A DNA stretch of 64,000 nucleotides from Vulcanimicrobiota bacterium (lineage in GTDB: Bacteria; Vulcanimicrobiota; Vulcanimicrobiia; Vulcanimicrobiales; Vulcanimicrobiaceae): assembly GCA_963812155.1 (NCBI GenBank), contig CAWETW010000001.1, positions 736,001 to 800,000 of the forward strand, given 5' to 3'. Under the pieces are notes generated by a model. That model worked only from the letters and a program-made list of their open reading frames with translations. It ran no database searches and was not told the origin of the DNA. The translations under genes and the position numbers were made by a program. Numbering within the stretch: position 1 is the first letter of the stretch; every line of letters begins with the position of its first letter. Of the stretch, positions 1-64,000 are shown piece after piece.

Positions 1-1497
<1,497 letters not shown>

Positions 1498-1636
1498 CCG
1501 CCTCTAGAATGCGATTCAGGGCGGCCGCATCCTTTCGGGGTTGGGGAACGGCGGGGAGCGCTATCGCCGGCTTTCCCCGCGCGGGCGCGGCGGAGGGCAT
1601 CGCGCGTGCCGCGCTCGAAGCGTCCGTTCGTCTCAC

Positions 1637-2191
1637 ATGTCAAAGTTGATTTACATTGCGAATATGTCGCTCGACGGTTACGTGGAAGACGCAGCCGGCG
1701 CCTTCGATTGGGTCGAGCCCGCCGGCGTGCACGAGTTCATCACCGATTTGCTGCGGCCGATGCGCACGTATCTCTACGGACGGCGGGTGTACGAGACGAT
1801 GGCGTATTGGGATGCGGACGTCGAGGAGTACCCGCCCGAGCGGCGCGATTTCGCGCGGGTTTGGCAAGCGGCAGAGAAAATCGTCTTTTCGCGGACGCTG
1901 GCGTCGGCCACGACGCGCCGCACGCGCGTCGAGCGAGAGTTTGACGTGGAGGCGGTTCGCGAACTCAAATGGAAATCGGAGCACGACATGGACATCGGCG
2001 GCGCCGAACTGGCGTCGGTTGCACTCGAAGCCGATCTCGTCGACGAGTGTTACGTGTTTGTGAACCCGGTGATCGTCGGCGGCGGAAAGCCGGCATTCCG
2101 TGCCGGCTTGCGGCACAATCTCGAACTGCTCGAGACGGGACGCTTTGATACCGGCGTCGTCTATTTGCACTATGCGCTCCGATCGCTTTGA
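1637..2191 (+). CDS. Dihydrofolate reductase / RibD C-terminal family protein
   Basis: MSKLIYIANMSLDGYV, LYGRRVYE, IGGAELA, LVDE...PVIVGGG motifs. Confidence 0.85.
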   Translation: MSKLIYIANMSLDGYVEDAAGAFDWVEPAGVHEFITDLLRPMRTYLYGRRVYETMAYWDADVEEYPPERRDFARVWQAAEKIVFSRTLASATTRRTRVEREFDVEAVRELKWKSEHDMDIGGAELASVALEADLVDECYVFVNPVIVGGGKPAFRAGLRHNLELLETGRFDTGVVYLHYALRSL

Positions 2192-2306
2192 ACGGTACGG
2201 CCGGTAGCTTGCTCTAGGCCTTTACCGTCTAGCGGCCGGTCGTTCTCATCGTTTCTTAGCCTTTGCCGGGGAATTGCGGCAGTTCATGCTCGTGCGCCTC
2301 GGGAAG

Positions 2307-3441
2307 ATGAGCCCGGTGACCTTTCACTTTTTTAGCCGAACGGTCGTCGCCGTATTTCTCGCCGCATGTCTCTGGCCGCAAGCGGCACGCTCCGATACCG
2401 TTACGCCCCAACAGAGAACGTGGGAAACGCAGATCGGCCAACAGCGTTTCATGCAGTACGAGCAGCGCGGCGAGATCGTTCCGCAGCAGTCGCCGCTCTA
2501 TCAGACGCTCGATCCGATCGGCAAAGCCATCGCCTCTGTGGCGGATCCACAGTATTTTGCGCCGTTCCACTTCGTTCTTCTCAACCAGGGCACGCCAAAC
2601 GCAGTCGCGATGCCCGGCGGCAACGTGTACGTGGCCACCAGCATGCTCTCGTTTTTAAGGAACCAGGACGAGCTGGCGGGCGTGCTTTGTCATGAGGTCA
2701 ATCACGACATTCATCACGACGTGTTCGACATATACCAGGCGACTCAAGGCGGACGAACGGCGCACGATCCTGCCGCGATTGCCTCCGAGCGTCAAGCCGA
2801 GACGAACGCCGATCGCGCCGGCGCCTACACCTGCGCGAAGGCAGGCTTCAATCCATGGGGCATGGTCTGGAACTTACGGCTGCACGGCCAAGCGTTAAAC
2901 GGCGCGCAGCAAGCTTCGAACGCCGACCATCCCAGTGACGCGCAGCGCACAGCCGACCTCATTGCGCTGTTCCAAAGCGACCCTGCGACGTTCGCAAAAT
3001 ATAGAGATAACGTCGCGATGGCAAAACCACTCAACGTACCGGCGCAGGTCTCCCGGCAGTACGCGTATCAGCAACCGCAGCAGTATCAGCAATACTCCGC
3101 AGCAGTACCGGCCGCAATACCCGCAGCAGTATGGGCAATATCCGCAGCAGTATCCGCAATACCCGCAGCAGTACGGGCAATACCCGCAACAGTATCCGCA
3201 ATACCCGCAGCAGTACGGGCAATACCCGCAACAGTATCCGCCGCAATACCCGCAGCAGTACGCGGCAATACCCGCAGCAGTACCGCCGCAATACCCGCAG
3301 CAGTACGGGCAATACCCGCAGCAGTACGGGCAATACCCGCAGCAGTATCCGCAATACCCGCAGCAGTATCCGCCGCAATACCCGCAGCAGCAAGGTCCGT
3401 ACCCGCCACCGCCTCTGCCGCCGTGCTATCCGGGCTGCTGA
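2307..3441 (+). CDS. Secreted M48 family metallopeptidase with Tyr/Pro/Gln-rich C-terminal tail; +1 frameshift near 3096
   Basis: PNAVAMPGG, ELAGVLCHEVNH (HExxH), ETNADRAG. The YQQ run continues as YPQQYGQ repeats in the 2935..3441 frame once the extra base in caatacTccg is removed. Start uncertain (2286 or 2307). Confidence 0.75.
3070..3392 (+). repeat. Tandem coding repeat of 9-21 bp units (caatacccgcagcagtacggg-like) encoding YPQQYGQ/YPQ
   Basis: Directly visible tandem repeats. Confidence 0.95.
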
Positions 3442-3509
3442 AGCACTAGCCGGCTTTGCGCGCACCCATGTGATAAAGAAGGCCCCGCCTCGATCGGCGT
3501 GGCCTTGCG

Positions 3510-3551
3510 CTTCGACTTCGCGTCCCGCGGCGCGCTGCGCTCAGCGTGACA
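3510..3551. repeat. REP-like palindromic element (CTTCGAC...GCTCAGCGTGACA)
   Basis: Same termini as the copies at 17438-17478 and 44588-44620; lies between convergent genes. Confidence 0.7.
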
Positions 3552-3574
3552 CAGGAGCGCTAGCTGCAGGGTTC

Positions 3575-4351
3575 TTACAAGCGGGCGTATGCCCGCTTCA
3601 TCTTCTTCCACATGCGTTTCCAGTCGGGCTCCGGGGGCGGTTCGGCATGCATGTGTGCTGCAGCGGCCATCGCGTCGCGGTGATCGCCGAGCAACGTTTG
3701 GAGGCACTCCGCGCGGCGCGCGAGTTTCTTCACGCGCTTGCCTGCGAGCGGCCCGAAACATTCGGCGGCGTAGCGCACGTGCTTGGCCTTCATTCGAACT
3801 TGGTGGAGCGTTCGTTCGCTCGGGGAGCGTTCGTGTTCGCGAACGCGCCGGCGCGCACGGCCCCAGACCTTGCGCATCAGTTTTCGGGCCTTCTTGTGCG
3901 CCGGGCCATCGGCGGCGCCCGTGAGTTGAGGCGCGCGGGCGGCGCCGACGATGTCTTCCAGCAGGCTGACGTAGCGCGGCTCGCGCAGCGCGGCGTGGAG
4001 CTCGGCATGGCGTTCCTCGCGTTCGGCGCGCAATGGCTCGAGTCGCTCGGTTGACGGCGCACCGTTGGACGACGCCTCCGCCGCACGCTTTTCAAGCACC
4101 TCGATCAAGACGTCGAGATCGCGCGCCTTACCGAGACAGTCGTCGAGCCAACGCATGCGCTGTCGCAGCGAGTCGGCCCAATGTGAATCGAGAATCGGCC
4201 GGAACGTATGAAGATCGGAGCGCAGGCGCCGCAGCGCGACGCGCGCGTCGTGCACGGGTTCCGGATCGTTCGTCGAGCGCACGCCCCGGTCGCAGGAAAC
4301 TAAATCGACGACGCTCGCGGCGAATGCTCTGCGGTAAACCTCGCCGATCAC
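3575..4351 (-). CDS. CHAD domain protein
   Basis: VHDARVALRRLRS, LGKARDLDV, LHQVRMKAKHVRYAAE, LQTLLGDHRD. Confidence 0.9.
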   Translation of the reverse strand: MIGEVYRRAFAASVVDLVSCDRGVRSTNDPEPVHDARVALRRLRSDLHTFRPILDSHWADSLRQRMRWLDDCLGKARDLDVLIEVLEKRAAEASSNGAPSTERLEPLRAEREERHAELHAALREPRYVSLLEDIVGAARAPQLTGAADGPAHKKARKLMRKVWGRARRRVREHERSPSERTLHQVRMKAKHVRYAAECFGPLAGKRVKKLARRAECLQTLLGDHRDAMAAAAHMHAEPPPEPDWKRMWKKMKRAYARL

Positions 4352-5211
4352 ACCGGCGGCGCGACGTACATCATGTGTTGCGGAATGTCGAGTGTAAAGA
4401 TTTTATCCGCCCAAAAATCGTTGCCCACATTGCAATCGTAGACCAAGTCTTCGAACACGACGGGTGGGTGCTGCATCGCCGAGCGATGGTCGTCGAGCAG
4501 GCTCAGCGATCCGATGGTGGCGGCGATCCCTTCGCCGAGCGGCGTGCGCACGTGTTTCAAGGCGGGGTCGGCGAGATTCACGCCGAGCTTCGCGGCGAAG
4601 CGGCGGTCGATCATGATGTCGCGCGTACCCGTGGTGATCGCGCACAACCCGGTCTGGCCGTTGCCGAAATCGAAGGTTGCAAAGACGCCAAGGGACGTAT
4701 CGAGTTCGTCTTGCAGCGTGAGCGGAACGCGATCGGTGAACTGCTTGCGCTGGGGAAGCGATACAGCATCTTCGATCAACAGCTGATGCTGGCGAAAATC
4801 GAACGTCGCGGTCACGTCGCGAAACGCCGACGCCGAAATCAAGCCGTCAATACCGGTGCCATCGAGACCGCCCCAGATGCCGATCTTCTTACTATTGACG
4901 GTAAACTGGCCCAGGGCCATCGATACGACACTGCCGACCGGCAGATCGACGCGCTGGCCGGTGAGGTTCAACGTCACGAATTTGCTGGTAACGTTCACGT
5001 TGCGCGACCCGGCGCTTTGCGAAAGCACGTCGATGCCGGCGCCGAGATCGATACGCATGGGGTAGGGGCGACCGTTGACCGTGCCTTGCACGCGGATCGT
5101 TCCGTCGTCGAAGGCGAACGGTACCGTTTCGAGCGCGCGAGCGGCCTGAGGCAGCGAAAATGCGAAGACGGCAGCCATAACGGGCGCCGCGCGCAACCAG
5201 CATCGAATCAT
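4348..5211 (-). CDS. Secreted retropepsin/aspartyl protease-like protein
   Basis: Signal peptide; VQGTVNG...IDLGA and IDGLIS motifs, with a second degenerate half. Confidence 0.5.
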   Translation of the reverse strand: MIRCWLRAAPVMAAVFAFSLPQAARALETVPFAFDDGTIRVQGTVNGRPYPMRIDLGAGIDVLSQSAGSRNVNVTSKFVTLNLTGQRVDLPVGSVVSMALGQFTVNSKKIGIWGGLDGTGIDGLISASAFRDVTATFDFRQHQLLIEDAVSLPQRKQFTDRVPLTLQDELDTSLGVFATFDFGNGQTGLCAITTGTRDIMIDRRFAAKLGVNLADPALKHVRTPLGEGIAATIGSLSLLDDHRSAMQHPPVVFEDLVYDCNVGNDFWADKIFTLDIPQHMMYVAPPV

Positions 5212-5334
5212 TGCATCCCTCCTCTCCGTCTTGTTTGTGCTTCATTGAAGCGGTCCTTGCGGGCGGCCGATGGCGGAGCGCGTGCAGCGCGCAACGATGC
5301 TACAAGGGCGAGTGGACCGCGCTCGACCTTGCGC

Positions 5335-6379
5335 CTAGCGGATCGCTATGCCCGAAGGCTCGACAAAACCGGTGTCAAACCCTTGAATCTTACGAATCGG
5401 CGCAACGTTCCCGTGCGCGCCCCGGCGCGAAGACAAGCACGGCGTTGCCGGAAGTGACATATATGCTCGCCGTCGCGTCGAGGGCGACGCCGCTCGGATA
5501 GTAAAGGCCGGTGTTGGTGCCACCAATAGTCGTGACTGGCGCGACGTTACCGGTCGCACCCGCGGCAAAGATTAGCACGTTGTTGGCGCCGGAGTTCGCC
5601 ACGTAGGTCATACCTGCGGTCGCACCGCTGTGGCTCACGGCGATTCCTAACGGCCCAGCCAGGCCCGTGTACGAGCCTTCTAGCGTGCCGATCGGTGAAA
5701 CGTTCCCGTTTGCCTTCGCCAAGTACGTCGTCACGCTGTTACTCGTATTATTCGTCACGTACATCTCTTTCTGCGCGAGGGGAGGCTCTCCGGAGAGTGC
5801 AATGCCGGTGGGAGCCTGCAGGCCCGTTTTGAAACCTTTAGTCAGACGCTTTGGGAAAACGTTACCGTGCGCTCCCGCCTCGAAGAAGTCGACGCTCTTG
5901 AACTTGTAGTAGTCGTTCGTGACGTAAACGCCGCCAAGATTGTCGGCGGCGAGTCCGTAGGGAGCGATTAATTCCGTGTTTGACCCGCTAATCGTCCTGA
6001 TTGGCACGACATCGCCGCTCGCACCCGCAGAGTAAACCGTTACCGATGGTGTATAGAGGTTGCTAACGTAAATGTTACGGTCCTTGTCGAGTGCTATGCA
6101 GAGCGGACCGTACAGCCCAGTGTAGGGACCCTGGATTGATTGAACCGGCTCAACGTCACCGTTAGCGTGCAGCGGAAATACCGTAACGTTATAGGACTCA
6201 AAGCTGACTACGTAGATGCAACGCTTTGTCAAGCAGGGGTTTCTCGCGCGGTCCACCCGAGCGCGCGATGCCATCTGTGTGGAAATCATCGCCGCAGGTG
6301 GGGTTTCTGAACCGCCGCCGCACGCCGTTAGGAGCGTCGCGCCCAGACACGCGCCGATGAGATAGCTTAGCTGTTTCAT
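5335..6379 (-). CDS. NHL-repeat beta-propeller lipoprotein; +1 frameshift at the C run 5420-5423
   Basis: Lipobox LTAC; repeated P-x-GIA(L)D...YV-N...V units; the C-terminus APGAHGNVAPIRKIQG...PSGIAIR is in the adjacent frame. Confidence 0.75.
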
Positions 6380-6662
6380 TCCGTGCCCATCCTCCTTGAA
6401 GTCAGTCCGCGTTCCGAGGCGAACGTTATGCCTACGATATAGGATGGGGCCCGTCCACGATTTCCGCAACGGACACTTGTACAATTGACTTGGACAAGTG
6501 CTCTTCCTCGAACGGCACCTCGTTCCATCGCAAGTCCAAAACGCGTCGCTGAGCCGTCGGCTAGCTCTGGTCGCCCGCCTTGAGCGGGAATCGGCGACGT
6601 GAAATCCCAATCTCTAATTGTCCACGAAAGCCGGGCCTATTCAGAGAAGGGACACACGGCGA

Positions 6663-7697
6663 ATGAAGGTTTTTGGGCTCGGCCGCTACGCTTTACTCGT
6701 CTGCATTTCAATCGCCGTCCTCGCAGCGTGCAGTAGCGGCGGATCGCAGGTGCCGATCGGCGTGCCCGGTGCGATACCGCAAACCTCGGCGAGCGTTACC
6801 TATGCTGCGCACGGCAAGTCGTGGATGACGCCCGGCGCCCAAAGACAACCGAACTTGCTCTACATCTCCAACTGGGGCACCGGCGACGTCACCGTATACA
6901 CGTATCTCGACGGCAGCGGGCTCGTTTTAGTCGGGACGCTCACCGGCTTTTCTTCGCCCACCGGCTTGTGCACCGATAAAGCCGGCAATGTCTGGATCAC
7001 GGATTACGACACAAGGAAGATCTTTGAGTACGCGCACGGTGGCACAACTCCGATTTTCAAGATCACGGAGTTCAAAGCTTTTCCCTACGCCTGCGCCGTA
7101 GATCCGACAACCGGCAATTTGGCTGTTTCAAACCAGCACCCAAACGCCAAGTTTGCCCCGCACGGCGACGTCAAAGTGTATCCCAAAGGGCGGCGACCCG
7201 GAAGAATTTACTCCACCTCCGGCGGGTTCGGAGACGTATACTTTGTCACTTACGATAACAAGAGCAACCTCTACGTCGACGGGACTCCATGCGCCTATAG
7301 CTACTGCAGCGATGGGGGCGGGGGCCCGGGACTCTATAGACTTGCAAAGGGTGGATCAGCGTTCAAGCGGCTCACGCTCAAGGGTGCCGCGCTCTATCAG
7401 CCGGTTGCAATCAACTGGATCAATCCAACACTGCTGCTAGGCGATCGGAACTTTGCAAACCAGGGAACGTCCGGGGCGTATAAGCTGTTAGTCTCGGGCT
7501 CTACGGCGACCGTCGTCAACACGCTGCAGTTTAACGGAACGCAGCAAACCAATGGGCTTTGGCGGCGTGCCGGACACGTCATCGTTCCGGACTACACCGG
7601 GAGCATCGTGCGCATCTACAATCTTTCCGACGGTACGCTCTTTTCGACTATGACAACCGGCATCTCGCTGCCGTTTGCAGCCGTCGTCAGCCAGTAG
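6663..7697 (+). CDS. Beta-propeller lipoprotein (HGKSWM-type paralog family)
   Basis: Lipobox LAAC; SWM...LLYISN, GLCTDKAGNVWI, EYAHGGT, CAVDPTTGNLAVSN. Confidence 0.75.
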   Translation: MKVFGLGRYALLVCISIAVLAACSSGGSQVPIGVPGAIPQTSASVTYAAHGKSWMTPGAQRQPNLLYISNWGTGDVTVYTYLDGSGLVLVGTLTGFSSPTGLCTDKAGNVWITDYDTRKIFEYAHGGTTPIFKITEFKAFPYACAVDPTTGNLAVSNQHPNAKFAPHGDVKVYPKGRRPGRIYSTSGGFGDVYFVTYDNKSNLYVDGTPCAYSYCSDGGGGPGLYRLAKGGSAFKRLTLKGAALYQPVAINWINPTLLLGDRNFANQGTSGAYKLLVSGSTATVVNTLQFNGTQQTNGLWRRAGHVIVPDYTGSIVRIYNLSDGTLFSTMTTGISLPFAAVVSQ

Positions 7698-7732
7698 GGG
7701 TGTGGCCTCGGCGTTTGCTCGTTCAAGGGCCG

Positions 7733-8410
7733 ACGGCTACAAAGGACGGACCGCTAATCTGTTTTGTTAGGATCTTCTCTGGTGCATCCTCACCAGGCCC
7801 GTAAATGGAGACGGTATTCTGCAGATTGTTGGCGACAAACAAACTATCGTCTGCGCTCATCGCGATGGAAATCGGATCTGAAACGCCTGCGGTGATCAGT
7901 CGGACGAGATTCGTCGTTCCGGCGGCAAACTCAGCGACGCTCTGCTGGTAGCTGCCTGCAGCGCTTACATTTGCGATCTAGGCGTCTTGCTGCGCGTCGA
8001 ATACAATCGCAGAGGGACCACAGATGTCCTGGGAATCGTTCGCAACAACTCTCCCGAAGAACTACTGTATACGTACACCGCACTGTTGCAGCGTCCTTCG
8101 GACACGACGTTTGTGACACCAACGAAAAGCTCCTGAGTTGTGTCCAAAGCAAGAGCCGTGATGTCCCCCGTCACTTCGACTCTGCGAGGGTTGTGTTTGG
8201 TCTTCGCTGCAGACACGGCCACCGCGCCGTTCTCAGCAACGTAGAGGTCGTCGTCACTATCAACCGCTATCGGACCGCCGCCTGGGAAAATGCGGTATGC
8301 CTTCGATGATTCGCCGTGGGGATAAGCCTCTATCCAACGGGACGTGGAAACATAATAGTTCCCGAGCTGTCGACCACGATGTGTTTCGGCTTGGTGTCAC
8401 GAGCTCGACA
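7733..8410 (-). pseudogene. Degraded, 5'-truncated NHL-repeat protein
   Basis: Segments KHIVVDSSG/NYYVS, PIAVDSDDDLYVAE, ALALDTTQELFVG and PISIAMSADDSLFVAN are split by two frameshifts (~8362, ~8032) and an in-frame TAG (~7978-7980). Confidence 0.7.
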
Positions 8411-8484
8411 GTCGCTGCCAAGCCCCCAGCGCCAATCGCCGCAGCGGAGTTGCGCGCCGCACCGCACCTGAGTACCCTTAGGAC

Positions 8485-9420
8485 ATGATCGCAGTGAGAG
8501 TGCACCAGTTTGGCGGTCCTGACCAGCTCGTGCTCGAGGAGACTCCGCGCCCCGCGGCCGCCGAAAACCAAGCACTCATACGCGTCTGTGCTGCCGGCGT
8601 CGGACCATGGGATGCCCTTGTCCGCACCGGTACCAGCGGTCTACCGCAGTCGCTCCCGCTAACGCCTGGTTCCGATATCGCCGGCATCGTCGAAGAGGTC
8701 GCTGACGGCGCATCCGCGTTGCGACGCGGCGACGCCATTTACGGCGTAACGAATCCGGCCTTTACCGGCGGCTACGCACAGTATGCGGCGGCCGATCTCG
8801 ATTCAATCGCTTTAAAGCCTGCGTCGCTCAGTTTCGTCGAGGCCTGCGGAGTGCCGGTCGTCGCAGTCACCGCGTGGCAGATGCTCTTCGATCGCGCGCA
8901 ACTCTCGGCCGGCCAAACCGTCCTCGTTTATGGTGCTGCGGGAAACGTCGGGGCCTACGCCGTGCAGCTCGCGCGCTTCGCGAGCGCGCATGTCGTCGCC
9001 GTTGCAGAGCAACGCGATGCAAGCTATCTGCGCGCGCTCGGCGCGGCCGAAGTGATCGATTTTAAAACTGAGGCCATCGAAGACCGTGTTTCCAACGTCG
9101 ACGTAGTGATCGACACCGTAGGCGGCGATACGCAGCGACGCGCATTCGGCCTTATCAAGCCCGCGGGCATCCTCGTTTCGAGCGTCTCGCCGCCGTCGCA
9201 AGAGCTCGCGCAGACGTACGGTATTCGCGTCGCATTTTTCATCGTTCGCGTTTCGAGCGATCAGCTTACCCGAATCGCGCAGCTCGTGGACGACGGAACG
9301 TTGAAAACTCAGCTCGGCGTCGTGCTCAGCCTCGCCGACGCGCGCAAAGCGCACGAAATGCTGGCCGGCACGCTCGCGCATCCACGCGGCAAGATCGTCC
9401 TCGACGTTACGATGGTCTAA
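8485..9420 (+). CDS. NADP-dependent oxidoreductase (MDR/quinone oxidoreductase-like)
   Basis: VHQFGGPD, TPGSDIAG, VLVYGAAGNVG, RGKIVL. Confidence 0.9.
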   Translation: MIAVRVHQFGGPDQLVLEETPRPAAAENQALIRVCAAGVGPWDALVRTGTSGLPQSLPLTPGSDIAGIVEEVADGASALRRGDAIYGVTNPAFTGGYAQYAAADLDSIALKPASLSFVEACGVPVVAVTAWQMLFDRAQLSAGQTVLVYGAAGNVGAYAVQLARFASAHVVAVAEQRDASYLRALGAAEVIDFKTEAIEDRVSNVDVVIDTVGGDTQRRAFGLIKPAGILVSSVSPPSQELAQTYGIRVAFFIVRVSSDQLTRIAQLVDDGTLKTQLGVVLSLADARKAHEMLAGTLAHPRGKIVLDVTMV

Positions 9421-9449
9421 AATACGACGCGAGAATGCCAAGTGAACGC

Positions 9450-10412
9450 TCAAGGTGAAGGAGCCTCGCTACTACCGATCAGATAGCTAAATCCCGCCGA
9501 AAACGAACGGCGATACACGTTGCCCGTGATACGTCCGATATCTTCGACTGGATTGACGTAGTCTACGAGCGAACTGTTGCCACCGTAGGTTGCCTGCAGT
9601 TGAAAGTTTCTCGAGAGCAGCTGTGCTGCATTAATGGTCAGGTAGGCGTCATTATTCGAAAATGCGTACTGCCCGACAAGTGCCAACAGCGTTCCTCCAG
9701 GAGAGCGCCAGAGAACGACCGCCTGCGGCGAAAATTGCCACGCGCGCCCGTTAACGCCGGACTGCGACGTCACCGGAACGTTTGCGACCGGAAAGGAGAA
9801 ATTCGCACCAATCGATCTCGATTTATTTAATGCAATGTTGAGCAGCGGATTGAGCTCGTAGGTGGGCCCTGGCGCATTCAGCCCGGGCGATCCCGTTGGC
9901 GCCTTGTACGTCGCGAGAATTCCACCCAAGACCCCTCCCTTTCGATTGAAATACAACAGCTGCTTGTAGCGGAACTCCATATCCGCCGTGCCGGCAACGG
10001 CCCCCGTTTGCGAGTTGTTAACTTGTGAAAACGTCGGCAGCACGACGGTGACCTGCGATGTTGGCGTGACGCCGATGTTGAGTATCGCGCCGGGATATCC
10101 AAAAGCGTGACTCGATACCGTAGCGGTTGCCGATCGGCCATTTACGGTATAAGGAAACGAAACGCCGGTATTCGTACCGGCGTACGTCATTTGAATGCTT
10201 CCCTGACCTCGAACAAAGACGCAGGGTGAGGCCGACAGATATTTCTTCAAAAGCTCTTGGGCACCGCCGCACGGATCCGTCAGGGCGGGCGATGGCGGGG
10301 TCGCCGCCGGCGAAGGCGATGGCGCGGTCGCCGCTCCCGGGGCAGCCGATGCCGGCGCGTTGGATTGCGCAGCGCACGCAAGAATCGTCAACAACCCGAG
10401 ATAGAAGAACAT
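9450..10412 (-). CDS. Secreted protein, possible outer-membrane beta-barrel transporter
   Basis: Signal peptide, Pro/Ala linker, amphipathic strands, APTGS motif, terminal SFSAGFSY strand. Confidence 0.5.
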   Translation of the reverse strand: MFFYLGLLTILACAAQSNAPASAAPGAATAPSPSPAATPPSPALTDPCGGAQELLKKYLSASPCVFVRGQGSIQMTYAGTNTGVSFPYTVNGRSATATVSSHAFGYPGAILNIGVTPTSQVTVVLPTFSQVNNSQTGAVAGTADMEFRYKQLLYFNRKGGVLGGILATYKAPTGSPGLNAPGPTYELNPLLNIALNKSRSIGANFSFPVANVPVTSQSGVNGRAWQFSPQAVVLWRSPGGTLLALVGQYAFSNNDAYLTINAAQLLSRNFQLQATYGGNSSLVDYVNPVEDIGRITGNVYRRSFSAGFSYLIGSSEAPSP

Positions 10413-10438
10413 CGAAGCGCCCCCGGCACGTGCGGGGC

Positions 10439-11887
10439 TCAGCTTACTTTGACTACTGCCGGAGGTGTCCAGGTGCCATCGAGAATCGAAGGATTGTTCT
10501 CTTTTGGCCAATACATGCGCATCATCGCGATGAAGTCGCCCTTGGGAGCCGGCAGCCAATTGGCTTCCTTGTCGGCGCCCGGCGACGTATTTTGGAAATA
10601 TAGCGTGACCGAACCGTCGGGGTTGCTCGTCAGGTTATTGCGCGGACTAACCGTGAACTTATTGAGTGGGTTGGGAACGAACCACCATCCTTGATCGATC
10701 TCGTACATCGTGATCGACCAGAAACCATTGGTTGGCGGCGTCGCATCTTTCGCGAATGTCAGCGTATAGTTGTTTGCTCCCGTCAGCGTTTGTCCCGTGG
10801 AATCGACCTGCGTGTATGGATACACGGCGTCGTCCTGCTGGTTCGCGGGCCAACCAAAGGCTGCTACGACGGCGCGTTTTAGGTAGTTGGTTCCGTAGGT
10901 ACCGAGACCTTTTGTGACCACCCAGCCGTTGACGATCGCACCTAAGGCCTTCTGGTTGGCCGCGATCTTCTTCAAAGCGGTCTGCGGAATATCGTTCAAT
11001 GCGGACTGCACTGCCGGGGCGAGCTTGCTCATCTCAAACGGCGCCCCCGGCACGATGCCGATCTTGGCCATGCGAGCGAGCATCGGCGCATCTTCCGCCG
11101 CCGGCGGCGCGGCGCCGCCCATCAGCTTGGCCATGAGGTTGAAATAACCAGCCGTCCCCAGAGCAAGAATGGCCTGCTGCGGCTTAGCGGTCATGCTGAC
11201 GGCCGGGTTCGGGTTCACCGGCGGCGCCACAGGCGTGTACGGCTTGCCCCAAGCAGAGAGCGGCGTGATCTTGTATTGCGCCTGTAGGTCGTTGACGATT
11301 TTGTAATCCTGCTCGGTGCCGTCAGCGTAGGTGCGGCCGAGAATGACCATGTAGCGAGTCGCCATCGGAATGTGCTGCATCCCGGTCGGAACGTCGCCGT
11401 TCCAGCCTGGACCGGTAATCAGATAGTTCGCAGCCTTTCCACCCGCGGTGCGGGCACTCGGCGCGGACTGCAGATCGCTCATCCAAAGGTCGACGATCTC
11501 GAACAGGTAGAAGCGGCTACCCATATCGGGGTGGCTGAACACCATTGGTTCGGAAAGGTCGAGCCAAGCTACAGAGTAGAGCGTATCGGCATTGGGGGCC
11601 GAGACGCCGCGATAGTCCGCCGGCGGGTACTTCGGCGCATTCGCGAACTGGTTCAGTGGCGCCCTTAATCTCTCGATGTCAACCCCGGAGACGTTGCTCC
11701 CCTGAACGCGGGTGACTTCGGTCGTAATGAGCGAATAACCGTAGATGTAGGCGTCTTCGGCAATCTGCCGGGCTTCCGCTGACGAGAGCGATTGCGCGTT
11801 TGCCGAACGGGGAATCGCGAAGTATGTCGCAGCAGCGACGCCTCCAACAAGCGTCTCTTGAATGAACGACCGTCTATTTGTCGTCAT
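10439..11887 (-). CDS. DUF1254/DUF1214 domain protein with Tat signal
   Basis: NRRSFI twin-arginine signal; AYIYGY, PNADTLYSVAWLDL, FWSITMY, NWLPAP, MRMYWP. Confidence 0.9.
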   Translation of the reverse strand: MTTNRRSFIQETLVGGVAAATYFAIPRSANAQSLSSAEARQIAEDAYIYGYSLITTEVTRVQGSNVSGVDIERLRAPLNQFANAPKYPPADYRGVSAPNADTLYSVAWLDLSEPMVFSHPDMGSRFYLFEIVDLWMSDLQSAPSARTAGGKAANYLITGPGWNGDVPTGMQHIPMATRYMVILGRTYADGTEQDYKIVNDLQAQYKITPLSAWGKPYTPVAPPVNPNPAVSMTAKPQQAILALGTAGYFNLMAKLMGGAAPPAAEDAPMLARMAKIGIVPGAPFEMSKLAPAVQSALNDIPQTALKKIAANQKALGAIVNGWVVTKGLGTYGTNYLKRAVVAAFGWPANQQDDAVYPYTQVDSTGQTLTGANNYTLTFAKDATPPTNGFWSITMYEIDQGWWFVPNPLNKFTVSPRNNLTSNPDGSVTLYFQNTSPGADKEANWLPAPKGDFIAMMRMYWPKENNPSILDGTWTPPAVVKVS

Positions 11888-12041
11888 GGGGCTCCTTCAC
11901 GCAGTCCCGAGATTAAGAAAAGATAATGTTAATCCGGCCACGTAGAAGCGGCTGACCGGACCGTTCATTTTAATCACGCTATGGCCGTTTCCCTATAAGG
12001 GCACGTTCAAGGAGTTCGTTGACTCCTATGTGTTGCGCCGA

Positions 12042-13272
12042 CTAATAGAAGAACTGCTGCAGTTGGCTGAACTGCGGCCCGAACGCCCATCCCATGCGCT
12101 TTGTCGGATTGAGCGCCGGCGCCGGTTCGGCAATCGCGAACGTGAAGCCGGTGATCGTCTCGATGAGATTGCCTTGTTCGTCGTAGACGACCAGCGCGCT
12201 GCCTTGGCTTCCGCTGCAATAGAACGGATCCGTGACGAGAAACAGCTTGTGCACGGGGTCGACCGCGATCCCCGCGCCGCTGTTGCTCTGGCTGGCGTTG
12301 CCGGTGCAGGGTAACTGGACGGCGGCGATTCCCGTCTTCTGTGTTGAGGTCGTAGAACTCGACTTGCGCGTTGAGCTCCGTGGTCGTCGCCGCAACGCCG
12401 GTATTGGGGTCGACCGCCAGTCCGTTGACGTACCCCGCATGGAACGGCCCGTTGTTATAGCCGTTGAACTTCGTCTGGTTGCCGTTCTGGAGATTGATGA
12501 GCACGTTGACGGGCGGCACACCGCCGACGCGGCCGCCGTCGGGCGAGAGCGCAAACACCGCTTCGTTGGCGGCCGTGTACTGGCCGAGTTGTGGGCCGTT
12601 GCCGCCGCCGAACAGGTTGGGGTCGAGGTGGATGACGTTGCTGAACGTATTGGCCGCAACGTCGGAGACGAAGAGATCCGGTTTGTCCTGGTTCTTTAAT
12701 TCGATGGCAAATAGGACGGCGGTCGACGTCGTCTGATTTTCGGCGCCGGATTGGACGTTGACGTCGGCGATCGACGGCGTCCAGTTGCCGGTGAACTTCC
12801 CTGCGGTCACCGGCGCGACCGTGCGATATTTGCGCGTCGCGTAAATGGTGCCCTTGGGCGTTACGAAGTGCGTGACGAGCGCCACGTCGCCCATGTAGAT
12901 GCCGTTGAGGGCGTAAGAGTTACGTTTGCCGATAGAGCTTGCGAACGATTTCGTAATCTTGCCGGTGTTCTGATCGAACGTTTCGACGGATACTTTGTAC
13001 ACGCCGGGCTGGGACGTGTCGGCGGCCGACGCGAGAATGCCGTCGGTGCCGTTTTGATTCACGTCGAACCCATAGATTTGACCGCCGTCCTTCGTCGTCA
13101 GAATTTTTCCGAGGCCGATCGTTCCCGGCACCGCCGAGCCGCCCGCTCGCGCAAAGAGTCCCGAATTTGCGGGAAGCGATGAGCCGGCCGGTGCGCCGGC
13201 ACCCTGCGAACAGGCGGATAGCGAAATAGCGATTCCAATGCAGACCGCTGCGTGCGAAACCGAACGATACAT
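12042..13272 (-). CDS. Beta-propeller lipoprotein; +1 frameshift near 12342
   Basis: Lipobox LSAC; GLAVDPNTG continues as KTGIAAVQLPC...GIAVDPVHKLF in the adjacent frame. Confidence 0.7.
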
Positions 13273-13336
13273 ACTTCCTCCAACGGGTGAGACCAGACAA
13301 GCCTAGGCAGCCATCATGAAGAATATCTGAAACGCC

Positions 13337-14185
13337 ATGCTCGGATTCGTTGTCGCCGCGGTGGCCGCCTCGGCCTCTCCTTCACCGGTGCCGTCTGCAT
13401 CCACGGATGCCGACGCGTACCGCATCTATGCCGCGGCGATGCGCGCACTTGCGACGCTCGACCAGCCGGCATTCATCGACGACACCGAACGGCGCATCAC
13501 GACCGCAACGGTGCCCGGAAGCGGCGACGTGCTGTCGACCGACGACCGCACGGACCGCGCGCTCTTCGATTCGACGCAGCGGCGGGAGGTCGTCTTCGCC
13601 GAGCCCGGCGATCACGAAGTCGTCATCGGCCCTTCGTACTTTGCGCCCGACACGTGGTTGATTGCGCGGCAGCAACAGCCTGCGCCGCAACCCTCGGCTC
13701 CCGATATGCTGCCCGACCTCTCGGATTTAAAGGTTATCGCCGACGTCACCGCCGTTGGCTCGCCGTCGTACGACGTACGGGTGGCGGAGCGAAATGGTGC
13801 GATCGCGCATCTCGTCTTGCATCCGCGCAAGGATCCCGTGAAACATAACTTGCGCGAGTTGTGGATCGACACCACAACGAGCCGCATTCTGCGCGCGATC
13901 GTCCAGGGCACGTACCGGCCGATGCCCGGAGAGGTGCTCGAAACGAGTTTCGCGCTTGAGGATTTCGGCCAGGTTGGGCCGTATTGGCTGGTGATTCACC
14001 GGAAGTGGACGTGGGCGCCGCCGTTTTCGGGAGTCTTGCTGCACTTCGAGGCGACCGTGCAGACGATGCGGTTTCCGCAGACGCTGCCGGCGTGGCTGTT
14101 CGACGAGCGCGCGTTTCGAGCGCATGCGGGCGAATTGCACGATGTGTTGGGGCCATCGCCGTCGCCGTCGCCCGCGACGCCTTAG
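13337..14185 (+). CDS. Hypothetical secreted protein
   Basis: Signal peptide, SPSP linkers, LRELWID motif; codon usage consistent with coding. Confidence 0.6.
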   Translation: MLGFVVAAVAASASPSPVPSASTDADAYRIYAAAMRALATLDQPAFIDDTERRITTATVPGSGDVLSTDDRTDRALFDSTQRREVVFAEPGDHEVVIGPSYFAPDTWLIARQQQPAPQPSAPDMLPDLSDLKVIADVTAVGSPSYDVRVAERNGAIAHLVLHPRKDPVKHNLRELWIDTTTSRILRAIVQGTYRPMPGEVLETSFALEDFGQVGPYWLVIHRKWTWAPPFSGVLLHFEATVQTMRFPQTLPAWLFDERAFRAHAGELHDVLGPSPSPSPATP

Positions 14186-14266
14186 GCCTCGTGCAGGGGG
14201 AGGGAGCGGCTGGATAGAACGTTCCAAGCTGCTGGTCCGTTTATGCATCAAAGGAGCAAACGCCAG

Positions 14267-15493
14267 ATGGAGATTTTCGACCCTCGTCGCTATGCATTTA
14301 GCATTTGCGTGACTGCTGCGATGCTCGCAGGCTGCAGCGGATCGCAGCCGCCGCTCGGGGCGCCCGGCTCGATCCCGCAAGCCTCAGCGATTGCATCGGC
14401 TCGCACAGTTGCGCATCGCATCCTGCCTGCGTGGTCTATTAAAGTGCTGCATAGCTTTGAGGGGCATCCCGACGGAGAGGCAGCGACAGCGGGCTTGGAC
14501 AACCTGAACGGCACGCTGTACGGCACGACCTTTTATGGCGGCACGCATGCGGTTGGAATCGTGTACAGTATCAGCACGGACGGCGCGGAGAAGGTGCTGC
14601 ATAGCTTTGGCAGCGGCTCCGACGGAATCTTCCCCTACGCGGGCTTGATCCACGTGCAGGGCACGCTATACGGGACGACTCGCGACGGCGGTACGTCGGA
14701 CAAAGGGACCGTCTACAGCATCAGCACGGACGGCGCGGAGAAGGTGCTGCACAGCTTCGGCGGCGGGTCCGACGGAGCGAAGCCCTTTGCGAGCTTGACC
14801 GACGTTGGCGGTACGCTGTACGGCACCACCTCCGAAGGCGGCCCGTCGGACAAAGGGACCGTGTACAGCATCAGCACGGACGGCCAGGAGAAGGTTCTGT
14901 ACAGCTTTGGCGGCGGCTCCGACGGAGCGAAGCCCAGCGCGTACTTGACCGACGTAGACGGGACGCTGTACGGCACGACTCGCTACGGCGGCACGTCGGA
15001 CAAAGGGACCGTCTACAGCATCAGCACGGACGGCAGGGAGAAGGTACTGTACAGCTTTAGCGGCGGCTCCGACGGAGCGTATCCCGGTGAGGGGTTAACC
15101 AACGTGGGCAACACGCTGTACGGCACGGCCGACGAAGGCGGCACGGCGGACAAAGGCATCGTATACAGCATCGAGCGCTCCGGGGCGGAGAAGGTGCTCC
15201 ACAGCTTTGGTGGCGGCTCCGACGGAGCGCTCCCCATTGGGGGCTTGATCGACGTAAAGGGCACGCTGTACGGCACGACCTTTCTTGGTGGTCCTTACGG
15301 ATGTTTCCGATCGGGCTGCGGAACCGTGTACAGCATCAGCACGGACGGCACCGAGAAAGTGCTGTACAGCTTTGACGGCTCCGATGGAGCGAAGCCCCAA
15401 GCCCGCTTGCTCCACCATAACGGCGCGCTGTACGGCACGACTCCCGAGGGCGGCATGCATAACCTAGGAAATGTGTACGAGCTGACGCCGTAG
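14267..15493 (+). CDS. Lipoprotein with GloVer-type tandem repeats (about seven 50-aa units)
   Basis: AAGGAG RBS; lipobox LAGC; GTLYGTTxxGGxxxxGTVYSISTDGxEKVLxSFxGGSDG repeating with a 150-bp period. Confidence 0.85.
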   Translation: MEIFDPRRYAFSICVTAAMLAGCSGSQPPLGAPGSIPQASAIASARTVAHRILPAWSIKVLHSFEGHPDGEAATAGLDNLNGTLYGTTFYGGTHAVGIVYSISTDGAEKVLHSFGSGSDGIFPYAGLIHVQGTLYGTTRDGGTSDKGTVYSISTDGAEKVLHSFGGGSDGAKPFASLTDVGGTLYGTTSEGGPSDKGTVYSISTDGQEKVLYSFGGGSDGAKPSAYLTDVDGTLYGTTRYGGTSDKGTVYSISTDGREKVLYSFSGGSDGAYPGEGLTNVGNTLYGTADEGGTADKGIVYSIERSGAEKVLHSFGGGSDGALPIGGLIDVKGTLYGTTFLGGPYGCFRSGCGTVYSISTDGTEKVLYSFDGSDGAKPQARLLHHNGALYGTTPEGGMHNLGNVYELTP

Positions 15494-15535
15494 CTCAATC
15501 GCGCACGCAACTGCGAGATGTGACACCCGGGCGGG

Positions 15536-16084
15536 TTATGGGCGTTCGATCACCGTGAGAAAGGTGACGACGTCCCATGCATTGCGGATGCCGATGAACG
15601 TGAGTAGCAGAACGCCGGCGGCAACCGCGTACAGCGCGGGCGCGGCAGCACGCGAAAGCGCGATGGCTCCGCCGACGATCGCGCAATACGCGACGAACGG
15701 CATAATCGTGTACCACACCCAATCCTCGAGATCCGGTACGTAACCGGCCTCGGCCGCGCTCTCCGCGCTGGCCTGCCGCGTCCGCAGAATCACGCGCAGC
15801 GAGTACACAAGTCCGTAAAGCGCGCCTAAGCCGATCGTAATGTCGGCGCCCACCAGCGAGTGCCACGGCGCAATCAGCACGGCCGAGACGAACAGCGCGC
15901 CGCAGAAATGCATGACGTTCGGCGAGCTGTAAGTCGACAGGCCGTCGCGAGTGGGTTGCCTGCGTTCCATGCCTGCCACCAGCGTGATGACGACGAACAT
16001 GAGGCCGATGAGCGCGGCATCCGACGTGCACATCGTTGCGAAAAACGTCGACCAGCCCGGCAACACCGACGCACTCTCAGCCAT
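15536..16084 (-). CDS. Hypothetical integral membrane protein
   Basis: Several hydrophobic helices; ALIGLMFVVITL, DWVWY, IGIRNAWD; start overlaps the upstream stop. Confidence 0.7.
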   Translation of the reverse strand: MAESASVLPGWSTFFATMCTSDAALIGLMFVVITLVAGMERRQPTRDGLSTYSSPNVMHFCGALFVSAVLIAPWHSLVGADITIGLGALYGLVYSLRVILRTRQASAESAAEAGYVPDLEDWVWYTIMPFVAYCAIVGGAIALSRAAAPALYAVAAGVLLLTFIGIRNAWDVVTFLTVIERP

Positions 16085-17423
16085 TACGCGAACCCTTGGC
16101 GTTGAGCGCCGATGCGGCCTCTGCAGCGGCACGTTCGCCCGTTTCGATCGCGCCGTTGACCGTGCCGCCCTGGCCGTCGGTGGAGCATGCTTCGCCCGCG
16201 AAGAACAGCGTGCCGTCGACCGCTGCGGCGAGCGTTGGGCGCGCACCCATTCCGCCCGTAAGCACGTAGCTGTAGGCGCCGCGCGAGAAGGGATCGTGCA
16301 CCCAATCGTGCGTGAGGGCGCCGGTGAACTCCTTACGCGCGAGTTGCGGTTCGCCGAACAGCTCGCCAAAATCGTGCACGGCGGCGGCGATGATATCGTC
16401 GTGCGGCATACGTGCGACCGCCTCGGCGTTTGGACCACCGATCCACGCCATCACGAGTTCGCCCGGCATCGGCTCTTGCGTCCAATATCCCGCAAAGCGG
16501 CCGCCGTGCGTGCGGAAGAATGCCGCGTCGCGATAGCGTCCGTCCGCAAGGCGTTTCCAGAATGCCGAGCGGAACGTGAGCGCGACTTTGACGACGGGTC
16601 CCATCTCGATGAAGCGCAACGCATCGCGCTTTTCGGCGGGCAACTCCGGTTCGAACGATACGGCGGAGTCATCGCCCTCGTGGCGCAGCACGCCGACGGG
16701 CAACGTGACGACCGCGGCGCGGGCATGGTACGTTTGCGGAAGTTCGCCTTTGGCTATCGCCTCAACGGCCACCGCACCGGTGCGCCACGAAACGCTTTGC
16801 ACGACGGTCGAACGATGGATGCATGCGCCGGCGTTTTCACATTCCGACTGCAGCAGCGCAAACATCGGTGCGTAGGTGCCGATTGGCCTGACGGACGACG
16901 CATCGGTTCCCGATTGAAACTCTTGCGCGATGGATTTTACACTTGCGACGGCGGGGTCGGCGGCGTCGAAGCCCTCGACGAAGGCACGCGCGGCGGCGGT
17001 GGTTTCGCGCATGGCGGGGTCGGAATCGAACCTACTGAGGAACGTGTCCACGGTTTCGTCGCCGGCGAGTTCTTCGGCACGCTCGAATATTGACGCTGAG
17101 AACGTCGAATCGCGATCCGCGCGCTGAAGCGCTCCCTGCGCGTCGGGAATCCACAACGCGTCACCGAGTGGGGCCGTCGCCGTGCCGGCGGCGGTAAGCA
17201 GCTCCATGGTGCGGCGCGCCGATCCGTGTACGAACTCGGCACCGAGTTCGGCGCGAATGCGGTGCGGGCCGACGGCCTCCGACCATACGCGGCCGCCGAT
17301 GCGATCGCGCGCCTCGAGGACGACGACGCTGTAGCCCCGACGCGCAAGCGTGCGCGCAGCCGCCACGCCGGCGGCGCCGGCGCCGATGACAATGACGTCT
17401 GAGGCGTCCGTTCGACTACGCAT
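16077..17423 (-). CDS. Flavin monoamine oxidase family FAD-dependent oxidoreductase
   Basis: VIVIGAGAAG, LEARDRIGGR, ELGAEFVHG, DPFSRGAYS, LFFAGEA, GTVNGAIETG. Confidence 0.9.
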   Translation of the reverse strand: MRSRTDASDVIVIGAGAAGVAAARTLARRGYSVVVLEARDRIGGRVWSEAVGPHRIRAELGAEFVHGSARRTMELLTAAGTATAPLGDALWIPDAQGALQRADRDSTFSASIFERAEELAGDETVDTFLSRFDSDPAMRETTAAARAFVEGFDAADPAVASVKSIAQEFQSGTDASSVRPIGTYAPMFALLQSECENAGACIHRSTVVQSVSWRTGAVAVEAIAKGELPQTYHARAAVVTLPVGVLRHEGDDSAVSFEPELPAEKRDALRFIEMGPVVKVALTFRSAFWKRLADGRYRDAAFFRTHGGRFAGYWTQEPMPGELVMAWIGGPNAEAVARMPHDDIIAAAVHDFGELFGEPQLARKEFTGALTHDWVHDPFSRGAYSYVLTGGMGARPTLAAAVDGTLFFAGEACSTDGQGGTVNGAIETGERAAAEAASALNAKGSRNG

Positions 17424-17437
17424 TTACTCAGGCCGCG

Positions 17438-17554
17438 CTTCGACGCCGCGTGCTTCGCACGCTTCGCTCAGCGTGACACCTTGGGTGACACATCGCAGGG
17501 GCGCTCAGCGTGACACAAACGCGTGACGCACTTTTTGAGGCGGTCAGTGTGACA
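17438..17554. repeat. Cluster of REP-like elements: one full copy (17438-17478) plus partial GTGACA-ending copies
   Basis: GCTCAGCGTGACA occurs twice and GTGAC(A/G) three more times. Confidence 0.7.
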
Positions 17555-18026
17555 CGGTCGGGAGGTAGAGGCGTGGGCCGGAGTCTCGGAAGCCGAACGA
17601 GCGGTAGAAGGCGACGGAGCGCGCGAAGCTCGGGTCGAGCGTCGCGGTGACCTCGAGTCTGTTCCACTTCTTCTGCAGTGCGATCTCACGCGCGTACTCC
17701 AGCATCGCTTGCCCGACGCCCTGCGAGCGCATCTCCGGCACGATGTAAAACTCCTGAATAGTGCCGAAATAGCCGCCGGCGTACGGTGCGCACGATTCGC
17801 AGAGCGTCAACACGCCGATTGGGTCGCGTTCGACGGTGCCGATCGGTTCTTCGCTATGCGGCGCGAATGCCAGCAACGCACGATAGCGTGGCTCCTCGGC
17901 GATGAGCGTCGCCGTCACGTTTTCAGGTGCGGCGTTTTCCGGAGGGACGTGGCCGATTTCTTGATAGAGCCGCATGAGGAGTTTCGCGACGCTTCCGCTC
18001 TCGTCGGGAACGGCTTCTCGTATCAA
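17544..18026 (-). CDS. GNAT family N-acetyltransferase
   Basis: IQEFYIVPEMRSQGVGQAML, AFYRSFGF. Confidence 0.85.
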   Translation of the reverse strand: MIREAVPDESGSVAKLLMRLYQEIGHVPPENAAPENVTATLIAEEPRYRALLAFAPHSEEPIGTVERDPIGVLTLCESCAPYAGGYFGTIQEFYIVPEMRSQGVGQAMLEYAREIALQKKWNRLEVTATLDPSFARSVAFYRSFGFRDSGPRLYLPTVSH

Positions 18027-18029
18027 CGC

Positions 18030-19097
18030 TTACGGCTCGAGTGCGAGGGGACCTGGCGCAAAGTCGTGCAACGCAATCCGCTGCACGCGGTTGCCGGTTC
18101 GCGGATGATACACTTCGATGCTGCGTTTGCCGTCGGTTGAGACGTAGAGTCTTCCGTCGAGCGGACTCACCGCGAGCTCGAATGGCCGGCGTGCGAGGCT
18201 CTCGACCGAATGCGGGCAATCGCGGAAGCTGCAAAAGAAAATATGGCCGTCGGTTCCAACGCCTCTCTGCGCGAGGTAGAGATTCCCGGAACGGTCGCCA
18301 ACGAATGCTTCGAGGTTCGGTCCCCGAAAAATCTGCCGCGCGAATTGGCCCGACTTGACGTCGTAGACGTTGACAACCCTGGCCCCGGAGCTTTTTAAAA
18401 GCGGCGCAATCAACGTACCGCCGGTGTTGACGGCGAGCGCAACCGGCTCGTCGGTGCCGATCTTTAGAGAGGCCGTTTGATTGGACGAGCGCACGTGATA
18501 ACGCGTCAGCGAGTGCACTCCCAATCCTTCATATCCGACCCACAGGTCGTCGCCTGACACGAGCGTGACCAGCGGCCTGAGGATCGACTTGATCTCGATG
18601 GCAGGGTTGGTCTCCGTGTTCGGCCGGTAAATCTTGATATCGCCGCCGACGAGCGATTTCGTATTGACGTACAAGTAATCTGCGCTGTCGACGGCGACGG
18701 AGCTGCGGTCCCATCGCGGAAGGCCGCGGATCGTGCGTACGATGTCGAGGTTGCTAATATTCGCCTCGACCACCTCGTAAGCGCCGTCGCCCGCGGTATC
18801 GTTATAGCCGATATAGAGGTGCCCTCGGCGGTCGAACGCCAACGAATTCGGCACGTATCGCGCGCCGGGAAAGACGAGTTCTTTGGTGAAATTGTCGCTG
18901 TGCGGCGGGAAGATCCACACACGCTGCGCGGCGAGATTGTCGCGATTGATGACGGCAAGCGTGCCGCTACCGAGCGCTACCGGCGGGTTCGGAGAACTCG
19001 TCAGCGGCGGCGGGACGGTGACTGCATTGCCGGTGCAGCCGGCGCAGAGTAAGGCTGCGACGACCCACGAGAAACTCCGGCGTAGCGAACGAGACAT
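18030..19097 (-). CDS. Beta-propeller (NHL/YncE-like) lipoprotein
   Basis: Lipobox CAGC; SLAFDRRGHLYI, VAVDSADYLYV, DRSGNLYL, LAVSPLDGRLYV. Confidence 0.7.
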   Translation of the reverse strand: MSRSLRRSFSWVVAALLCAGCTGNAVTVPPPLTSSPNPPVALGSGTLAVINRDNLAAQRVWIFPPHSDNFTKELVFPGARYVPNSLAFDRRGHLYIGYNDTAGDGAYEVVEANISNLDIVRTIRGLPRWDRSSVAVDSADYLYVNTKSLVGGDIKIYRPNTETNPAIEIKSILRPLVTLVSGDDLWVGYEGLGVHSLTRYHVRSSNQTASLKIGTDEPVALAVNTGGTLIAPLLKSSGARVVNVYDVKSGQFARQIFRGPNLEAFVGDRSGNLYLAQRGVGTDGHIFFCSFRDCPHSVESLARRPFELAVSPLDGRLYVSTDGKRSIEVYHPRTGNRVQRIALHDFAPGPLALEP

Positions 19098-19222
19098 AGC
19101 GTGCATCCTCCGAGGACCCCCCGTTCGGCTTGCGCCAACACCGTTACTGCTCTGTGACGTTCGTGCTTTCGGGCGACATTCTCGCCTGCTAACGTGAGTA
19201 CGTGAGCCACGCACGTTCCGTG

Positions 19223-20479
19223 ATGCAACCCAAGCCGGTACCATTTATCCCGCCGCTGCCGCTGCTGTTCGCGCAAGCGATGCTGCTGGTTTCGTGGGGA
19301 GCGCTGTTTGCAGCCGAAGCCTCGCCTGCCGGCGCGCTCTCGCCCGTCCGGTTGGTCTGGATTCATGCCGCTGCGTTGGGATGGATCACGACGACCGCAC
19401 TCGCGTTCGTGACGCACGTCGTGCCCGCAGTCACCGACGTCACATGGCGTTTCCCACGGCTCGCCAGGCGATCTATTTTGGTGCACATGGCGGGCGTCGT
19501 GTTCCTGCTGCTTGGATTCTCGTTTTGGCAGCCGGCCGTCATTGCTGCCGGCGGAGCGGTCGTCACGATTGGAATTGCAGCCTATGCGGCGGCGTTCTTC
19601 GCAACCGTCGTCACCGCGTTGCGCGACGGCGACGCCGCCGCGCGCACGATCGCGCGTGCCTTCTGCCTCGTCGTCTCGGCGCTGCTCGCGGCCGTTGTGC
19701 TCGGATTTATCATGGCTGCGGCATTGACGGGCGGACGGCCGGCGCTGCTGCAGCTGGCGCCGATTCACGGGGCGCTCGGCGTCGTCGGCTGGATCGCGCT
19801 GCTGGTCGCCGGCGTCTCGGCGCGTACGTTCAATCGTCTCATCGGGCGAAGCGACCGGCGGCGCGCGCACGTGACGATTTCTTCGACGGCATTCGCGGGG
19901 CTGATCGTGTGGATCGCGGGTTCGGCGACGCACGTGCGTGCCGTTGCGGTGTTCGGTGGAATATTGCTGGCGGTCAGCGCGTTGCTCTATGCCGTTACGA
20001 CGCTGCGCGCGCTACGTGCACCCTCGGCACGCCACCGGTTGCCACGCGAGTTCATTTTCGCATCGATGGTGTGGCTGATCGTCGCATCGCTGCTGGGCGT
20101 AACGACGATTGCCGGCTACGATCTCTCCTCGGCGATGCTCTTCCTACTGCTGGTGGGATGGGTCGGTCAAACGCTCAACGCGCACCTCATGCACACCGGC
20201 ATTCGTGTGCTGGCCACGATCGCGATCTACGACGACGACGAAACCGAACCGATCGAACTGCTCGATCGCCGCTGGGGTCTCGCCTCGCTGGCCATCAATC
20301 AAATTGCCGTCTTGTGCGGCGCGCTCGGACTATCCATAGGTTCCGCGCCGCTGCTGCGCATTGCGGCGCTGGCGGGCATCGCCGCGATGCTCGCCATGGC
20401 CGCCAACGTGCGCCACGCACTCGAGGTGGCGCGGTCGGTGCGGTCACGTTCCATTCGCCGCGTCAGCCCTAGCCACTGA
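19223..20479 (+). CDS. Polytopic membrane protein with repeated H-x(4-6)-GW helices (NnrS / heme-copper oxidase subunit I-like)
   Basis: About 12 hydrophobic segments; WIHAAALGW, PIHGALGVVGW, LLVGW...NAHLMH. Confidence 0.5.
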   Translation: MQPKPVPFIPPLPLLFAQAMLLVSWGALFAAEASPAGALSPVRLVWIHAAALGWITTTALAFVTHVVPAVTDVTWRFPRLARRSILVHMAGVVFLLLGFSFWQPAVIAAGGAVVTIGIAAYAAAFFATVVTALRDGDAAARTIARAFCLVVSALLAAVVLGFIMAAALTGGRPALLQLAPIHGALGVVGWIALLVAGVSARTFNRLIGRSDRRRAHVTISSTAFAGLIVWIAGSATHVRAVAVFGGILLAVSALLYAVTTLRALRAPSARHRLPREFIFASMVWLIVASLLGVTTIAGYDLSSAMLFLLLVGWVGQTLNAHLMHTGIRVLATIAIYDDDETEPIELLDRRWGLASLAINQIAVLCGALGLSIGSAPLLRIAALAGIAAMLAMAANVRHALEVARSVRSRSIRRVSPSH

Positions 20480-20687
20480 TAAGGGAGACTATCATCAGCG
20501 ACGACGCAGGACGCAGCGCGGCGCACAGACCGCCAGATATTTGAAGGTGCAAGAAATAGCGGGATCGCCGCACTGCGTAGGAAGGCGCTGTGGCCCCGCG
20601 GCTGAAGAGTCCGAGGTACTTCGCCTTTTCCACGCGGTCTGACGGCAGTCTTCCTCGCCGTCTTGGCTCCGCACGAAAGGACGGCGC

Positions 20688-22769
20688 ATGGTACGGATCC
20701 TTCTCATCACCCTCGCACTGAGTCTTATTCCTCAGCGCACGCTCTCCGACGAGGGCATGTGGACGTTCGATAACTTCCCGGCTGATCGCGTCGGTCGGGC
20801 ATACGGTTTTACACCGTCGCCGCAGTGGCTCGACCGCGTCCGATTAGCCTCGTTGCGGCTGCTGCCCGCCGGCTGCTCGGCGTCGTTCGTTTCTCCGAAC
20901 GGGATCGTCATGACGGCGCGACACTGCATCGACGACTGCATCCACGACCTGTCGACGCCGCAGCAAGATCTCGCCCAGATCGGCTTCGTTGCGCCCACAC
21001 CCGCTGACGAGCGGCGCTGCCCTGCTTTCGAGTTAGATCAACTCGTGCAGGTTCGCAACGTAACCGACCAAATCCGAGCAGCCATGCGCGGCAAGACGGG
21101 CGTCGAACAAACTATGGCGTTAAACGCTGGGCGCGCGAAGCTCGAGCAGAGCTGTGGGGACGACGCGAGTACCCGTTGCGATCTCGTCTCGCTGTACGAG
21201 GGCGGCGTTTACGATCTTTATCGGTACCACCGATTTACTGACGTGCGACTCGCCTTTTCTCCCGAAGAGGCTATTTCGTATTTTGGTGGCGACCCCGACA
21301 ATTTTAACTTTCCACGTTATGCTTATGACGTCTGCTTCTTGCGCGCGTACGATGGCGGCAAAGGCGCGAGCGCTTCCGATTATTTCCGATGGAGCCGGAA
21401 CGGCTCCAAGCCCGGCGAGCTCACGTTCGTCTCCGGTAACCCCGCAACCACGAGTCGCGAGCTAACCGTCTCAGAGCTGCGTTACGTTCGGGACGAAGCG
21501 TGGCCTTATTGGCTGGTGGCCTTTGCCGAGTACCGCGGCCTACTCGAACGCTTTTCTAGCGAAAGTCCGCAACGTTCTAGCGAAGCCGAACCAACTCTCA
21601 ATAATGTGGAGAATTCCTATAAGAGCATGCTCGGAAACGAAAAAGCCCTCCTCACTCCAGCATTCTTTGCAGCCAAAGAAGCCCAGGAACGGCGCCTTCA
21701 GTCGGCCGTCGCCGCGAACCCGTCGCTCGCCGGCCGGTTCGGGTCGGCGTGGGACGAAATGGCCGCGATCCAAGGCAAACGACTACAGCTCGGTGCCACG
21801 CGTGCAATAGGTAGCATCATCAGCTTTGATGATTCGGGTCTCCTTGACTACGCCCTCACGCTAGTGCAGGCGGCGGCTGAACGCGTAAAACCAAACGCCG
21901 AACGCCTGCCGGAGTTCACCGATCAGGCGTTGACAGAGGTCGAGCAGCAGCTCGAAGCGCCCACGCCGATCTACACCGATTTCGAGGAACTGCGGCTCGG
22001 TTTTGCGTTTACGTTCGCGCAACGCCAGCTCGGTCCCGACGATCCTTTCGTTCACAAGCTGTTAGGCAACGAATCGCCCGAAGAGCTGGCACAGCGGCTC
22101 GTCCGCGGCACGCAGCTCGCCGATCCGAAGGTGCGTAAGGCGCTCTACGCAGGAGGCGCGGCGGCGATCGCTGCGTCGACGGACCCGATGATTCGCCTCG
22201 CCGTTACAATCGATCCGGAAGTGCGCGCCGTGCGCCAGCAAGTCGACGCTGAGTTCAGCGCTCCGAGCCGGACCGCCGCCGAGCGAATTGCGCGAGCTCG
22301 ATTTGCCGTCTATGGAACCAGTATCGATCCCGATGCGACAGGCACCTTACGTCTCTCCTACGGCGCGGTTAAGGGATTTACCGACGCCGGAGGACGTTTG
22401 GTCGAGCCGTACACGACGATCGCCGGCCTGTACTATCGTGCGACCGGCGCCCCGCCGTTTGCCCTTCCGCAGAGCTGGGTGCTGGCGAAGGCGTCGCTCG
22501 ACCTTTCCACACCGATGAATTTCGTGACGACGAACGACACGATCGGCGGCTACTCCGGAAGCCCCGCGCTGAACCGGGAGGCGGAGATCGTCGGTGTCTT
22601 CTTTGACACGAACATCTTCGGCCTCGGCGGTAACTACGAGTACGAGGCGGCTACCAATCGTGCGGTTTTCGTGGACAGCCGCACGATATTGGCAGGATTA
22701 CGGCAGGTCTATCATGCCGACCGAATCTTTGCGGAGATCGAGCCGGGTCAGTCGACGCAACGCGATTGA
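20688..22769 (+). CDS. S46 family dipeptidyl peptidase
   Basis: DEGMW, GCSASFVS, TARHC, FGGDPDNF, PDATGTLRLSYG, GGYSGSP. Confidence 0.92.
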   Translation: MVRILLITLALSLIPQRTLSDEGMWTFDNFPADRVGRAYGFTPSPQWLDRVRLASLRLLPAGCSASFVSPNGIVMTARHCIDDCIHDLSTPQQDLAQIGFVAPTPADERRCPAFELDQLVQVRNVTDQIRAAMRGKTGVEQTMALNAGRAKLEQSCGDDASTRCDLVSLYEGGVYDLYRYHRFTDVRLAFSPEEAISYFGGDPDNFNFPRYAYDVCFLRAYDGGKGASASDYFRWSRNGSKPGELTFVSGNPATTSRELTVSELRYVRDEAWPYWLVAFAEYRGLLERFSSESPQRSSEAEPTLNNVENSYKSMLGNEKALLTPAFFAAKEAQERRLQSAVAANPSLAGRFGSAWDEMAAIQGKRLQLGATRAIGSIISFDDSGLLDYALTLVQAAAERVKPNAERLPEFTDQALTEVEQQLEAPTPIYTDFEELRLGFAFTFAQRQLGPDDPFVHKLLGNESPEELAQRLVRGTQLADPKVRKALYAGGAAAIAASTDPMIRLAVTIDPEVRAVRQQVDAEFSAPSRTAAERIARARFAVYGTSIDPDATGTLRLSYGAVKGFTDAGGRLVEPYTTIAGLYYRATGAPPFALPQSWVLAKASLDLSTPMNFVTTNDTIGGYSGSPALNREAEIVGVFFDTNIFGLGGNYEYEAATNRAVFVDSRTILAGLRQVYHADRIFAEIEPGQSTQRD

Positions 22770-22846
22770 TTTGGGCAACGGTGCCGCGATGTGGGTTGGA
22801 TCGATGCCGCAGTATTCGCGCGAGGTATTGGCTACTCGACGTGCTA

Positions 22847-23852
22847 TCAGAGCGACTCGGGAGGATCGACGGCGACGCCGACGGGAGACCCGCCTGACGT
22901 TGTTACGTTGCCAACATGCGTGCAGGCCTGCCCGTTACCGCCGCCCGCCGGGTACTTGAATTCCTTTACAACGCCGAGATTCGCCTCGGCCACGAATACG
23001 CGGGTCTCTTTGCGATTGAGATCCATGCCGACGGGACGCCCCGCAACGGTGCATTTCCCTGACGGGGTCCCAAATGAGGGCGGCGCGTACGTGAGTACGC
23101 TTCCGAGTTGGTCGTCGATCAGAACGACGTGCTCACCACCCACGGATCGCACGCCACCGGGAAAACCAAATACCGCGCCGGTGTTCGTGAATGACGTACA
23201 GACGCCGGCGACGCACTTACCCACCCACAGCCCGGGAGTGCCATCACTGTAGTAGAGGGTACCATCTTTTTGGATCGTCAAAGAGTAAATCGGTTGAGCG
23301 TTCGCGTTCTGATAGTTCGCGACCAACGCACCAGACGATTTTTTCCACACCGAGATCGACCCAGATGAGCAGAAGTGTGCTAAAAGGTTCGAAGCAATGA
23401 CGTATCCATCGTCGGAGACCGTGACGTCACCAGGCACTTCGTCACCGCATTTCGCGTCGACGTAGGTCTTGAACGGGCTCGTGCCGCCCCGATGATACGC
23501 CTCGACGTTGGGCGACGGCGGTCCCTTGGTCGCGTAAAGGTTGCCTGATGAGACCATCAGACCTCCCGCGCTATTGAATCCTGTCAGAATCCCACATGGC
23601 GCCTGACCGGCAAGATTACCGGCAAAAATGTTCACCGTACCATCGGCTTGATCGGAGACATAGACCAGTAGTCCCGTCGCCGGACACGTGTTGAACCCCA
23701 CGCCGTGATAGCCGGTGCGAAAAATAATTCCCTCGCGTGCGGCTCTGGGCCGCGAACGGCACTGGCGCTTGTGTCGGGCCGCTGGAACAACCCGCCCCGA
23801 AAGCTACCGCCGCTGTGGCAAACGCGATCTGGATCGCCTTGAGAGAACGCAT
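22847..23852 (-). CDS. Beta-propeller lipoprotein; +1 frameshift between ~23710 and 23770
   Basis: AAGGAG RBS; signal peptide MRSLK...GAGC lies in one frame and the body (LLVYVSDQ...) in the next. Confidence 0.7.
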
Positions 23853-24113
23853 CGCGAGTCTCCTTCCGAAGCGCGTCGGCGGCATCATTTCTCAAAACGC
23901 AAACTGCGAACCTTGTTTTATGACGGAGCGAAACGGATACGCAGCGCTGAGCATAGATCTGCCGTCATAAAAAGGCCGCAGATCGCGCGCCTTATCTTCG
24001 CACAACGAAGCGCGGCCTAGGCTCGTTCCACGAGCGGGGCTTAGTTCCATCGCGGCGCTACGGCTCGGGCAGCGGCTCAGCTGGCAGTCAATTCGCAATG
24101 CGTTTCCGTTTAT

Positions 24114-25076
24114 TTATCTCTCTTCGTGACTGAGCGCCATACCTTGAGAGTAGTCCAATCCGGATTCGATCTTCACCCGAAATTCGCCCAGAGGATAGGG
24201 GCTGATGTAGACGTTATGGTCGGCGTAATCGGAGTAATAGATGTTTCGTTGGTTTCCACCAAGAACGATTTGCGTAGCGCAACAGCCGGTGTTCACGACT
24301 TGGGACGGATGGTTCTTTCCAGGCGGATACACGTCGACGGTCCCGTTGCCGCTCTCGACGATGATAATGTTTCCGGAGCGATCGATCTGCAAGCCTTGCG
24401 GCGACGAGACGTGCATACCTAAGATCCGGCCGTTCGTCGAGTGCGGAGCAAACTCTTCGATGCTATCTACCGACCGGCCGCGATAGGCTACATACAGATT
24501 CGATGCCTGGTCGAAGTTTATACCGTCAGCTTCGTGACCCGGGGTCTTTATCGTAACATCCGGCGTCGTTTGCTGCCGCGGATATTCGGTGACGGTCCCG
24601 TTGCGGTTCGCAGCGTACACCCTGCCCGAATGATCGGTTACGACGTACAACGGACTGGCCGTGTCGGTGTAGGTAATCCAAGGATGTATCGTGCCCGGCC
24701 GATACGCCGTTATCGTAGTAGTGTTCGCGACGTACAGACCGCCTTTCGCATCCGCAAAGAGCCCGTATGCACCAGCAACACCGTCGGTAATTGCTCCGAC
24801 AGGTTTGGCATCTTTCTCTCGGAAGATTGCGACTTGGTTGCCGCCGGCAACATAGACGAGCGCTCCTGTTGCGTTTTTCGCGTCCAGCCAACCGCGCGGC
24901 TTTGCCCCGCGACTGGGACGCTCTAGCAGAGTGGGCGATGGCCTCGGAACGACGCTTGAACTGAGTAGCGACGATTGAGAGTCGGATGAGCCTATCGGTG
25001 TCGAGACGGTCGAAGTGCAAGCGGTCGATGCAAGCATCCCGGCTCCCATCGCAAGCAAAGCGAGTATTCTGCGCAT
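24114..25076 (-). CDS. NHL-like beta-propeller lipoprotein
   Basis: GGAGG RBS; STAC lipobox; GLFADAKGGLYVAN, GINFDQASNLYV, GLQIDRSGNII. Confidence 0.75.
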   Translation of the reverse strand: MRRILALLAMGAGMLASTACTSTVSTPIGSSDSQSSLLSSSVVPRPSPTLLERPSRGAKPRGWLDAKNATGALVYVAGGNQVAIFREKDAKPVGAITDGVAGAYGLFADAKGGLYVANTTTITAYRPGTIHPWITYTDTASPLYVVTDHSGRVYAANRNGTVTEYPRQQTTPDVTIKTPGHEADGINFDQASNLYVAYRGRSVDSIEEFAPHSTNGRILGMHVSSPQGLQIDRSGNIIIVESGNGTVDVYPPGKNHPSQVVNTGCCATQIVLGGNQRNIYYSDYADHNVYISPYPLGEFRVKIESGLDYSQGMALSHEER

Positions 25077-25214
25077 AAAATCCCCCTCCAATCGCAAGGA
25101 GCAGCCAAAAGCGCTTAGGCGTCTTGCAAGGCCGTTCCTACGATGGAACTCGGGGAATGTCACCGAACGTGTAGCTCGTGGTCTCGAACGCCGTTCACGC
25201 TTTATTTTTCTAAG

Positions 25215-25232
25215 GATCTAAGAATGAAGACT
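25215..25232 (+). repeat. 18-bp direct repeat, copy 1 (GATCTAAGAATGAAGACT), containing the ATG of the following gene
   Basis: Identical to 26280-26297. Confidence 0.9.
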
Positions 25233-26279
25233 CTAAACACCTTTGTTGCTGCGTTACTGACCGCGGCGCTCTTGGCCGCATGCAGCGGTCGCGGCGTTTT
25301 GATGCCGACCGGTACATCGGCGATACCTTCGAATCGCCAGGCTGCCATCGCGACAAATAGCGGTGGCAGCACGGCATTGTATGTTTCAGGAAGCGGTGGC
25401 ACCGCGATCTTCGCAGCCGGCGGAGCTAAGTACCTTCGAAAGATTAGACCCAAGAGTGGTGCGGTAGCGACGGATCGCCAAGGCCATCTCTATGTTGCCG
25501 GCGAGACAGCGGCCGCGGTAGATGTCTATGAAAATCGCGGAGCTAAGCTCGCCTGGACGGTTCATGCGAAGCCCTATTATCCACGCCTGCTCGTGCTTGA
25601 TGACTCGGGCGATCTCTACTTACACTGCGGAGATCGTAACCTGTGCGAATATGGTCCGCGCAACAAGGGACTCGTTCGGCAATTTCGTGGATACGGTACT
25701 CTATTTGCGCTAGACACCGGAGGCAATCTCTACCTTGCAACAGGATTTAACTCCGTTGCCGTTTATGCACCGGGAAGTACCTCGCCCGAGCGGACTATCA
25801 CAAGCGGCATCGCAGGCCCCGAGGCGCTCGCCTTGGACTTACAAGGGAACCTCTACGTCGCAAATGCATATGTCGGTTCACAACCATCCCAGAACGTCAC
25901 AGTGTACGCTCCTGGTGGAAGTTCACCAATACGGACAATTACTGCCGGCCTTACGATACCGTACGCTATGACTACGGATAGCGCGGGAAATCTCTACGTA
26001 CTAAACTCGTGCGTGAATCGCGGTGGCTGTACAAACGATCAAGATAGTGTTGCTGTGTATAGTCCCGGTACCAATACGCCTCTGCATGTCGTTAGCCAGG
26101 GTCTCGACTTTCCCGTAACACTTGCTGTCGACGGGTCAAGCAATCTCTACGTTGCAAATAATGGCAATTACCCAACCGACCGTGGCAGCGTTACCGTGTA
26201 TGGCTCCGGAAGCTATTCACTCATTCGCACGGTTACGCATGGCATCGAATATCCAGCTTTCCTCGCGCTCGGCTCCTAA
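25224..26279 (+). CDS. NHL-repeat beta-propeller lipoprotein
   Basis: Lipobox LAAC; repeated ALD..GNLYVAN...V.VYAPG units. Confidence 0.85.
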   Translation: MKTLNTFVAALLTAALLAACSGRGVLMPTGTSAIPSNRQAAIATNSGGSTALYVSGSGGTAIFAAGGAKYLRKIRPKSGAVATDRQGHLYVAGETAAAVDVYENRGAKLAWTVHAKPYYPRLLVLDDSGDLYLHCGDRNLCEYGPRNKGLVRQFRGYGTLFALDTGGNLYLATGFNSVAVYAPGSTSPERTITSGIAGPEALALDLQGNLYVANAYVGSQPSQNVTVYAPGGSSPIRTITAGLTIPYAMTTDSAGNLYVLNSCVNRGGCTNDQDSVAVYSPGTNTPLHVVSQGLDFPVTLAVDGSSNLYVANNGNYPTDRGSVTVYGSGSYSLIRTVTHGIEYPAFLALGS

Positions 26280-26297
26280 GATCTAAGAATGAAGACT
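26280..26297 (+). repeat. 18-bp direct repeat, copy 2, immediately after the stop codon
   Basis: Identical to 25215-25232. Confidence 0.9.
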
Positions 26298-26442
26298 TAC
26301 TTCCTATGAAGCGCCAGTTCATCTTAGAGCCCGAATGGCGCTCGGTTCCATCGCGGCGCCAAGCTTGCGCTGCCTCCGAGCCACGGCCCCCGGGCAGTCC
26401 AGACGGACTTAGGCGAATCACACTCGGAGGCTTGGCAGCGGC

Positions 26443-26476
26443 TGTCGAACGTCCTGGCACGTTATCTTCTTCGGAG
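26443..26476 (+). repeat. 34-bp imperfect direct repeat, copy 1 (contains AACGT-N6-ACGTT and the RBS)
   Basis: 30/34 identical to 27486-27519. Confidence 0.85.
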
Positions 26477-26484
26477 GCCAACAA

Positions 26485-27456
26485 TTGACGACTCTATTTC
26501 GCCTCGTGGCAGCGTCACTTAGTGCGGCGCTCTTGGCCGCGTGCGGAAACCTAGCTTTCACATCGCCCCCGTTCAGTGGGCTGCCGTCGCATCGTGAGGC
26601 TCCAAAGTCGACGGGATTGCGGGCGAGTCGTTCTTGGATGGATTTCCGAGCCCAAAGTGGCGATCTGTTGTACGTGGCGGATCAAGCTTACGCCGTAGTC
26701 TATGTCTACTCGTATCCGCACGCCAGGTTGGTCGGAGAGCTTACTGGGTTTGCCGATCCAACAGGCGCGTGCGTTGACGCAAAAGGCGACGTCTTTATTG
26801 CCAACTACAATGCCTCAGACATCATTGAGTACGCACACGGGGGCACGAAGCCGAAGGCAGTCCTGAGCGACTCAGGGCATCCGTACGGCTGCTCTGTAAA
26901 TGGACTGAATGGGGATCTTGCAGTCAGTAATTGGACACAGAAAGGTTCGCAATCTGGCGAAATCGCCGTATACACGGCTGCAAAGGGAAAGCCGAAGCTT
27001 TTAGCCGACCCGAATTTCAATTACGTGCTCTTTGATAGTTACGACAAGTTGGGAAATCTATTCGTGGATTCAATCTCCCATGATGGTGTGTTTTTGTACT
27101 CAGAGCTTCCTAAAGGCTCATCGAAGTTCAAAGATATTTCCCTCGACAAGCACGTAAACTATCCCGGCGGAGTGCAATGGGATGGTATCCATATGGCGAT
27201 TGAAAACGTTGGTCCATCTGAGAACGACATTTATAGGTCAACGGGAGGCAAAGTAATCGGAACCACGCATCTTGACGGATCGTGCGACGCCTTGGATTTT
27301 TTCATCGAAGGTGGCATTACGATTGTTTCAGACCCAAGTTGTAACAAGATTCGCCTATATCACTATCCGAGCGGAGGACACGCGATAACAACAATTACGC
27401 TGCCTTCGCAAAGCGCTCCAATTGGCGTCGTAGTTAGTCCCACCGCCACTCCCTAG
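26485..27456 (+). CDS. Beta-propeller lipoprotein (SWM-type, paralog of 6663-7697)
   Basis: TTG start after GGAGG; lipobox LAAC; SWM...DLLYVAD, GACVDAKGDVFI, EYAHGGT, PGGVQWDG. Confidence 0.8.
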   Translation: MTTLFRLVAASLSAALLAACGNLAFTSPPFSGLPSHREAPKSTGLRASRSWMDFRAQSGDLLYVADQAYAVVYVYSYPHARLVGELTGFADPTGACVDAKGDVFIANYNASDIIEYAHGGTKPKAVLSDSGHPYGCSVNGLNGDLAVSNWTQKGSQSGEIAVYTAAKGKPKLLADPNFNYVLFDSYDKLGNLFVDSISHDGVFLYSELPKGSSKFKDISLDKHVNYPGGVQWDGIHMAIENVGPSENDIYRSTGGKVIGTTHLDGSCDALDFFIEGGITIVSDPSCNKIRLYHYPSGGHAITTITLPSQSAPIGVVVSPTATP

Positions 27457-27485
27457 TCGCTAGCACTCGGCGCCCGTCCGGTGAA

Positions 27486-27519
27486 TGTCGAACGCCCTGG
27501 CACGTTATTTTCTCCGGGG
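27486..27519 (+). repeat. 34-bp imperfect direct repeat, copy 2
   Basis: 30/34 identical to 26443-26476. Confidence 0.85.
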
Positions 27520-27629
27520 ATATGAGAATGAGCGGCTGGAAGATGATTGACGCCGGGCGGCCCGACGAGGTAAATAGCGTTCTGGCTACTCGTTGCCGCA
27601 CCGGAACTGAGTCTGCGGCGTAGAACACG

Positions 27630-27746
27630 GCCAGGCGGCGTACGAAAGCGCGAAAGTCCAACTTGCGAGTCAGCAATGGAAACGATAGCAATGACTATGC
27701 AGCGGTAAAAAGCAAAGTCATAGCCGAGATATTGGAACGCCATTAA
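27630..27746 (+). pseudogene. Possible C-terminal remnant of a GrpB-family gene
   Basis: AAYESAKVQLASQQW / NDSNDYAAVKSKVIAEILERH* across one frameshift resembles the GrpB C-terminal YxxxKxxLA...YxxxKxxxI pattern. Confidence 0.4.
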
Positions 27747-27895
27747 GCGAATGCTACGCCAGGCAATGCATGGTGACACCCTCTGCATCGAGGCGCATGG
27801 GCTAGGCGCCGAGGCGTAGCGCTCGCAATTGCAATGGCGCTACGATTGCGGCGGCCCCCACCGTTGCGGAGGGTCTCCATTCGCCGGTTCAGCCC

Positions 27896-27924
27896 TTGAC
27901 GCTGGACCCCGTGCGTGCTATGGT
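27896..27924 (+). promoter_or_regulatory. Sigma70-type promoter of the met leader and operon
   Basis: TTGACG-N17-TATGGT with an extended TG; the leader ATG lies 7 nt downstream. Confidence 0.75.
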
Positions 27925-27931
27925 TTCGGCC

Positions 27932-28018
27932 ATGTCCCGGAAGCCAGTTTGTATGTTTCGTCCCATGTGCCGAATGCAGATGCATTTGGTGAGGGTCGGC
28001 ATGGAGCACGCTACGTAG
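27932..28018 (+). CDS. Met-rich leader peptide MSRKPVCMFRPMCRMQMHLVRVGMEHAT (putative attenuator leader)
   Basis: 28-codon ORF with 6 Met and 2 Cys, located between a promoter and a terminator upstream of the Met biosynthesis genes. Confidence 0.8.
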   Translation: MSRKPVCMFRPMCRMQMHLVRVGMEHAT

Positions 28019-28044
28019 TTTCCAAAATCGTTTCTTGCTTTACG

Positions 28045-28081
28045 CGCCCCTCGTCGAATGACGTAAGGGGCGTTTTTATTT
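28045..28081 (+). terminator. Intrinsic terminator (attenuator) upstream of hom
   Basis: CGCCCCT-CGTC-gaat-GACG-ta-AGGGGCG followed by TTTTTATTT. Confidence 0.85.
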
Positions 28082-28115
28082 CGTCGCTTTCCCATCTCAC
28101 CAGGAGGCTCGAAAC

Positions 28116-29246
28116 ATGAACGTGACCGTCGGAATCGGATTGCTCGGTTGCGGCACCGTCGGCTCGGAGGTCGCCGATCGTTTGGAGCGCGAGCGCGACG
28201 CGATCGAGCGCGCCGCCGGCGTGCGCTACGAACTCTGCGGCGTCGCGATTCGCGATGCGGCCAAAGACCGCCCGGATTCACTCGAGCGCCGCTTATTCAC
28301 GCGCGACGCGGTCGCGCTGGTCGACGATGCACGGGTGGATCTGGTCGTCGAACTCATCGGCGGCTCGACCGAGGCGGCCGGTTTGGTCGAGCGGGCGCTG
28401 GATCGCGGACGGCACGTCGTCACGGCAAACAAAGACGTCATCGGCACGCAAGGGCCGCGCTTGCGCGCGCTGGCGGCAACGCGCGCGGTCGCATTACGTT
28501 TCGATGCGGCGGTGGCCGGAGCAATTCCGCTGCTGCGGACGATCGGCGAAGCCCTAGCGGGCGACGAAGTGCGAGCGGTTGCAGGCATTCTCAACGGCAC
28601 GTGCGGTTTTATCCTCGAGGCGATGGAACGCGGTGCGTCGTTCGAAGAGGCGCTGGCGTGCGCGCGCGATTTAGGCTACGCGGAATCGGACGCGTCGAAC
28701 GACGTCGAAGGCACCGACGCCGCGCACAAACTCGCGGCGATCGCGCAACTTGCGTTCGGCGTCGCCGTCATTTCGCCGCGCATTCGGCGGCGCGGCATTC
28801 TCGGTGTTTCGGCACGCGATATCGAAGCGGCCGCAGCGAGCGGCATGCGGTTGCGTCTGCTCGCCGCGACGGCGCGCACGGACCGCGGCATCGCGGCGGA
28901 AGTTGCGGTCGCCCTCGTTCCGCGCGAGCACGAGTTTGCGCGCACGGAAGGTGCCGAGAACGTCGCGCACGTCGTCGCGCGCGATGCGGGGCGGCTCTCG
29001 CTGCGCGGCAGCGGCGCGGGTGGGCGCGCCACCGCATCGGCCGTGCTGGGCGACGTGGTCGCGGTGCTGCGCGAACTCGGCGAACGCCGCGATTTCTCGG
29101 CACGGCAACGCTTCCCGGCGCTCGAGCCCGCGCTCGACGTCGCGCCGTTCTTCGAACGGCACCGGCGGCTCGACGCGTTGCCCGATTTTCCGGTGTGGGA
29201 CGACGAGGCGATCGCCGGCGCGCTGCGGCCGGAAGCGTGCGCGTGA
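28116..29246 (+). CDS. hom: Homoserine dehydrogenase
   Basis: IGLLGCGTVG, HVVTANK, GILNGTC, LGYAESD...DVEGTDAAHKL, GSGAGGRATASAV; AGGAGG RBS. Confidence 0.93.
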   Translation: MNVTVGIGLLGCGTVGSEVADRLERERDAIERAAGVRYELCGVAIRDAAKDRPDSLERRLFTRDAVALVDDARVDLVVELIGGSTEAAGLVERALDRGRHVVTANKDVIGTQGPRLRALAATRAVALRFDAAVAGAIPLLRTIGEALAGDEVRAVAGILNGTCGFILEAMERGASFEEALACARDLGYAESDASNDVEGTDAAHKLAAIAQLAFGVAVISPRIRRRGILGVSARDIEAAAASGMRLRLLAATARTDRGIAAEVAVALVPREHEFARTEGAENVAHVVARDAGRLSLRGSGAGGRATASAVLGDVVAVLRELGERRDFSARQRFPALEPALDVAPFFERHRRLDALPDFPVWDDEAIAGALRPEACA

Positions 29247-30244
29247 TGCGCGAGGAAACGATCGGCATCGGCCCGTTCACGCTCGACAGCGGCGACGTTC
29301 TTGCCGCGGTCGAACAGCGCGTGACGATTTACGGCACGCCGAACGCCGAACGTTCCAACCTCGTGCTCGTCACGCACGCGCTCACGGGTTCGAGCCGCGC
29401 CGCAGAGTGGTGGCCGGGCATCGTGGGCGACGGCGGCCTCTTCGACCCGCGGCACTGGTGCGTCATCGGCATCAACGCGCTGGGAAGTTGCTACGGTTCG
29501 ACCGGCCCTGCGTCGCCGGCGCCCGGCGATCTTCCGTACGGCGCTGCGTTTCCGCGCGCCGGCGTGGGCGACTTCGTGCGCGCGCAAATGCGGGCGCTCG
29601 ATCGCCTCGGATTCGAGGATCTTGCGTTCGTTATCGGTGGTTCGCTCGGCGGAATGCAGGCATTGCAGTGGGCGCTCGCGGCGCCGCAACGCGTTCGCCA
29701 TGCCATCATCGTCGGAGCGCACGACGGTTTGCATGCGATGAGCCTCGCACTCTGCGCGCTGCAGCGCGAGGCGCTGTTGCTCGACCCCGCCGGCGGGTTG
29801 CGGCTGGCGCGCAAGATTGCGATGCTGACGTACAAAAGCGCCCCGCTGCTCGACGCGCGCCACGGCCGGCGCGCGGATCGACGGCAGTCCGATCGCTTCG
29901 ATGTCGAGGGCTATCTCGACGTGCAAGCCGATCGGCTGGCGGCGCGGATGGACGCTCGAAGTTACGACGTGCTCACGCAGGCGATGATGACGTTCGACGT
30001 ACGCGACGTCCACACGAACGGCTTCACGGGCCGCCGGCCGGCGCTGACGTTCGTCGGCATCGGGTCGGATTGGCTCTTTCCCGCGGACGAAGTGCGCGAA
30101 GCGGCGGAACGATTTGCCGCGCGCGGGTTCGACGCACGCTACCTGTATCTCGAGTCTCAGCACGGCCACGATGCATTCTTGGCCGACGCGGCGGCACTAC
30201 GCGCACTGCTCGAACCGGTCATCGCGGAGTGCGGCGTATGCTGA
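29246..30244 (+). CDS. metX: Homoserine O-acyltransferase (MetX family)
   Basis: HALTGS, NALGSCYGSTGP, IGGSLGGMQ, SDWLFP, HGHDAFL; TGATG overlap with hom. Confidence 0.9.
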   Translation: MREETIGIGPFTLDSGDVLAAVEQRVTIYGTPNAERSNLVLVTHALTGSSRAAEWWPGIVGDGGLFDPRHWCVIGINALGSCYGSTGPASPAPGDLPYGAAFPRAGVGDFVRAQMRALDRLGFEDLAFVIGGSLGGMQALQWALAAPQRVRHAIIVGAHDGLHAMSLALCALQREALLLDPAGGLRLARKIAMLTYKSAPLLDARHGRRADRRQSDRFDVEGYLDVQADRLAARMDARSYDVLTQAMMTFDVRDVHTNGFTGRRPALTFVGIGSDWLFPADEVREAAERFAARGFDARYLYLESQHGHDAFLADAAALRALLEPVIAECGVC

Positions 30245-31416
30245 CCGCTGCCAAGCCTGCGACGGCGCGCCGGGGATTTTCTACGCGCGCGATTTGGAGC
30301 GGCCAGGAACCGTGCGCGGCAACCGGCGCGACGATCATCCCCGTCTATCAAACGGCGACGTTCACGCTTCCGGAAGTCGGCGTTTCCAAGGGATTCGACT
30401 ACTCGCGTTCGGGAAATCCGACGCGCTTAGCGCTGGAACGGCAGATTACGTCGCTGGAAGAAGGCGCGTGCGCGAGCGCGTTTGGTTCGGGAATGGCGGC
30501 AGTTGCGGGCGCGTTGTCGCTGTTGCGTTGCGGCGACCATCTCCTCGCGGCGCGCGACATCTACGGTGGAACGCACCGGCTCTTCACGCAAGTGCTGCCC
30601 GCGTACGGGATCGACGTCACGTTCGTCGACACGACCGACGTTGACGCAACGTGGGCGCGAGCGGGGCCGAACACGCGGATGCTGTGGCTGGAAACGCCGA
30701 GCAATCCGGCACTGAGCCTCTCCGACATTGCGGCGTTCGCGCGCACGAAACCACGCCGCGTGCTGGTTGCGGTCGACAACACGTTTGCGTCGCCGTTTCT
30801 GCAGCGTCCGCTGGTGCTCGGCGCCGATCTCGTGGTGCATTCGACGACGAAATACATCTGCGGGCACAGCGACGTTGTCGGCGGCGCTGTGGTTGCAGCC
30901 GACGATGCGGTCGGCGAGCGGATTGCGTTCCATCAAAATGCGGTCGGCGCCGTGCCCGGCCCGTGGGACGCGTACCTCACGCTGCGCGGGGTAAAAACGC
31001 TAGCGCTGCGGATGCTCGTGCACTCGCGCAACGCGCAGCGCATCGCGGAGTTTCTTTCCGCGCGCAACGACGTCGCGGAGGTTCGGTATCCCGGATTGCC
31101 GGAGCACCCGCAGCACGATCTCGCGCGGCGGCAGATGGAGGGCTTCGGCGGCATCGTGACGTTTCGTCCCGCCGGCGGAACGCGGCGCGCGCGCGCCGTC
31201 GCACAAGCGACGTCGGTATTTACGCTCGCCGTGTCGCTCGGCGGCGTCGAGTCGCTGGTGTGCAGCCCGGCAGTGATGACGCACGCATCGCTCACGCCGC
31301 ACGAGCGCGAGCAACTCGGCATTACCGAGGATTTGCTGCGGCTCTCAGTGGGCATCGAAGACTCCGACGATCTCATCGCGGATTTGTCGGCGGCGCTCGA
31401 CGCGGCCGATTGCTAG
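30238..31416 (+). CDS. metB: Cystathionine gamma-synthase/lyase (PLP-dependent transsulfuration enzyme)
   Basis: YSRSGNPT, FGSGMAA, LETPSNP, VDNTFASP, HSTTKY.GHSD, SLGGVESL, RLSVGIE; metB preferred from operon context. Confidence 0.85.
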   Translation: MLTAAKPATARRGFSTRAIWSGQEPCAATGATIIPVYQTATFTLPEVGVSKGFDYSRSGNPTRLALERQITSLEEGACASAFGSGMAAVAGALSLLRCGDHLLAARDIYGGTHRLFTQVLPAYGIDVTFVDTTDVDATWARAGPNTRMLWLETPSNPALSLSDIAAFARTKPRRVLVAVDNTFASPFLQRPLVLGADLVVHSTTKYICGHSDVVGGAVVAADDAVGERIAFHQNAVGAVPGPWDAYLTLRGVKTLALRMLVHSRNAQRIAEFLSARNDVAEVRYPGLPEHPQHDLARRQMEGFGGIVTFRPAGGTRRARAVAQATSVFTLAVSLGGVESLVCSPAVMTHASLTPHEREQLGITEDLLRLSVGIEDSDDLIADLSAALDAADC

Positions 31417-31542
31417 CTTGCTCCAGTGCACGAAAACAGCGTGCCGCCAGCGGCGTAGTCCAGGCATTGCGAGCGCCAGCACCGTAGTAGGGGGAGCAAC
31501 CCGGGTGATGTTGCGCTCCTACTTCTCCTGAGGAGTGCTGTT

Positions 31543-32583
31543 TTGCACATCTATAAGAAGCGTTCTTTCGCTTGGGCGCCGGCGCTCGGCCCGGCGTTCC
31601 TTCTTCTCGCAGCCTGTTCCAATTCCGGATCCGCGCAGTTGCCGGCAACCGGTAACGCGGGCGGCATGCCGTCGCAATTCGTTTCGATGGACGATCGCGC
31701 GCCGGCCATGCGGCCGAATGCGACCGGGAAACTGGTTTTCGTCGATCCAATGGTGGTCGCGGCGCAGGTGTACGTCGCTTCGTACGACGCGTCGGGCTCG
31801 ACGCCGGTGGACGACTACCATGCCAACGACTCGAAGAACAACGGTCACTTCTGCCAGATTAAATCGGTCGGTGAGGGCATCAACGCCCTCGGCGTCGATG
31901 CATCCGACGAACTGTGGGTGCCGCAAGGTCTCGATCTCAAATCCGGCAAGGCCGACATCGTGTCGTACGCTCCGAACTGCGGCGCCGAAGGTACCACGCT
32001 CAGCGATGCTAAGGGCCAACCCGCCGGCATCGCATTCGCACCCGACGGAACGCGCTACGTCAACAACATCAACGGCCCGTCGAGTACGGCCGGCAACGTA
32101 GCTGTGTATCCGAAAGGCAAGACCAAGCCGACGCGCTTTCTTACCAACGCGCAGGTCTTCTACGCCAACGGAATCGGCGTCGATTCAAAAGGTAACGTCT
32201 ACCTTTCGTTTTTCTCGGCGGACAGCACGACCGGCGTGTTAAAGTTCAAAGGCGGTCAAATGCCGGGCACGCTGCTTGGGAAGATTAAAAACGGTGCACC
32301 GGGCGCGATCACGTTCGACAAGGCCGACAACCTCATCATTACCGACGATGCGGCGGTGACGCTCAACTTCTACGCGCCTCCGTACGACAAGGTGCCGAAA
32401 GTCTACCCGCTCCAGGGGCACTCGCCGCAGTGTTCGCTCAACCACGCGCAGACGAACTTAGCGTGCGGCGACAAGACCAATACCAGCGTCGACGTCTTCG
32501 CGTATCCGGCCGGAACCTATCTCTACAGCTTCAACAAAGGCCTGACGGCAACGGTCATCGGTACGGTTCAGGATCCTCCGTAA
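31543..32583 (+). CDS. Beta-propeller lipoprotein
   Basis: TTG start after GAGGAG; lipobox LAAC; GIAFAPDG, GIGVDSKGNVYL, ITFDKADNLI. Confidence 0.75.
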   Translation: MHIYKKRSFAWAPALGPAFLLLAACSNSGSAQLPATGNAGGMPSQFVSMDDRAPAMRPNATGKLVFVDPMVVAAQVYVASYDASGSTPVDDYHANDSKNNGHFCQIKSVGEGINALGVDASDELWVPQGLDLKSGKADIVSYAPNCGAEGTTLSDAKGQPAGIAFAPDGTRYVNNINGPSSTAGNVAVYPKGKTKPTRFLTNAQVFYANGIGVDSKGNVYLSFFSADSTTGVLKFKGGQMPGTLLGKIKNGAPGAITFDKADNLIITDDAAVTLNFYAPPYDKVPKVYPLQGHSPQCSLNHAQTNLACGDKTNTSVDVFAYPAGTYLYSFNKGLTATVIGTVQDPP

Positions 32584-32693
32584 CGGGAGAACGTCTCCCG
32601 ATCGCGTTCGTGGAAAGCAGCCCGAGCTTTATACTCGGGCTGCCCCGCTATGCTTCCACCCGGCGACGGACAGCGGGGCTGCGATCGTAAACG

Positions 32694-33014
32694 CTACTGC
32701 GGCGGCCGCTGGCGCTGGTCGTGGATGCGCTCACCCAGCCTACGCTCGTCGCGGTAGATGGCCTTACGCTGACCGTTGGTCATCGGCCCGTTGTTGTGGT
32801 GCCAATCGTGGCGCATCTGCCGGCGAATCCCGCGCCAGCGCACCATATCGGTTTTGAACTTCGTTTCGTTGATCGTACCGTTTTTGTAACCTTGGCGGAT
32901 GCGATGCAACTCGGTGTGAAGGCGTGCGGGCGCCGTCGGCTGAGCCGCGAGCGGAAGCGCGAGGCCGGCGAGCAACAGCGTTGCGGAGAGCGTGCTAAGA
33001 AGTCGGGTTACCAT
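32694..33014 (-). CDS. Small basic secreted hypothetical protein
   Basis: Signal peptide; RIRQG...G.I and helical His/Arg-rich segments. Confidence 0.6.
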   Translation of the reverse strand: MVTRLLSTLSATLLLAGLALPLAAQPTAPARLHTELHRIRQGYKNGTINETKFKTDMVRWRGIRRQMRHDWHHNNGPMTNGQRKAIYRDERRLGERIHDQRQRPPQ

Positions 33015-33203
33015 GGAATTCCTTTCGAGTTTGGCTTGATGTGAACACCGCAGGAATATTTGCCCGGCGGTTCGCGTTGGTTAAACTGCATGCGAGGGAC
33101 TCTCGGCAGATTTTAACTTTTTGCAGGCAAAACGCGACGCTCGCAATCCAGGGCTACAACGGGTAGCTCGCTTAAAAACGACCGTGCGGAAAACTGCACG
33201 TAC

Positions 33204-33229
33204 GGTTTGGGCGCGTTCTGGTTGGGGTA
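33204..33229 (+). promoter_or_regulatory. SigB/SigF-type stress promoter
   Basis: GGTTT-N16-GGGTA 11 nt upstream of a general stress protein ATG. Confidence 0.55.
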
Positions 33230-33240
33230 GCAGGTCGAGC

Positions 33241-33738
33241 ATGAATACAACAACTTCAGATTTTGAATCCGGCATTTACTACGATTCGGATGCGGCCGAC
33301 GCTCGCATTCGGCGGCTCCGGGACCTTGGTTATTCCGACAACGACATCAGCGTCATGATGCGCGACAAAGAGAAGGCGCAGGCGTTCGTCGCGAAAAGCG
33401 GCGGTCACGCCGCTGAGGGCGCGGTAACGGGCGGCGTCGTCGGCGGCGGCGTCGGCGCAATCGTGGCCGGTCTTATTGCGACGGGCAGCGTTACGGCGGT
33501 CGTCGGAACCGGCGGCGCGGCGCTTCCGCTCGTGGTTGGTCCGCTCGCAGCAGCTCTCGCCGGTCTCGGCGCCGGCGCGGCGACCGGAGGCATCGTCGGC
33601 GCACTCGTCGGCGCGGGCATTCCAAAGGACAAGGCCGTCATGTACGACGAGGGCCTCAATCGCGGAGGGATCGTCCTCGGCGTGAAGTCGCGGCCCGATA
33701 ACCGCGACGAAGTGCGTCGCGTGTTCGGCGACGAGTAA
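33241..33738 (+). CDS. General stress protein (YflT/17M-like, glycine-rich membrane segment)
   Basis: LRDLGYSDNDISV, GAVTGG..., GPLAAALAG, GALVGAGIP...Y.EGL.RGG. Confidence 0.8.
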   Translation: MNTTTSDFESGIYYDSDAADARIRRLRDLGYSDNDISVMMRDKEKAQAFVAKSGGHAAEGAVTGGVVGGGVGAIVAGLIATGSVTAVVGTGGAALPLVVGPLAAALAGLGAGAATGGIVGALVGAGIPKDKAVMYDEGLNRGGIVLGVKSRPDNRDEVRRVFGDE

Positions 33739-33763
33739 ATCTCAAGCTCAGCGACATTCTAAG

Positions 33764-33798
33764 GCGACCGCTTGGAGGATCAGGCGGTCGCTCTTTTT
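33764..33798 (+). terminator. Intrinsic terminator
   Basis: GCGACCGCTTG / CAGGCGGTCGC stem followed by TCTTTTT. Confidence 0.75.
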
Positions 33799-33807
33799 CA
33801 TTGAATC

Positions 33808-34194
33808 TTACGCGCCGGCGATGGACTCGCTGAAGACGATGTGGTTGTTGAACGGGTCGTACACGACCATCTCTCGCGTTCCCCACTCCTGCGTTTGAAT
33901 CGACGGATTGAAATACCGATACTTCTTGGCAACGAGTTCGCGATGGAATGCATCGATGCCCGACGTCTGAATGACGACGTTGGTACCGGGCGTACCATCA
34001 CCGTGATGCTCGCTGAGAAAAATGCGCACGCCGCTACGGGCTATGCCCATGAACAGCGGCGCGTCGTCGTGGAAGCGGTGCTCGAACTCCACGTGAAATC
34101 CGAGATAGTCGAGATAAAACTCTCGCGCTTTCAAAACGTCGAACATTCGCAAGATTGGAATCGTTCTTTCGAATACGATCGATTGATCCGACAC
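33808..34194 (-). CDS. VOC/glyoxalase superfamily (bleomycin resistance-like) protein
   Basis: IPILRMFD..KAREFY..LGF, LSEHHGDGTPG, WGTREM.VYDPFNN. Confidence 0.88.
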   Translation of the reverse strand: MSDQSIVFERTIPILRMFDVLKAREFYLDYLGFHVEFEHRFHDDAPLFMGIARSGVRIFLSEHHGDGTPGTNVVIQTSGIDAFHRELVAKKYRYFNPSIQTQEWGTREMVVYDPFNNHIVFSESIAGA

Positions 34195-34407
34195 GGCACT
34201 CCTTTTCGTCGATGCGGACCTCGGACTTGCGGAACCTACGCCCGCACCTTGCGCAAACCCGCTTCGGCGTTCGAACAAGCAAGCGGGGCCGCGCTCGATT
34301 TCAACGGTGCAGCCACTTATCCACAGTACCGTGTTTCGGCGCTAGTTCTGGGTACGACTTAAACCTCCAAGAATCGGCTTGGCGAAGGCGGCGGAAAAGG
34401 AGCAGAA

Positions 34408-34977
34408 ATGCGTACGACCCTCGTGATCTGCCTGGCGCTCACGCAAATGGCTGCTGCGACGGCATTCGCGGCGACGCAAGATCCCTATAGCGAGGTCAAC
34501 GCCATGCGCGTCGCGTTTTCGCAAGTGCGATCGGTTACGGCGACCGAGCGCTTCAGCAACGGCGACGTCGCCACCGTCCAATATAATCTTCCCGACCGCT
34601 TCCACATCACGACCGGACGATCGCAAATCATTCTCACCGGCGATACGGAGTACGTAAAGGGTGCCGCCGGTCGCTGGACGCCGTCTCCCGACGGAGGCGA
34701 ACATCAGGCGCTCCTGGCCGCCGCATGGCAGCTGGGCGGACCTCCGTCGATCGACGTGCGCGATCTATATACGGTGGTTGCGCTCGGGACGAAAACCATC
34801 GGCACGACGCTCGTTCGCGGCTTTCACCTCCACGACGCTTCGGGCGGGAACGACGAAACGGTCTGGATCGGCCTCGACAACCTTCCCGTCGCGGCACGCA
34901 TCGCAATGTCGGGCCAGACGATCGAAATTCACTATACGAATTACAACACGTCGGAACGCGTAGCCACGCCCCTGTAG
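34408..34977 (+). CDS. Hypothetical secreted protein
   Basis: AAGGAG RBS, signal peptide, beta-rich body. Confidence 0.6.
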   Translation: MRTTLVICLALTQMAAATAFAATQDPYSEVNAMRVAFSQVRSVTATERFSNGDVATVQYNLPDRFHITTGRSQIILTGDTEYVKGAAGRWTPSPDGGEHQALLAAAWQLGGPPSIDVRDLYTVVALGTKTIGTTLVRGFHLHDASGGNDETVWIGLDNLPVAARIAMSGQTIEIHYTNYNTSERVATPL

Positions 34978-35007
34978 GTTCCGGCGGCGCGACGGCACCG
35001 TCGCTGG

Positions 35008-36436
35008 CTACTGCGTGCAGCAGCAAGGGTATCTTCCACCGGCCGTTTTCAATAATGACGAGAACCGGTGAACCGTTGTGCTCGGCGTCTCGGCGACACG
35101 ATTGCAGGAGTTGCGTGCATGCGGTTGCAAGCGCGCCGACTGGGTTTGGCTTTGAGTGGCGTCGGGCTGATGTTTTCGATGCCCGTCTGCTTTCGGGAAG
35201 CGGCGAGGGAGTCGCTGTTGCCGATCGAGTCCCGTAACGGCCACTTCGATAAGATCCGTAAGGCCCGACTGTGCACGGTTACGGTCTCCTTCCGACGGCC
35301 TTGAGTCGCGAAGGACCAGATGACTCGCTTCGCCGAATCCGCCAGCGGTTCCAGGTTAACGTCCCATCGCCGACTAGTACGCGTTGCGGTACGTAGGCGA
35401 TGCTTTACGGTCACGGCACCCGAAGGAATGGCAGCGATTATGCGATTAGCGACCGATGGCGGTGACAGCGTTTGCGTTCGTCCAACCCAACGGACTCGCG
35501 ACCCATCGCCGAAGGCCAAATACCGTGCGGCAGCTCCCCCGTCGGCATCGACGCCACGGCGGTCCATATTCGGCGTCGTCGTGCAGACCTTGACGACGTT
35601 CAGGCCACGACGGTTACGTATGCGAACTGCCCCTTTCGTTTCGAACGATGTTCACGTGGTTGGTAATCGGGCCCGTGTCGAGAACGGATAGGACGCGAAA
35701 CGGCGGATTGGCCTCAAACACCTCAACGCGGCCGGTGTCCTTGAGCGTTTCCCACACCTGTGTTTGATCGGGCGTTACGGCGATGTTCGGACAGAAGAGG
35801 CGATACTTGTTGCACGCGGCCAACGATCGCGTGCCGTGTGGCGGTACTATCAGGTCGCGGCGTAAAACTCGAACAGACGTATCCGGAGCGGCCGTCAGGC
35901 GGAAAAGATCGTCATAGCGGGTCGAGGAACCGTTATTCGGCGGACCTCGGATAGGTTTTCGTATCGATGACGCTCAGTAATTCTCGGACGAATCGTGACG
36001 CGCATCAGCTCGCGGTTGTCCGGTGTGAAGAACGGCTCGTGAGGGGCTCGCCCAACATACGTCGCATGCTTTATGGCATTCGACGCAGTGTTATTAAGAG
36101 TCGGACTTCGCCGGCAAGGAGACGCGTACCAGCGTCTTATGGTCGGGCGAAAAACCCATACCGTGAACGGGTGTTGGCCCGTGTAAAGCGGGCTTAACGT
36201 ACCGGAGTTCGGGGCAGAGCCGAACGACGTACGGAGCAGCCGACGTCTGCGGATTGGCGAAGACACGGTGTTCGAGCGTCTGATCCGACGTGACCCGTCG
36301 CGAGCACTGATCGACGATGTCCGGTGAGCTTGTCGCCCCGGGCAGCGCGGCACCGCCGGCGGCGGATGCCGCGTCGAAGCAAGCGCGATGGCCAGGCCGG
36401 CGAGGGCCGGCGGGCCGCTAAGAGGCAAATGCGCAT
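35008..36436 (-). pseudogene. Heavily degraded YncE/YVTN beta-propeller gene
   Basis: Fragments SNTVS, LSPLYTGQ, YVGRAPHEPFFTPD, FCPNIAVTPD..QVW.TLKDTG and LDTGPITNHVN are spread over several frames. Confidence 0.75.
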
Positions 36437-36474
36437 GGATCGAACCTCCGTCTACAGCCATCGCTCGCATTCGG

Positions 36475-37798
36475 TCATTTGCGCAGCGGCGCAAAGGCGG
36501 CGCGAATCTCTTCTGAAAAGATTTGCGGTTGCTCCCACGCGGCATAGTGACCGCCCGCGGACGCCTTGTGAAAATAGATGAGGTTGTGAAATGCGAGTTC
36601 CGTCCAACTGCGCGGTGCTTCGTAGATTTCGTCAGGAAATACGGTTGCGGCAGCGGGAATTGCGACGTTCGCTGCATTTATTGGGCTAACCTTATTCTCC
36701 CAATACGAGCGCGCTGCCGAAATCGCCGTGCTCGTTACCCAGTACAGCGTGATGTTGTCGAGAACATCGTCGCGCGTTAGGTCGCCGGCGCTATGTCCGT
36801 TGATGGTGCGTCCAGCCACCGCGGAGACTACCGCTGCGGCAGGCTGTCCGTTGCCATCGCCGTGATCCAAAAGCCACGCGGCTAGCCCCACAGGGGAATC
36901 GACCAAGCCATAGAGCGTTTGGGGCCGGGTGCGCATGAACGCCGCATAGGCAAATTGCTTCCCATACAGCAGCTGTAACTGCTCGTACGCGTGCTTCTCA
37001 TCACCGGAAAGGCCTTGCCGGCGCCGGATTACCGCAGCTCAGCGACTTTGCAATCGCCGGTGGAACCGACGCCGGCAAACTGGTGTGCATGCCCAGCAAC
37101 TCCGGCGGGGCCTCTTCAGCCATTAGCGTCGTAACGACCGAGCCGAGATCGCCGCCTTGCGCGACGAATTTCGTGTAACCAAGACGCTTCATCAACACGA
37201 CCCAAGCGCGCGCCGTGTGCGCGGTGTCCCAACCGGTTACGGCCGGCTTCGCCGAAAATCCATAGCCGGGTATCGATGGAATCACTACGTCGAAAGCGTC
37301 GGCGGCGCTCCCGCCATGCGCCGTGGGATGGGTCAAGGGTTCGACGATCTTCAGCTGCTCGATAATCGACCCGGGCCAGCCGTGCGTAACGATCAGCGGC
37401 AGCGCATTCTCATGCTTTGATTTAACGTGAATGAAGTGAATGTCGAGCCCATCGATGTTGGTGACGAACTGCGGCAGTGCATTCAGTTTGGCCTCACACT
37501 TTCGCCAGTCGTAATCCGTTGCCCAATAGCCGGCAACGCCTTGCATCAGCGCGAGCGGCACACCTTGTGAGTCATCGGTAACGGTCTCTCGGTCGGGCCA
37601 AATCGTCGCGCCGATGCGCCTTCGCATCTCCGTCAGCGTCGCTTCCGGAATACTGACTTGAAACGTCCGAACGGCCGTACTGCTTTGCGTTCCGGACAGC
37701 GTTTGTGCCCCGGCGAAACGGAACGCCCCAAGTTGGGCGGCCGTGATGCCCATCGCAGCGCTGCTCAAGAAGGCACGGCGATCGATACTGTCTCTCAT
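36475..37798 (-). CDS. Epoxide hydrolase (EHN domain) with Tat signal; +1 frameshift at ~37015
   Basis: DRRAFL; YDWRKCEAKLN, THGWPGS, PSIPGYGFS, QGGDLG, RPQTL.YGL.DSPVGLAAW, GGHYAAWEQP. Confidence 0.88.
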
Positions 37799-37832
37799 GT
37801 TGTTCCCTCACGTTTCCGTCGCTGCGCCGGTT

Positions 37833-38117
37833 TCACAGCAGCTCGACCTTTTCAACAACGCGCTCAGTTGCCAGGACGCGTATTCGGCCAACGACGAGGC
37901 GCGCGAAGTGTTCCGTTTGCGTATGTGCTTGGAGGCCTTCGGCGTCGCGGTAGACTTCCCAGAGCGCGAAAACGCCTGGCTTGTCGCGGCTACGACCCAC
38001 GTCGAAGGATACGACGCCGGCCTCCTTGCGTGAAGCATCGCGTAGTTCGAGCAAGATCGATTCGACCTCGTCCGCGCTGCCCGGAGGAAACGTGAAGTGA
38101 ATGGACTGTACGATCAT
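37833..38117 (-). CDS. Antibiotic biosynthesis monooxygenase family (putative quinol monooxygenase)
   Basis: SRKEAGVVSF, FALWEVYRD...AH.QTEHF. Confidence 0.85.
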   Translation of the reverse strand: MIVQSIHFTFPPGSADEVESILLELRDASRKEAGVVSFDVGRSRDKPGVFALWEVYRDAEGLQAHTQTEHFARLVVGRIRVLATERVVEKVELL

Positions 38118-38186
38118 GTCCCTACTAGCCTCGGAAGTATCAAAAACTCCTGGCGACTAACCCAGTCGGGGTAGCGCATCAACATC

Positions 38187-38567
38187 TTAGGTTACAGAGC
38201 GCAGCATTGAGTCGACGGCGCGATCGATCGCTTCGATTCGAGCATCCATCCCAACGACGCCGTTGCGAGCTGCAATGTCCGACATTGGGACGTAGGCAAC
38301 GTTGACGGTTGACTCCTCTTCCCATACCAAAAGTTTGAGGGGAAGATCGAGTGCGACCTGCGGAAACGCGTCCATGAAAGGCGTTCCGCCTTTCGGATTT
38401 CCGAAAACAAGCAACGTCGTTGGACGTAACGACAATCCGGCGCTCTGCGCGGCGGCAGTCTGGTCTATTAAGGCGAAGATGGTATTGCCCGCCCCGGTAA
38501 TCGCTTCTTTAAGCGACCCGATCGTTTCGTCGTAGGTTAAGCTGCTGCGCGCTATCGTTGCGGCCAT
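38187..38567 (-). CDS. DUF302 domain protein
   Basis: FALID..AAA..GLSLRPT.LLVFGNPKGGTP.M...LDLPLK.LVWE. Confidence 0.9.
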   Translation of the reverse strand: MAATIARSSLTYDETIGSLKEAITGAGNTIFALIDQTAAAQSAGLSLRPTTLLVFGNPKGGTPFMDAFPQVALDLPLKLLVWEEESTVNVAYVPMSDIAARNGVVGMDARIEAIDRAVDSMLRSVT

Positions 38568-38755
38568 TGTGCCCCGGAACTTGACCTTGTTCTAGCTAAG
38601 GTGTGGCGCGGCCGGTGGCGGTCATGCACTCCGAATTATCGGATCGGACCGGATTTGTCTAGCCGTGGCCATAAGTCCCTTGCGCATACTGACGGATACG
38701 CGATCCGCCGTCATCAGAGGCAACGCCCCACTCAGCGCTTTAGCAAGGAGCGAGA

Positions 38756-39577
38756 ATGAACTACATCACCACCAAAGATGGTACGCAGATCTACTACAAG
38801 GACTGGGGAACGGGCCAACCGGTTGTCTTCAGCCATGGTTGGCCTCTCTCTTCCGATGCTTGGGAAGATCAAATGTTCTTCCTGACATCTCACGGCTTTC
38901 GTTGCATCGCGCACGACCGTCGCGGTCACGGACGATCTAGCCAGCCGTGGCAGGGCAACGACATCGAAACCTATGCCGACGATTTAGCGCAGCTGGTAGC
39001 GCATCTCGAGCTCAAGGATGCCATTCACGTCGGCCACTCGACCGGTGGGGGCGAAGTGACGCGTTACATCGGCAAATACGGAACCAAACGCGTTTCTAGA
39101 GCCGTACTCATCAGCGCCATCCCACCGGTCATGCTCAAGAGTGAAAAGAACCCCCTCGGTTTGCCTAGCGACGTGTTCGATGGACTCCGCAAAAGCGTCT
39201 TGACCGACCGCAGTCAGTTTTGGATAGATCTTTCACTGCCGTTTTACGGCTACAACCGTACCGGCGCAAAAATATCGGAGGGGGTACGGCAGTCGTTCTG
39301 GCTGCAAAGCGCGATGTGCGGCATGCCGGGTTCCTATTTCTGCATCAAGGCGTTTTCGGAGACTGATTTGACGGAAGACCTCAAGAAGATCGACGTTCCG
39401 GTACTATTTCTGCACGGCGACGACGATCAAATCGTACCAATCGCCGACGCTGCCGAGCTGGCAGTGAAGCTGGTTAAGAACGGGACGCTCAAGATCTATC
39501 CGGGAGCTCCGCATGGCATGCCGACGACGCATAAGGATCAGGTAAACGCCGACCTTCTCGCCTTCATGGGCTCCTAA
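38756..39577 (+). CDS. Non-heme chloroperoxidase-like alpha/beta hydrolase
   Basis: [50 protein letters not shown]. Confidence 0.92.
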
Positions 39578-39637
39578 GCCCGTGTTCCCGTGACGACCCG
39601 AAACCCAGCTTCGTCGTGTCGGAGAGGCCCAACACAC

Positions 39638-39665
39638 GAAATCCCCCGCTTTCACGAGGGATTCC
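39638..39665 (-). terminator. Hairpin, probable terminator downstream of tRNA-Asn
   Basis: Minus strand reads AATCCCTCG-tgaaag-CGGGGGATT followed by TCGTGTGTT. Confidence 0.5.
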
Positions 39666-39676
39666 ATCGGTTCAAA

Positions 39677-39752
39677 TGGCTCCGGATGCTGGACTCGAAC
39701 CAGCGACCCGCTGATTAACAGTCAGCTGCTCTACCAACTGAGCTAATCCGGA
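39677..39752 (-). tRNA. tRNA-Asn (GTT)
   Basis: TCCGGATTAGCTCAGTTGGTAGAGCAGCTGACTGTTAATCAGCGGGTCGCTGGTTCGAGTCCAGCATCCGGAGCCA: 76 nt, cloverleaf, encoded CCA. Confidence 0.98.
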
Positions 39753-39842
39753 ACGAATGCCGACCCGCGGGATTCTACCGCGGGAAACGTACGGCCCGCA
39801 ACGTCTTGAGGCGATTTTGAGATTTATCTCTTAAGTTTTTAG

Positions 39843-39871
39843 TTGACAGCCGGTAGCGGCCGCGGTAGAGT
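39843..39871 (+). promoter_or_regulatory. Sigma70-type promoter
   Basis: TTGACA-N17-TAGAGT, flanked by the inverted repeat TTTAGTTGA / TCAACTAAA. Confidence 0.65.
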
Positions 39872-39912
39872 GGGCCTATCAACTAAATCTTTAGGAGTAC
39901 GGGAGGTCCCCG

Positions 39913-40104
39913 ATGATCCGCTCCACCCTCGCCCTCGTGTCCGCGGTCGTGATTTCCCTGGCCGGCTATGGTGCCTTAGGAATGGCGGCCCACACGACGC
40001 CCCGTCCGACCCTCAAAGTCATCGCGGTCGTCGTGGCTCACGCGAAGCACCATTCCGCGCTCTCGGCGCTGCGTCCGCAGCAACCGGCGGCCTCGGTTCA
40101 GTAA
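39913..40104 (+). CDS. Small exported hypothetical protein
   Basis: GGAGG RBS, upstream promoter, N-terminal hydrophobic helix. Confidence 0.6.
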   Translation: MIRSTLALVSAVVISLAGYGALGMAAHTTPRPTLKVIAVVVAHAKHHSALSALRPQQPAASVQ

Positions 40105-40116
40105 GGCCCGCCGGTC

Positions 40117-40719
40117 CTAGTAAGGGGCCGACGCCTGACGCCGTACGGTGACCGTCTGCGAGAGCTGGACGGTCGCCTGGGCCCCCGGCGAAATCGTGAA
40201 ATTCGACTTGCTGTTGGCGCCGAGCATCGCCCCGCCGACCAGGCCGATCGCACCGAAGCCGTTCGCGTGGAAGATCGTCTTACCGATGGCGTTGCCGACT
40301 AGCATGCCAGCGAGCGCGCCAAGCGCAGCCTTTCCGGCCGTTTGGCCCGTGCTCTTGTTTGCGGCGATGCTGGTCACGCTTCCGTAAATCGTCACGGTGC
40401 TGCCGCCGTACAGCCGCAGATACCGCGGCTGAATGACGATCTCGGGATTGCGCCCCTGTCCGGCGGGAACGACGCGCGTCACTTCACCGCCGATCGTCGC
40501 GCCTTGGAAGTTGGGATCGCCGCTGGGATACGGCGGCACGACCGTCATCGTAAACTGATCGCCGACATGCGCCGAGCCGCTTTCGAGAGTTTGATTCAGT
40601 CGCGCGTTCAGCACCGTTCCGTTGTACAGCGTGATGCTTTGTTCGGCCGGAGCGGCCAGCGTCGCAGCGGCGAACGCGGCGATTCCCGCGAGCAGCCCGA
40701 GCCTCGTTCCTATTTTCAT
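40117..40719 (-). CDS. Secreted protein with glycine-zipper motif (TrbI-like beta fold)
   Basis: Signal peptide; GTVLNARLNQTLES...VGDQF; GALAGMLVGNAIG. Confidence 0.6.
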   Translation of the reverse strand: MKIGTRLGLLAGIAAFAAATLAAPAEQSITLYNGTVLNARLNQTLESGSAHVGDQFTMTVVPPYPSGDPNFQGATIGGEVTRVVPAGQGRNPEIVIQPRYLRLYGGSTVTIYGSVTSIAANKSTGQTAGKAALGALAGMLVGNAIGKTIFHANGFGAIGLVGGAMLGANSKSNFTISPGAQATVQLSQTVTVRRQASAPY

Positions 40720-40769
40720 GTATCGTTTCCGTCCTCGTTACGCTTGCTGGTCGAGCGACGAGACGGGCG

Positions 40770-41369
40770 TTAGGGCGTCGTCAGGTTGCTCGTCAGTTGA
40801 ATAGTAACCGGGGCGCCCGGCGGAATAACGATATTCTCATTAGATTTTTGTGCGTACACGTAGCCGCTCGTATTGCCGGCAGGCGGTGGCGTCACGGAGG
40901 GGGCCGCATCCTTGCGAAACGTCATCTGCCACGCAATCGGACCGGGCGTTACTCTGCCGGTCGGCATTGGAGGCAGCGAAAACTTGACGGCTTCCTGGCG
41001 GTTCACCGCCGTATTCGTCTGCGTGACGTACTTGCTCACGACGAGGGCGTGGATTGCGGCACGCTTCCCATTGTGGAATTGAATGTAATCGAGGATGAAG
41101 CCGATACGCGCACGCGACAGGCCGCCGGTACCGGCGACGTCGGTAACGCGGCCGTGAATCGCGGCGCCTTCCAAACTGGGAAGCGTCGGATCGTCGATCC
41201 GCAGTTTGAAGTTGGTGCCGACCGTGACCGTACGCGAGTCGACGCCCTGTCCCAGCACGCAAAGGATCTTGGTACCGTTGGGAATCGTTGCGGCTTGCGC
41301 GACGGCCAGCGTAGCGACCAAGGCTACTGCCGCCGCCGCGGTCGCCCGCATCGTACGCGCATCGGTCAT
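40770..41369 (-). CDS. Secreted protein, probable paralog of the downstream gene
   Basis: Signal peptide; IPNGT...VDS...VG.NF, GA.I.G.VT.V, IPPGA.VTIQL. Confidence 0.6.
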   Translation of the reverse strand: MTDARTMRATAAAAVALVATLAVAQAATIPNGTKILCVLGQGVDSRTVTVGTNFKLRIDDPTLPSLEGAAIHGRVTDVAGTGGLSRARIGFILDYIQFHNGKRAAIHALVVSKYVTQTNTAVNRQEAVKFSLPPMPTGRVTPGPIAWQMTFRKDAAPSVTPPPAGNTSGYVYAQKSNENIVIPPGAPVTIQLTSNLTTP

Positions 41370-41376
41370 TTTCACG

Positions 41377-42612
41377 TTATCGCTCCTTCGACGTGGCAAA
41401 GTTTGGAACGCGCAGCGCTTCGCCGGTAAACGACGCCGCCTTCCGCAACGCTTCAACGCGATCGAGCCGTTCCCACGGCAGATCGAGATCGGGACGGCCG
41501 AAATGACCGTACGCGGCGGTTTGACGGTAGATCGGACGCCGCAACTTCAAATCGTGGATGATCGCGGCCGGACGCAGATCGAAGACGGCGGCAACCGCAC
41601 GCGCGATCGCGTCCTCCTCGATTTTTCCCGTGCCGAAGGTTTCGACGAGCACGTTCATCGGGTGGGCCACGCCGATCGCGTAGGCAACTTGCACCTCGCA
41701 TCGGTCGGCGAGCCCAGCCGCCACGACGTTTTTCGCGACCCAGCGCGCCGCGTACGCGGCCGAGCGATCGACCTTCGTGGGATCCTTGCCGGAGAACGCG
41801 CCGCCTCCGTGGCGCGCCATGCCGCCGTATGTGTCGGCGATGATCTTGCGTCCCGTCAAACCGGCATCGCCTTTCGGACCGCCGATGACGAAGCGTCCGG
41901 TGGGATTGACGTACACGCGCGTTTCGGAGTCGCGCAGCGACGACGGAACGACGTGATTGATGACCTTCTCCGTCACCTCGTTGCGAATCATCTCCAGCGG
42001 AATGTCGGGATCGTGCTGCGTCGAAACCACGATCGCGTCGACGCGCACCGGGCGGTCGCCCTCGTATTCGACCGTGACTTGCGACTTGCCGTCGGGCCGA
42101 AGATACGGAATGTCGCCGTTCTTGCGCACGGCCGCGAGCTGGCGCGTGAGATTGTGCGCGAGCACGATCGGGAGCGGCATGAGTTCGTTGGTTTCGCGGC
42201 AGGCGTACCCGAACATCATGCCCTGATCGCCCGCGCCGATTCGTTCGAACTCGTCGTCGTCGCCGCCCTTCGCCTCGAGCGACTTGTCGACACCCATCGC
42301 AATGTCGGGCGACTGTTCGTCGATCGAAATGTTCACGCCGCACGTTTCGGCGTCGAAGCCAACCGCCGATTTCGTGTAGCCGATCTCGCGAATCGTCTCG
42401 CGCACGATGCGGGGAATGTCGATGTACGTTTTGGTCGTCACCTCACCCGCTAAGTGAATCTGTCCGGTAATCGCGAACGTCTCGACCGCAACGCGCGATT
42501 CGGGATCGTCTCGCAGCAGCGCGTCGAGCACCGCATCGGAGATTTGATCCGCGACCTTGTCGGGATGGCCTTCGGTTACCGATTCGCTGGTAAAGAACCG
42601 GCGGTACGCCAC
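41377..42612 (-). CDS. metK: S-adenosylmethionine synthetase
   Basis: [43 protein letters not shown]. Confidence 0.97.
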
Positions 42613-42613
42613 G

Positions 42614-44627
<2,014 letters not shown>

Positions 44628-44631
<4 letters not shown>

Positions 44632-46133
44632 ATCGACTCGTAGGTCGCGCCGGCCATCGCGCCGAGAATCTGTCCGGCAATTTCTCCGGTTTCCTCGTCG
44701 TGCGGTCCCTTCATCGCGCTGATGAAGAACGCGAAAGCAACGTGGCGCCCTTGCTTCGTCGTAATGTAGCCGGCGAGCGCTTTTTCGACGACGCCGCCGC
44801 CGGTGAGGTAATCGTCGCTTCCATCGGTCCCCGTTTTTGCGAAAACCTTACCCCGCGCGGAAGAGTGCGTTTGAATGCCGGCCAGCGTTCCGTCGACGCC
44901 CATGATCGGCAAACCGCGCAGCAGGTACGGATACCACGACTGCATTCGCGCCCACGCGAGATAATGCACCATGAAGTCGGCGGAGTAGATTCCGCTGCCG
45001 AAACCGTCGCTCTGCGAGGCGCCCTGCAAGTCGAGACCGGCGCCGGTGAGAAGTTTTCCTTCGAGGGCGAGTCCGGCGCGCGCGTAGTCGCCGTGCGCGT
45101 GCGCGACGTAGGCTGCCCATACGTACGGCATCAGCGCGGCGTGGAGATTGTCGCTCACCTTGAGCGTTATCCGCACGTCTTCGGCGAGCGGGAGCGAAAC
45201 GTGCTGCGTGACCAGGTTCGCGGGAACGTACGCCGAGGTCGCAGGCGGACTCGTATCCCCGCCCGCGTCCGGCGTGGCCACGGTGACGCCTGCGTCGCGC
45301 AACGCGAGGACCAACGCATCTTCGGCAAAGCGCCGCGGATTGGGAACGCGATAGGCGTAGAGCACGCTCGCCCCCGCGGGTTGCGACCCGGTGACGGTGA
45401 CGGTGTGCCGTCCGCCGGCATCGGTCACATCGGTGCTCAGATCGATCGTCGCGTCGCTATTCGGCGCGCCGGTCGTCGCCTTGTCGACGAACGTAACGTA
45501 CGGCGTCTGCGGTGAAACCGCGAGCGTGACGGGATCGCCCGGCGATCGGCCGGGCGTGACCGTGACGTCCACCAGATTGTCGTTCACGACGACCGAGGAT
45601 ATCGTGACGCCGGTTCCCGATTCGCTTCCTTGGTCCGGAAAGAGCGACGTATCGACGATAACGCGTCCGTCGACGCGCTTGATACCGGCCTTTGCAACGC
45701 CGGCGGCGAGTTCGCGCAGAACGGCCAGCGGATCGCCCGGTACCGCTTTGGTGGCGGCGGATCCGTCGTAGGCGTGATCTTCGTTTTCGAACGACAGCGT
45801 GCCGTCGGGTTGGATGCGTTGCGACAGATTCGGGTCGGCCGCCGCGACGATCACGAGATCGCCGTGCAGTACGCCGGCGCCGTCAACGGCGCCCGTACGG
45901 TAGACCGGCGTCGTGAAGCGGAACTGCGGTCCGAGCAACGCGAGGGTCGTCCCCTCGGTCAGCAGTTTCGTCGTCGACGCGGCATCCATGAGCACCGACG
46001 CATTCCGCGCGTAGAGCACGTGGCGCGCGTCGAGATCGTAGACTTCGGCCGCGAGGACCGAATGGTTCAAGCGCGGGGTGCGCTCCGGCGCCGCAATCGC
46101 CAGCGCGAGGGCGGCGGCCGGCGCGAGGCTCAC
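44628..46133 (-). CDS. dacB: D-Ala-D-Ala carboxypeptidase/endopeptidase (peptidase S13, PBP4)
   Basis: ASTTK (SxxK), SDN (SxN), KTG, GVDGTL. Confidence 0.88.
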
Positions 46134-46942
46134 GCGAAGACTTCGACCAGTTCGAGGAATGGAGCGATATCGGCTCGTTCGATCTCCATCCCGACGCCTT
46201 TGGTGTGATAGCGAATGTCGTGGAAGTCCATGCCCGCGGTCATGACCAGCCCGTACTGCTTGGCCTTTGCCCGAAACTCGACAACGTCGGCGGGTTCGTG
46301 CAGCGGATAGAAGACTTCGATTCCGCGCATTCCATGCTCGACCAGGTCGTCGATGAGACTGCGGTCCCGCAGCCGTCCAGGATGCGCGAGCACGGGAATG
46401 CCGCCGACGGCCGCGATCGTTTCGATCGCGCGTTGCGGCGTCGTATAGAGCTGCGGCACGTAACCCGGCTTGCCGCCGCCAATTAAGTCGCGGAAGGCCG
46501 TGGAGACGCTTTCGGTCATCCCCCTCCGTACAAGCGCCTTGGCGACGTGCGGCCGCCCGACGGAGTGCGCCTCGTCGGATTCGCGCAGGACGTCTTCCAT
46601 CGTCAATCCGTAGCCCGCGGCCCGGAGTTGGTCAACCATCGTTTGCGCGCGACCGCGCCGCTGCTCTTGATTGTATTCGAGCAGTTCGTTGATCGCCGAC
46701 GGTCCCAACGGCACGTCGTAGCCGAGCACGTGCACTTCGTTCTCTCGCCACGTCGTATTGATTTCGATGCCCGTGATGTAGTGCGAATCGGGTGGCGGTT
46801 CGAAGGCGCCGTAGGCACCCAGCGTATCGTGGTCGGAAATGCAGAAGATTTCGACCTTGCGCTCGCCCATGAAGTCGGCCAGCGCCTGCGGCGCCAGCGT
46901 CCCGTCGCTGACGTTACTGTGTGAATGCAGATCGACGATCAC
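46130..46942 (-). CDS. PHP domain phosphoesterase
   Basis: DLHSHS..SDG, SDHDT, GIEI, VHVLGY, GRPHVA, LAHP, DFH. Confidence 0.92.
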   Translation of the reverse strand: MIVDLHSHSNVSDGTLAPQALADFMGERKVEIFCISDHDTLGAYGAFEPPPDSHYITGIEINTTWRENEVHVLGYDVPLGPSAINELLEYNQEQRRGRAQTMVDQLRAAGYGLTMEDVLRESDEAHSVGRPHVAKALVRRGMTESVSTAFRDLIGGGKPGYVPQLYTTPQRAIETIAAVGGIPVLAHPGRLRDRSLIDDLVEHGMRGIEVFYPLHEPADVVEFRAKAKQYGLVMTAGMDFHDIRYHTKGVGMEIERADIAPFLELVEVFA

Positions 46943-47250
46943 GCCACGGTCTCCGTTGACGGCTCGAGGGTAGATACGCAGGCGCGGCGTTCGACGGTCA
47001 GCGAAATGCCGGTGCGCTCGTTGTCGCTGATCGCGACGGTGATGAAGGCCGGTACGCACACGACGTCGATGGACGCCGCCTTGAGGTAGTTACGCGCAAT
47101 CGCGACGGCCTTGATCGCCTGATTGATCGCGCCCGCGCCGACGGCCTGAAGTTCGGCGCTATCGCGTTCGCGCAACGTCGCGGCCAGCGCACCGGCCACG
47201 GCGTTGGGACTGCTTTTCGTGGATACTTTCAACGGACCGTCGGCGCTCAC
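46939..47250 (-). CDS. spoVS: Stage V sporulation protein S family
   Basis: LKVSTKSSPNAVAGALA, QAVGAGAINQAIKAVAIAR, CVPAF, ERT. Confidence 0.92.
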   Translation of the reverse strand: MSADGPLKVSTKSSPNAVAGALAATLRERDSAELQAVGAGAINQAIKAVAIARNYLKAASIDVVCVPAFITVAISDNERTGISLTVERRACVSTLEPSTETVA

Positions 47251-48044
47251 GCGATACCTCGTAGGAAGATGCGTTTGATCTCGGTGGCTTTGCCGGTAGC
47301 GGTATCGATCCCCACTACGGCGGCGCAAAACTGCTTCGTGCCGTTCTTCTCGACGTTAAAACGTTCGGATACTCCTGTAAGGAAACGGTCGAGCACGGCT
47401 TTTTGCTCCATGCCGATGACGCCGTCGGTCGGTCCGGTCATGCCGACGTCGGTGATGTAGGCGGTGCCGCCCGGGAAAATCTGTTCGTCGGCGGTTTGCA
47501 CGTGGGTGTGCGTTCCGTAGATGCACGAGACGCGCCCATCGAGATACCGGGTCAGCGCGACTTTCTCCGAAGTCGCCTCGGCGTGTACGTCGACGACCAC
47601 GACCGGCGTTTGCGCCCGGAGTTCGTCGACGAGCGCGTCGGCGCTGCGAAACGGATCGTCGACCGGCGGCATGAAGGTGCGTCCCATCAGGTTGAGCACG
47701 CCGATCGTCACGCCGGCGGCGACGAACGTTCCGCTTCCGCGCCCCGGCGCCGACGGCGGATAGTTGGCCGGACGCACGACCCGCTCGGTCGTTTCCAGAT
47801 ATCCCTTAAAGTCGCGTTTGTCGAAGATGTGATTGCCGCTGGTGATGAAATCGACCCCGCTGGCGAACATCTCCTCGGCGGTCTGCGCGGTCAACCCGAA
47901 ACCGCCCGCGGCGTTTTCGCCGTTGGCAATACACGCGTGAACCTGGTGCTGCTCGCGCGCGAGGGAGAGGCAGCGTTTGAGCGTCTCGCGTCCGGGTGAG
48001 CCGACGACGTCCCCGACGAGCAGCAGGCGGACGACGGGAACTAT
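47247..48044 (-). CDS. ymdB: YmdB/TIGR00282 metallophosphoesterase; start codon non-canonical or uncertain
   Basis: VRLLLVGDVVG.PGR and ANGENAAGG.G lie upstream of the ORF-track start at 47894; TSGNH, RPAN, HAEATSEK, GTHTHVQT, TDVGMTG. Confidence 0.9.
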   Translation of the reverse strand: MVPVVRLLLVGDVVGSPGRETLKRCLSLAREQHQVHACIANGENAAGGFGLTAQTAEEMFASGVDFITSGNHIFDKRDFKGYLETTERVVRPANYPPSAPGRGSGTFVAAGVTIGVLNLMGRTFMPPVDDPFRSADALVDELRAQTPVVVVDVHAEATSEKVALTRYLDGRVSCIYGTHTHVQTADEQIFPGGTAYITDVGMTGPTDGVIGMEQKAVLDRFLTGVSERFNVEKNGTKQFCAAVVGIDTATGKATEIKRIFLRGIA

Positions 48045-48577
48045 CGCCGCGCCGACGCCTTGGCTTTCTTCTGCGTCTTCAAGAAGTACACGAGCACGCG
48101 CTTCTCTTCGCGGAAGCCGACCAGACTCTTGGACTGGGCGGGATCGCGCAGCGCCTCGACGGCGCAGAGCGCGGCTTCGTCTTGCGCGGCGGGATCCGCA
48201 TCGAGATGATCGTCCGGCACGGGATTGCGGACGAGCGCGTCGCCGAAGCGATCGCCGAAGAATGCGACCTGAAGCTCGAGTTCCTCTTTAGTAAAACTCT
48301 CCAAGTCCCGGGTGACGTGGACGAACGTCATCGCTCGGTCGCTCTCACATTCCAGCTCCAGCGTTCCGGCGTCGTCTTTGGACAGCGACAAGAAAGCGCG
48401 CACGTGATCGTCGATGGCTTCGACGAGGTCGCTCTGTGCGGTGCGGTCGAGCCGGCGGCGCAACGCGAAGGTGAGCCGCAGAGTCCGCTCGCCCGGCAGC
48501 GAGCGAACCGACGCAACTTCCGGAAATCGCACGAGCAACGCGCAAATCAAGCTCACCGTGTCGGCATTTTCGACCAT
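48041..48577 (-). CDS. Hypothetical protein
   Basis: GGAG RBS; 178-aa ORF coupled to ymdB; codon usage consistent with coding. Confidence 0.7.
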   Translation of the reverse strand: MVENADTVSLICALLVRFPEVASVRSLPGERTLRLTFALRRRLDRTAQSDLVEAIDDHVRAFLSLSKDDAGTLELECESDRAMTFVHVTRDLESFTKEELELQVAFFGDRFGDALVRNPVPDDHLDADPAAQDEAALCAVEALRDPAQSKSLVGFREEKRVLVYFLKTQKKAKASARR

Positions 48578-48684
48578 GTGCAGACTCCCATTTCCACCGA
48601 GTTCAGTAGCGGCCAGAGGCGGGGGTCTCGACAGTACGACGCCGACCCAAGGCCTCCCCGCGCCCTCCCGTAGAATGAACCCAG

Positions 48685-49236
48685 GTGACCCTCCGCGGGA
48701 TTCCGGGGGCCCTGGTCCTCGGGTTGCTTGCCTCGCTCGTGGCGCATTCGGCGCTCTACGGCGGCGGCCACGCCATGGGCGGCCCGTACCACTCCTGGTT
48801 CCTGGAACTCGGGCTAGCGGGCTGCCTCGGACTGCTCGCCTCGATTGCCGCGCTGGCTTGGACCGGCTCGCGGGCAGCCGCCGACGGCTCGGTGCTGGCC
48901 AGCCGCTTGTGTGAACGCTTGCCCGGAGGGTGGGCGGTCTTCGCCGCGGCGGGCCTCTGGTTCGCCCTCGGCGAGCGCGTCGAGGCGCGCCATGCCGATC
49001 CCAATGCGGTCGTGACGGCGCTGGTTTTGGCCGTTGCCGTATGGGCCGTCTGGGCGGTCGCGCGCTGGTGCGTCCGGCTTCTCGCCGGCGCAGCCATCGC
49101 CATCGGACGCCCGGCCTTCGCTCAGCGGTCGCCGCACTGGGTGCGCTGCGCGGCTCCCGCGCCGATCGCTCGACGCTCGCCGCTGCTGCGGCGGCGCTTC
49201 GCCCGTCCTCCTCCGGTCGCGAACGCCTGCGCGTAA
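48685..49236 (+). CDS. His-containing membrane protein with C-terminal RPPP (putative arrest-peptide leader)
   Basis: About four hydrophobic helices; AHSALYGGGHAMGGPYH; ends RRRFARPPPVANACA. Confidence 0.7.
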   Translation: MTLRGIPGALVLGLLASLVAHSALYGGGHAMGGPYHSWFLELGLAGCLGLLASIAALAWTGSRAAADGSVLASRLCERLPGGWAVFAAAGLWFALGERVEARHADPNAVVTALVLAVAVWAVWAVARWCVRLLAGAAIAIGRPAFAQRSPHWVRCAAPAPIARRSPLLRRRFARPPPVANACA

Positions 49237-49278
49237 CGCGCAGATCCTCGTTCGCACTCGCTTCTTTTCACCGGAGGA
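49209..49278 (+). promoter_or_regulatory. SD-sequestering stem-loop spanning the RPPP codons, the leader stop and the downstream RBS
   Basis: TCCTCCGGT/ACCGGAGGA (9 bp), GCGAACG/CGTTCGC (7 bp) and CTGCGCG/CGCGCAG (7 bp), with TAA as the apical loop. Confidence 0.75.
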
Positions 49279-49281
49279 TTT

Positions 49282-50196
49282 ATGTTTCGCATTTACGCGG
49301 CGCTCGGCGCCGTGCTCGTTTGGATTCTCATGGGGCGGGGAACCGCACAGGCGCACGTCGTCTGCGGAGACCGCGTCTTTCCCGCCACCTTAACCATGGA
49401 CGATCCCGGCGTAAGCGACGAGGTATCGCTACCGACGGTCACGCTCACCCCGACGTCGTCGGCACAAAGCAATACCTACGGCTTCGAATGGGATAAGACT
49501 ATTACCGAAGACTTGGGCTTCGGAATCAGCAACGATCTCATCACGCAGCGCAGTCCGGGCCAGAGTTACGCAGGATGGGACAACTGGGAGATCACGCTTA
49601 AGGATCAGCACCCCTGCAGCGAGGTGCACCCTCGCCAAGAATTCGTCTGGGCGGTCGGTGTAGTTCGCGACTTGCCGCTCAGCGGTTCGAAGCAGCTTCG
49701 CGATGCGGGTATCATCGAGGACGTCGGATCCACCTCGGCAACTTTTTATTTCGGCAAAGGCTTTGGCACCGCGTCCGGGTACCTGCGCCCGCTCGCAATC
49801 ACCGGCGAATTCAGCCGCGATTTTTCCGATAACGCCGGTGAGAGTCCGGCCGCGTGGAGTTACGCAGCGTCCTTTCAGTACTCGATGCCTTACCTTCAAC
49901 AGAATGTGAAGGCGCTGCACATTCCGCAATTTTTCACACGCTTGACACCGCTCGTCGAGGTTGCGATGAGTAGCCCCGACAGCGGCGGCACGCCCACGGG
50001 GACGATTTCGCCCGGTTTCCTCTATGATGCGAACACTTGGCAGATAGGTGCCGAGGCCGTCATCCCGGCCAACGGAGCCTCGCGCTTAGAACAAGGCACG
50101 GGATTTATCGTTCAATATCACTTATTTCTCGACTCATTCAATAAGAGTTTCTTCGGCAGGCCACTCGTCAATACAAATCTTTGGGGAAAGCCATGA
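49282..50196 (+). CDS. Secreted, probable outer-membrane beta-barrel protein in a cop operon
   Basis: Signal peptide ending AQA, mature N-terminal His (HVVCGDRVFPATL..DDP.V.DE); aromatic amphipathic strands. Confidence 0.6.
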   Translation: MFRIYAALGAVLVWILMGRGTAQAHVVCGDRVFPATLTMDDPGVSDEVSLPTVTLTPTSSAQSNTYGFEWDKTITEDLGFGISNDLITQRSPGQSYAGWDNWEITLKDQHPCSEVHPRQEFVWAVGVVRDLPLSGSKQLRDAGIIEDVGSTSATFYFGKGFGTASGYLRPLAITGEFSRDFSDNAGESPAAWSYAASFQYSMPYLQQNVKALHIPQFFTRLTPLVEVAMSSPDSGGTPTGTISPGFLYDANTWQIGAEAVIPANGASRLEQGTGFIVQYHLFLDSFNKSFFGRPLVNTNLWGKP

Positions 50197-50564
50197 ACGC
50201 ACGGATTATCGCAACGCTCTTCTTGCTCGCCCAACTGCTCGTAGCTCCGGCTGTGGTTCGAGCGCACGCATTTCTCGACCATGCCAATCCCGAAGTAGGT
50301 AGCACGGTATCAGCCGCACCCACAGTAGTGCATGTTTGGTTCACGCAAGAACTCGAGCCGGCATTTAGTTGGGTGCAAGTGACCGACAAATCGGGGCAAT
50401 CCGTAGCCGACGGTTCTTCGGCGGTCGATCCTAACAATAAACAGGAGATGGACGTCAAGCTCAAGCCGTTGACGGCCGGAAGCTATACGGTAAAATGGCA
50501 TGCGTTGTCGGTCGATACACACACGACCCAAGGCGACTTCACCTTTCAAGTCAAGGGGAGTTAA
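50193..50564 (+). CDS. copC: Copper resistance protein CopC
   Basis: AHAFL...NP..GS.V..AP, YTVKWHALSVDTH...G...F; ATGA overlap. Confidence 0.92.
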   Translation: MNARIIATLFLLAQLLVAPAVVRAHAFLDHANPEVGSTVSAAPTVVHVWFTQELEPAFSWVQVTDKSGQSVADGSSAVDPNNKQEMDVKLKPLTAGSYTVKWHALSVDTHTTQGDFTFQVKGS

Positions 50565-50567
50565 GCC

Positions 50568-52541
50568 ATCGATCCGCTCCTGAGCGCTGTGCGAATGCTC
50601 CATTTCGCGGCGAGTGTGTCGCTAGTTGGTGTATTCGTATTATGGTGCTTCATCGTATGGCCCGCCTTTCGCCGCACGCCGGCAGCACTAACGTTTGAGG
50701 GGCGGTGGGACCGGTCGCTCTTCGTGCTGGCTTGGGTGAGCCTGCTCGCCGCACTCATAAGCGGCGGCGCTTGGCTTGCCATCGTTGCAGCGAACATGAG
50801 CGGGATGCCCCTCGCTGGGGTCTTTCAGGGCGGCACCATCAACGTCGTCTTGACGCAAACGCACTTTGGCGCAGCGTGGATCATACGCGCCGGACTTATT
50901 ATCGTCCTAGCAGCGTGTTTGGCCGTACAGGCGCGGAGTCGCAAACATGTGGCAGGCTGGGTCGGACTCATCGCTGCCGGCGCGTTTATTGCCTCGCTGG
51001 CATGGGCCGGCCATGCTGCAGCGACCGAAGACGTGCCGTTCGACGCCGTTCATCTGCCCTCCGACGTTTTGCATTTACTGGCATCAGGCGGCTGGCTCGG
51101 CGCCCTGTTGCCGCTCGTTCTCTTCCTTGCTCAAGCATCGCGCGACAATTTCCCGCCGATGGTTGAGGCTGCGTGTACGGCAACGCGGCGGTTTTCGGTG
51201 CTTGGGATCACGTGCGTGGGAACGTTGATCGTAACCGGCGTTGTGAACACATGGTTCCTAGCAGGCAGCGTTCCAGCATTGCTCGGAACGTTATACGGTC
51301 AACTCCTACTCCTCAAAATAGCGCTATTCGCGATGATGATTATCTTAGCGAGCGTCAATCAGCGGCGACTCCTACCTCGCCTCGCCGGCGCTATGAGGGA
51401 TCCCAATTCTCCTTTGCAAGAACTTCGGCAGGTGGTCCGCAACGCGTCCGTCGAGTCCGGAATCGGCGTCCTCGTTCTTGCCATCGTCGGAATCATGGGC
51501 ATACTGCCTCCGGGACTGCACACCGAGCCACGCTGGCCGCTTCCATTTCGGTTTGATATAAACGAGATTCCACCGGGTACGCAGCCGGCGTTCTACGCCG
51601 CCGCCGCCGCTTTCGCCGTCAGCCTGATCGCCACGCTCGTTATCGCCGAGAGAAAACGCTACCGCGTGATGCCCGCCTCCATTGCCTTGGCCGTCGTTTT
51701 CGGCATCGTTAGTTGCGTTACGCTGCGCTCTGGAATCGTGCGTGCATACCCCACGAGCTTCTATGCGTCGACGCAGGCCTTCGCCGCACCGTCCATCGAC
51801 CGCGGGGCTCCGCTTTACGTAAAGAACTGCCTTATATGTCACGGAGCCACCGGCCGGGGTGACGGTCCGCTTGCCGATCAGCTTGCGGTTCGTCCGGCGA
51901 ACTTGATCGAACCACATCTATTCGCACATAAACCGGGCGAAGTGTTCTGGTGGATTAGCCACGGTAGCGACAATGGGGTTATGCCGGGTTTTGCGGGCAA
52001 GCTGTCTCCCGACCAACGGTGGGATCTGATCAATTTCGTGAAGGCGCGGGCGGCGGGGGTTCTCTCGCAACAGATAGGGTCGCAAATCACTACGGCCACG
52101 GCATTCCCGTTTCCGGATTTTGCGTTCGCGCAAGACGATTCGCAGAGTACGCTGAGCGAACTCCTCAAGAAAGGGCCGGTGCTTGTGGCAATCTTTGCAA
52201 CGCCCATACCGCGAGCGCGATTGGAGCAACTGGCGAAATTGCAGCCGCGACTGGCCGCCGCCGGCCTGCACCTTGTCGCGGTCGATCTCGGCCCAAGAAC
52301 CAATCGCGCGACTCCAGTAGTGAATGTGTCACAGGATGTTACGGCAACGCTCGCTTTGTTTCGCTCTCCCAAGGACGGCGGGGAAACAGAGCTGATGCTC
52401 GATCGAGGCGGCAATGTTCGTGCGCGGTGGACGGCAAGCGGAGTGGCAGGCCTTGCCAGTGCTAACACTCTACTTAGCGATGCTAGCCGGGTTGCGCGCA
52501 TTCCAGTGGCGGCTGCGAATCACGCCGGTCACGCTCCTTAA
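50568..52541 (+). CDS. copD: CopD fused to cytochrome c and a C-terminal thioredoxin-like domain (start ATC 50568 or GTG 50589)
   Basis: GHAAA, HLLASGGWLGAL, RFS, TGVVN, YGQLLLLKI; CLICHG heme motif, MPGF; C-terminal LDRGG.VRARW. Confidence 0.85.
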   Translation: MDPLLSAVRMLHFAASVSLVGVFVLWCFIVWPAFRRTPAALTFEGRWDRSLFVLAWVSLLAALISGGAWLAIVAANMSGMPLAGVFQGGTINVVLTQTHFGAAWIIRAGLIIVLAACLAVQARSRKHVAGWVGLIAAGAFIASLAWAGHAAATEDVPFDAVHLPSDVLHLLASGGWLGALLPLVLFLAQASRDNFPPMVEAACTATRRFSVLGITCVGTLIVTGVVNTWFLAGSVPALLGTLYGQLLLLKIALFAMMIILASVNQRRLLPRLAGAMRDPNSPLQELRQVVRNASVESGIGVLVLAIVGIMGILPPGLHTEPRWPLPFRFDINEIPPGTQPAFYAAAAAFAVSLIATLVIAERKRYRVMPASIALAVVFGIVSCVTLRSGIVRAYPTSFYASTQAFAAPSIDRGAPLYVKNCLICHGATGRGDGPLADQLAVRPANLIEPHLFAHKPGEVFWWISHGSDNGVMPGFAGKLSPDQRWDLINFVKARAAGVLSQQIGSQITTATAFPFPDFAFAQDDSQSTLSELLKKGPVLVAIFATPIPRARLEQLAKLQPRLAAAGLHLVAVDLGPRTNRATPVVNVSQDVTATLALFRSPKDGGETELMLDRGGNVRARWTASGVAGLASANTLLSDASRVARIPVAAANHAGHAP

Positions 52542-52608
52542 GACAAGCGCCCGGTGATACAATCGCGGCCGCAACCTGTTGTTCCGCCTCAGCGCTCCGT
52601 TCTAAGCG

Positions 52609-54952
52609 CTAGCGTTGTGGGGTGGCAAACCGGCACCCCACTTCGAACGTGCGTCCGGAGGCATAGTGGTCGCCCTGGGCATTCTGGTAGGTGATTCGGT
52701 AGCGATCGTTCAGAACGTTGTAGACGGAGAGCGTGAGTGCCGTTCCACCGCGCAACCCAATCCCCTTAACGAAGTCGAACGTCGTATGCGGCGGCACTTT
52801 GCACGAGAAGCTTGCCGGCATGCAGTAATCCGACGATAATCCCGAACCGTACTCGGCGTCGATCGCCAGCCAGCCTCCGCGACGGTCGTTGGCGAGCATA
52901 CCGCCGGTTGCGTCCCAGTTCTGGTCGTGATCGGCGGGCGTCCACCCGGCCGGCGCGCCGAAGCACGGCGCCAGCAACTGCGTTTCGCAGCCGGCATTGA
53001 CCGAGCGCACGTGCGTCAACGAAATATAGGCGCGTCCGCCCGCCGTCAACGGCATTTGGAAGTAGGCGCTCTGCACCGAAACGTTGCCGGCGGCGTAGTT
53101 GATGTCTTGGTGCAGGGCGGTGACGCCGACTTGCGTGTCGTCGATGAGGTCGACGGCGTCTTTCTGCATCAGACGGGCGCCGAGATCTCCGCGCCCGACC
53201 GGAAGATGACCGCCGATTTCGAAGACGCTGTCGCGCTGCGGTCGTAAGTCGAACGTCACCGGCGACGGTTGATCGGGAAGGTTCAACAGATGTGCGGCGC
53301 TCGGCGAGACGTTCTCCAAGGAAAACGGCGTAAAGAACCGGCCGAAGTACGCGTACGCCGAAGCCCGATTCCCCCACAGCCGCGTGAGCTTGATGCGCGG
53401 GCTCGTCTGTGCGAAGCCTTCCTGGAACTGCGTCGAGAAGATCGTGAAAAAGTCTTGGCGGATTCCGGCGTCGAGCAGCCAGATCGGCGACATCGCCCAC
53501 GAATCCTGAAGATACGCGCTGCTCGTGTGGCCGGCGTTGGGCGTGTCGTCGACGACGGCGATCGCCGCATCGGGATGCTCCGGCGTCAACACCGGAGCCA
53601 GGAAGTTGTGCGGCTGCAGGGTCACCGCATAGTTCTTGTCGACGAGCGTCACGTCGTAAGACGCGCCGTAACGGATGGTGTGCTTGCGGTCGTCGAGCAG
53701 ATCGTCGAAGTTCACGATCAGGTCGCGCGCCGTTCGGTCGGCATTGAGGCTGTAGGCGCAGGCCGCGACGCTGCCGTTGGAACAGTCGTCCGCGCGATCC
53801 GCCCGCGGCGACGTTGAGATTGTAGCCGTAGGTAAAATCGTTCGGTGCATCGCCGAAATCGCGAATGCGCGATTGCTTGTAACCGAGGCCGTAGCTGAAG
53901 GCGCCGCCGGACGCGAGCGCGTGGTGCACTTGCGCCGCCAGGAACGAATCGCTCTGGGTTTCGTTGTCGTCGGTGACGGCCGGCTCTCCGCCCGCGACGT
54001 CGTTGGGAATCTGGAAGGACTGATAGGAGTGGATGAGCGTGACGTTCGCATAGTCCTTACCGAAGGGAACCGCGTAGCGCAGGAACGCGTTCGTCTGCGA
54101 ACCGTCGTCGTGGACGGCGGTGAAATTGGGAGGGTCGAGGAAGCGATCGCCCTGCGACGCCGCCAGCGCCAGCGAGAGTTGCCCGCTTCCCGCGGGAGCG
54201 TGTACGTTCACGTACGACGTGTAGGCGGCGTACGATCCGGCTTGCGCGTATCCCGAAGCGCCGGCCGATCCGTTCCCGATGCGCGTATTGACGTTGATTA
54301 CGGCCGCAAAGCGCCCGCCGTATTGCGCCGGAAACGCGCCCTCCACGACATCCATGAATGCGATGTCGCTGGGGTCGATCTCGCTGCCGACCTCTCGGTT
54401 GAGTTCTTGAGGGACCGCAACGCCGTCGACGTAGTAGTTGATGTCGCCGTGATCGCCGTTGATGTGCACCACGCCGTTGGCGCCTCGCGCTGCCGCGGGA
54501 AGTTGTAGGAGCGTCTGCGGCAACGATCCCTGGTAGGGCATCCGGTCGAGCATCGTCTGATTGAGCGTCACGTCCGTACCCGAGCCCTTTACCGGCGGCC
54601 GGGAGACGTTCGCGGCCACGCGGCCGACGGTTGTCAGCAGTTCGATCGTCACCGAAGCGCCGCTCGCGGCCAGGTCCACGATCACGAAGCCCTCGCGATC
54701 CTTCGAGCGCGCCGTGAGCCGGTAACTGCCCGGCGGAAGACCGGTAAAGACGAACGCGCCGTGCACGTCGCCCTCTCGCCGCAGCCGCAAGCCGGCTCCT
54801 TCGAGTGTGATTTGAGCTCCGGAAACGGTCCGCCCGAAGCCGTCGACGACGCTTCCCGTGAGGGTCGCCCCTCCGGCGGCTCGCGCCCCGCCATCGAGCA
54901 AGGCGGCCAGAAGCAGGCACGTGAGCGAACATGCGAAACATTTGCAAATCAT
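52609..54952 (-). CDS. TonB-dependent receptor with N-terminal carboxypeptidase regulatory-like domain; +1 frameshift at ~53795; start uncertain
   Basis: LTGSVVD..G..V.GA, GLPPGSY; plug HINGDH...YYVDGV, GAFPAQYGGR; barrel AYLQDSW, DAGIRQD, SPRI, DHDQ, YNVLNDRY. Confidence 0.85.
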
Positions 54953-54962
54953 GATTTGCAAA
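54941..54962. promoter_or_regulatory. Perfect 22-bp AT-rich palindrome TTTGCAAATCATGATTTGCAAA, candidate operator
   Basis: Perfect dyad at the 5' end of the TonB receptor, between divergent genes. Confidence 0.65.
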
Positions 54963-55019
54963 GCGTTCGCACATTACCCGGAGGACTCCCTCTGCCGGTC
55001 GCGGGATTTAGGACACCCC

Positions 55020-56057
55020 ATGTTCGATCTCGACCGCGGTACGATCGTCGTTACCGGCGGCGCCGGCCTGATTGGCAGCGCCGTCGTTTGGGCGCTTAAC
55101 CGCCGAGGGCTAGACGACGTCTTGGTCGTCGACCGGCTGGACCGTACCGAGAAGTGGCGTCATCTCGTCCCGCTCCGCTTCACCGACTACCTCGATGCCG
55201 ACGACTTCGAGCGCCGCATTGCCGAGGGCGATGATTTCGGGAGCATCGGCGCGGTCTTTCATTTGGGCGCCTGCTCGTCGACGACCGAAGACGACAGCGA
55301 TTATCTCATGCGCAACAACTATGAGTACACGCGCAACCTCGCGCATTGGGCGCTAGAATCGGCGGAGCGTTTCATCTACGCATCGTCGGCCGCAACCTAC
55401 GGCGCGCTCGAAGACGACCTCTCCGACGACGCGGAGCTGCGAACGCTGCGGCCGCTCAACATGTACGCCTACTCGAAGCACCTCTTCGACGTGTACGCCC
55501 GGCGCAGCGGGCTCGACCGGCAAATCTGCGGGCTCAAATATTTCAACGTCTTTGGGCCAAACGAAGACCACAAAGGCGACATGCGCAGCGTCGTTAGCAA
55601 GGCTTGCGAACAAATCCGCGACACCGGCAGCGTGAAACTCTTCAAAAGCTATCGTCCGGACTTTCGCGACGGCGAGCAACGCCGCGATTTCATCTACGTC
55701 AAGGACGCCGCCGAGATGACGCTGCATCTCGCGCAGTCCGGCGAGGGCGGTTTGTTCAACGTGGGCTCCGGCCGCGCGCAGACGTGGCTCGAACTCGTGC
55801 GCCCCATCTTCCGCGCGCTCGACCTGCCCGAGCGCATCGAGTTTATCGAGATGCCCGAGCGGCTGCGCGGAAAATACCAGTACTCCACCTGCGCGCGCAT
55901 GCAGCGCACGCACGCAACGGGCTATGCGCAAGCGGCGACGCCGCTGGGCGACGCGGTCGCCGATTACGTCGCAAACTATTTGGTTCCAGGCAAAGCGCTC
56001 GATCCGGCCGACCCGCCGGTCGCGCGCGAAACACTCGTCAACACTCCGTCTTTATAA
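55020..56057 (+). CDS. rfaD: ADP-L-glycero-D-manno-heptose 6-epimerase
   Basis: VTGGAGLIGS, FHLGACSSTTE, YASSAATYG, PLNMYAYSK, YFNVFGPNE.HKG.M.S, KYQ. Confidence 0.93.
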   Translation: MFDLDRGTIVVTGGAGLIGSAVVWALNRRGLDDVLVVDRLDRTEKWRHLVPLRFTDYLDADDFERRIAEGDDFGSIGAVFHLGACSSTTEDDSDYLMRNNYEYTRNLAHWALESAERFIYASSAATYGALEDDLSDDAELRTLRPLNMYAYSKHLFDVYARRSGLDRQICGLKYFNVFGPNEDHKGDMRSVVSKACEQIRDTGSVKLFKSYRPDFRDGEQRRDFIYVKDAAEMTLHLAQSGEGGLFNVGSGRAQTWLELVRPIFRALDLPERIEFIEMPERLRGKYQYSTCARMQRTHATGYAQAATPLGDAVADYVANYLVPGKALDPADPPVARETLVNTPSL

Positions 56058-56066
56058 AGAGGTTCG

Positions 56067-56807
56067 ATGCCGACACCGCAACAGACTCGCGCCGAACGGC
56101 GCCGCCACGCCCGCGGGGGCAACGCTCCGCCGCCGCGCCGCGACCCCATGATGCCGATCTACATCGGCGTTGCGGTGTTGATCCTGTTGGTCATCGCGAT
56201 CTTCGGCGGCATGCGGTTCGAGCAATCGTTGGCGCTCAAAGCCGCCTATGCGACGCCGTCGCCCGGCCCCAATGCGAGTCAAAAACCGGTCGCGTTGATC
56301 GACGGTCAGGCGGTCGGGGCGTCGCACTTCACAACCGGCAACACTCCGCGCGGGGGCACCGGACAAAACGTCGACGGCATCACCTGTCTCTCAGAGGAGG
56401 GCCAGGCGCTGCACATTCACTCGCATCTGGCCCTGTACGATGACGGCAAGCAGATTCAAGTCCCGCGGTTGATCGGATTTTCGGCGAGTCAGGCGCTGCC
56501 GGGCGGCGGATGCCTCTATTGGCTACACACGCACGACACGAGCGGCATCATTCACGTGGAAACGCCCGACGTGCAGGCGCCGGGTGGCGGGCCGTATACG
56601 CTGGGCATGCTGTTCGACATCTGGGGTCAGCCGCTCGCGCGTGACGGCATCGCCGGTTTGCGCGGACCGGTCACCGCCTACGTCAACGGCGCGCGGTACG
56701 ATGGCGATCTCAAGGCGATTCCGCTCTTGTCGCATCAGCAGATTACCCTCGAGGTCGGTACGCCCGTGGTTCCGCCTGCGAACTACGCGTTTCCGCCGAA
56801 CGACTGA
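56067..56807 (+). CDS. Membrane-anchored hypothetical protein with a His-rich putative metal site
   Basis: N-terminal TM helix; HIHSHL, CLYWLHTHDTSGIIHVE, YTLG..FDIWGQ. Confidence 0.7.
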   Translation: MPTPQQTRAERRRHARGGNAPPPRRDPMMPIYIGVAVLILLVIAIFGGMRFEQSLALKAAYATPSPGPNASQKPVALIDGQAVGASHFTTGNTPRGGTGQNVDGITCLSEEGQALHIHSHLALYDDGKQIQVPRLIGFSASQALPGGGCLYWLHTHDTSGIIHVETPDVQAPGGGPYTLGMLFDIWGQPLARDGIAGLRGPVTAYVNGARYDGDLKAIPLLSHQQITLEVGTPVVPPANYAFPPND

Positions 56808-56809
56808 TT

Positions 56810-57379
56810 CTAGCGCAGCACCTTTTTCAACGCGCCGTCGAGCTCGGCGTACGACAGCTCGCCGGAACCGAGATACGATACGACCTTGTTTTTTCCGACG
56901 ATCGCGATCGTCGGAAAGCCGCCTTGCAGGTAACTGTTGGCGACGCCGAGCGAGGCATCGTATGCAACGGGATACCGCACGTTAAACCGCTGCACCCACA
57001 TGAGAAGGTCGGCTTGCGACGCGGGCGAGGTACCGTCGATCGCCGTGTCGCTGCCGGAGACGCCGAGAAAATCGACCTGCGCGCGATGTTTTTGATAGAG
57101 GCGGTCGATGACGGCGGTCTCGCGCTGGCAATGCGGACACCAGGTCGCAAAGACCTCGAGAAACAGCGGCTTCTCGGAGTTCTTTAACACGAAGAGTCCG
57201 TTCGTGGTCGAAACGCTGAAGTCTGGGGCAGGCTGCCCGACTTGCGCTTTGCCCAACACCGGCGCCTGCGACGCCGAGGTGAGCGGGTGGGACGGTCGCA
57301 ACGAATACCAGGCGATCGCCCCAACGGCGATAACCGCGATGACGACGATCGAGAGCACCGCAAGTCCGCGTTGGTTCAT
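56810..57379 (-). CDS. TlpA family disulfide reductase/redoxin
   Basis: VGQPAPDF, FATWCPHC, GFPT. Confidence 0.9.
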   Translation of the reverse strand: MNQRGLAVLSIVVIAVIAVGAIAWYSLRPSHPLTSASQAPVLGKAQVGQPAPDFSVSTTNGLFVLKNSEKPLFLEVFATWCPHCQRETAVIDRLYQKHRAQVDFLGVSGSDTAIDGTSPASQADLLMWVQRFNVRYPVAYDASLGVANSYLQGGFPTIAIVGKNKVVSYLGSGELSYAELDGALKKVLR

Positions 57380-57813
57380 GAAGTTCGAAATCTCCGGTCG
57401 ACGGCGAGCGCACCCGGCGCACGGTAGGCAATAAATGCGCTCGCAAGAGCGAGTAAGAGGTCGAATGCCGCGTGCGGCCAGTCTGCCACGGCTATGTCGC
57501 CCGGGCCGAAGCACCCGCAGTCGGCGTGGATGTGACGCATCACCGCCGACGCAACGACGGCTGCATACACGAGGAATTGCACGCAGGCAATCGTTGCTGC
57601 GAGGCGCGTGAAGACGCCGATAACGAGATAGAGTCCGAGCATGAGTTCGAAAAATGGCAGACCCAGGGCCAACGGTCCCACGACGGCCGCGGGAAGCAGA
57701 CGAAACCCCGCGATCGCCGCCGCGAGCGCAGGCGCGTGACCAACCTTGAGGGCGCCGGCGACCATGAGTAATACGCCGATCACCAGGCGGCAGGCGAAAA
57801 CGGCAGCGTTCAC
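57376..57813 (-). CDS. MauE/DoxX family membrane protein
   Basis: R..IG.L...AG..K, LP..ELMLG, DCGCFG. Confidence 0.88.
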   Translation of the reverse strand: MNAAVFACRLVIGVLLMVAGALKVGHAPALAAAIAGFRLLPAAVVGPLALGLPFFELMLGLYLVIGVFTRLAATIACVQFLVYAAVVASAVMRHIHADCGCFGPGDIAVADWPHAAFDLLLALASAFIAYRAPGALAVDRRFRTS

Positions 57814-57894
57814 GGCGCCTTTCGTTGCGCCGAACCGGGAGCGGCGACCTCTTTCAGAGCGCATCCGCGCCACTCGGGCGTACTATGAGAGAGC

Positions 57895-58455
57895 ATGGAT
57901 CTCCGCATCCGCAACCTCTCCCGGCTGGCGGCGGCCGCCATCGCCGCGATTCTGGCCGCTTGCGCGGCGCCGGGGCCGCGTGCGCCGGGCTTCACGCTGA
58001 CCGACGATAGCGGCCGCCCCTGGGCGCTCGACGGGCAGCGCGGCAATCCCGTCGTGCTGACGTTCGGCTTCACGCACTGCGCTGATACCTGTCCCGAGAC
58101 GCTCGCGAAACTGGCGCGGCTGCGCCGAACGCTGGGAGCCGGCGCCGGCAACGTTCGCATCGCGATGGTCAGCGTCGATCCGCGTCGCGACACGCCGGCC
58201 GTGCTGCACCGCTTCGTCGGGCAGTTCGACGGGCCGGTCGTCGGACTGACCGGCGCGCCGGCCGACGTTGCGACGGTGGAATCCGCCTACCACGTGTGGG
58301 CGCAACGGGTGCCGGGACGCGCTCGCCGCGCCGGCACGTACGACGTCGTCCACTCCGCCATCATCTACTTCATCGATCCGCGCGGAACGATACGCGACAT
58401 CAGCGACGACGGCGCGTCCGATGCGACGTTGGCGCACGCCATGACGCGGCTGTAG
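57895..58455 (+). CDS. SCO family copper chaperone (lipoprotein)
   Basis: LAAC lipobox; FGFTHCADTCP, SVDPRRDTP, VHS..YFID. Confidence 0.9.
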   Translation: MDLRIRNLSRLAAAAIAAILAACAAPGPRAPGFTLTDDSGRPWALDGQRGNPVVLTFGFTHCADTCPETLAKLARLRRTLGAGAGNVRIAMVSVDPRRDTPAVLHRFVGQFDGPVVGLTGAPADVATVESAYHVWAQRVPGRARRAGTYDVVHSAIIYFIDPRGTIRDISDDGASDATLAHAMTRL

Positions 58456-59411
58456 TGGGCGCCCTTCATCTCGTGCTCGCGGCGCTGTTGACCGCCGTTC
58501 CGGTGCACGGCACGACCCTGGCCAGGCTTGCCGGCGGCATCGCGATCGTGCGCACCGACGCGGTGCCGATGATGCTCCCTGCGCAGATTCGGCGCTACCG
58601 CGTCGCGCCTGCGGCCGCCGCGGCGCCCGGCATCGAAGTCGACGCGCTCCTCGACCGGTCGACCCAACCGTGGACTCTGCGCAAAGCCGTCGCCGCGGGA
58701 CCCTTCGTTCCCGGTTTGCCCGAACCGGGACGCGTCATTCCGATCGAACTCGGGAGCCCGCTTCCAAAGGCGACGCTCGTGAATCAAGACGGCCGCATCG
58801 TCGAACTCGACCGCGCATTTGCCGGCAAGACGACGCTCGTCGCATTCGTCTTCACGCGCTGTCCCGACCGGACGCTCTGTCCCGCTATCAGCGGAAAGTT
58901 TGCCTACTTGCAGTCGCGATTGGATCCGCGCCGTTTCGCATTGGTCGAGATCACGCTCGATCCACCCTACGATTCACCGGCGGTGCTGCGCCGTTACGGC
59001 GCCGCCTACGGCGCGAATCCGGCGATCTGGTCGCTGCTCACGGGAACCGGAACGAGCATCAAGCGCGTGCTCGACGAGTTCCGCATCAGTTCGTTGCGAA
59101 TCTCCACCAGCAACTTCTTGCACGACGACAAGCTCTTCATCGTCACCTCCCAAGGGCGCATCGGATACGTCGCACAGACGGCGGCATGGGACCCGCAGGC
59201 GGCGCTCGCGGAGGCACGCTCGATCGCCGGGTTGTCGAGCAATCCCTTCGAGCGCTTCAAACTCTCTCTCATTGCGAGCGTCGTCGCGCTGTGCGGCGGC
59301 AGTCAGTTCGCGGGCATCGTGCTGCTCGAACTCGCCCTATTCGCCATCATCGTGCTGCTCGTCGGCGGCGCGCTTTGGTGGGTGGCGCGCATCCTCTGGG
59401 CTAAGCCGTAA
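58455..59411 (+). CDS. Second SCO family protein with an extra N-terminal domain and a C-terminal TM helix
   Basis: FVFTRCPDRTLCP, ITLDP.YDSP.VL..Y, W.LLTG, LH. Confidence 0.82.
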   Translation: MGALHLVLAALLTAVPVHGTTLARLAGGIAIVRTDAVPMMLPAQIRRYRVAPAAAAAPGIEVDALLDRSTQPWTLRKAVAAGPFVPGLPEPGRVIPIELGSPLPKATLVNQDGRIVELDRAFAGKTTLVAFVFTRCPDRTLCPAISGKFAYLQSRLDPRRFALVEITLDPPYDSPAVLRRYGAAYGANPAIWSLLTGTGTSIKRVLDEFRISSLRISTSNFLHDDKLFIVTSQGRIGYVAQTAAWDPQAALAEARSIAGLSSNPFERFKLSLIASVVALCGGSQFAGIVLLELALFAIIVLLVGGALWWVARILWAKP

Positions 59412-59457
59412 CGGGAAGGGCCGCTCGCCTAGGTAGCGATAAGAAGCAGGGAGGCTC

Positions 59458-60027
59458 ATGGCAGCACCCCGCAAGCCGGTCGAACCCGGAACTCCCGAGC
59501 AGGCCGAATTCTTGGAGCGTGCCGTCGAGCAGTACGGCAAGGCCGCGTACAACTACGCCTTGCGCCTCACGAGCAACGACGCCGACGCCCGCGACTTGAC
59601 TCAAGAGGCGTTCCTCCGCGTCTACCGCGCGTGGCGAAGCTTTAAGCCCGGGACGTCCTTCCTTTCGTGGATTTATCGCATCGTCACTAATTTGCATCGC
59701 GACGAACTTCGGCGCCAAAAAGGACGTTATCTGGTAGAGATTCCGGAGGACAACGAGCCGAGAGGCTCCGGCGCCGACCGCCAGCTGGCCGAGAATCCGA
59801 TCGACGACCTCGTCGAAGGATATCTCAGCGAACCGGTTTCGCAGGCGCTGGGCGCGCTCTCTTCGGAGCAACGCCAGATCGTCGTACTGGCCGATATCGA
59901 GGAGTGCAGTTATGCGGAGATTGCGGGAATCGTTGGTTGTTCGGTCGGCACGGTCCGCTCGCGGCTTCACCGCGCGCGCGGCCAACTTCGTAAACTCGTC
60001 ACCCGGAACGTGAAACCGTCGCTATGA
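59458..60027 (+). CDS. ECF RNA polymerase sigma factor (RpoE-like)
   Basis: DARDLTQEAFLRVY, F.SWIYRIVTN, SYAEIA...VGTVRSRLHRAR. Confidence 0.93.
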   Translation: MAAPRKPVEPGTPEQAEFLERAVEQYGKAAYNYALRLTSNDADARDLTQEAFLRVYRAWRSFKPGTSFLSWIYRIVTNLHRDELRRQKGRYLVEIPEDNEPRGSGADRQLAENPIDDLVEGYLSEPVSQALGALSSEQRQIVVLADIEECSYAEIAGIVGCSVGTVRSRLHRARGQLRKLVTRNVKPSL

Positions 60028-60503
60028 ATACCTCACACCTTTCTCCCGATCGCCTCGTCGACTACACGCGCGGAGAGCTCTCCGAGCGCGAGGACGCCGA
60101 CGTCCACGCTCACCTCGCAGAATGCAACGACTGCGCGCGCGCGCACGAGTCGGAGCGGCGCTTAGTCGATTTGCTCAAGGCGCACGGCCGAGCCGAGGAG
60201 CGCGAACTTCCGCCGGGCCTTACAACGGCGATTCGCGCGCGCGCGGCAGACGATCGCGCCTACCGTCCGCGCTGGTCGTGGCACCGGTTGCCGGCGTCGT
60301 TCGGCGCGTTCGCGGCCGCCGGCATCGCCGCCGTCCTTGCGGTCGCGTTTATTCTCTCCTTTACCATTCCTCGTTCGGCGCCGAGCAACGGCGCCGTCGA
60401 CGCGTCTGCCTACATGGCCAATCACGCCGCGCTTGCGAGCACGATGCCGTTCGAGGACGGCACGAACGCGCCGGTAATGCTGACCTCCGACGAGGGCCGA
60501 TGA
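60024..60503 (+). CDS. Anti-sigma factor with zf-HC2 motif
   Basis: HLAECNDC followed by a TM helix; ATGA overlap with the sigma gene. Confidence 0.9.
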   Translation: MNTSHLSPDRLVDYTRGELSEREDADVHAHLAECNDCARAHESERRLVDLLKAHGRAEERELPPGLTTAIRARAADDRAYRPRWSWHRLPASFGAFAAAGIAAVLAVAFILSFTIPRSAPSNGAVDASAYMANHAALASTMPFEDGTNAPVMLTSDEGR

Positions 60504-61525
60504 CGCGGCTGAAGATTGCTGCAGCCGTCGCGGCAATGGCGGCGAGCCTTTCGCTGGCGAGTGCGGCTCCGTCCGAGGAGCCCGCCGACGGTTTGGTCTT
60601 CGATGCGATGACGGCGCCTCAGAACGTGTCGTACGCCGGGACCGTCGAAGTCGTCAGCATCGGGAATCAAACCTCGCAGGTGTGGGTCTACCGCATCGAA
60701 CACCGCGCGCCGGATCTCACCGAACGCACGTACTTGTCGCCGCCGCGTCTGCACGGCGACGAAATCGTCACGCGCGGAGGTCAGAGCGACTTCGTCGACG
60801 TGCGCAAGCATCGCGTCGTCGCCACGCAAAACGCGGCCGCCGGCGACCAAATCGCGCGCGACGACAACTATCTCCTGATGCGCGCCAACTACCGGGCCGT
60901 CAAGCGGACCGTCGAAGCGTTCGACGGACGCCTCGTGCACGACGTCGCGCTCGTCAACAAATATACGAACCGCGTGACGATGCTCGTTCGCGTCGACGAT
61001 CGGACGAAGCTCGTGCTCGATAAACAGGAGTTCGCGGCCGACGGTTCGCTGGTCAGCGAGATGCGCTTCGAAGAAGTCCGCATCGCGCCGAGCCTTCCGG
61101 ACGCCGATTTCGACCTTCCCCACGGATACGCCACGGTGAAGGAGCCGGCGTTCGCAGTGCCCTCGAAGGATGTCGCCGGCGTCGTCCGCAGCGCCGGATT
61201 CGCTGCGCGCGTGCCGTCGTTTCTTCCCGACGGTTTCTCGTCGGTCGACGGCCATGTCGTGGAAATGAAGCACGTCCCTACGCTGCACGTCCTGTTCTCC
61301 GACGGCATCCGCACCGTCTCGCTCTTCGAAAGCGCCGGCGATGCATCGCTCGACATGCAGTCGCTGCATCCGCGCTCGCTTTCGCTGGGGGGCCGGCAGG
61401 CGCGTTACGCGGAGCAGGGCCCCGACGCGCTGCTCGCCTGGAGCGACGGATCGCTGCATTTCGCGCTGCTCGGCAATCTGTCGCTCGAAGAACTCAAACG
61501 TATCGCTGCGTCCCTCGAACCGTAA
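60500..61525 (+). CDS. MucB/RseB-like periplasmic sigma-E regulator
   Basis: Signal peptide; LolA-like N-domain (NY...VD..T.L.L), C-domain LP.GF...FSDGIRTVSLFE; operon context. Confidence 0.8.
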   Translation: MTRLKIAAAVAAMAASLSLASAAPSEEPADGLVFDAMTAPQNVSYAGTVEVVSIGNQTSQVWVYRIEHRAPDLTERTYLSPPRLHGDEIVTRGGQSDFVDVRKHRVVATQNAAAGDQIARDDNYLLMRANYRAVKRTVEAFDGRLVHDVALVNKYTNRVTMLVRVDDRTKLVLDKQEFAADGSLVSEMRFEEVRIAPSLPDADFDLPHGYATVKEPAFAVPSKDVAGVVRSAGFAARVPSFLPDGFSSVDGHVVEMKHVPTLHVLFSDGIRTVSLFESAGDASLDMQSLHPRSLSLGGRQARYAEQGPDALLAWSDGSLHFALLGNLSLEELKRIAASLEP

Positions 61526-61544
61526 AACCCACCCAAATACAAAT

Positions 61545-61580
61545 AAAGAGGCCTCCGCAATGCGGAGGCCTCTCTTCGTT
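61545..61580. terminator. Bidirectional intrinsic terminator
   Basis: AGAGGCCTCCGCA-A-TGCGGAGGCCTCT with an A-rich left flank and a T-rich right flank, between convergent genes. Confidence 0.85.
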
Positions 61581-61597
61581 CTACGGACGTTGGTTGA

Positions 61598-64000
61598 TTA
61601 GATCTTGATGTTCGCCGTGATGTAGAACTGGAACGGGGTCTTGGTCGAGTTTCCGTCTTGGTTGAACGGTCCGAATATCGGGCTATACGGATACTTCACG
61701 ACCGGTTGGATGATCGAACCGTTGTGGCCGGCCGGGTTGAACTGGTTGCCGACCGGGAAGATTTCGCTTCCGAAACCGCCCGTGCCGTATCCGCAGACGT
61801 TACCGTTGTCGGACGTCCACGGAGCCTTCGTTCCACCCCAGCAGGTGTTGACGAGGTTCGCCAGCGTTCCGACTACGGACAGACGCGGGCTGACGTCGTA
61901 CGTCAACTGCAGGTTCAAGCCGAAGAAGTTCGGCTGCGTGAACGATCCCAGCGGATCGAAGACGCCGGTGTACGTGTTCGGAACGGCGCCGATGGATCCG
62001 CAGGAGAGCGCATCGTAGCGACCGCCTCCGTTGAATCCGGCAACGCCGGGCAAAACCGCGCCGCAAGCGGCCGGATCGAAACCGGGATTCGATTGCGGAA
62101 CGCCGTACTTGCCGCCGCCCGCGAACTGCAGCGACGGCGTGATCGCCCACTTGTTTGTCTTATAGTTCAAGATGAGCGATGCGGCGTACGGCACACCGTA
62201 GGAGGCAGCAGCAGAGCCGATACCGCCCGGGAAGATGTCGAACGTCGGGAACGCGGTGTTGGGATCGATCAGCCCTTGCGGATTCTTCCAATACGGATTG
62301 CCGACGTCGGCCGCCGTACAGTTGTAGACCGCAATGCCGGCCGTCGTGTAGCACGGCGCCGCCGGCTGACCGTTGGTGGTCGTGCCGCAGAACGGAACGT
62401 GATTTGCGCCGACCTTGCCGACGTACTTACCGCCCGGCGCGCACGCCTGGGTGTACGCGTTGTAGGCAGCGATCTGCTGGTTCGTTCCGCCGATGACCGT
62501 CGTGCCGTAGAGACCCGACGGCAGTTCGCCGTAGTGGATGTAGGAGTTGGTGTATGCGAACGACAGTTGCGCGGCAAATCCGTTCCGCGAGAAGTCGCCG
62601 TCTTGGAACTGGAACTCGACGCCTTGGCTGCGCTGGTTACCCGCGTTGAGACCGGAAACGAATCCGGTCTTCTGATCCAAGAAGAAGTTCTGGATCTGAT
62701 TCTGCGTTTGGCGCAAGAACGGCGTCAGCTTGAACGACATCTCCGTTCCGTTGAAGTGGTGCTCCCACGAAACGTCGTAGTTGATCGAGGTTGGCGGCGA
62801 GATCGGATAGCCCGGTGACGTGCGGCCGAACTGATAGAAGTTCGCCGCGTCGTACGCCGCCAGGTTTTCTTGCAGCGTGTTGTACTGCTCGAATGCCGCG
62901 TTTGGCGCTTGAACGTAACGGCCGAACGAGAAACGAACGACGTTTCCGGGGTTGACCGTGTACGTGCCGCTGAGGCGCGGCTGCCAAATCGGGTAGGTAA
63001 AGTTCGCCGGTGTATTTTGCCAGTTGGCGTTATGGAACCCGGACGGACACGGTTGCGTCGGGTTGAGTCCCAACGATGCCTTGCTCGTCGGCTTTCCGCT
63101 GACGTCGTTGATGCAGTTATCGAGGTTGAACGCATTCGTCCAGAAGGCTCTGGGCTGACCGGTGTCGGTGTTCGACCCGATGAACGTGAACGTGTCGAGA
63201 CGCACGCCGGCGTTGATCAGCCACTTATCGCTCGGACGCCACTCGTCGAGCAGCGAGGCCGAGAAGAACTGCGGGACGACTTGGTTGTACGTGGCGTGCA
63301 AGCCGTTCTCCGTGACGATGTACTCACACGGAGCGCCGCCGCACGTCAAACCGCTGACGTCCGGCACGGTACCGGATTGAATGGTACCGAACCGTACGCC
63401 GGAGCCGTTACATGCGACCGGCGACGCCTTGTTGCCCGTCGACGTCGACGGCGGAGCTGCGTAGCAGAGACCGCCGTACGGGTTGGCCGAGCTCACCACC
63501 GCAGCGGCCGTTTCGCCGCCGACGGCGTAGAACGAGTTGTTGTCGCGGACACTGTTGGCCGTAACGTACGACGCCTGCGCGCTGATCAGGTTCTGCGCGT
63601 TGATCTGATTCTGATACTGCAGGCTCAGACCGCGCGTGTGAGACGTGAGTTCGTAGTCGGGCGAACAGCAGCCGGCGAAGTCTGCATACGTGGTCTGCGG
63701 ACCGTTCTGCAGCCAGTCACTGTAGTACGTGTAGCCGTAGAGGCGCAAGAACGAGGTCGAACCGAAGTTCTTCGTGTATTGCACCTTCACGATTTCTTGG
63801 TTGTTCCAGATCGTGTCGCTGGCGGTGTCGGGAATCGTCTGGAACGGAGCCGTACGGTTTTGGCTGTTCGGGAAATAGTACGGCTTGACGCAGTTCTTCA
63901 GACCGTTCAGCCCCGACGCAGAAAACGCGCCGCCGACCGCTCCTGGACAGCTCCACGTCACGCTGTCGATGTAGACCGGTGCGCCGAGCCCGATGTTATT
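61598..64000 (-). CDS. Large TonB-dependent receptor, C-terminal part (start beyond the window)
   Basis: DEWRPSDKWLINAGVRLD, QPRLSGTY, SFGRY, SQGVEF, terminal FYITANIKI strand. Confidence 0.85.
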   Translation of the reverse strand, partial: NNIGLGAPVYIDSVTWSCPGAVGGAFSASGLNGLKNCVKPYYFPNSQNRTAPFQTIPDTASDTIWNNQEIVKVQYTKNFGSTSFLRLYGYTYYSDWLQNGPQTTYADFAGCCSPDYELTSHTRGLSLQYQNQINAQNLISAQASYVTANSVRDNNSFYAVGGETAAAVVSSANPYGGLCYAAPPSTSTGNKASPVACNGSGVRFGTIQSGTVPDVSGLTCGGAPCEYIVTENGLHATYNQVVPQFFSASLLDEWRPSDKWLINAGVRLDTFTFIGSNTDTGQPRAFWTNAFNLDNCINDVSGKPTSKASLGLNPTQPCPSGFHNANWQNTPANFTYPIWQPRLSGTYTVNPGNVVRFSFGRYVQAPNAAFEQYNTLQENLAAYDAANFYQFGRTSPGYPISPPTSINYDVSWEHHFNGTEMSFKLTPFLRQTQNQIQNFFLDQKTGFVSGLNAGNQRSQGVEFQFQDGDFSRNGFAAQLSFAYTNSYIHYGELPSGLYGTTVIGGTNQQIAAYNAYTQACAPGGKYVGKVGANHVPFCGTTTNGQPAAPCYTTAGIAVYNCTAADVGNPYWKNPQGLIDPNTAFPTFDIFPGGIGSAAASYGVPYAASLILNYKTNKWAITPSLQFAGGGKYGVPQSNPGFDPAACGAVLPGVAGFNGGGRYDALSCGSIGAVPNTYTGVFDPLGSFTQPNFFGLNLQLTYDVSPRLSVVGTLANLVNTCWGGTKAPWTSDNGNVCGYGTGGFGSEIFPVGNQFNPAGHNGSIIQPVVKYPYSPIFGPFNQDGNSTKTPFQFYITANIKI

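Follow-up and report, generated by a model that had tools for sequence, protein, structure and literature searches.

A candidate leader-peptide attenuator with methionine and cysteine codons ahead of hom-metX-metB in a Vulcanimicrobiota bacterium

Methionine genes are textbook examples of control by repressors, SAM riboswitches or T-boxes, not by leader peptides. A short Met- and Cys-rich open reading frame (ORF) ahead of a hom-metX-metB operon, found in a window of 64,000 nucleotides (the whole stretch of DNA analysed) from an uncultured, soil-type Vulcanimicrobiota bacterium, raises the question of whether ribosomes translating a leader could govern such an operon. The operon is very probably preceded by a classical (trp/thr-type) ribosome-mediated transcription attenuator, which would read the supply of both Met-tRNA and Cys-tRNA. 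The locus has the sequence-level features of classical leader-peptide transcription attenuators, that is, ORF position, codon enrichment, terminator, antiterminator and placement of the control codons. At this level the attenuation reading of the first-pass annotation is upheld by a conserved Met/Cys ORF, a conserved terminator and antiterminator, and a lack of riboswitch matches.

Operon, promoter and leader ORF

The leader and the genes behind it are arranged as follows.

27896..27924, + strand: sigma-70-type promoter, with -35 box TTGACG (27896), a 17-nt spacer and an extended -10 box TG-N-TATGGT (27919-27924)
27932..28018, + strand: leader ORF of 28 codons, apparently leaderless, its ATG following the -10 box by 7 nt, where transcription is expected to start
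28116..29246, + strand: hom, homoserine dehydrogenase (NCBIfam, 356 bits, passing the cut-off of 205)
29246..30244, + strand: metX-like homoserine O-acyltransferase (best match NF001209, 290.8 bits, below the cut-off of 331)
30238..31416, + strand: metB-like cystathionine gamma-synthase (best match NF005871, 495.6 bits, below the cut-off of 513; the profile scan began at 30244, codon 3, and the start at 30238 is taken from the open frame)

The promoter as originally described (TTGACG-N17-TATGGT), the ATG 7 nt further on and the lack of a Shine-Dalgarno (SD)-like run between the -10 box and the ATG at 27932 are all present in the sequence. The same is true of the peptide, which reads MSRKPVCMFRPMCRMQMHLVRVGMEHAT, with Met at positions 1, 8, 12, 15, 17 and 24 and Cys at 7 and 13, and the ORF has no Pfam match. 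By itself the promoter match is within chance (1 found against 0.3 +/- 0.5 expected), and the case against chance comes from conservation in relatives. In a set of 47 leaders gathered with a strict pattern, which required a TTGAC-16/18-TA promoter and allowed an ATG spacing of 5-9 nt, the distance from the -10 box to the ATG is exactly 7 nt in 44, and it is because of this fixed spacing that the leader is called leaderless. An in-frame ATG at 27920 was rejected as the start, since it lies inside the -10 box and is missing from the -10 boxes of most relatives.

The genome of the window (2.96 Mb, 84% complete) holds 21 short leaderless-like ORFs, two of them with a terminator-like hairpin behind, and the window's leader alone of these is Met-rich. 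A single copy of hom was found, and metH, metK and rho are also present. No thrB match was found in this 84% complete genome and, within the limits of that incompleteness, the lone hom probably serves methionine supply. The metK gene lies in the same window (41437-42597, - strand), directly behind another gene and without a leader; in this genome both metK and metH are inside operons, with no leader there. No further attenuators were found in the genome, and neither a trpE-type gene nor leuA above cut-off was found in it for leader inspection. The operon is flanked (22847-27456 and 31543-32583) by a run of 280-380 aa proteins with signal-peptide- or lipobox-like starts and repeat-like bodies, of which one has no NCBIfam match and one a weak ScyD/ScyE match.

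Alternative helices and a model for their control

Four RNA elements within and behind the ORF bear on the question; the helices 1:2, 2:3 and 3:4 that they form exclude one another.

27969..27990, + strand: hairpin 1:2 (protector/pause), in which 27969-27977 pairs with 27982-27990 over codons 13-20, extendable to 27962-27995
27985..27998, + strand: segment 2, the antiterminator strand, with 13 of 14 pairs to 28045-28058 (helix 2:3)
28044..28081, + strand: intrinsic terminator 3:4, with a stem at 28044-28073 and a U-rich tail to 28081, its left arm being the antiterminator partner
28082..28107, + strand: conserved pyrimidine-rich element ending in the hom SD, with a weak SD hairpin

The intrinsic terminator reported before hom is indeed there; its hairpin has a predicted energy of about -20 kcal/mol and a good U-tail behind it, and a simple terminator scan found none at the locus, presumably due to a 2-nt bulge in the hairpin. 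The antiterminator pairing first noticed, of GAGGGTCG (27991-27998) with 28045-28052 at 7 of 8 positions, extends to the 13 of 14 pairs of helix 2:3 listed above. In the window this helix is weak, with a duplex energy of -15.3 kcal/mol that 46% of codon shuffles equal. Hairpin 1:2 is predicted at -12.2 kcal/mol, with pair probabilities of at least 0.98 when the ORF is folded alone, and it hides the antiterminator strand. The protector originally proposed, CCATGTGCCGA (27963-27973) with TCGGCATGG (27996-28004), can pair (-8.4 kcal/mol) but loses to the hairpin of 27969-27977 with 27982-27990. As the main 1:2 helix, this CCATG/CATGG pairing is rejected, being paired in 206 of 370 alignment cells, and the conserved hairpin is that at 27969-27990.

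These elements recur in related genomes. A hom gene was matched in 113 of 151 family genomes, a tally that includes three unpublished genomes, and 90 hom loci were analysed: 30 listed matches, the window's own among them, and 60 more with high scores. The unpublished genomes, the weaker matches and some that lie close to contig ends were excluded. At 46 of the 90, a promoter is followed by a Met/Cys-rich ORF of 22-29 codons, so that the Met-rich ORF which the first-pass annotation proposed to look for in orthologous leaders is kept there. Since the family genomes are kin, these counts are not independent events. The other 44 loci have no Met/Cys leader: six (L084-L089) carry a Thr/Ile-rich leader, six directly follow a thrB-like gene (L017 as tested, the others as judged by eye), one lies behind another gene, two are cut by contig ends, two have the promoter directly before the SD element and 27 have a short leader-free 5' region. 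These 27 (L038 and a subset of L043-L083) form a clade with a hom-(metY)-metX operon; in most of them the short 5' region is conserved and has a CCAC that pairs with a GGTGG SD ahead of a probable TTG start, and this region is possibly another small cis-element, Rfam being negative on the loci scanned. Public records titled Eremiobacterota or Vulcanimicrobiota, including Ca. Cybelea and Tumulicola, carry the same leader type before hom. Among the met operons tested, several relatives have hom-metY-metX and not the window's hom-metX-metB, and L037 (735-3089, - strand) has a single 785-aa frame that agrees first with the N-terminal part of metY and after it with metX, which may reflect a frameshift, a fusion or an assembly error. 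Three records titled Acidobacteriota (L110, L152 and L154) have leaders identical to those of the window's family, and their titles may be wrong.

Helix conservation was assessed on an alignment of 43 of the 46 leaders, from which the near-duplicates L004, L034 and L036 were dropped; the three helices were picked from the same alignment that tests them, which favours them. The terminator is paired in 92.3% of cells, with 8 of 10 pairs changed on both sides, and none of 500 shuffles reaches it on any of five measures. For the antiterminator, 80.2% of cells are paired and 4 of 8 pairs are changed on both sides, values for which 2 of 500 shuffles reach the pairing, none the covariation score and 86 the count of double-changed pairs. 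Hairpin 1:2 has 80.6% of cells paired and 4 of 7 pairs changed on both sides, the corresponding shuffle counts being 0, 0 and 177 of 500, and slid controls for all three helices give 29-65% paired. Compensatory stem changes, suggested as a check in the first-pass annotation, are thus present in both the terminator and the antiterminator, and poor U-tracts are seen in several relatives.

The best duplex between ORF and terminator arm starts at codons 15-20 in all 47 leaders and, taking all loci, a leader's own partners average -24.1 kcal/mol as against -20.2 kcal/mol for others. Codon shuffles are beaten at the 5% level by the antiterminator duplex of 30 of 43 leaders, the window's own (0.46) not being one of them. 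When arms were swapped between nearest kin (23 disjoint pairs), the own arm was better in 8, the swapped arm in 10 and 5 were ties, giving no sign-test signal; the cognate advantage therefore partly reflects kinship. Antiterminator covariation is modest, being visible between lineages and not within them.

These helices suggest the following sequence of events. The transcript would begin at or beside the AUG, and a ribosome would load without an SD. When Met- and Cys-tRNA are plentiful, the ribosome would reach the stop codon and cover segment 2 (codons 19-23), the 3:4 terminator would form and transcription would end near 28080. When either of these tRNAs is scarce, the ribosome would wait at Met12, Cys13 or Met15 and break hairpin 1:2, leaving segment 2 free to pair with the left arm of the terminator, and RNA polymerase would read into hom-metX-metB. 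More tentatively, in many relatives the right arm set free in this way may also pair with the pyrimidine element and help to expose the hom SD, a step that is not predicted for the window's genome. Leader translation, stalling of the ribosome and termination are steps that we infer here from sequence.

In a footprint model, in which RNA is assumed to be blocked to 10 nt past the A-site codon and is folded as far as the terminator loop, the predicted probability of the window's antiterminator is 0.83-0.85 when the ribosome stands at codons 10-15. It is 0.58-0.59 for codons 7-8 and 0.39 for codon 17, and from codon 19 onward it does not exceed 0.12; the zero value at the stop codon is a consequence of the mask. 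The stall zone first put at codons 8-17 is thus retained for codons 10-15, with Met12, Cys13 and Met15, which are effective in the model, while Met17 is marginal and Met24 has no effect. In the 47 leaders, under the same assumed footprint, 247 of the 274 Met/Cys codons fall in the permissive zone, compared with 745 of 1159 when all codons are counted. Met has its peaks 7 codons (28 of 43 leaders) and 10-11 codons before the antiterminator core, and Cys 6 (27 of 43) and 5 (23 of 43) codons before it. In the ribosome-free model the antiterminator still forms, with a mean probability of 0.57, and falls below half-maximum in only 16 of 47 leaders. Because it forms at equilibrium without a ribosome, the protector role of hairpin 1:2 would have to be kinetic, a matter of folding order. 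The distance of terminators from stop codons is used as a criterion for transcription-translation coupling, and by this criterion the gene-end terminators of a crude scan, 24 of 124 of which lie within 12 nt of the stop codon, are compatible with coupled transcription and translation.

The same ribosome-stalling sensor might have its main output at translation, with access to the hom SD being switched and termination being secondary or Rho-dependent. The pyrimidine element could serve such a switch, as it can pair with the SD or, through its 5' part, with the right arm of the terminator (a 4:5 helix, paired in 89.9% of cells in relatives and weak in the window's genome). The SD is predicted to be more open in the antiterminated fold at 23 of 47 loci and less open at two, U-tracts are degenerate in some relatives, Rho is present in the genome and there is a Cys precedent in passages on the mycobacterial polycysteine leaders (bioRxiv 10.1101/834739). 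However, in the window predicted SD access is unchanged between the folds (0.24 vs 0.21) and the U-tail is a good one, the 4:5 helix shows no more covariation than shuffles do (65 of 500 reach it), and the element is also kept at loci without a leader (L027 and L042). A mainly translational output is therefore unlikely. At L027 and L042 the promoter abuts the pre-SD element, and the loop sequence of this element is conserved beyond what pairing explains.

Codon content, its spread and other sensors

The composition of the leaders bears on what is being sensed. Internal codons of the 46 leaders comprise 160 Met (14.1%) and 111 Cys (9.8%) out of 1133, against a hom background of 0.69% Met and 1.28% Cys in 14,712 codons. 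In the other two frames Met amounts to 0.7% and 0.6%, and frame +1 has 12.4% Cys but 50 stops. Cys codons are UGU 49 and UGC 62 in the leaders vs UGU 16 and UGC 172 in hom. In the alignment the peptide sequence drifts while its Met/Cys content stays, the start ATG being the sole invariant within the ORF, and gaps in the 5' half of the ORF are, by eye, mostly multiples of three. Cys codons form part of helix 1:2, and their conservation may be partly structural. The original label of a methionine attenuator holds as to the enrichment of Met, but Cys is about equally conserved, and "sulfur amino acid attenuator" fits better.

Leader codons also follow the gene downstream. A 21-nt motif that has the hom SD at its end was found at one place in the window's genome and in 80 of 301 genomes of the phylum, all of them from the window's family, with 0 for the reversed control. 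Among the 30 motif loci listed, 28 have a leaderless-type short ORF upstream, and the next gene, as judged from N-termini, is hom in 17, ssuA-like in 9, cysH-like in 2 and metB in 1, with 1 cut off; two of the ssuA-like genes, one cysH-like gene and the metB were tested. Met/Cys leaders thus also stand before ssuA. The leaders before cysH (cysH-cysC, L207) have 5 Cys and no internal Met; in the Cys-only leader at L207:1338-1530, which has a terminator, cysH seems to start at a non-standard ATC behind an SD. L082 comes from a genome in which hom lacks a leader; there a metB-like gene is preceded by a leader that contains 7 internal Met and has a terminator. The Thr/Ile(/Met) leaders of L084-L089 stand before stand-alone hom copies and have the same antiterminator/terminator design.

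Threonine content may follow the same logic. Leader Thr in codons 2-16 averages 2.0 in 12 loci whose genome has thrB and one hom copy found; the average is 0.9 for the 30 loci where no thrB was matched and 0.75 for the 4 that have a second hom. This is suggestive of a link between leader Thr codons and a hom shared with thrB. That Thr content tracks a shared Thr/Met role of hom is not established, there being only 2 independent pairs on supported branches.

When all species genomes were scanned with a pattern into which Met/Cys content was built, 108 places were found, 80 of them with flanks, and over half look like chance. About 21 are leaders of the window's family. Six Acidobacteriota leaders stand before NirA/sulfite-reductase-like (two tested) or sulfate-binding (one tested) genes and have terminator-like hairpins, and a Chloroflexi record (L107) has a leaderless Thr/Met-rich leader before aspartate kinase. 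In a Chitinophagales record (L129), a SAM-I riboswitch (1281-1409, - strand, 78.7 bits) and a CoA-binding-domain gene are preceded, in tandem, by a leaderless Met/Cys mini-ORF that has a terminator-like hairpin of its own. In L108, L158 and L169 there are further Met/Cys mini-ORFs with such hairpins, and the downstream gene encodes a 123-126 aa protein without a Pfam match (Gammaproteobacteria) or a nucleotidyltransferase-domain protein (Anaerolineae).

It is conceivable, though we hold it to be somewhat doubtful, that one mobile leader module runs the sulfur amino acid metabolism of the family, ending transcription and hiding the ribosome-binding site, with its codons adapted to the operon behind it: Cys ahead of sulfate reduction genes, Met ahead of metB, Met and Cys together, and Thr in addition where hom also feeds threonine. 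On this tentative proposal, similar leaderless Met/Cys attenuators in Acidobacteriota, Chloroflexota and Bacteroidota would make up a widespread, uncatalogued, ribosome-read sulfur regulon.

Two other kinds of sensor fare worse than a translational output. Arrest of the ribosome by its nascent peptide on a free metabolite (SAM, Met or Cys), or on a metal bound through Cys/Met, has parallels in TnaC, the plant CGS1 MTO1 region and copper-responsive uORFs. It would account for an M-C-x-M-Q-M-H stretch that recurs in about 20 of 46 leaders, for the use of both Gln codons (CAA 22, CAG 13) and for common Cys-x-x-Cys-like spacings. Nevertheless, past the start there is no invariant residue and whole subclades have no such motif, composition follows the pathway in Cys-only, Met-rich and Thr/Ile versions, there is no Pfam match, and the logic would be inverted, since stalling favours antitermination and arrest by the product would switch biosynthesis on; this explanation is very improbable. 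Equally improbable is a riboswitch or protein-bound RNA switch of a kind not yet described, for which the ORF would be incidental and the AUG/UGC triplets would be kept for structure or ligand binding: the Cys/Met codons do lie within a conserved hairpin, and in a lineage with no detected SAM-I or T-box an unknown sensor is conceivable, but the fixed 7-nt distance from promoter to ATG, the enrichment of Met in one frame only, the gaps in multiples of three and the scarcity of invariant RNA sequence outside the stems, together with negative Rfam scans, all speak against it.

A known riboswitch or T-box is rejected as the regulator on the Rfam-negative window, loci and related genomes. In agreement with the first-pass remark that no SAM-I or T-box signature is seen, no riboswitch was found in the window region (best E 0.31, far below gathering scores) or in 40 family loci (0 matches). 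The same scan does find SAM-I in 1 of 16 further loci (L129). Among related genomes, none of 41 gave a SAM-I match and none of 31 a T-box match, with positive controls detected; SAM classes other than SAM-I were scanned for on the fetched loci only. A ribosome-read attenuator, if true, would explain how sulfur metabolism is controlled in a family without detectable SAM-I or T-box RNAs.

Comparison with known leader peptides

A literature search, with most subscription journals outside its reach, brought up no Met-codon attenuator that has been tested by experiment, and nothing on Eremiobacterota. Vitreschak et al. are said to have predicted, in 2004, a Thr/Ile/Met attenuator of thrA in Pasteurellales, which resembles the window's leader in having Met codons before a homoserine dehydrogenase gene and differs in being mainly Thr/Ile and in belonging to Gammaproteobacteria.

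Closer in sensing cysteine are the mycobacterial polycysteine leaderless ORFs, the 'Cys ribulon', described in passages of bioRxiv 10.1101/834739 as tested by start-codon and recoding mutants; such leaders had been predicted earlier, in a section of PMC1262725. Like the window's leader, these ORFs are leaderless, sense Cys codons and stand before several sulfur-metabolism operons (bioRxiv 10.1101/834739, in part). The tested case described there is unlike the window, however, in that it works by SD occlusion and not by an intrinsic terminator, its Cys runs lie at the end of the ORF and Met is not the signal. In the window no consecutive Cys codons pair with the SD region, as a polycysteine translational attenuator would have them do; the peptide contains no Cys-Cys, and its Cys/Met codons are predicted to pair inside the ORF. 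For Actinobacteria, the relevant part of PMC1262725 describes Cys leaders that lack terminators and reports no conserved RNA element ahead of met operons, and the accessible portion of PMC2965389 mentions no Met leader.

Two putative systems come closer with respect to methionine. In Streptomyces lividans, metL before metNIQ is a leaderless ORF with clustered Met/Cys codons that is called a methionine-dependent leader peptide in a section of PMC8079986. It shares with the window's leader the design of a leaderless Met/Cys mini-ORF before a methionine gene, and it differs in that, according to the same section (PMC8079986), it precedes an importer, has no typical Rho-independent terminator and was annotated from RNA-seq. 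For Deinococcus deserti, Table S9 of PMC4007540 includes the putative leaders Deide_09379 (Met-tRNA ligase), Deide_16409 (Cys-tRNA ligase) and Deide_15739 (asd). These too are leaderless mini-ORFs with Met or Cys codons, with starts mapped at the AUG and transcription attenuation proposed, but they precede tRNA ligases or asd, are shorter and, in the parts concerned, are putative and come without helix analysis (PMC4007540). The initial statement that no characterised Met-codon attenuator is known therefore stands for tested cases, none having been found, and has to be qualified for putative Met leaders, some of which are already in print (PMC8079986 and PMC4007540, Table S9, both in part).

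The classical attenuators (trpL, hisL, leuL, thrL, pheL and ilvL), whose mechanism is summarised in passages of bioRxiv 10.1101/834739 and PMC4007540, remain the nearest model. As in these, the window has an ORF with codons of the pathway, helices 1:2, 2:3 and 3:4 and a U-tailed terminator before a biosynthetic operon, and its control codons stand a few codons before the antiterminator strand. Unlike these, it would sense Met and Cys codons, its ORF is apparently leaderless, its host belongs to Eremiobacterota, it may have an extra SD-level switch and it is known here from sequence alone. The surprise is limited, as the attenuation principle is old and putative Met leaders have already been annotated. 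The leader is also a 190-nt candidate Met/Cys biosensor. Overall, a complete trp-type Met/Cys attenuator that stands ahead of a met biosynthetic operon and occurs in dozens of natural variants would widen the range of amino acids that are sensed in this way.

Follow-up and report, generated by a model that had tools for sequence, protein, structure and literature searches.

Is a gene that ends in Arg-Pro-Pro-Pro, with last codons complementary to the next gene's Shine-Dalgarno (SD) sequence, a regulatory switch, and what does it switch? The locus lies in a 64,000-nucleotide stretch of a Vulcanimicrobiota contig (CAWETW010000001.1), which as a whole is called the window here. The sequence-only reading, an earlier inspection of this DNA, had proposed a multi-pass, His-ligand leader outside DUF2946 that arrests its own ribosome and so opens a hairpin over the SD of a copper operon, with copper binding or membrane insertion relieving the arrest. 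Our analysis indicates that the leader is real, conserved and probably an arrest-peptide switch. We put the probability of a metal-released arrest with SD unmasking at roughly 55% and, within that reading, copper is our choice of metal at somewhat better than even odds.

The leader family and its putative metal site

The coordinates given by the sequence-only reading were all correct. On the + strand, as are all features of the locus given below, the leader gene (48685..49236; GTG start, 183 aa; defined by its open reading frame, homolog alignments and an AlphaFold2 model) ends in FARPPPVANACA directly before its stop codon. The stretch TCCTCCGGT at 49209-49217 is complementary to ACCGGAGGA at 49270-49278, the latter lying 3 nt 5' of the ATG at 49282. 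The copC and copD-cytochrome c genes named downstream were matched by Pfam and NCBIfam: copC at 50193..50564 (PF04234, E 8e-23), and copD fused to cytochrome c with a weak AhpC/TSA-like tail at 50589..52541 (PF05425, PF13442; NF033808 above cut-off). The barrel-like protein encoded between them and the leader is a lead: a 304-aa exported product (49282..50196), probably an outer-membrane barrel, without Pfam or NCBIfam match; in the closest ESM Atlas cluster that has a name, 27% of members carry PF13557. Upstream of the leader, a promoter-like pair of presumed function (AAGG ... TAGAA, 48647..48676) ends about 8 nt 5' of the GTG and could serve the divergent gene at 48577 too. The pattern AGG-N17-21-GAA precedes the leader in 50/65 loci vs 0.4 in shuffles, no match to the sigma-70 consensus was found in this promoter-like region, and an SD-like word stands ahead of the leader start in 3/65 loci. 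Because there is no SD before the leader GTG, its mRNA may be leaderless or nearly so.

Homologs of the leader numbered 137 at E<=0.001, and 119/120 among the matches listed end in R-x-P-P, the remaining one being partial; the family comprises 216 clusters at 50% identity. Three alignments were used, namely A1 (92 of the 120 listed homologs), A2 (68 divergent members) and A3 (24 members of a RAPP subfamily). A profile search found the gene in 171/301 sampled genomes of the phylum, in tallies that include four genomes flagged unpublished; 166/206 genomes of the window's Eremiobacterota family carried it, with 4 weak matches elsewhere. No Pfam or NCBIfam family matches the leader. Its placement outside DUF2946 was borne out, as PF11162 matched neither the window leader nor any of the 68 A2 members at E<=0.1, and hhalign against one DUF2946 protein gave a probability of 0.3. 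A plasmid search returned no leader homolog, and Foldseek against the PDB gave no match at E<=0.001. Two candidate identities were rejected: kinship with MacB/FtsX-type four-helix domains (VIA-align Z 8.5, rmsd 4.3, 142 aligned, which is below the helical-bundle threshold) and DUF6412 (ESM Atlas 0.81, a chance-level score; the other ESM Atlas clusters are unnamed).

The AlphaFold2 model (pLDDT 83) contains helices at residues 6-28, 33-61, 82-99 and 108-141, followed by a low-confidence tail that is Arg-rich, disordered and poorly conserved in sequence. Together with Lys/Arg counts under the positive-inside rule, which put the N terminus, loop 2 and the tail inside and loops 1 and 3, with their His and Glu residues, outside, the model predicts the multi-pass topology that had been proposed. 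Invariant in A2 are His21, His29, Pro80, Glu97, Arg174, Pro176 and Pro177, with Glu100 present in 67/68; His36 (50/68) and His103 (56/68) are both lost in the RAPP subfamily. The codons for His21, His29 and His36 (48745..48792; end of helix 1 and loop 1) and those for Glu97, Glu100 and His103 (48973..48993; end of helix 3 and loop 3) are assigned by the alignments to residues on the predicted outer face. We take the core ligand set to be two His and two Glu (His21, His29, Glu97, Glu100) on this predicted face, so the idea of a His-ligand sensor holds for the two invariant His but not for the set as a whole. Clustering of these putative ligands in space is suggested by the modelled topology. 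The family has no conserved Cys column and neither CxxC nor CxxxC, and Met31 was rejected as a ligand (conserved in 29% only). Lacking Cys and any conserved Met, a 2His/2Glu set would fit Zn, Ni, Co, Mn and Fe equally well as Cu(II). The spacing from Glu97 to Arg174 is 77 residues in 86/92 (A1), 75-80 in 67/68 (A2) and 78-79 in 22/23.

The R-x-P-P motif and the hairpin over the next SD

Arg174-Pro-Pro-Pro (49204..49215) is the candidate arrest core, by its conservation and by analogy with ApdA, ApdP and CruR (PMC12992588). The RNA was analysed in 93 loci (the 3 closest, another 30, and 60 hand-chosen toward paralogs and weaker matches) holding 95 leader copies, of which 90 were left after removal of 5 duplicates; the sample is non-random and its kin are not independent. 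R-x-P-P near the stop is conserved in 90/90 loci, as the sequence-only reading had supposed (RPPP 88, RAPP 2), with the Arg lying 5-14 codons before the stop in 88/90. R174, P176 and P177 are invariant in 92/92 (A1) and 68/68 divergent members (A2), and among leader representatives of 160-210 aa (n=110) 95 end in RPPP, 10 in RAPP and 5 in neither. Canonical RAPP is found in one leader subfamily (A3), and RAPP and RPPP interchange ahead of the same receptor. Five different codons encode R174 across loci. In several divergent loci the motif codons have changed and the pairing strand is now on codons just 3' of the motif; at L078, L081, L150 and L151 the strand is shifted 3' and R-x-P-P is kept. 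Because the R174 codons vary and the motif survives where the pairing strand has moved, we conclude that the motif is selected as protein.

By analogy, RPPP likely halts the ribosome that makes it. Position 2 of the motif tolerates Pro fully or in part: RPPP in ApdP arrests in B. subtilis (2.4 vs 1.9 units for the wild type) and partially in E. coli (491 vs 152 units), and RPPP in ApdA partly arrests (12.9 vs 3.0, with non-arresting values of >20) (PMC12992588). Most RAPP-like words in proteomes do not arrest (PMC10987492). EF-P and Rho are both encoded in the genome.

The region 49190-49300 folds at -46.2 kcal/mol, by minimum energy and centroid alike (z = -3.89; 0/200 shuffles as stable), into a hairpin whose 9-bp outer stem joins the anti-SD strand (49209..49217), within the footprint of a ribosome that would stall at the motif, to the SD strand, which together with the start codon of the controlled gene occupies 49270..49284. 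Inside it, at 49219..49255, are two nested 7-bp stems (49219-49225/49249-49255 and 49227-49233/49237-49243) that vary across the family. The stop codon had been placed in the apical loop, and TAA at 49234-49236 does form that loop here, but the stop sits in a hairpin loop in only 49/89 loci; a requirement for it was therefore rejected, and its position in the loop is incidental and dispensable.

Pro-Pro codons by themselves resemble an anti-SD, and for this reason the part played by chance had a test of its own. CCT-CCG encodes P176-P177 in 61/90 loci vs 187/3574 Pro-Pro pairs in coding-like open reading frames of this genome; CCT is used at P175 in 61/88 and at P176 in 72/90, the figures for other leader Pro and genome-wide being 57/712 (8%) and 6.5%. 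Pairing of the SD with the motif codons is predicted (probability >0.5) in 70/90 loci and not in the other 20/90. With the register anchored on two Pro codons alone (69/88 anchored, 68 unique), the first base after PPP is Watson-Crick paired in 56/68 vs 30.7 +/- 3.8 when shuffled (A-U 34, G-C 19, C-G 3), and slid registers score 0.14-0.23 vs 0.54 for the true one. At this base the leader tree shows 8 or more switches between A-U and G-C; a phylogeny-aware independent-pairs test, with 5 pairs only, gave 3.4 the same way and 0.1 opposite and was not significant (p 0.25). RNAalifold on 22 close loci recovered the same outer stem with its compensated pair, and hardly anything of the inner stems. 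Codon bias, pairing in 56/68 and RNAalifold thus make the anti-SD pairing conserved and covarying.

Opening costs were computed over 88 loci (two long spacers dropped), the footprint being assumed to reach +15 of the P-site codon. The median cost of opening the SD and start was 11.9 kcal/mol native, 7.2 with the stalled-ribosome footprint and 7.3 after synonymous recoding; the values at the window locus were 12.2, 6.3 and 6.1 kcal/mol. The footprint lowered the cost by at least 3 kcal/mol in 63/88 loci and by <2 in 18/88. Even under this footprint the SD is predicted to stay mostly paired, to a weak local partner (median unpaired 0.21; >0.7 in 1/90), and the freed SD is predicted to re-pair weakly with a pyrimidine-rich bulge 5' of the SD strand (49256..49269). 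On the basis of the rare CCT codons, the compensatory A-U/G-C pair and the drop in opening cost, the hairpin is under selection. One metatranscriptome contained 0.11 of words, with five short pieces, none of them over the hairpin.

An alternative is plain translational coupling, with no lasting arrest and a leader that is a working membrane metal-binding accessory protein: the anti-SD is in coding sequence, so that ribosome transit alone melts the stem, basal coupling of such a kind is reported (PMC10987492), EF-P is present, and the membrane domain is predicted to be large and well folded. We consider this improbable, as it leaves unexplained an invariant Arg with free codon choice, the restriction to RPPP, RAPP or RGPP, and a Glu97-Arg174 distance that stays fixed across an unconserved tail.

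C outnumbers G in 84/84 spacers, pyrimidines make up 71% of the 16 nt just ahead of the SD strand, and the bulge is possibly a standby or Rho-loading stretch. The main output could be Rho-dependent termination, the way in which CruR works (PMC9426467), with arrest and metal release kept and the hairpin secondary; Rho is present, and C exceeds G by >0.1 from tail to SD in 86/90 loci. The C-richness comes partly from Pro codons, however, the covariation targets the SD itself, and an Arg-to-start distance of 59-93 nt in 85/90 loci is short vs the 162-nt cruR spacer (PMC9973294), which makes this the least probable of the alternatives weighed here.

Putatively controlled genes and the sign of the proposed response

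First downstream genes in the 90 loci, classed by BLAST clusters and by Pfam on representatives, are a TonB receptor in 67, the barrel in 11 (copC always next), a CopC-CopD-signal-peptidase fusion in 6, AhpC/TSA in 3, and cytochrome c, SCO and an unassigned gene in 1 each. The proposed linkage to copper genes holds at the non-receptor loci, 21/23 of which have CopC/CopD, SCO, a multicopper oxidase or DUF1775 (which we take to be YcnI-like) among the first two genes, but the main target is the TonB receptor. CopC/CopD, SCO and DUF1775 are also listed as CruR-operon genes (PMC9426467). In the RAPP subfamily and at other distant loci, targets are again mostly the TonB receptor; CusF comes first in the two RAPP-subfamily loci scanned for it (L136 and L143), one of which reads leader-cusF-receptor-SCO, and L050 and L055 have a multicopper oxidase downstream. 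Four His of the receptor are invariant (His177, His549, His696 and His746). It matched no NCBIfam family above cut-off, no OprC and no copper signature, and its substrate is not assignable.

The first downstream gene is sec or yidC (secA and secDF included) in 0/90 loci. This bears on a monitor of the MifM/SecM type, in which insertion force alone would release the arrest and the leader would report Sec/YidC capacity, with no metal. A localisation signal, a C-terminal R-x-P-P and an SD hairpin do match monitoring substrates (PMC10987492), and nearly all targets here are exported, six of them with a signal-peptidase domain. Since the non-receptor targets are copper genes and the invariant outward His and Glu would be superfluous for insertion, we hold this very improbable.

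Up to 49317, a point 36 bases inside the controlled gene, the window is colinear with its two nearest relatives (92% and 84% DNA identity). Beyond that point they carry an 806-808-aa receptor, and colinearity resumes at 54927/54954; the first ~12 codons of the 304-aa gene are homologous to the start of their TonB receptor gene, with the junction near 49317. Because the relatives are colinear on both flanks of the receptor, we conclude that the copper cassette replaced a receptor behind an intact switch here. A copper operon as the ancestral target was rejected, given the receptor in 67/90 loci and in these relatives. On the leader tree, the class of target switches no fewer than 13 times. At L042, L051 and L055 the SD opens a 16-17-codon relay ORF whose stop overlaps the ATG of the AhpC/TSA gene. 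The starts of 11/11 barrel genes and 3/3 relay cistrons resemble receptor gene starts above a shuffled null, a resemblance to which shared signal-peptide composition may contribute.

The reading that we prefer, metal-released arrest with SD unmasking, would begin from the observed complementarity and covariation of the stall-motif codons and the SD. Four helices are predicted to insert co-translationally with His21, His29, Glu97 and Glu100 toward the periplasm, leaving, by the model, about 35 residues between helix 4 and the P site. By analogy with ApdA, ApdP and CruR, arrest would hold P176 in the P site and P177 in the A site, a position that would put the entire anti-SD in the decoding centre. 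The footprint of such a ribosome is computed to roughly halve the cost of opening the binding site; by covering the proline codons it would likely unmask the SD of the next gene, which would be on while metal is scarce. The weakest step is release: a periplasmic metal, most likely Cu(II), would clamp helices 1 and 3 and pull through helix 4 and the fixed-length tether, whereupon the ribosome would be freed and the hairpin would close. Metal sufficiency would then turn off uptake genes (the TonB receptor in most relatives, barrel-copC-copD here), and Rho possibly adds polarity.

The opposite sign, in which default arrest is weak, metal binding prolongs it and the genes are on in copper excess, is in our view unlikely, although it is the foremost of the alternatives: a TonB importer is the first target at 67/90 loci, CopC/CopD, SCO and DUF1775 serve mainly in acquisition or delivery, and RAPP and RPPP take each other's place before one receptor. 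It is favoured because some targets, the multicopper oxidase and CusF of the four loci named above, could be detoxifying. RPPP is also a weaker core than RAPP or RGPP in ApdA and in E. coli (PMC12992588), and CutF works in this way with a proline-rich motif and a stem-loop that hides the SD (PMC9973294; 10.1101/2025.02.05.636593).

The same genome encodes a second leader (C3:1223749-1224396, 216 aa), which carries RGPP and an SD hairpin before an 842-aa receptor. Its family was found in 48/151 genomes, with RGPP or RAPP in 29/30 loci and a weaker hairpin signal (opening-cost drop of at least 2 in 16/29 loci). A single paralog sequence against the leader profile gave no match (probability 0.45); only profile-profile comparison matched, over the full length of both A2 (probability 78, E 1.8e-5) and A3 (probability 92.5, E 4.8e-7), aligning His21, His29, Glu97, Glu100 and the motif; the paralog family has additional invariant Asp residues. 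Tentatively, and at less than even odds, both families could belong to a lineage-wide superfamily of polytopic metal sensors that work as nascent chains, in which force from a His/carboxylate clamp between helices 1 and 3 would cross the membrane along a tether of fixed length to R-x-P-P, a portable module with retuned paralogs. Ligand sets would then differ (2His/2Glu here; His plus Asp-rich at the RGPP paralog, G000:C3), paralogs would gate different TonB receptors for different metals, and operons would be captured by fusion into the old target's signal-peptide codons or through a 16-17-codon relay cistron.

Barrel homologs were found on 9 plasmids, and in the 4 records examined the barrel precedes copC in 4/4. 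On the Paraburkholderia atlantica and Caballeronia M1242 plasmids (Burkholderiaceae) an annotated DUF2946 gene with a RAPP end stands directly before barrel-copC, on the Methylocystis rosea plasmid an unannotated Cys-pair/RAPP frame precedes them, and on the Nitrobacter plasmid the barrel lies within a longer copper cluster. DUF2946 was above cut-off in 0/201 phylum genomes, with one weak match. On the simplest reading, one arrest-leader sensor domain has likely been replaced by an unrelated one before the same cassette.

Comparison with known arrest leaders

The principle is known; the novelty lies in the sensor domain, the natural RPPP core, the apparent substitution for DUF2946 ahead of one and the same cassette, the exchange of targets and the relay cistron. 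How a metal outside releases or holds a ribosome inside is a named open question (PMC12992588, PMC9973294). The leader family offers a tractable case, with a four-helix domain predicted to be folded, four invariant putative ligands, a fixed tether, natural RPPP, RAPP and RGPP variants and natural compensatory stem pairs. An unrelated sensor domain in the DUF2946 slot suggests that Pfam, like surveys restricted to RAPP/RGPP, overlooks metal-gated arrest leaders; in a soil phylum that has received little study, the leader can serve as a marker of metal-uptake operons. A literature search, which took in part of the PMC12992588 supplements, found no paper on the family. The term Eremiobacter is absent from the text and supplement text of PMC12992588 searched, and four family motifs are absent from the searched part of its RAPP uORF list; the 18 rows there that have a fifth, generic motif seemed by eye to be unrelated.

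By its R-x-P-P near the C terminus and its predicted membrane segments, the window leader appears to fit the RAPP class, whose RAPP/RGPP leaders are over-represented ahead of TonB receptors and copper genes (PMC12992588). ApdA/ApdP, SecM and MifM have in common with it an R-x-P-P core, a localisation signal and an SD stem opened, here putatively, by the stalled ribosome (PMC10987492; PMC12992588), but they control sec/yidC genes, seen in 0/90 loci here, and the natural core in this family is mostly RPPP. A published arrest peptide is already of this kind (RAPP-type, multi-pass, with His ligands, outside DUF2946 and ahead of a metal gene): SLIV_18480 of Streptomyces lividans, the closest in concept, has four predicted transmembrane segments, a His-based predicted metal site, a RAPP-class motif shown to arrest and a metal-related downstream gene (PMC12992588). 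Compared by published description, its site is predicted to be 3 His + Met, with a Cys pair, whereas the family of the window leader has Met31 in 29% of members, no conserved Cys and two invariant Glu; the Arg of SLIV_18480 is at 273 vs 174 here. A Streptomyces control locus sought through PF07987 was not obtained.

CruR (Bp2923) of Bordetella pertussis, a DUF2946/PF11162 protein (PMC9426467) whose arrest is shown in PMC12992588, likewise stands first, ahead of a TonB receptor or CopC/SCO/YcnI-type genes, with a C-terminal R-x-P-P, a fixed ligand-to-motif spacing (PMC9426467) and a proposed release of arrest by metal. The two have no sequence relation: CruR has one N-terminal export signal, a short soluble domain and CxxC where the window leader has four predicted helices and a putative 2His/2Glu set, a spacing of 45 vs ~77, and Rho termination vs apparent SD masking. 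CutF of Rhodobacter capsulatus, also DUF2946, combines a proline-rich stall motif with a stem-loop over the next SD (PMC9973294; 10.1101/2025.02.05.636593), and its nascent chain senses periplasmic metal, as is proposed here. It is a secreted CxxxC protein whose stall is brought on by Cu and whose target is a detoxifying oxidase, whereas the leader here is predicted to be polytopic and mostly precedes importers. The window leader is likely an unnamed stand-in for the CruR and CutF copper switches.

Start of the leader and of its downstream proteins

The leader (window 48685..49236, plus strand) begins at a GTG that lacks an SD, and upstream of this start, at window 48647-48676, lies an AAGG-N-TAGAA motif that was conserved at 50 of 65 loci. 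This arrangement suggests that the leader is transcribed from a promoter of an alternative sigma type, and that its mRNA may be leaderless. Further downstream, the mature barrel and mature CopC both appear to begin with His, in each case directly after an apparent A-x-A signal cleavage site; the His of the barrel (49354-49356) was retained among the homologs seen.

A receptor gene and a probable receptor remnant in the window

A TonB receptor gene is present on the minus strand at 52609-54961 in two overlapping frames, a state that is due to a frameshift or an assembly error. It sits head to head-away relative to the epimerase gene, shares about 30% identity with the receptor of the nearest relatives, L001 and L002, and has no counterpart at the same place in these two loci. 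A short stretch (52573-52661) matches the L001/L002 receptor gene at its 3' end and trailer (76-84%) and is probably a leftover of the replaced gene. Redoxin, MauE/DoxX and SCO1/SenC genes (56810-58455), 2-3.5 kb past the replaced receptor site, give an additional, weak hint of a copper context.

Genes behind the leader at other loci

The first downstream gene at six loci (L060, L061, L067, L068, L089 and L090) encodes a fusion of CopC, CopD and signal peptidase S26 (673-679 aa, TTG start). At L042, L051 and L055, the spacer 3' of the leader contains a 16-17-codon ORF, and its stop codon shares bases with the ATG that starts an AhpC/TSA gene. This ORF seems to be what is left, after a frameshift, of the signal-peptide start of the former target, and may be a relay cistron handing the switch on to the captured gene. 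At L050 and L056, two leader copies lie in tandem 4 kb apart, with a cassette of its own behind each copy: cytochrome c-oxidase or barrel-copCD first, the receptor next.

Leaders ending in RAPP and RGPP

In the Methylocystis rosea plasmid record (L185), an unannotated frame with a Cys pair and a C-terminal RAPP, about 750 bases upstream of 3968, precedes barrel-copC-copD. The source genome itself (G000) holds a second leader, distantly related to the window leader, with a C-terminal RGPP and an outer loop rich in Asp and His; an 842-aa TonB receptor gene preceded by an SD hairpin follows it (C3:1223749-1226969, equivalent to L152:1250-4470). This RGPP family was present in 48 of 151 genomes.
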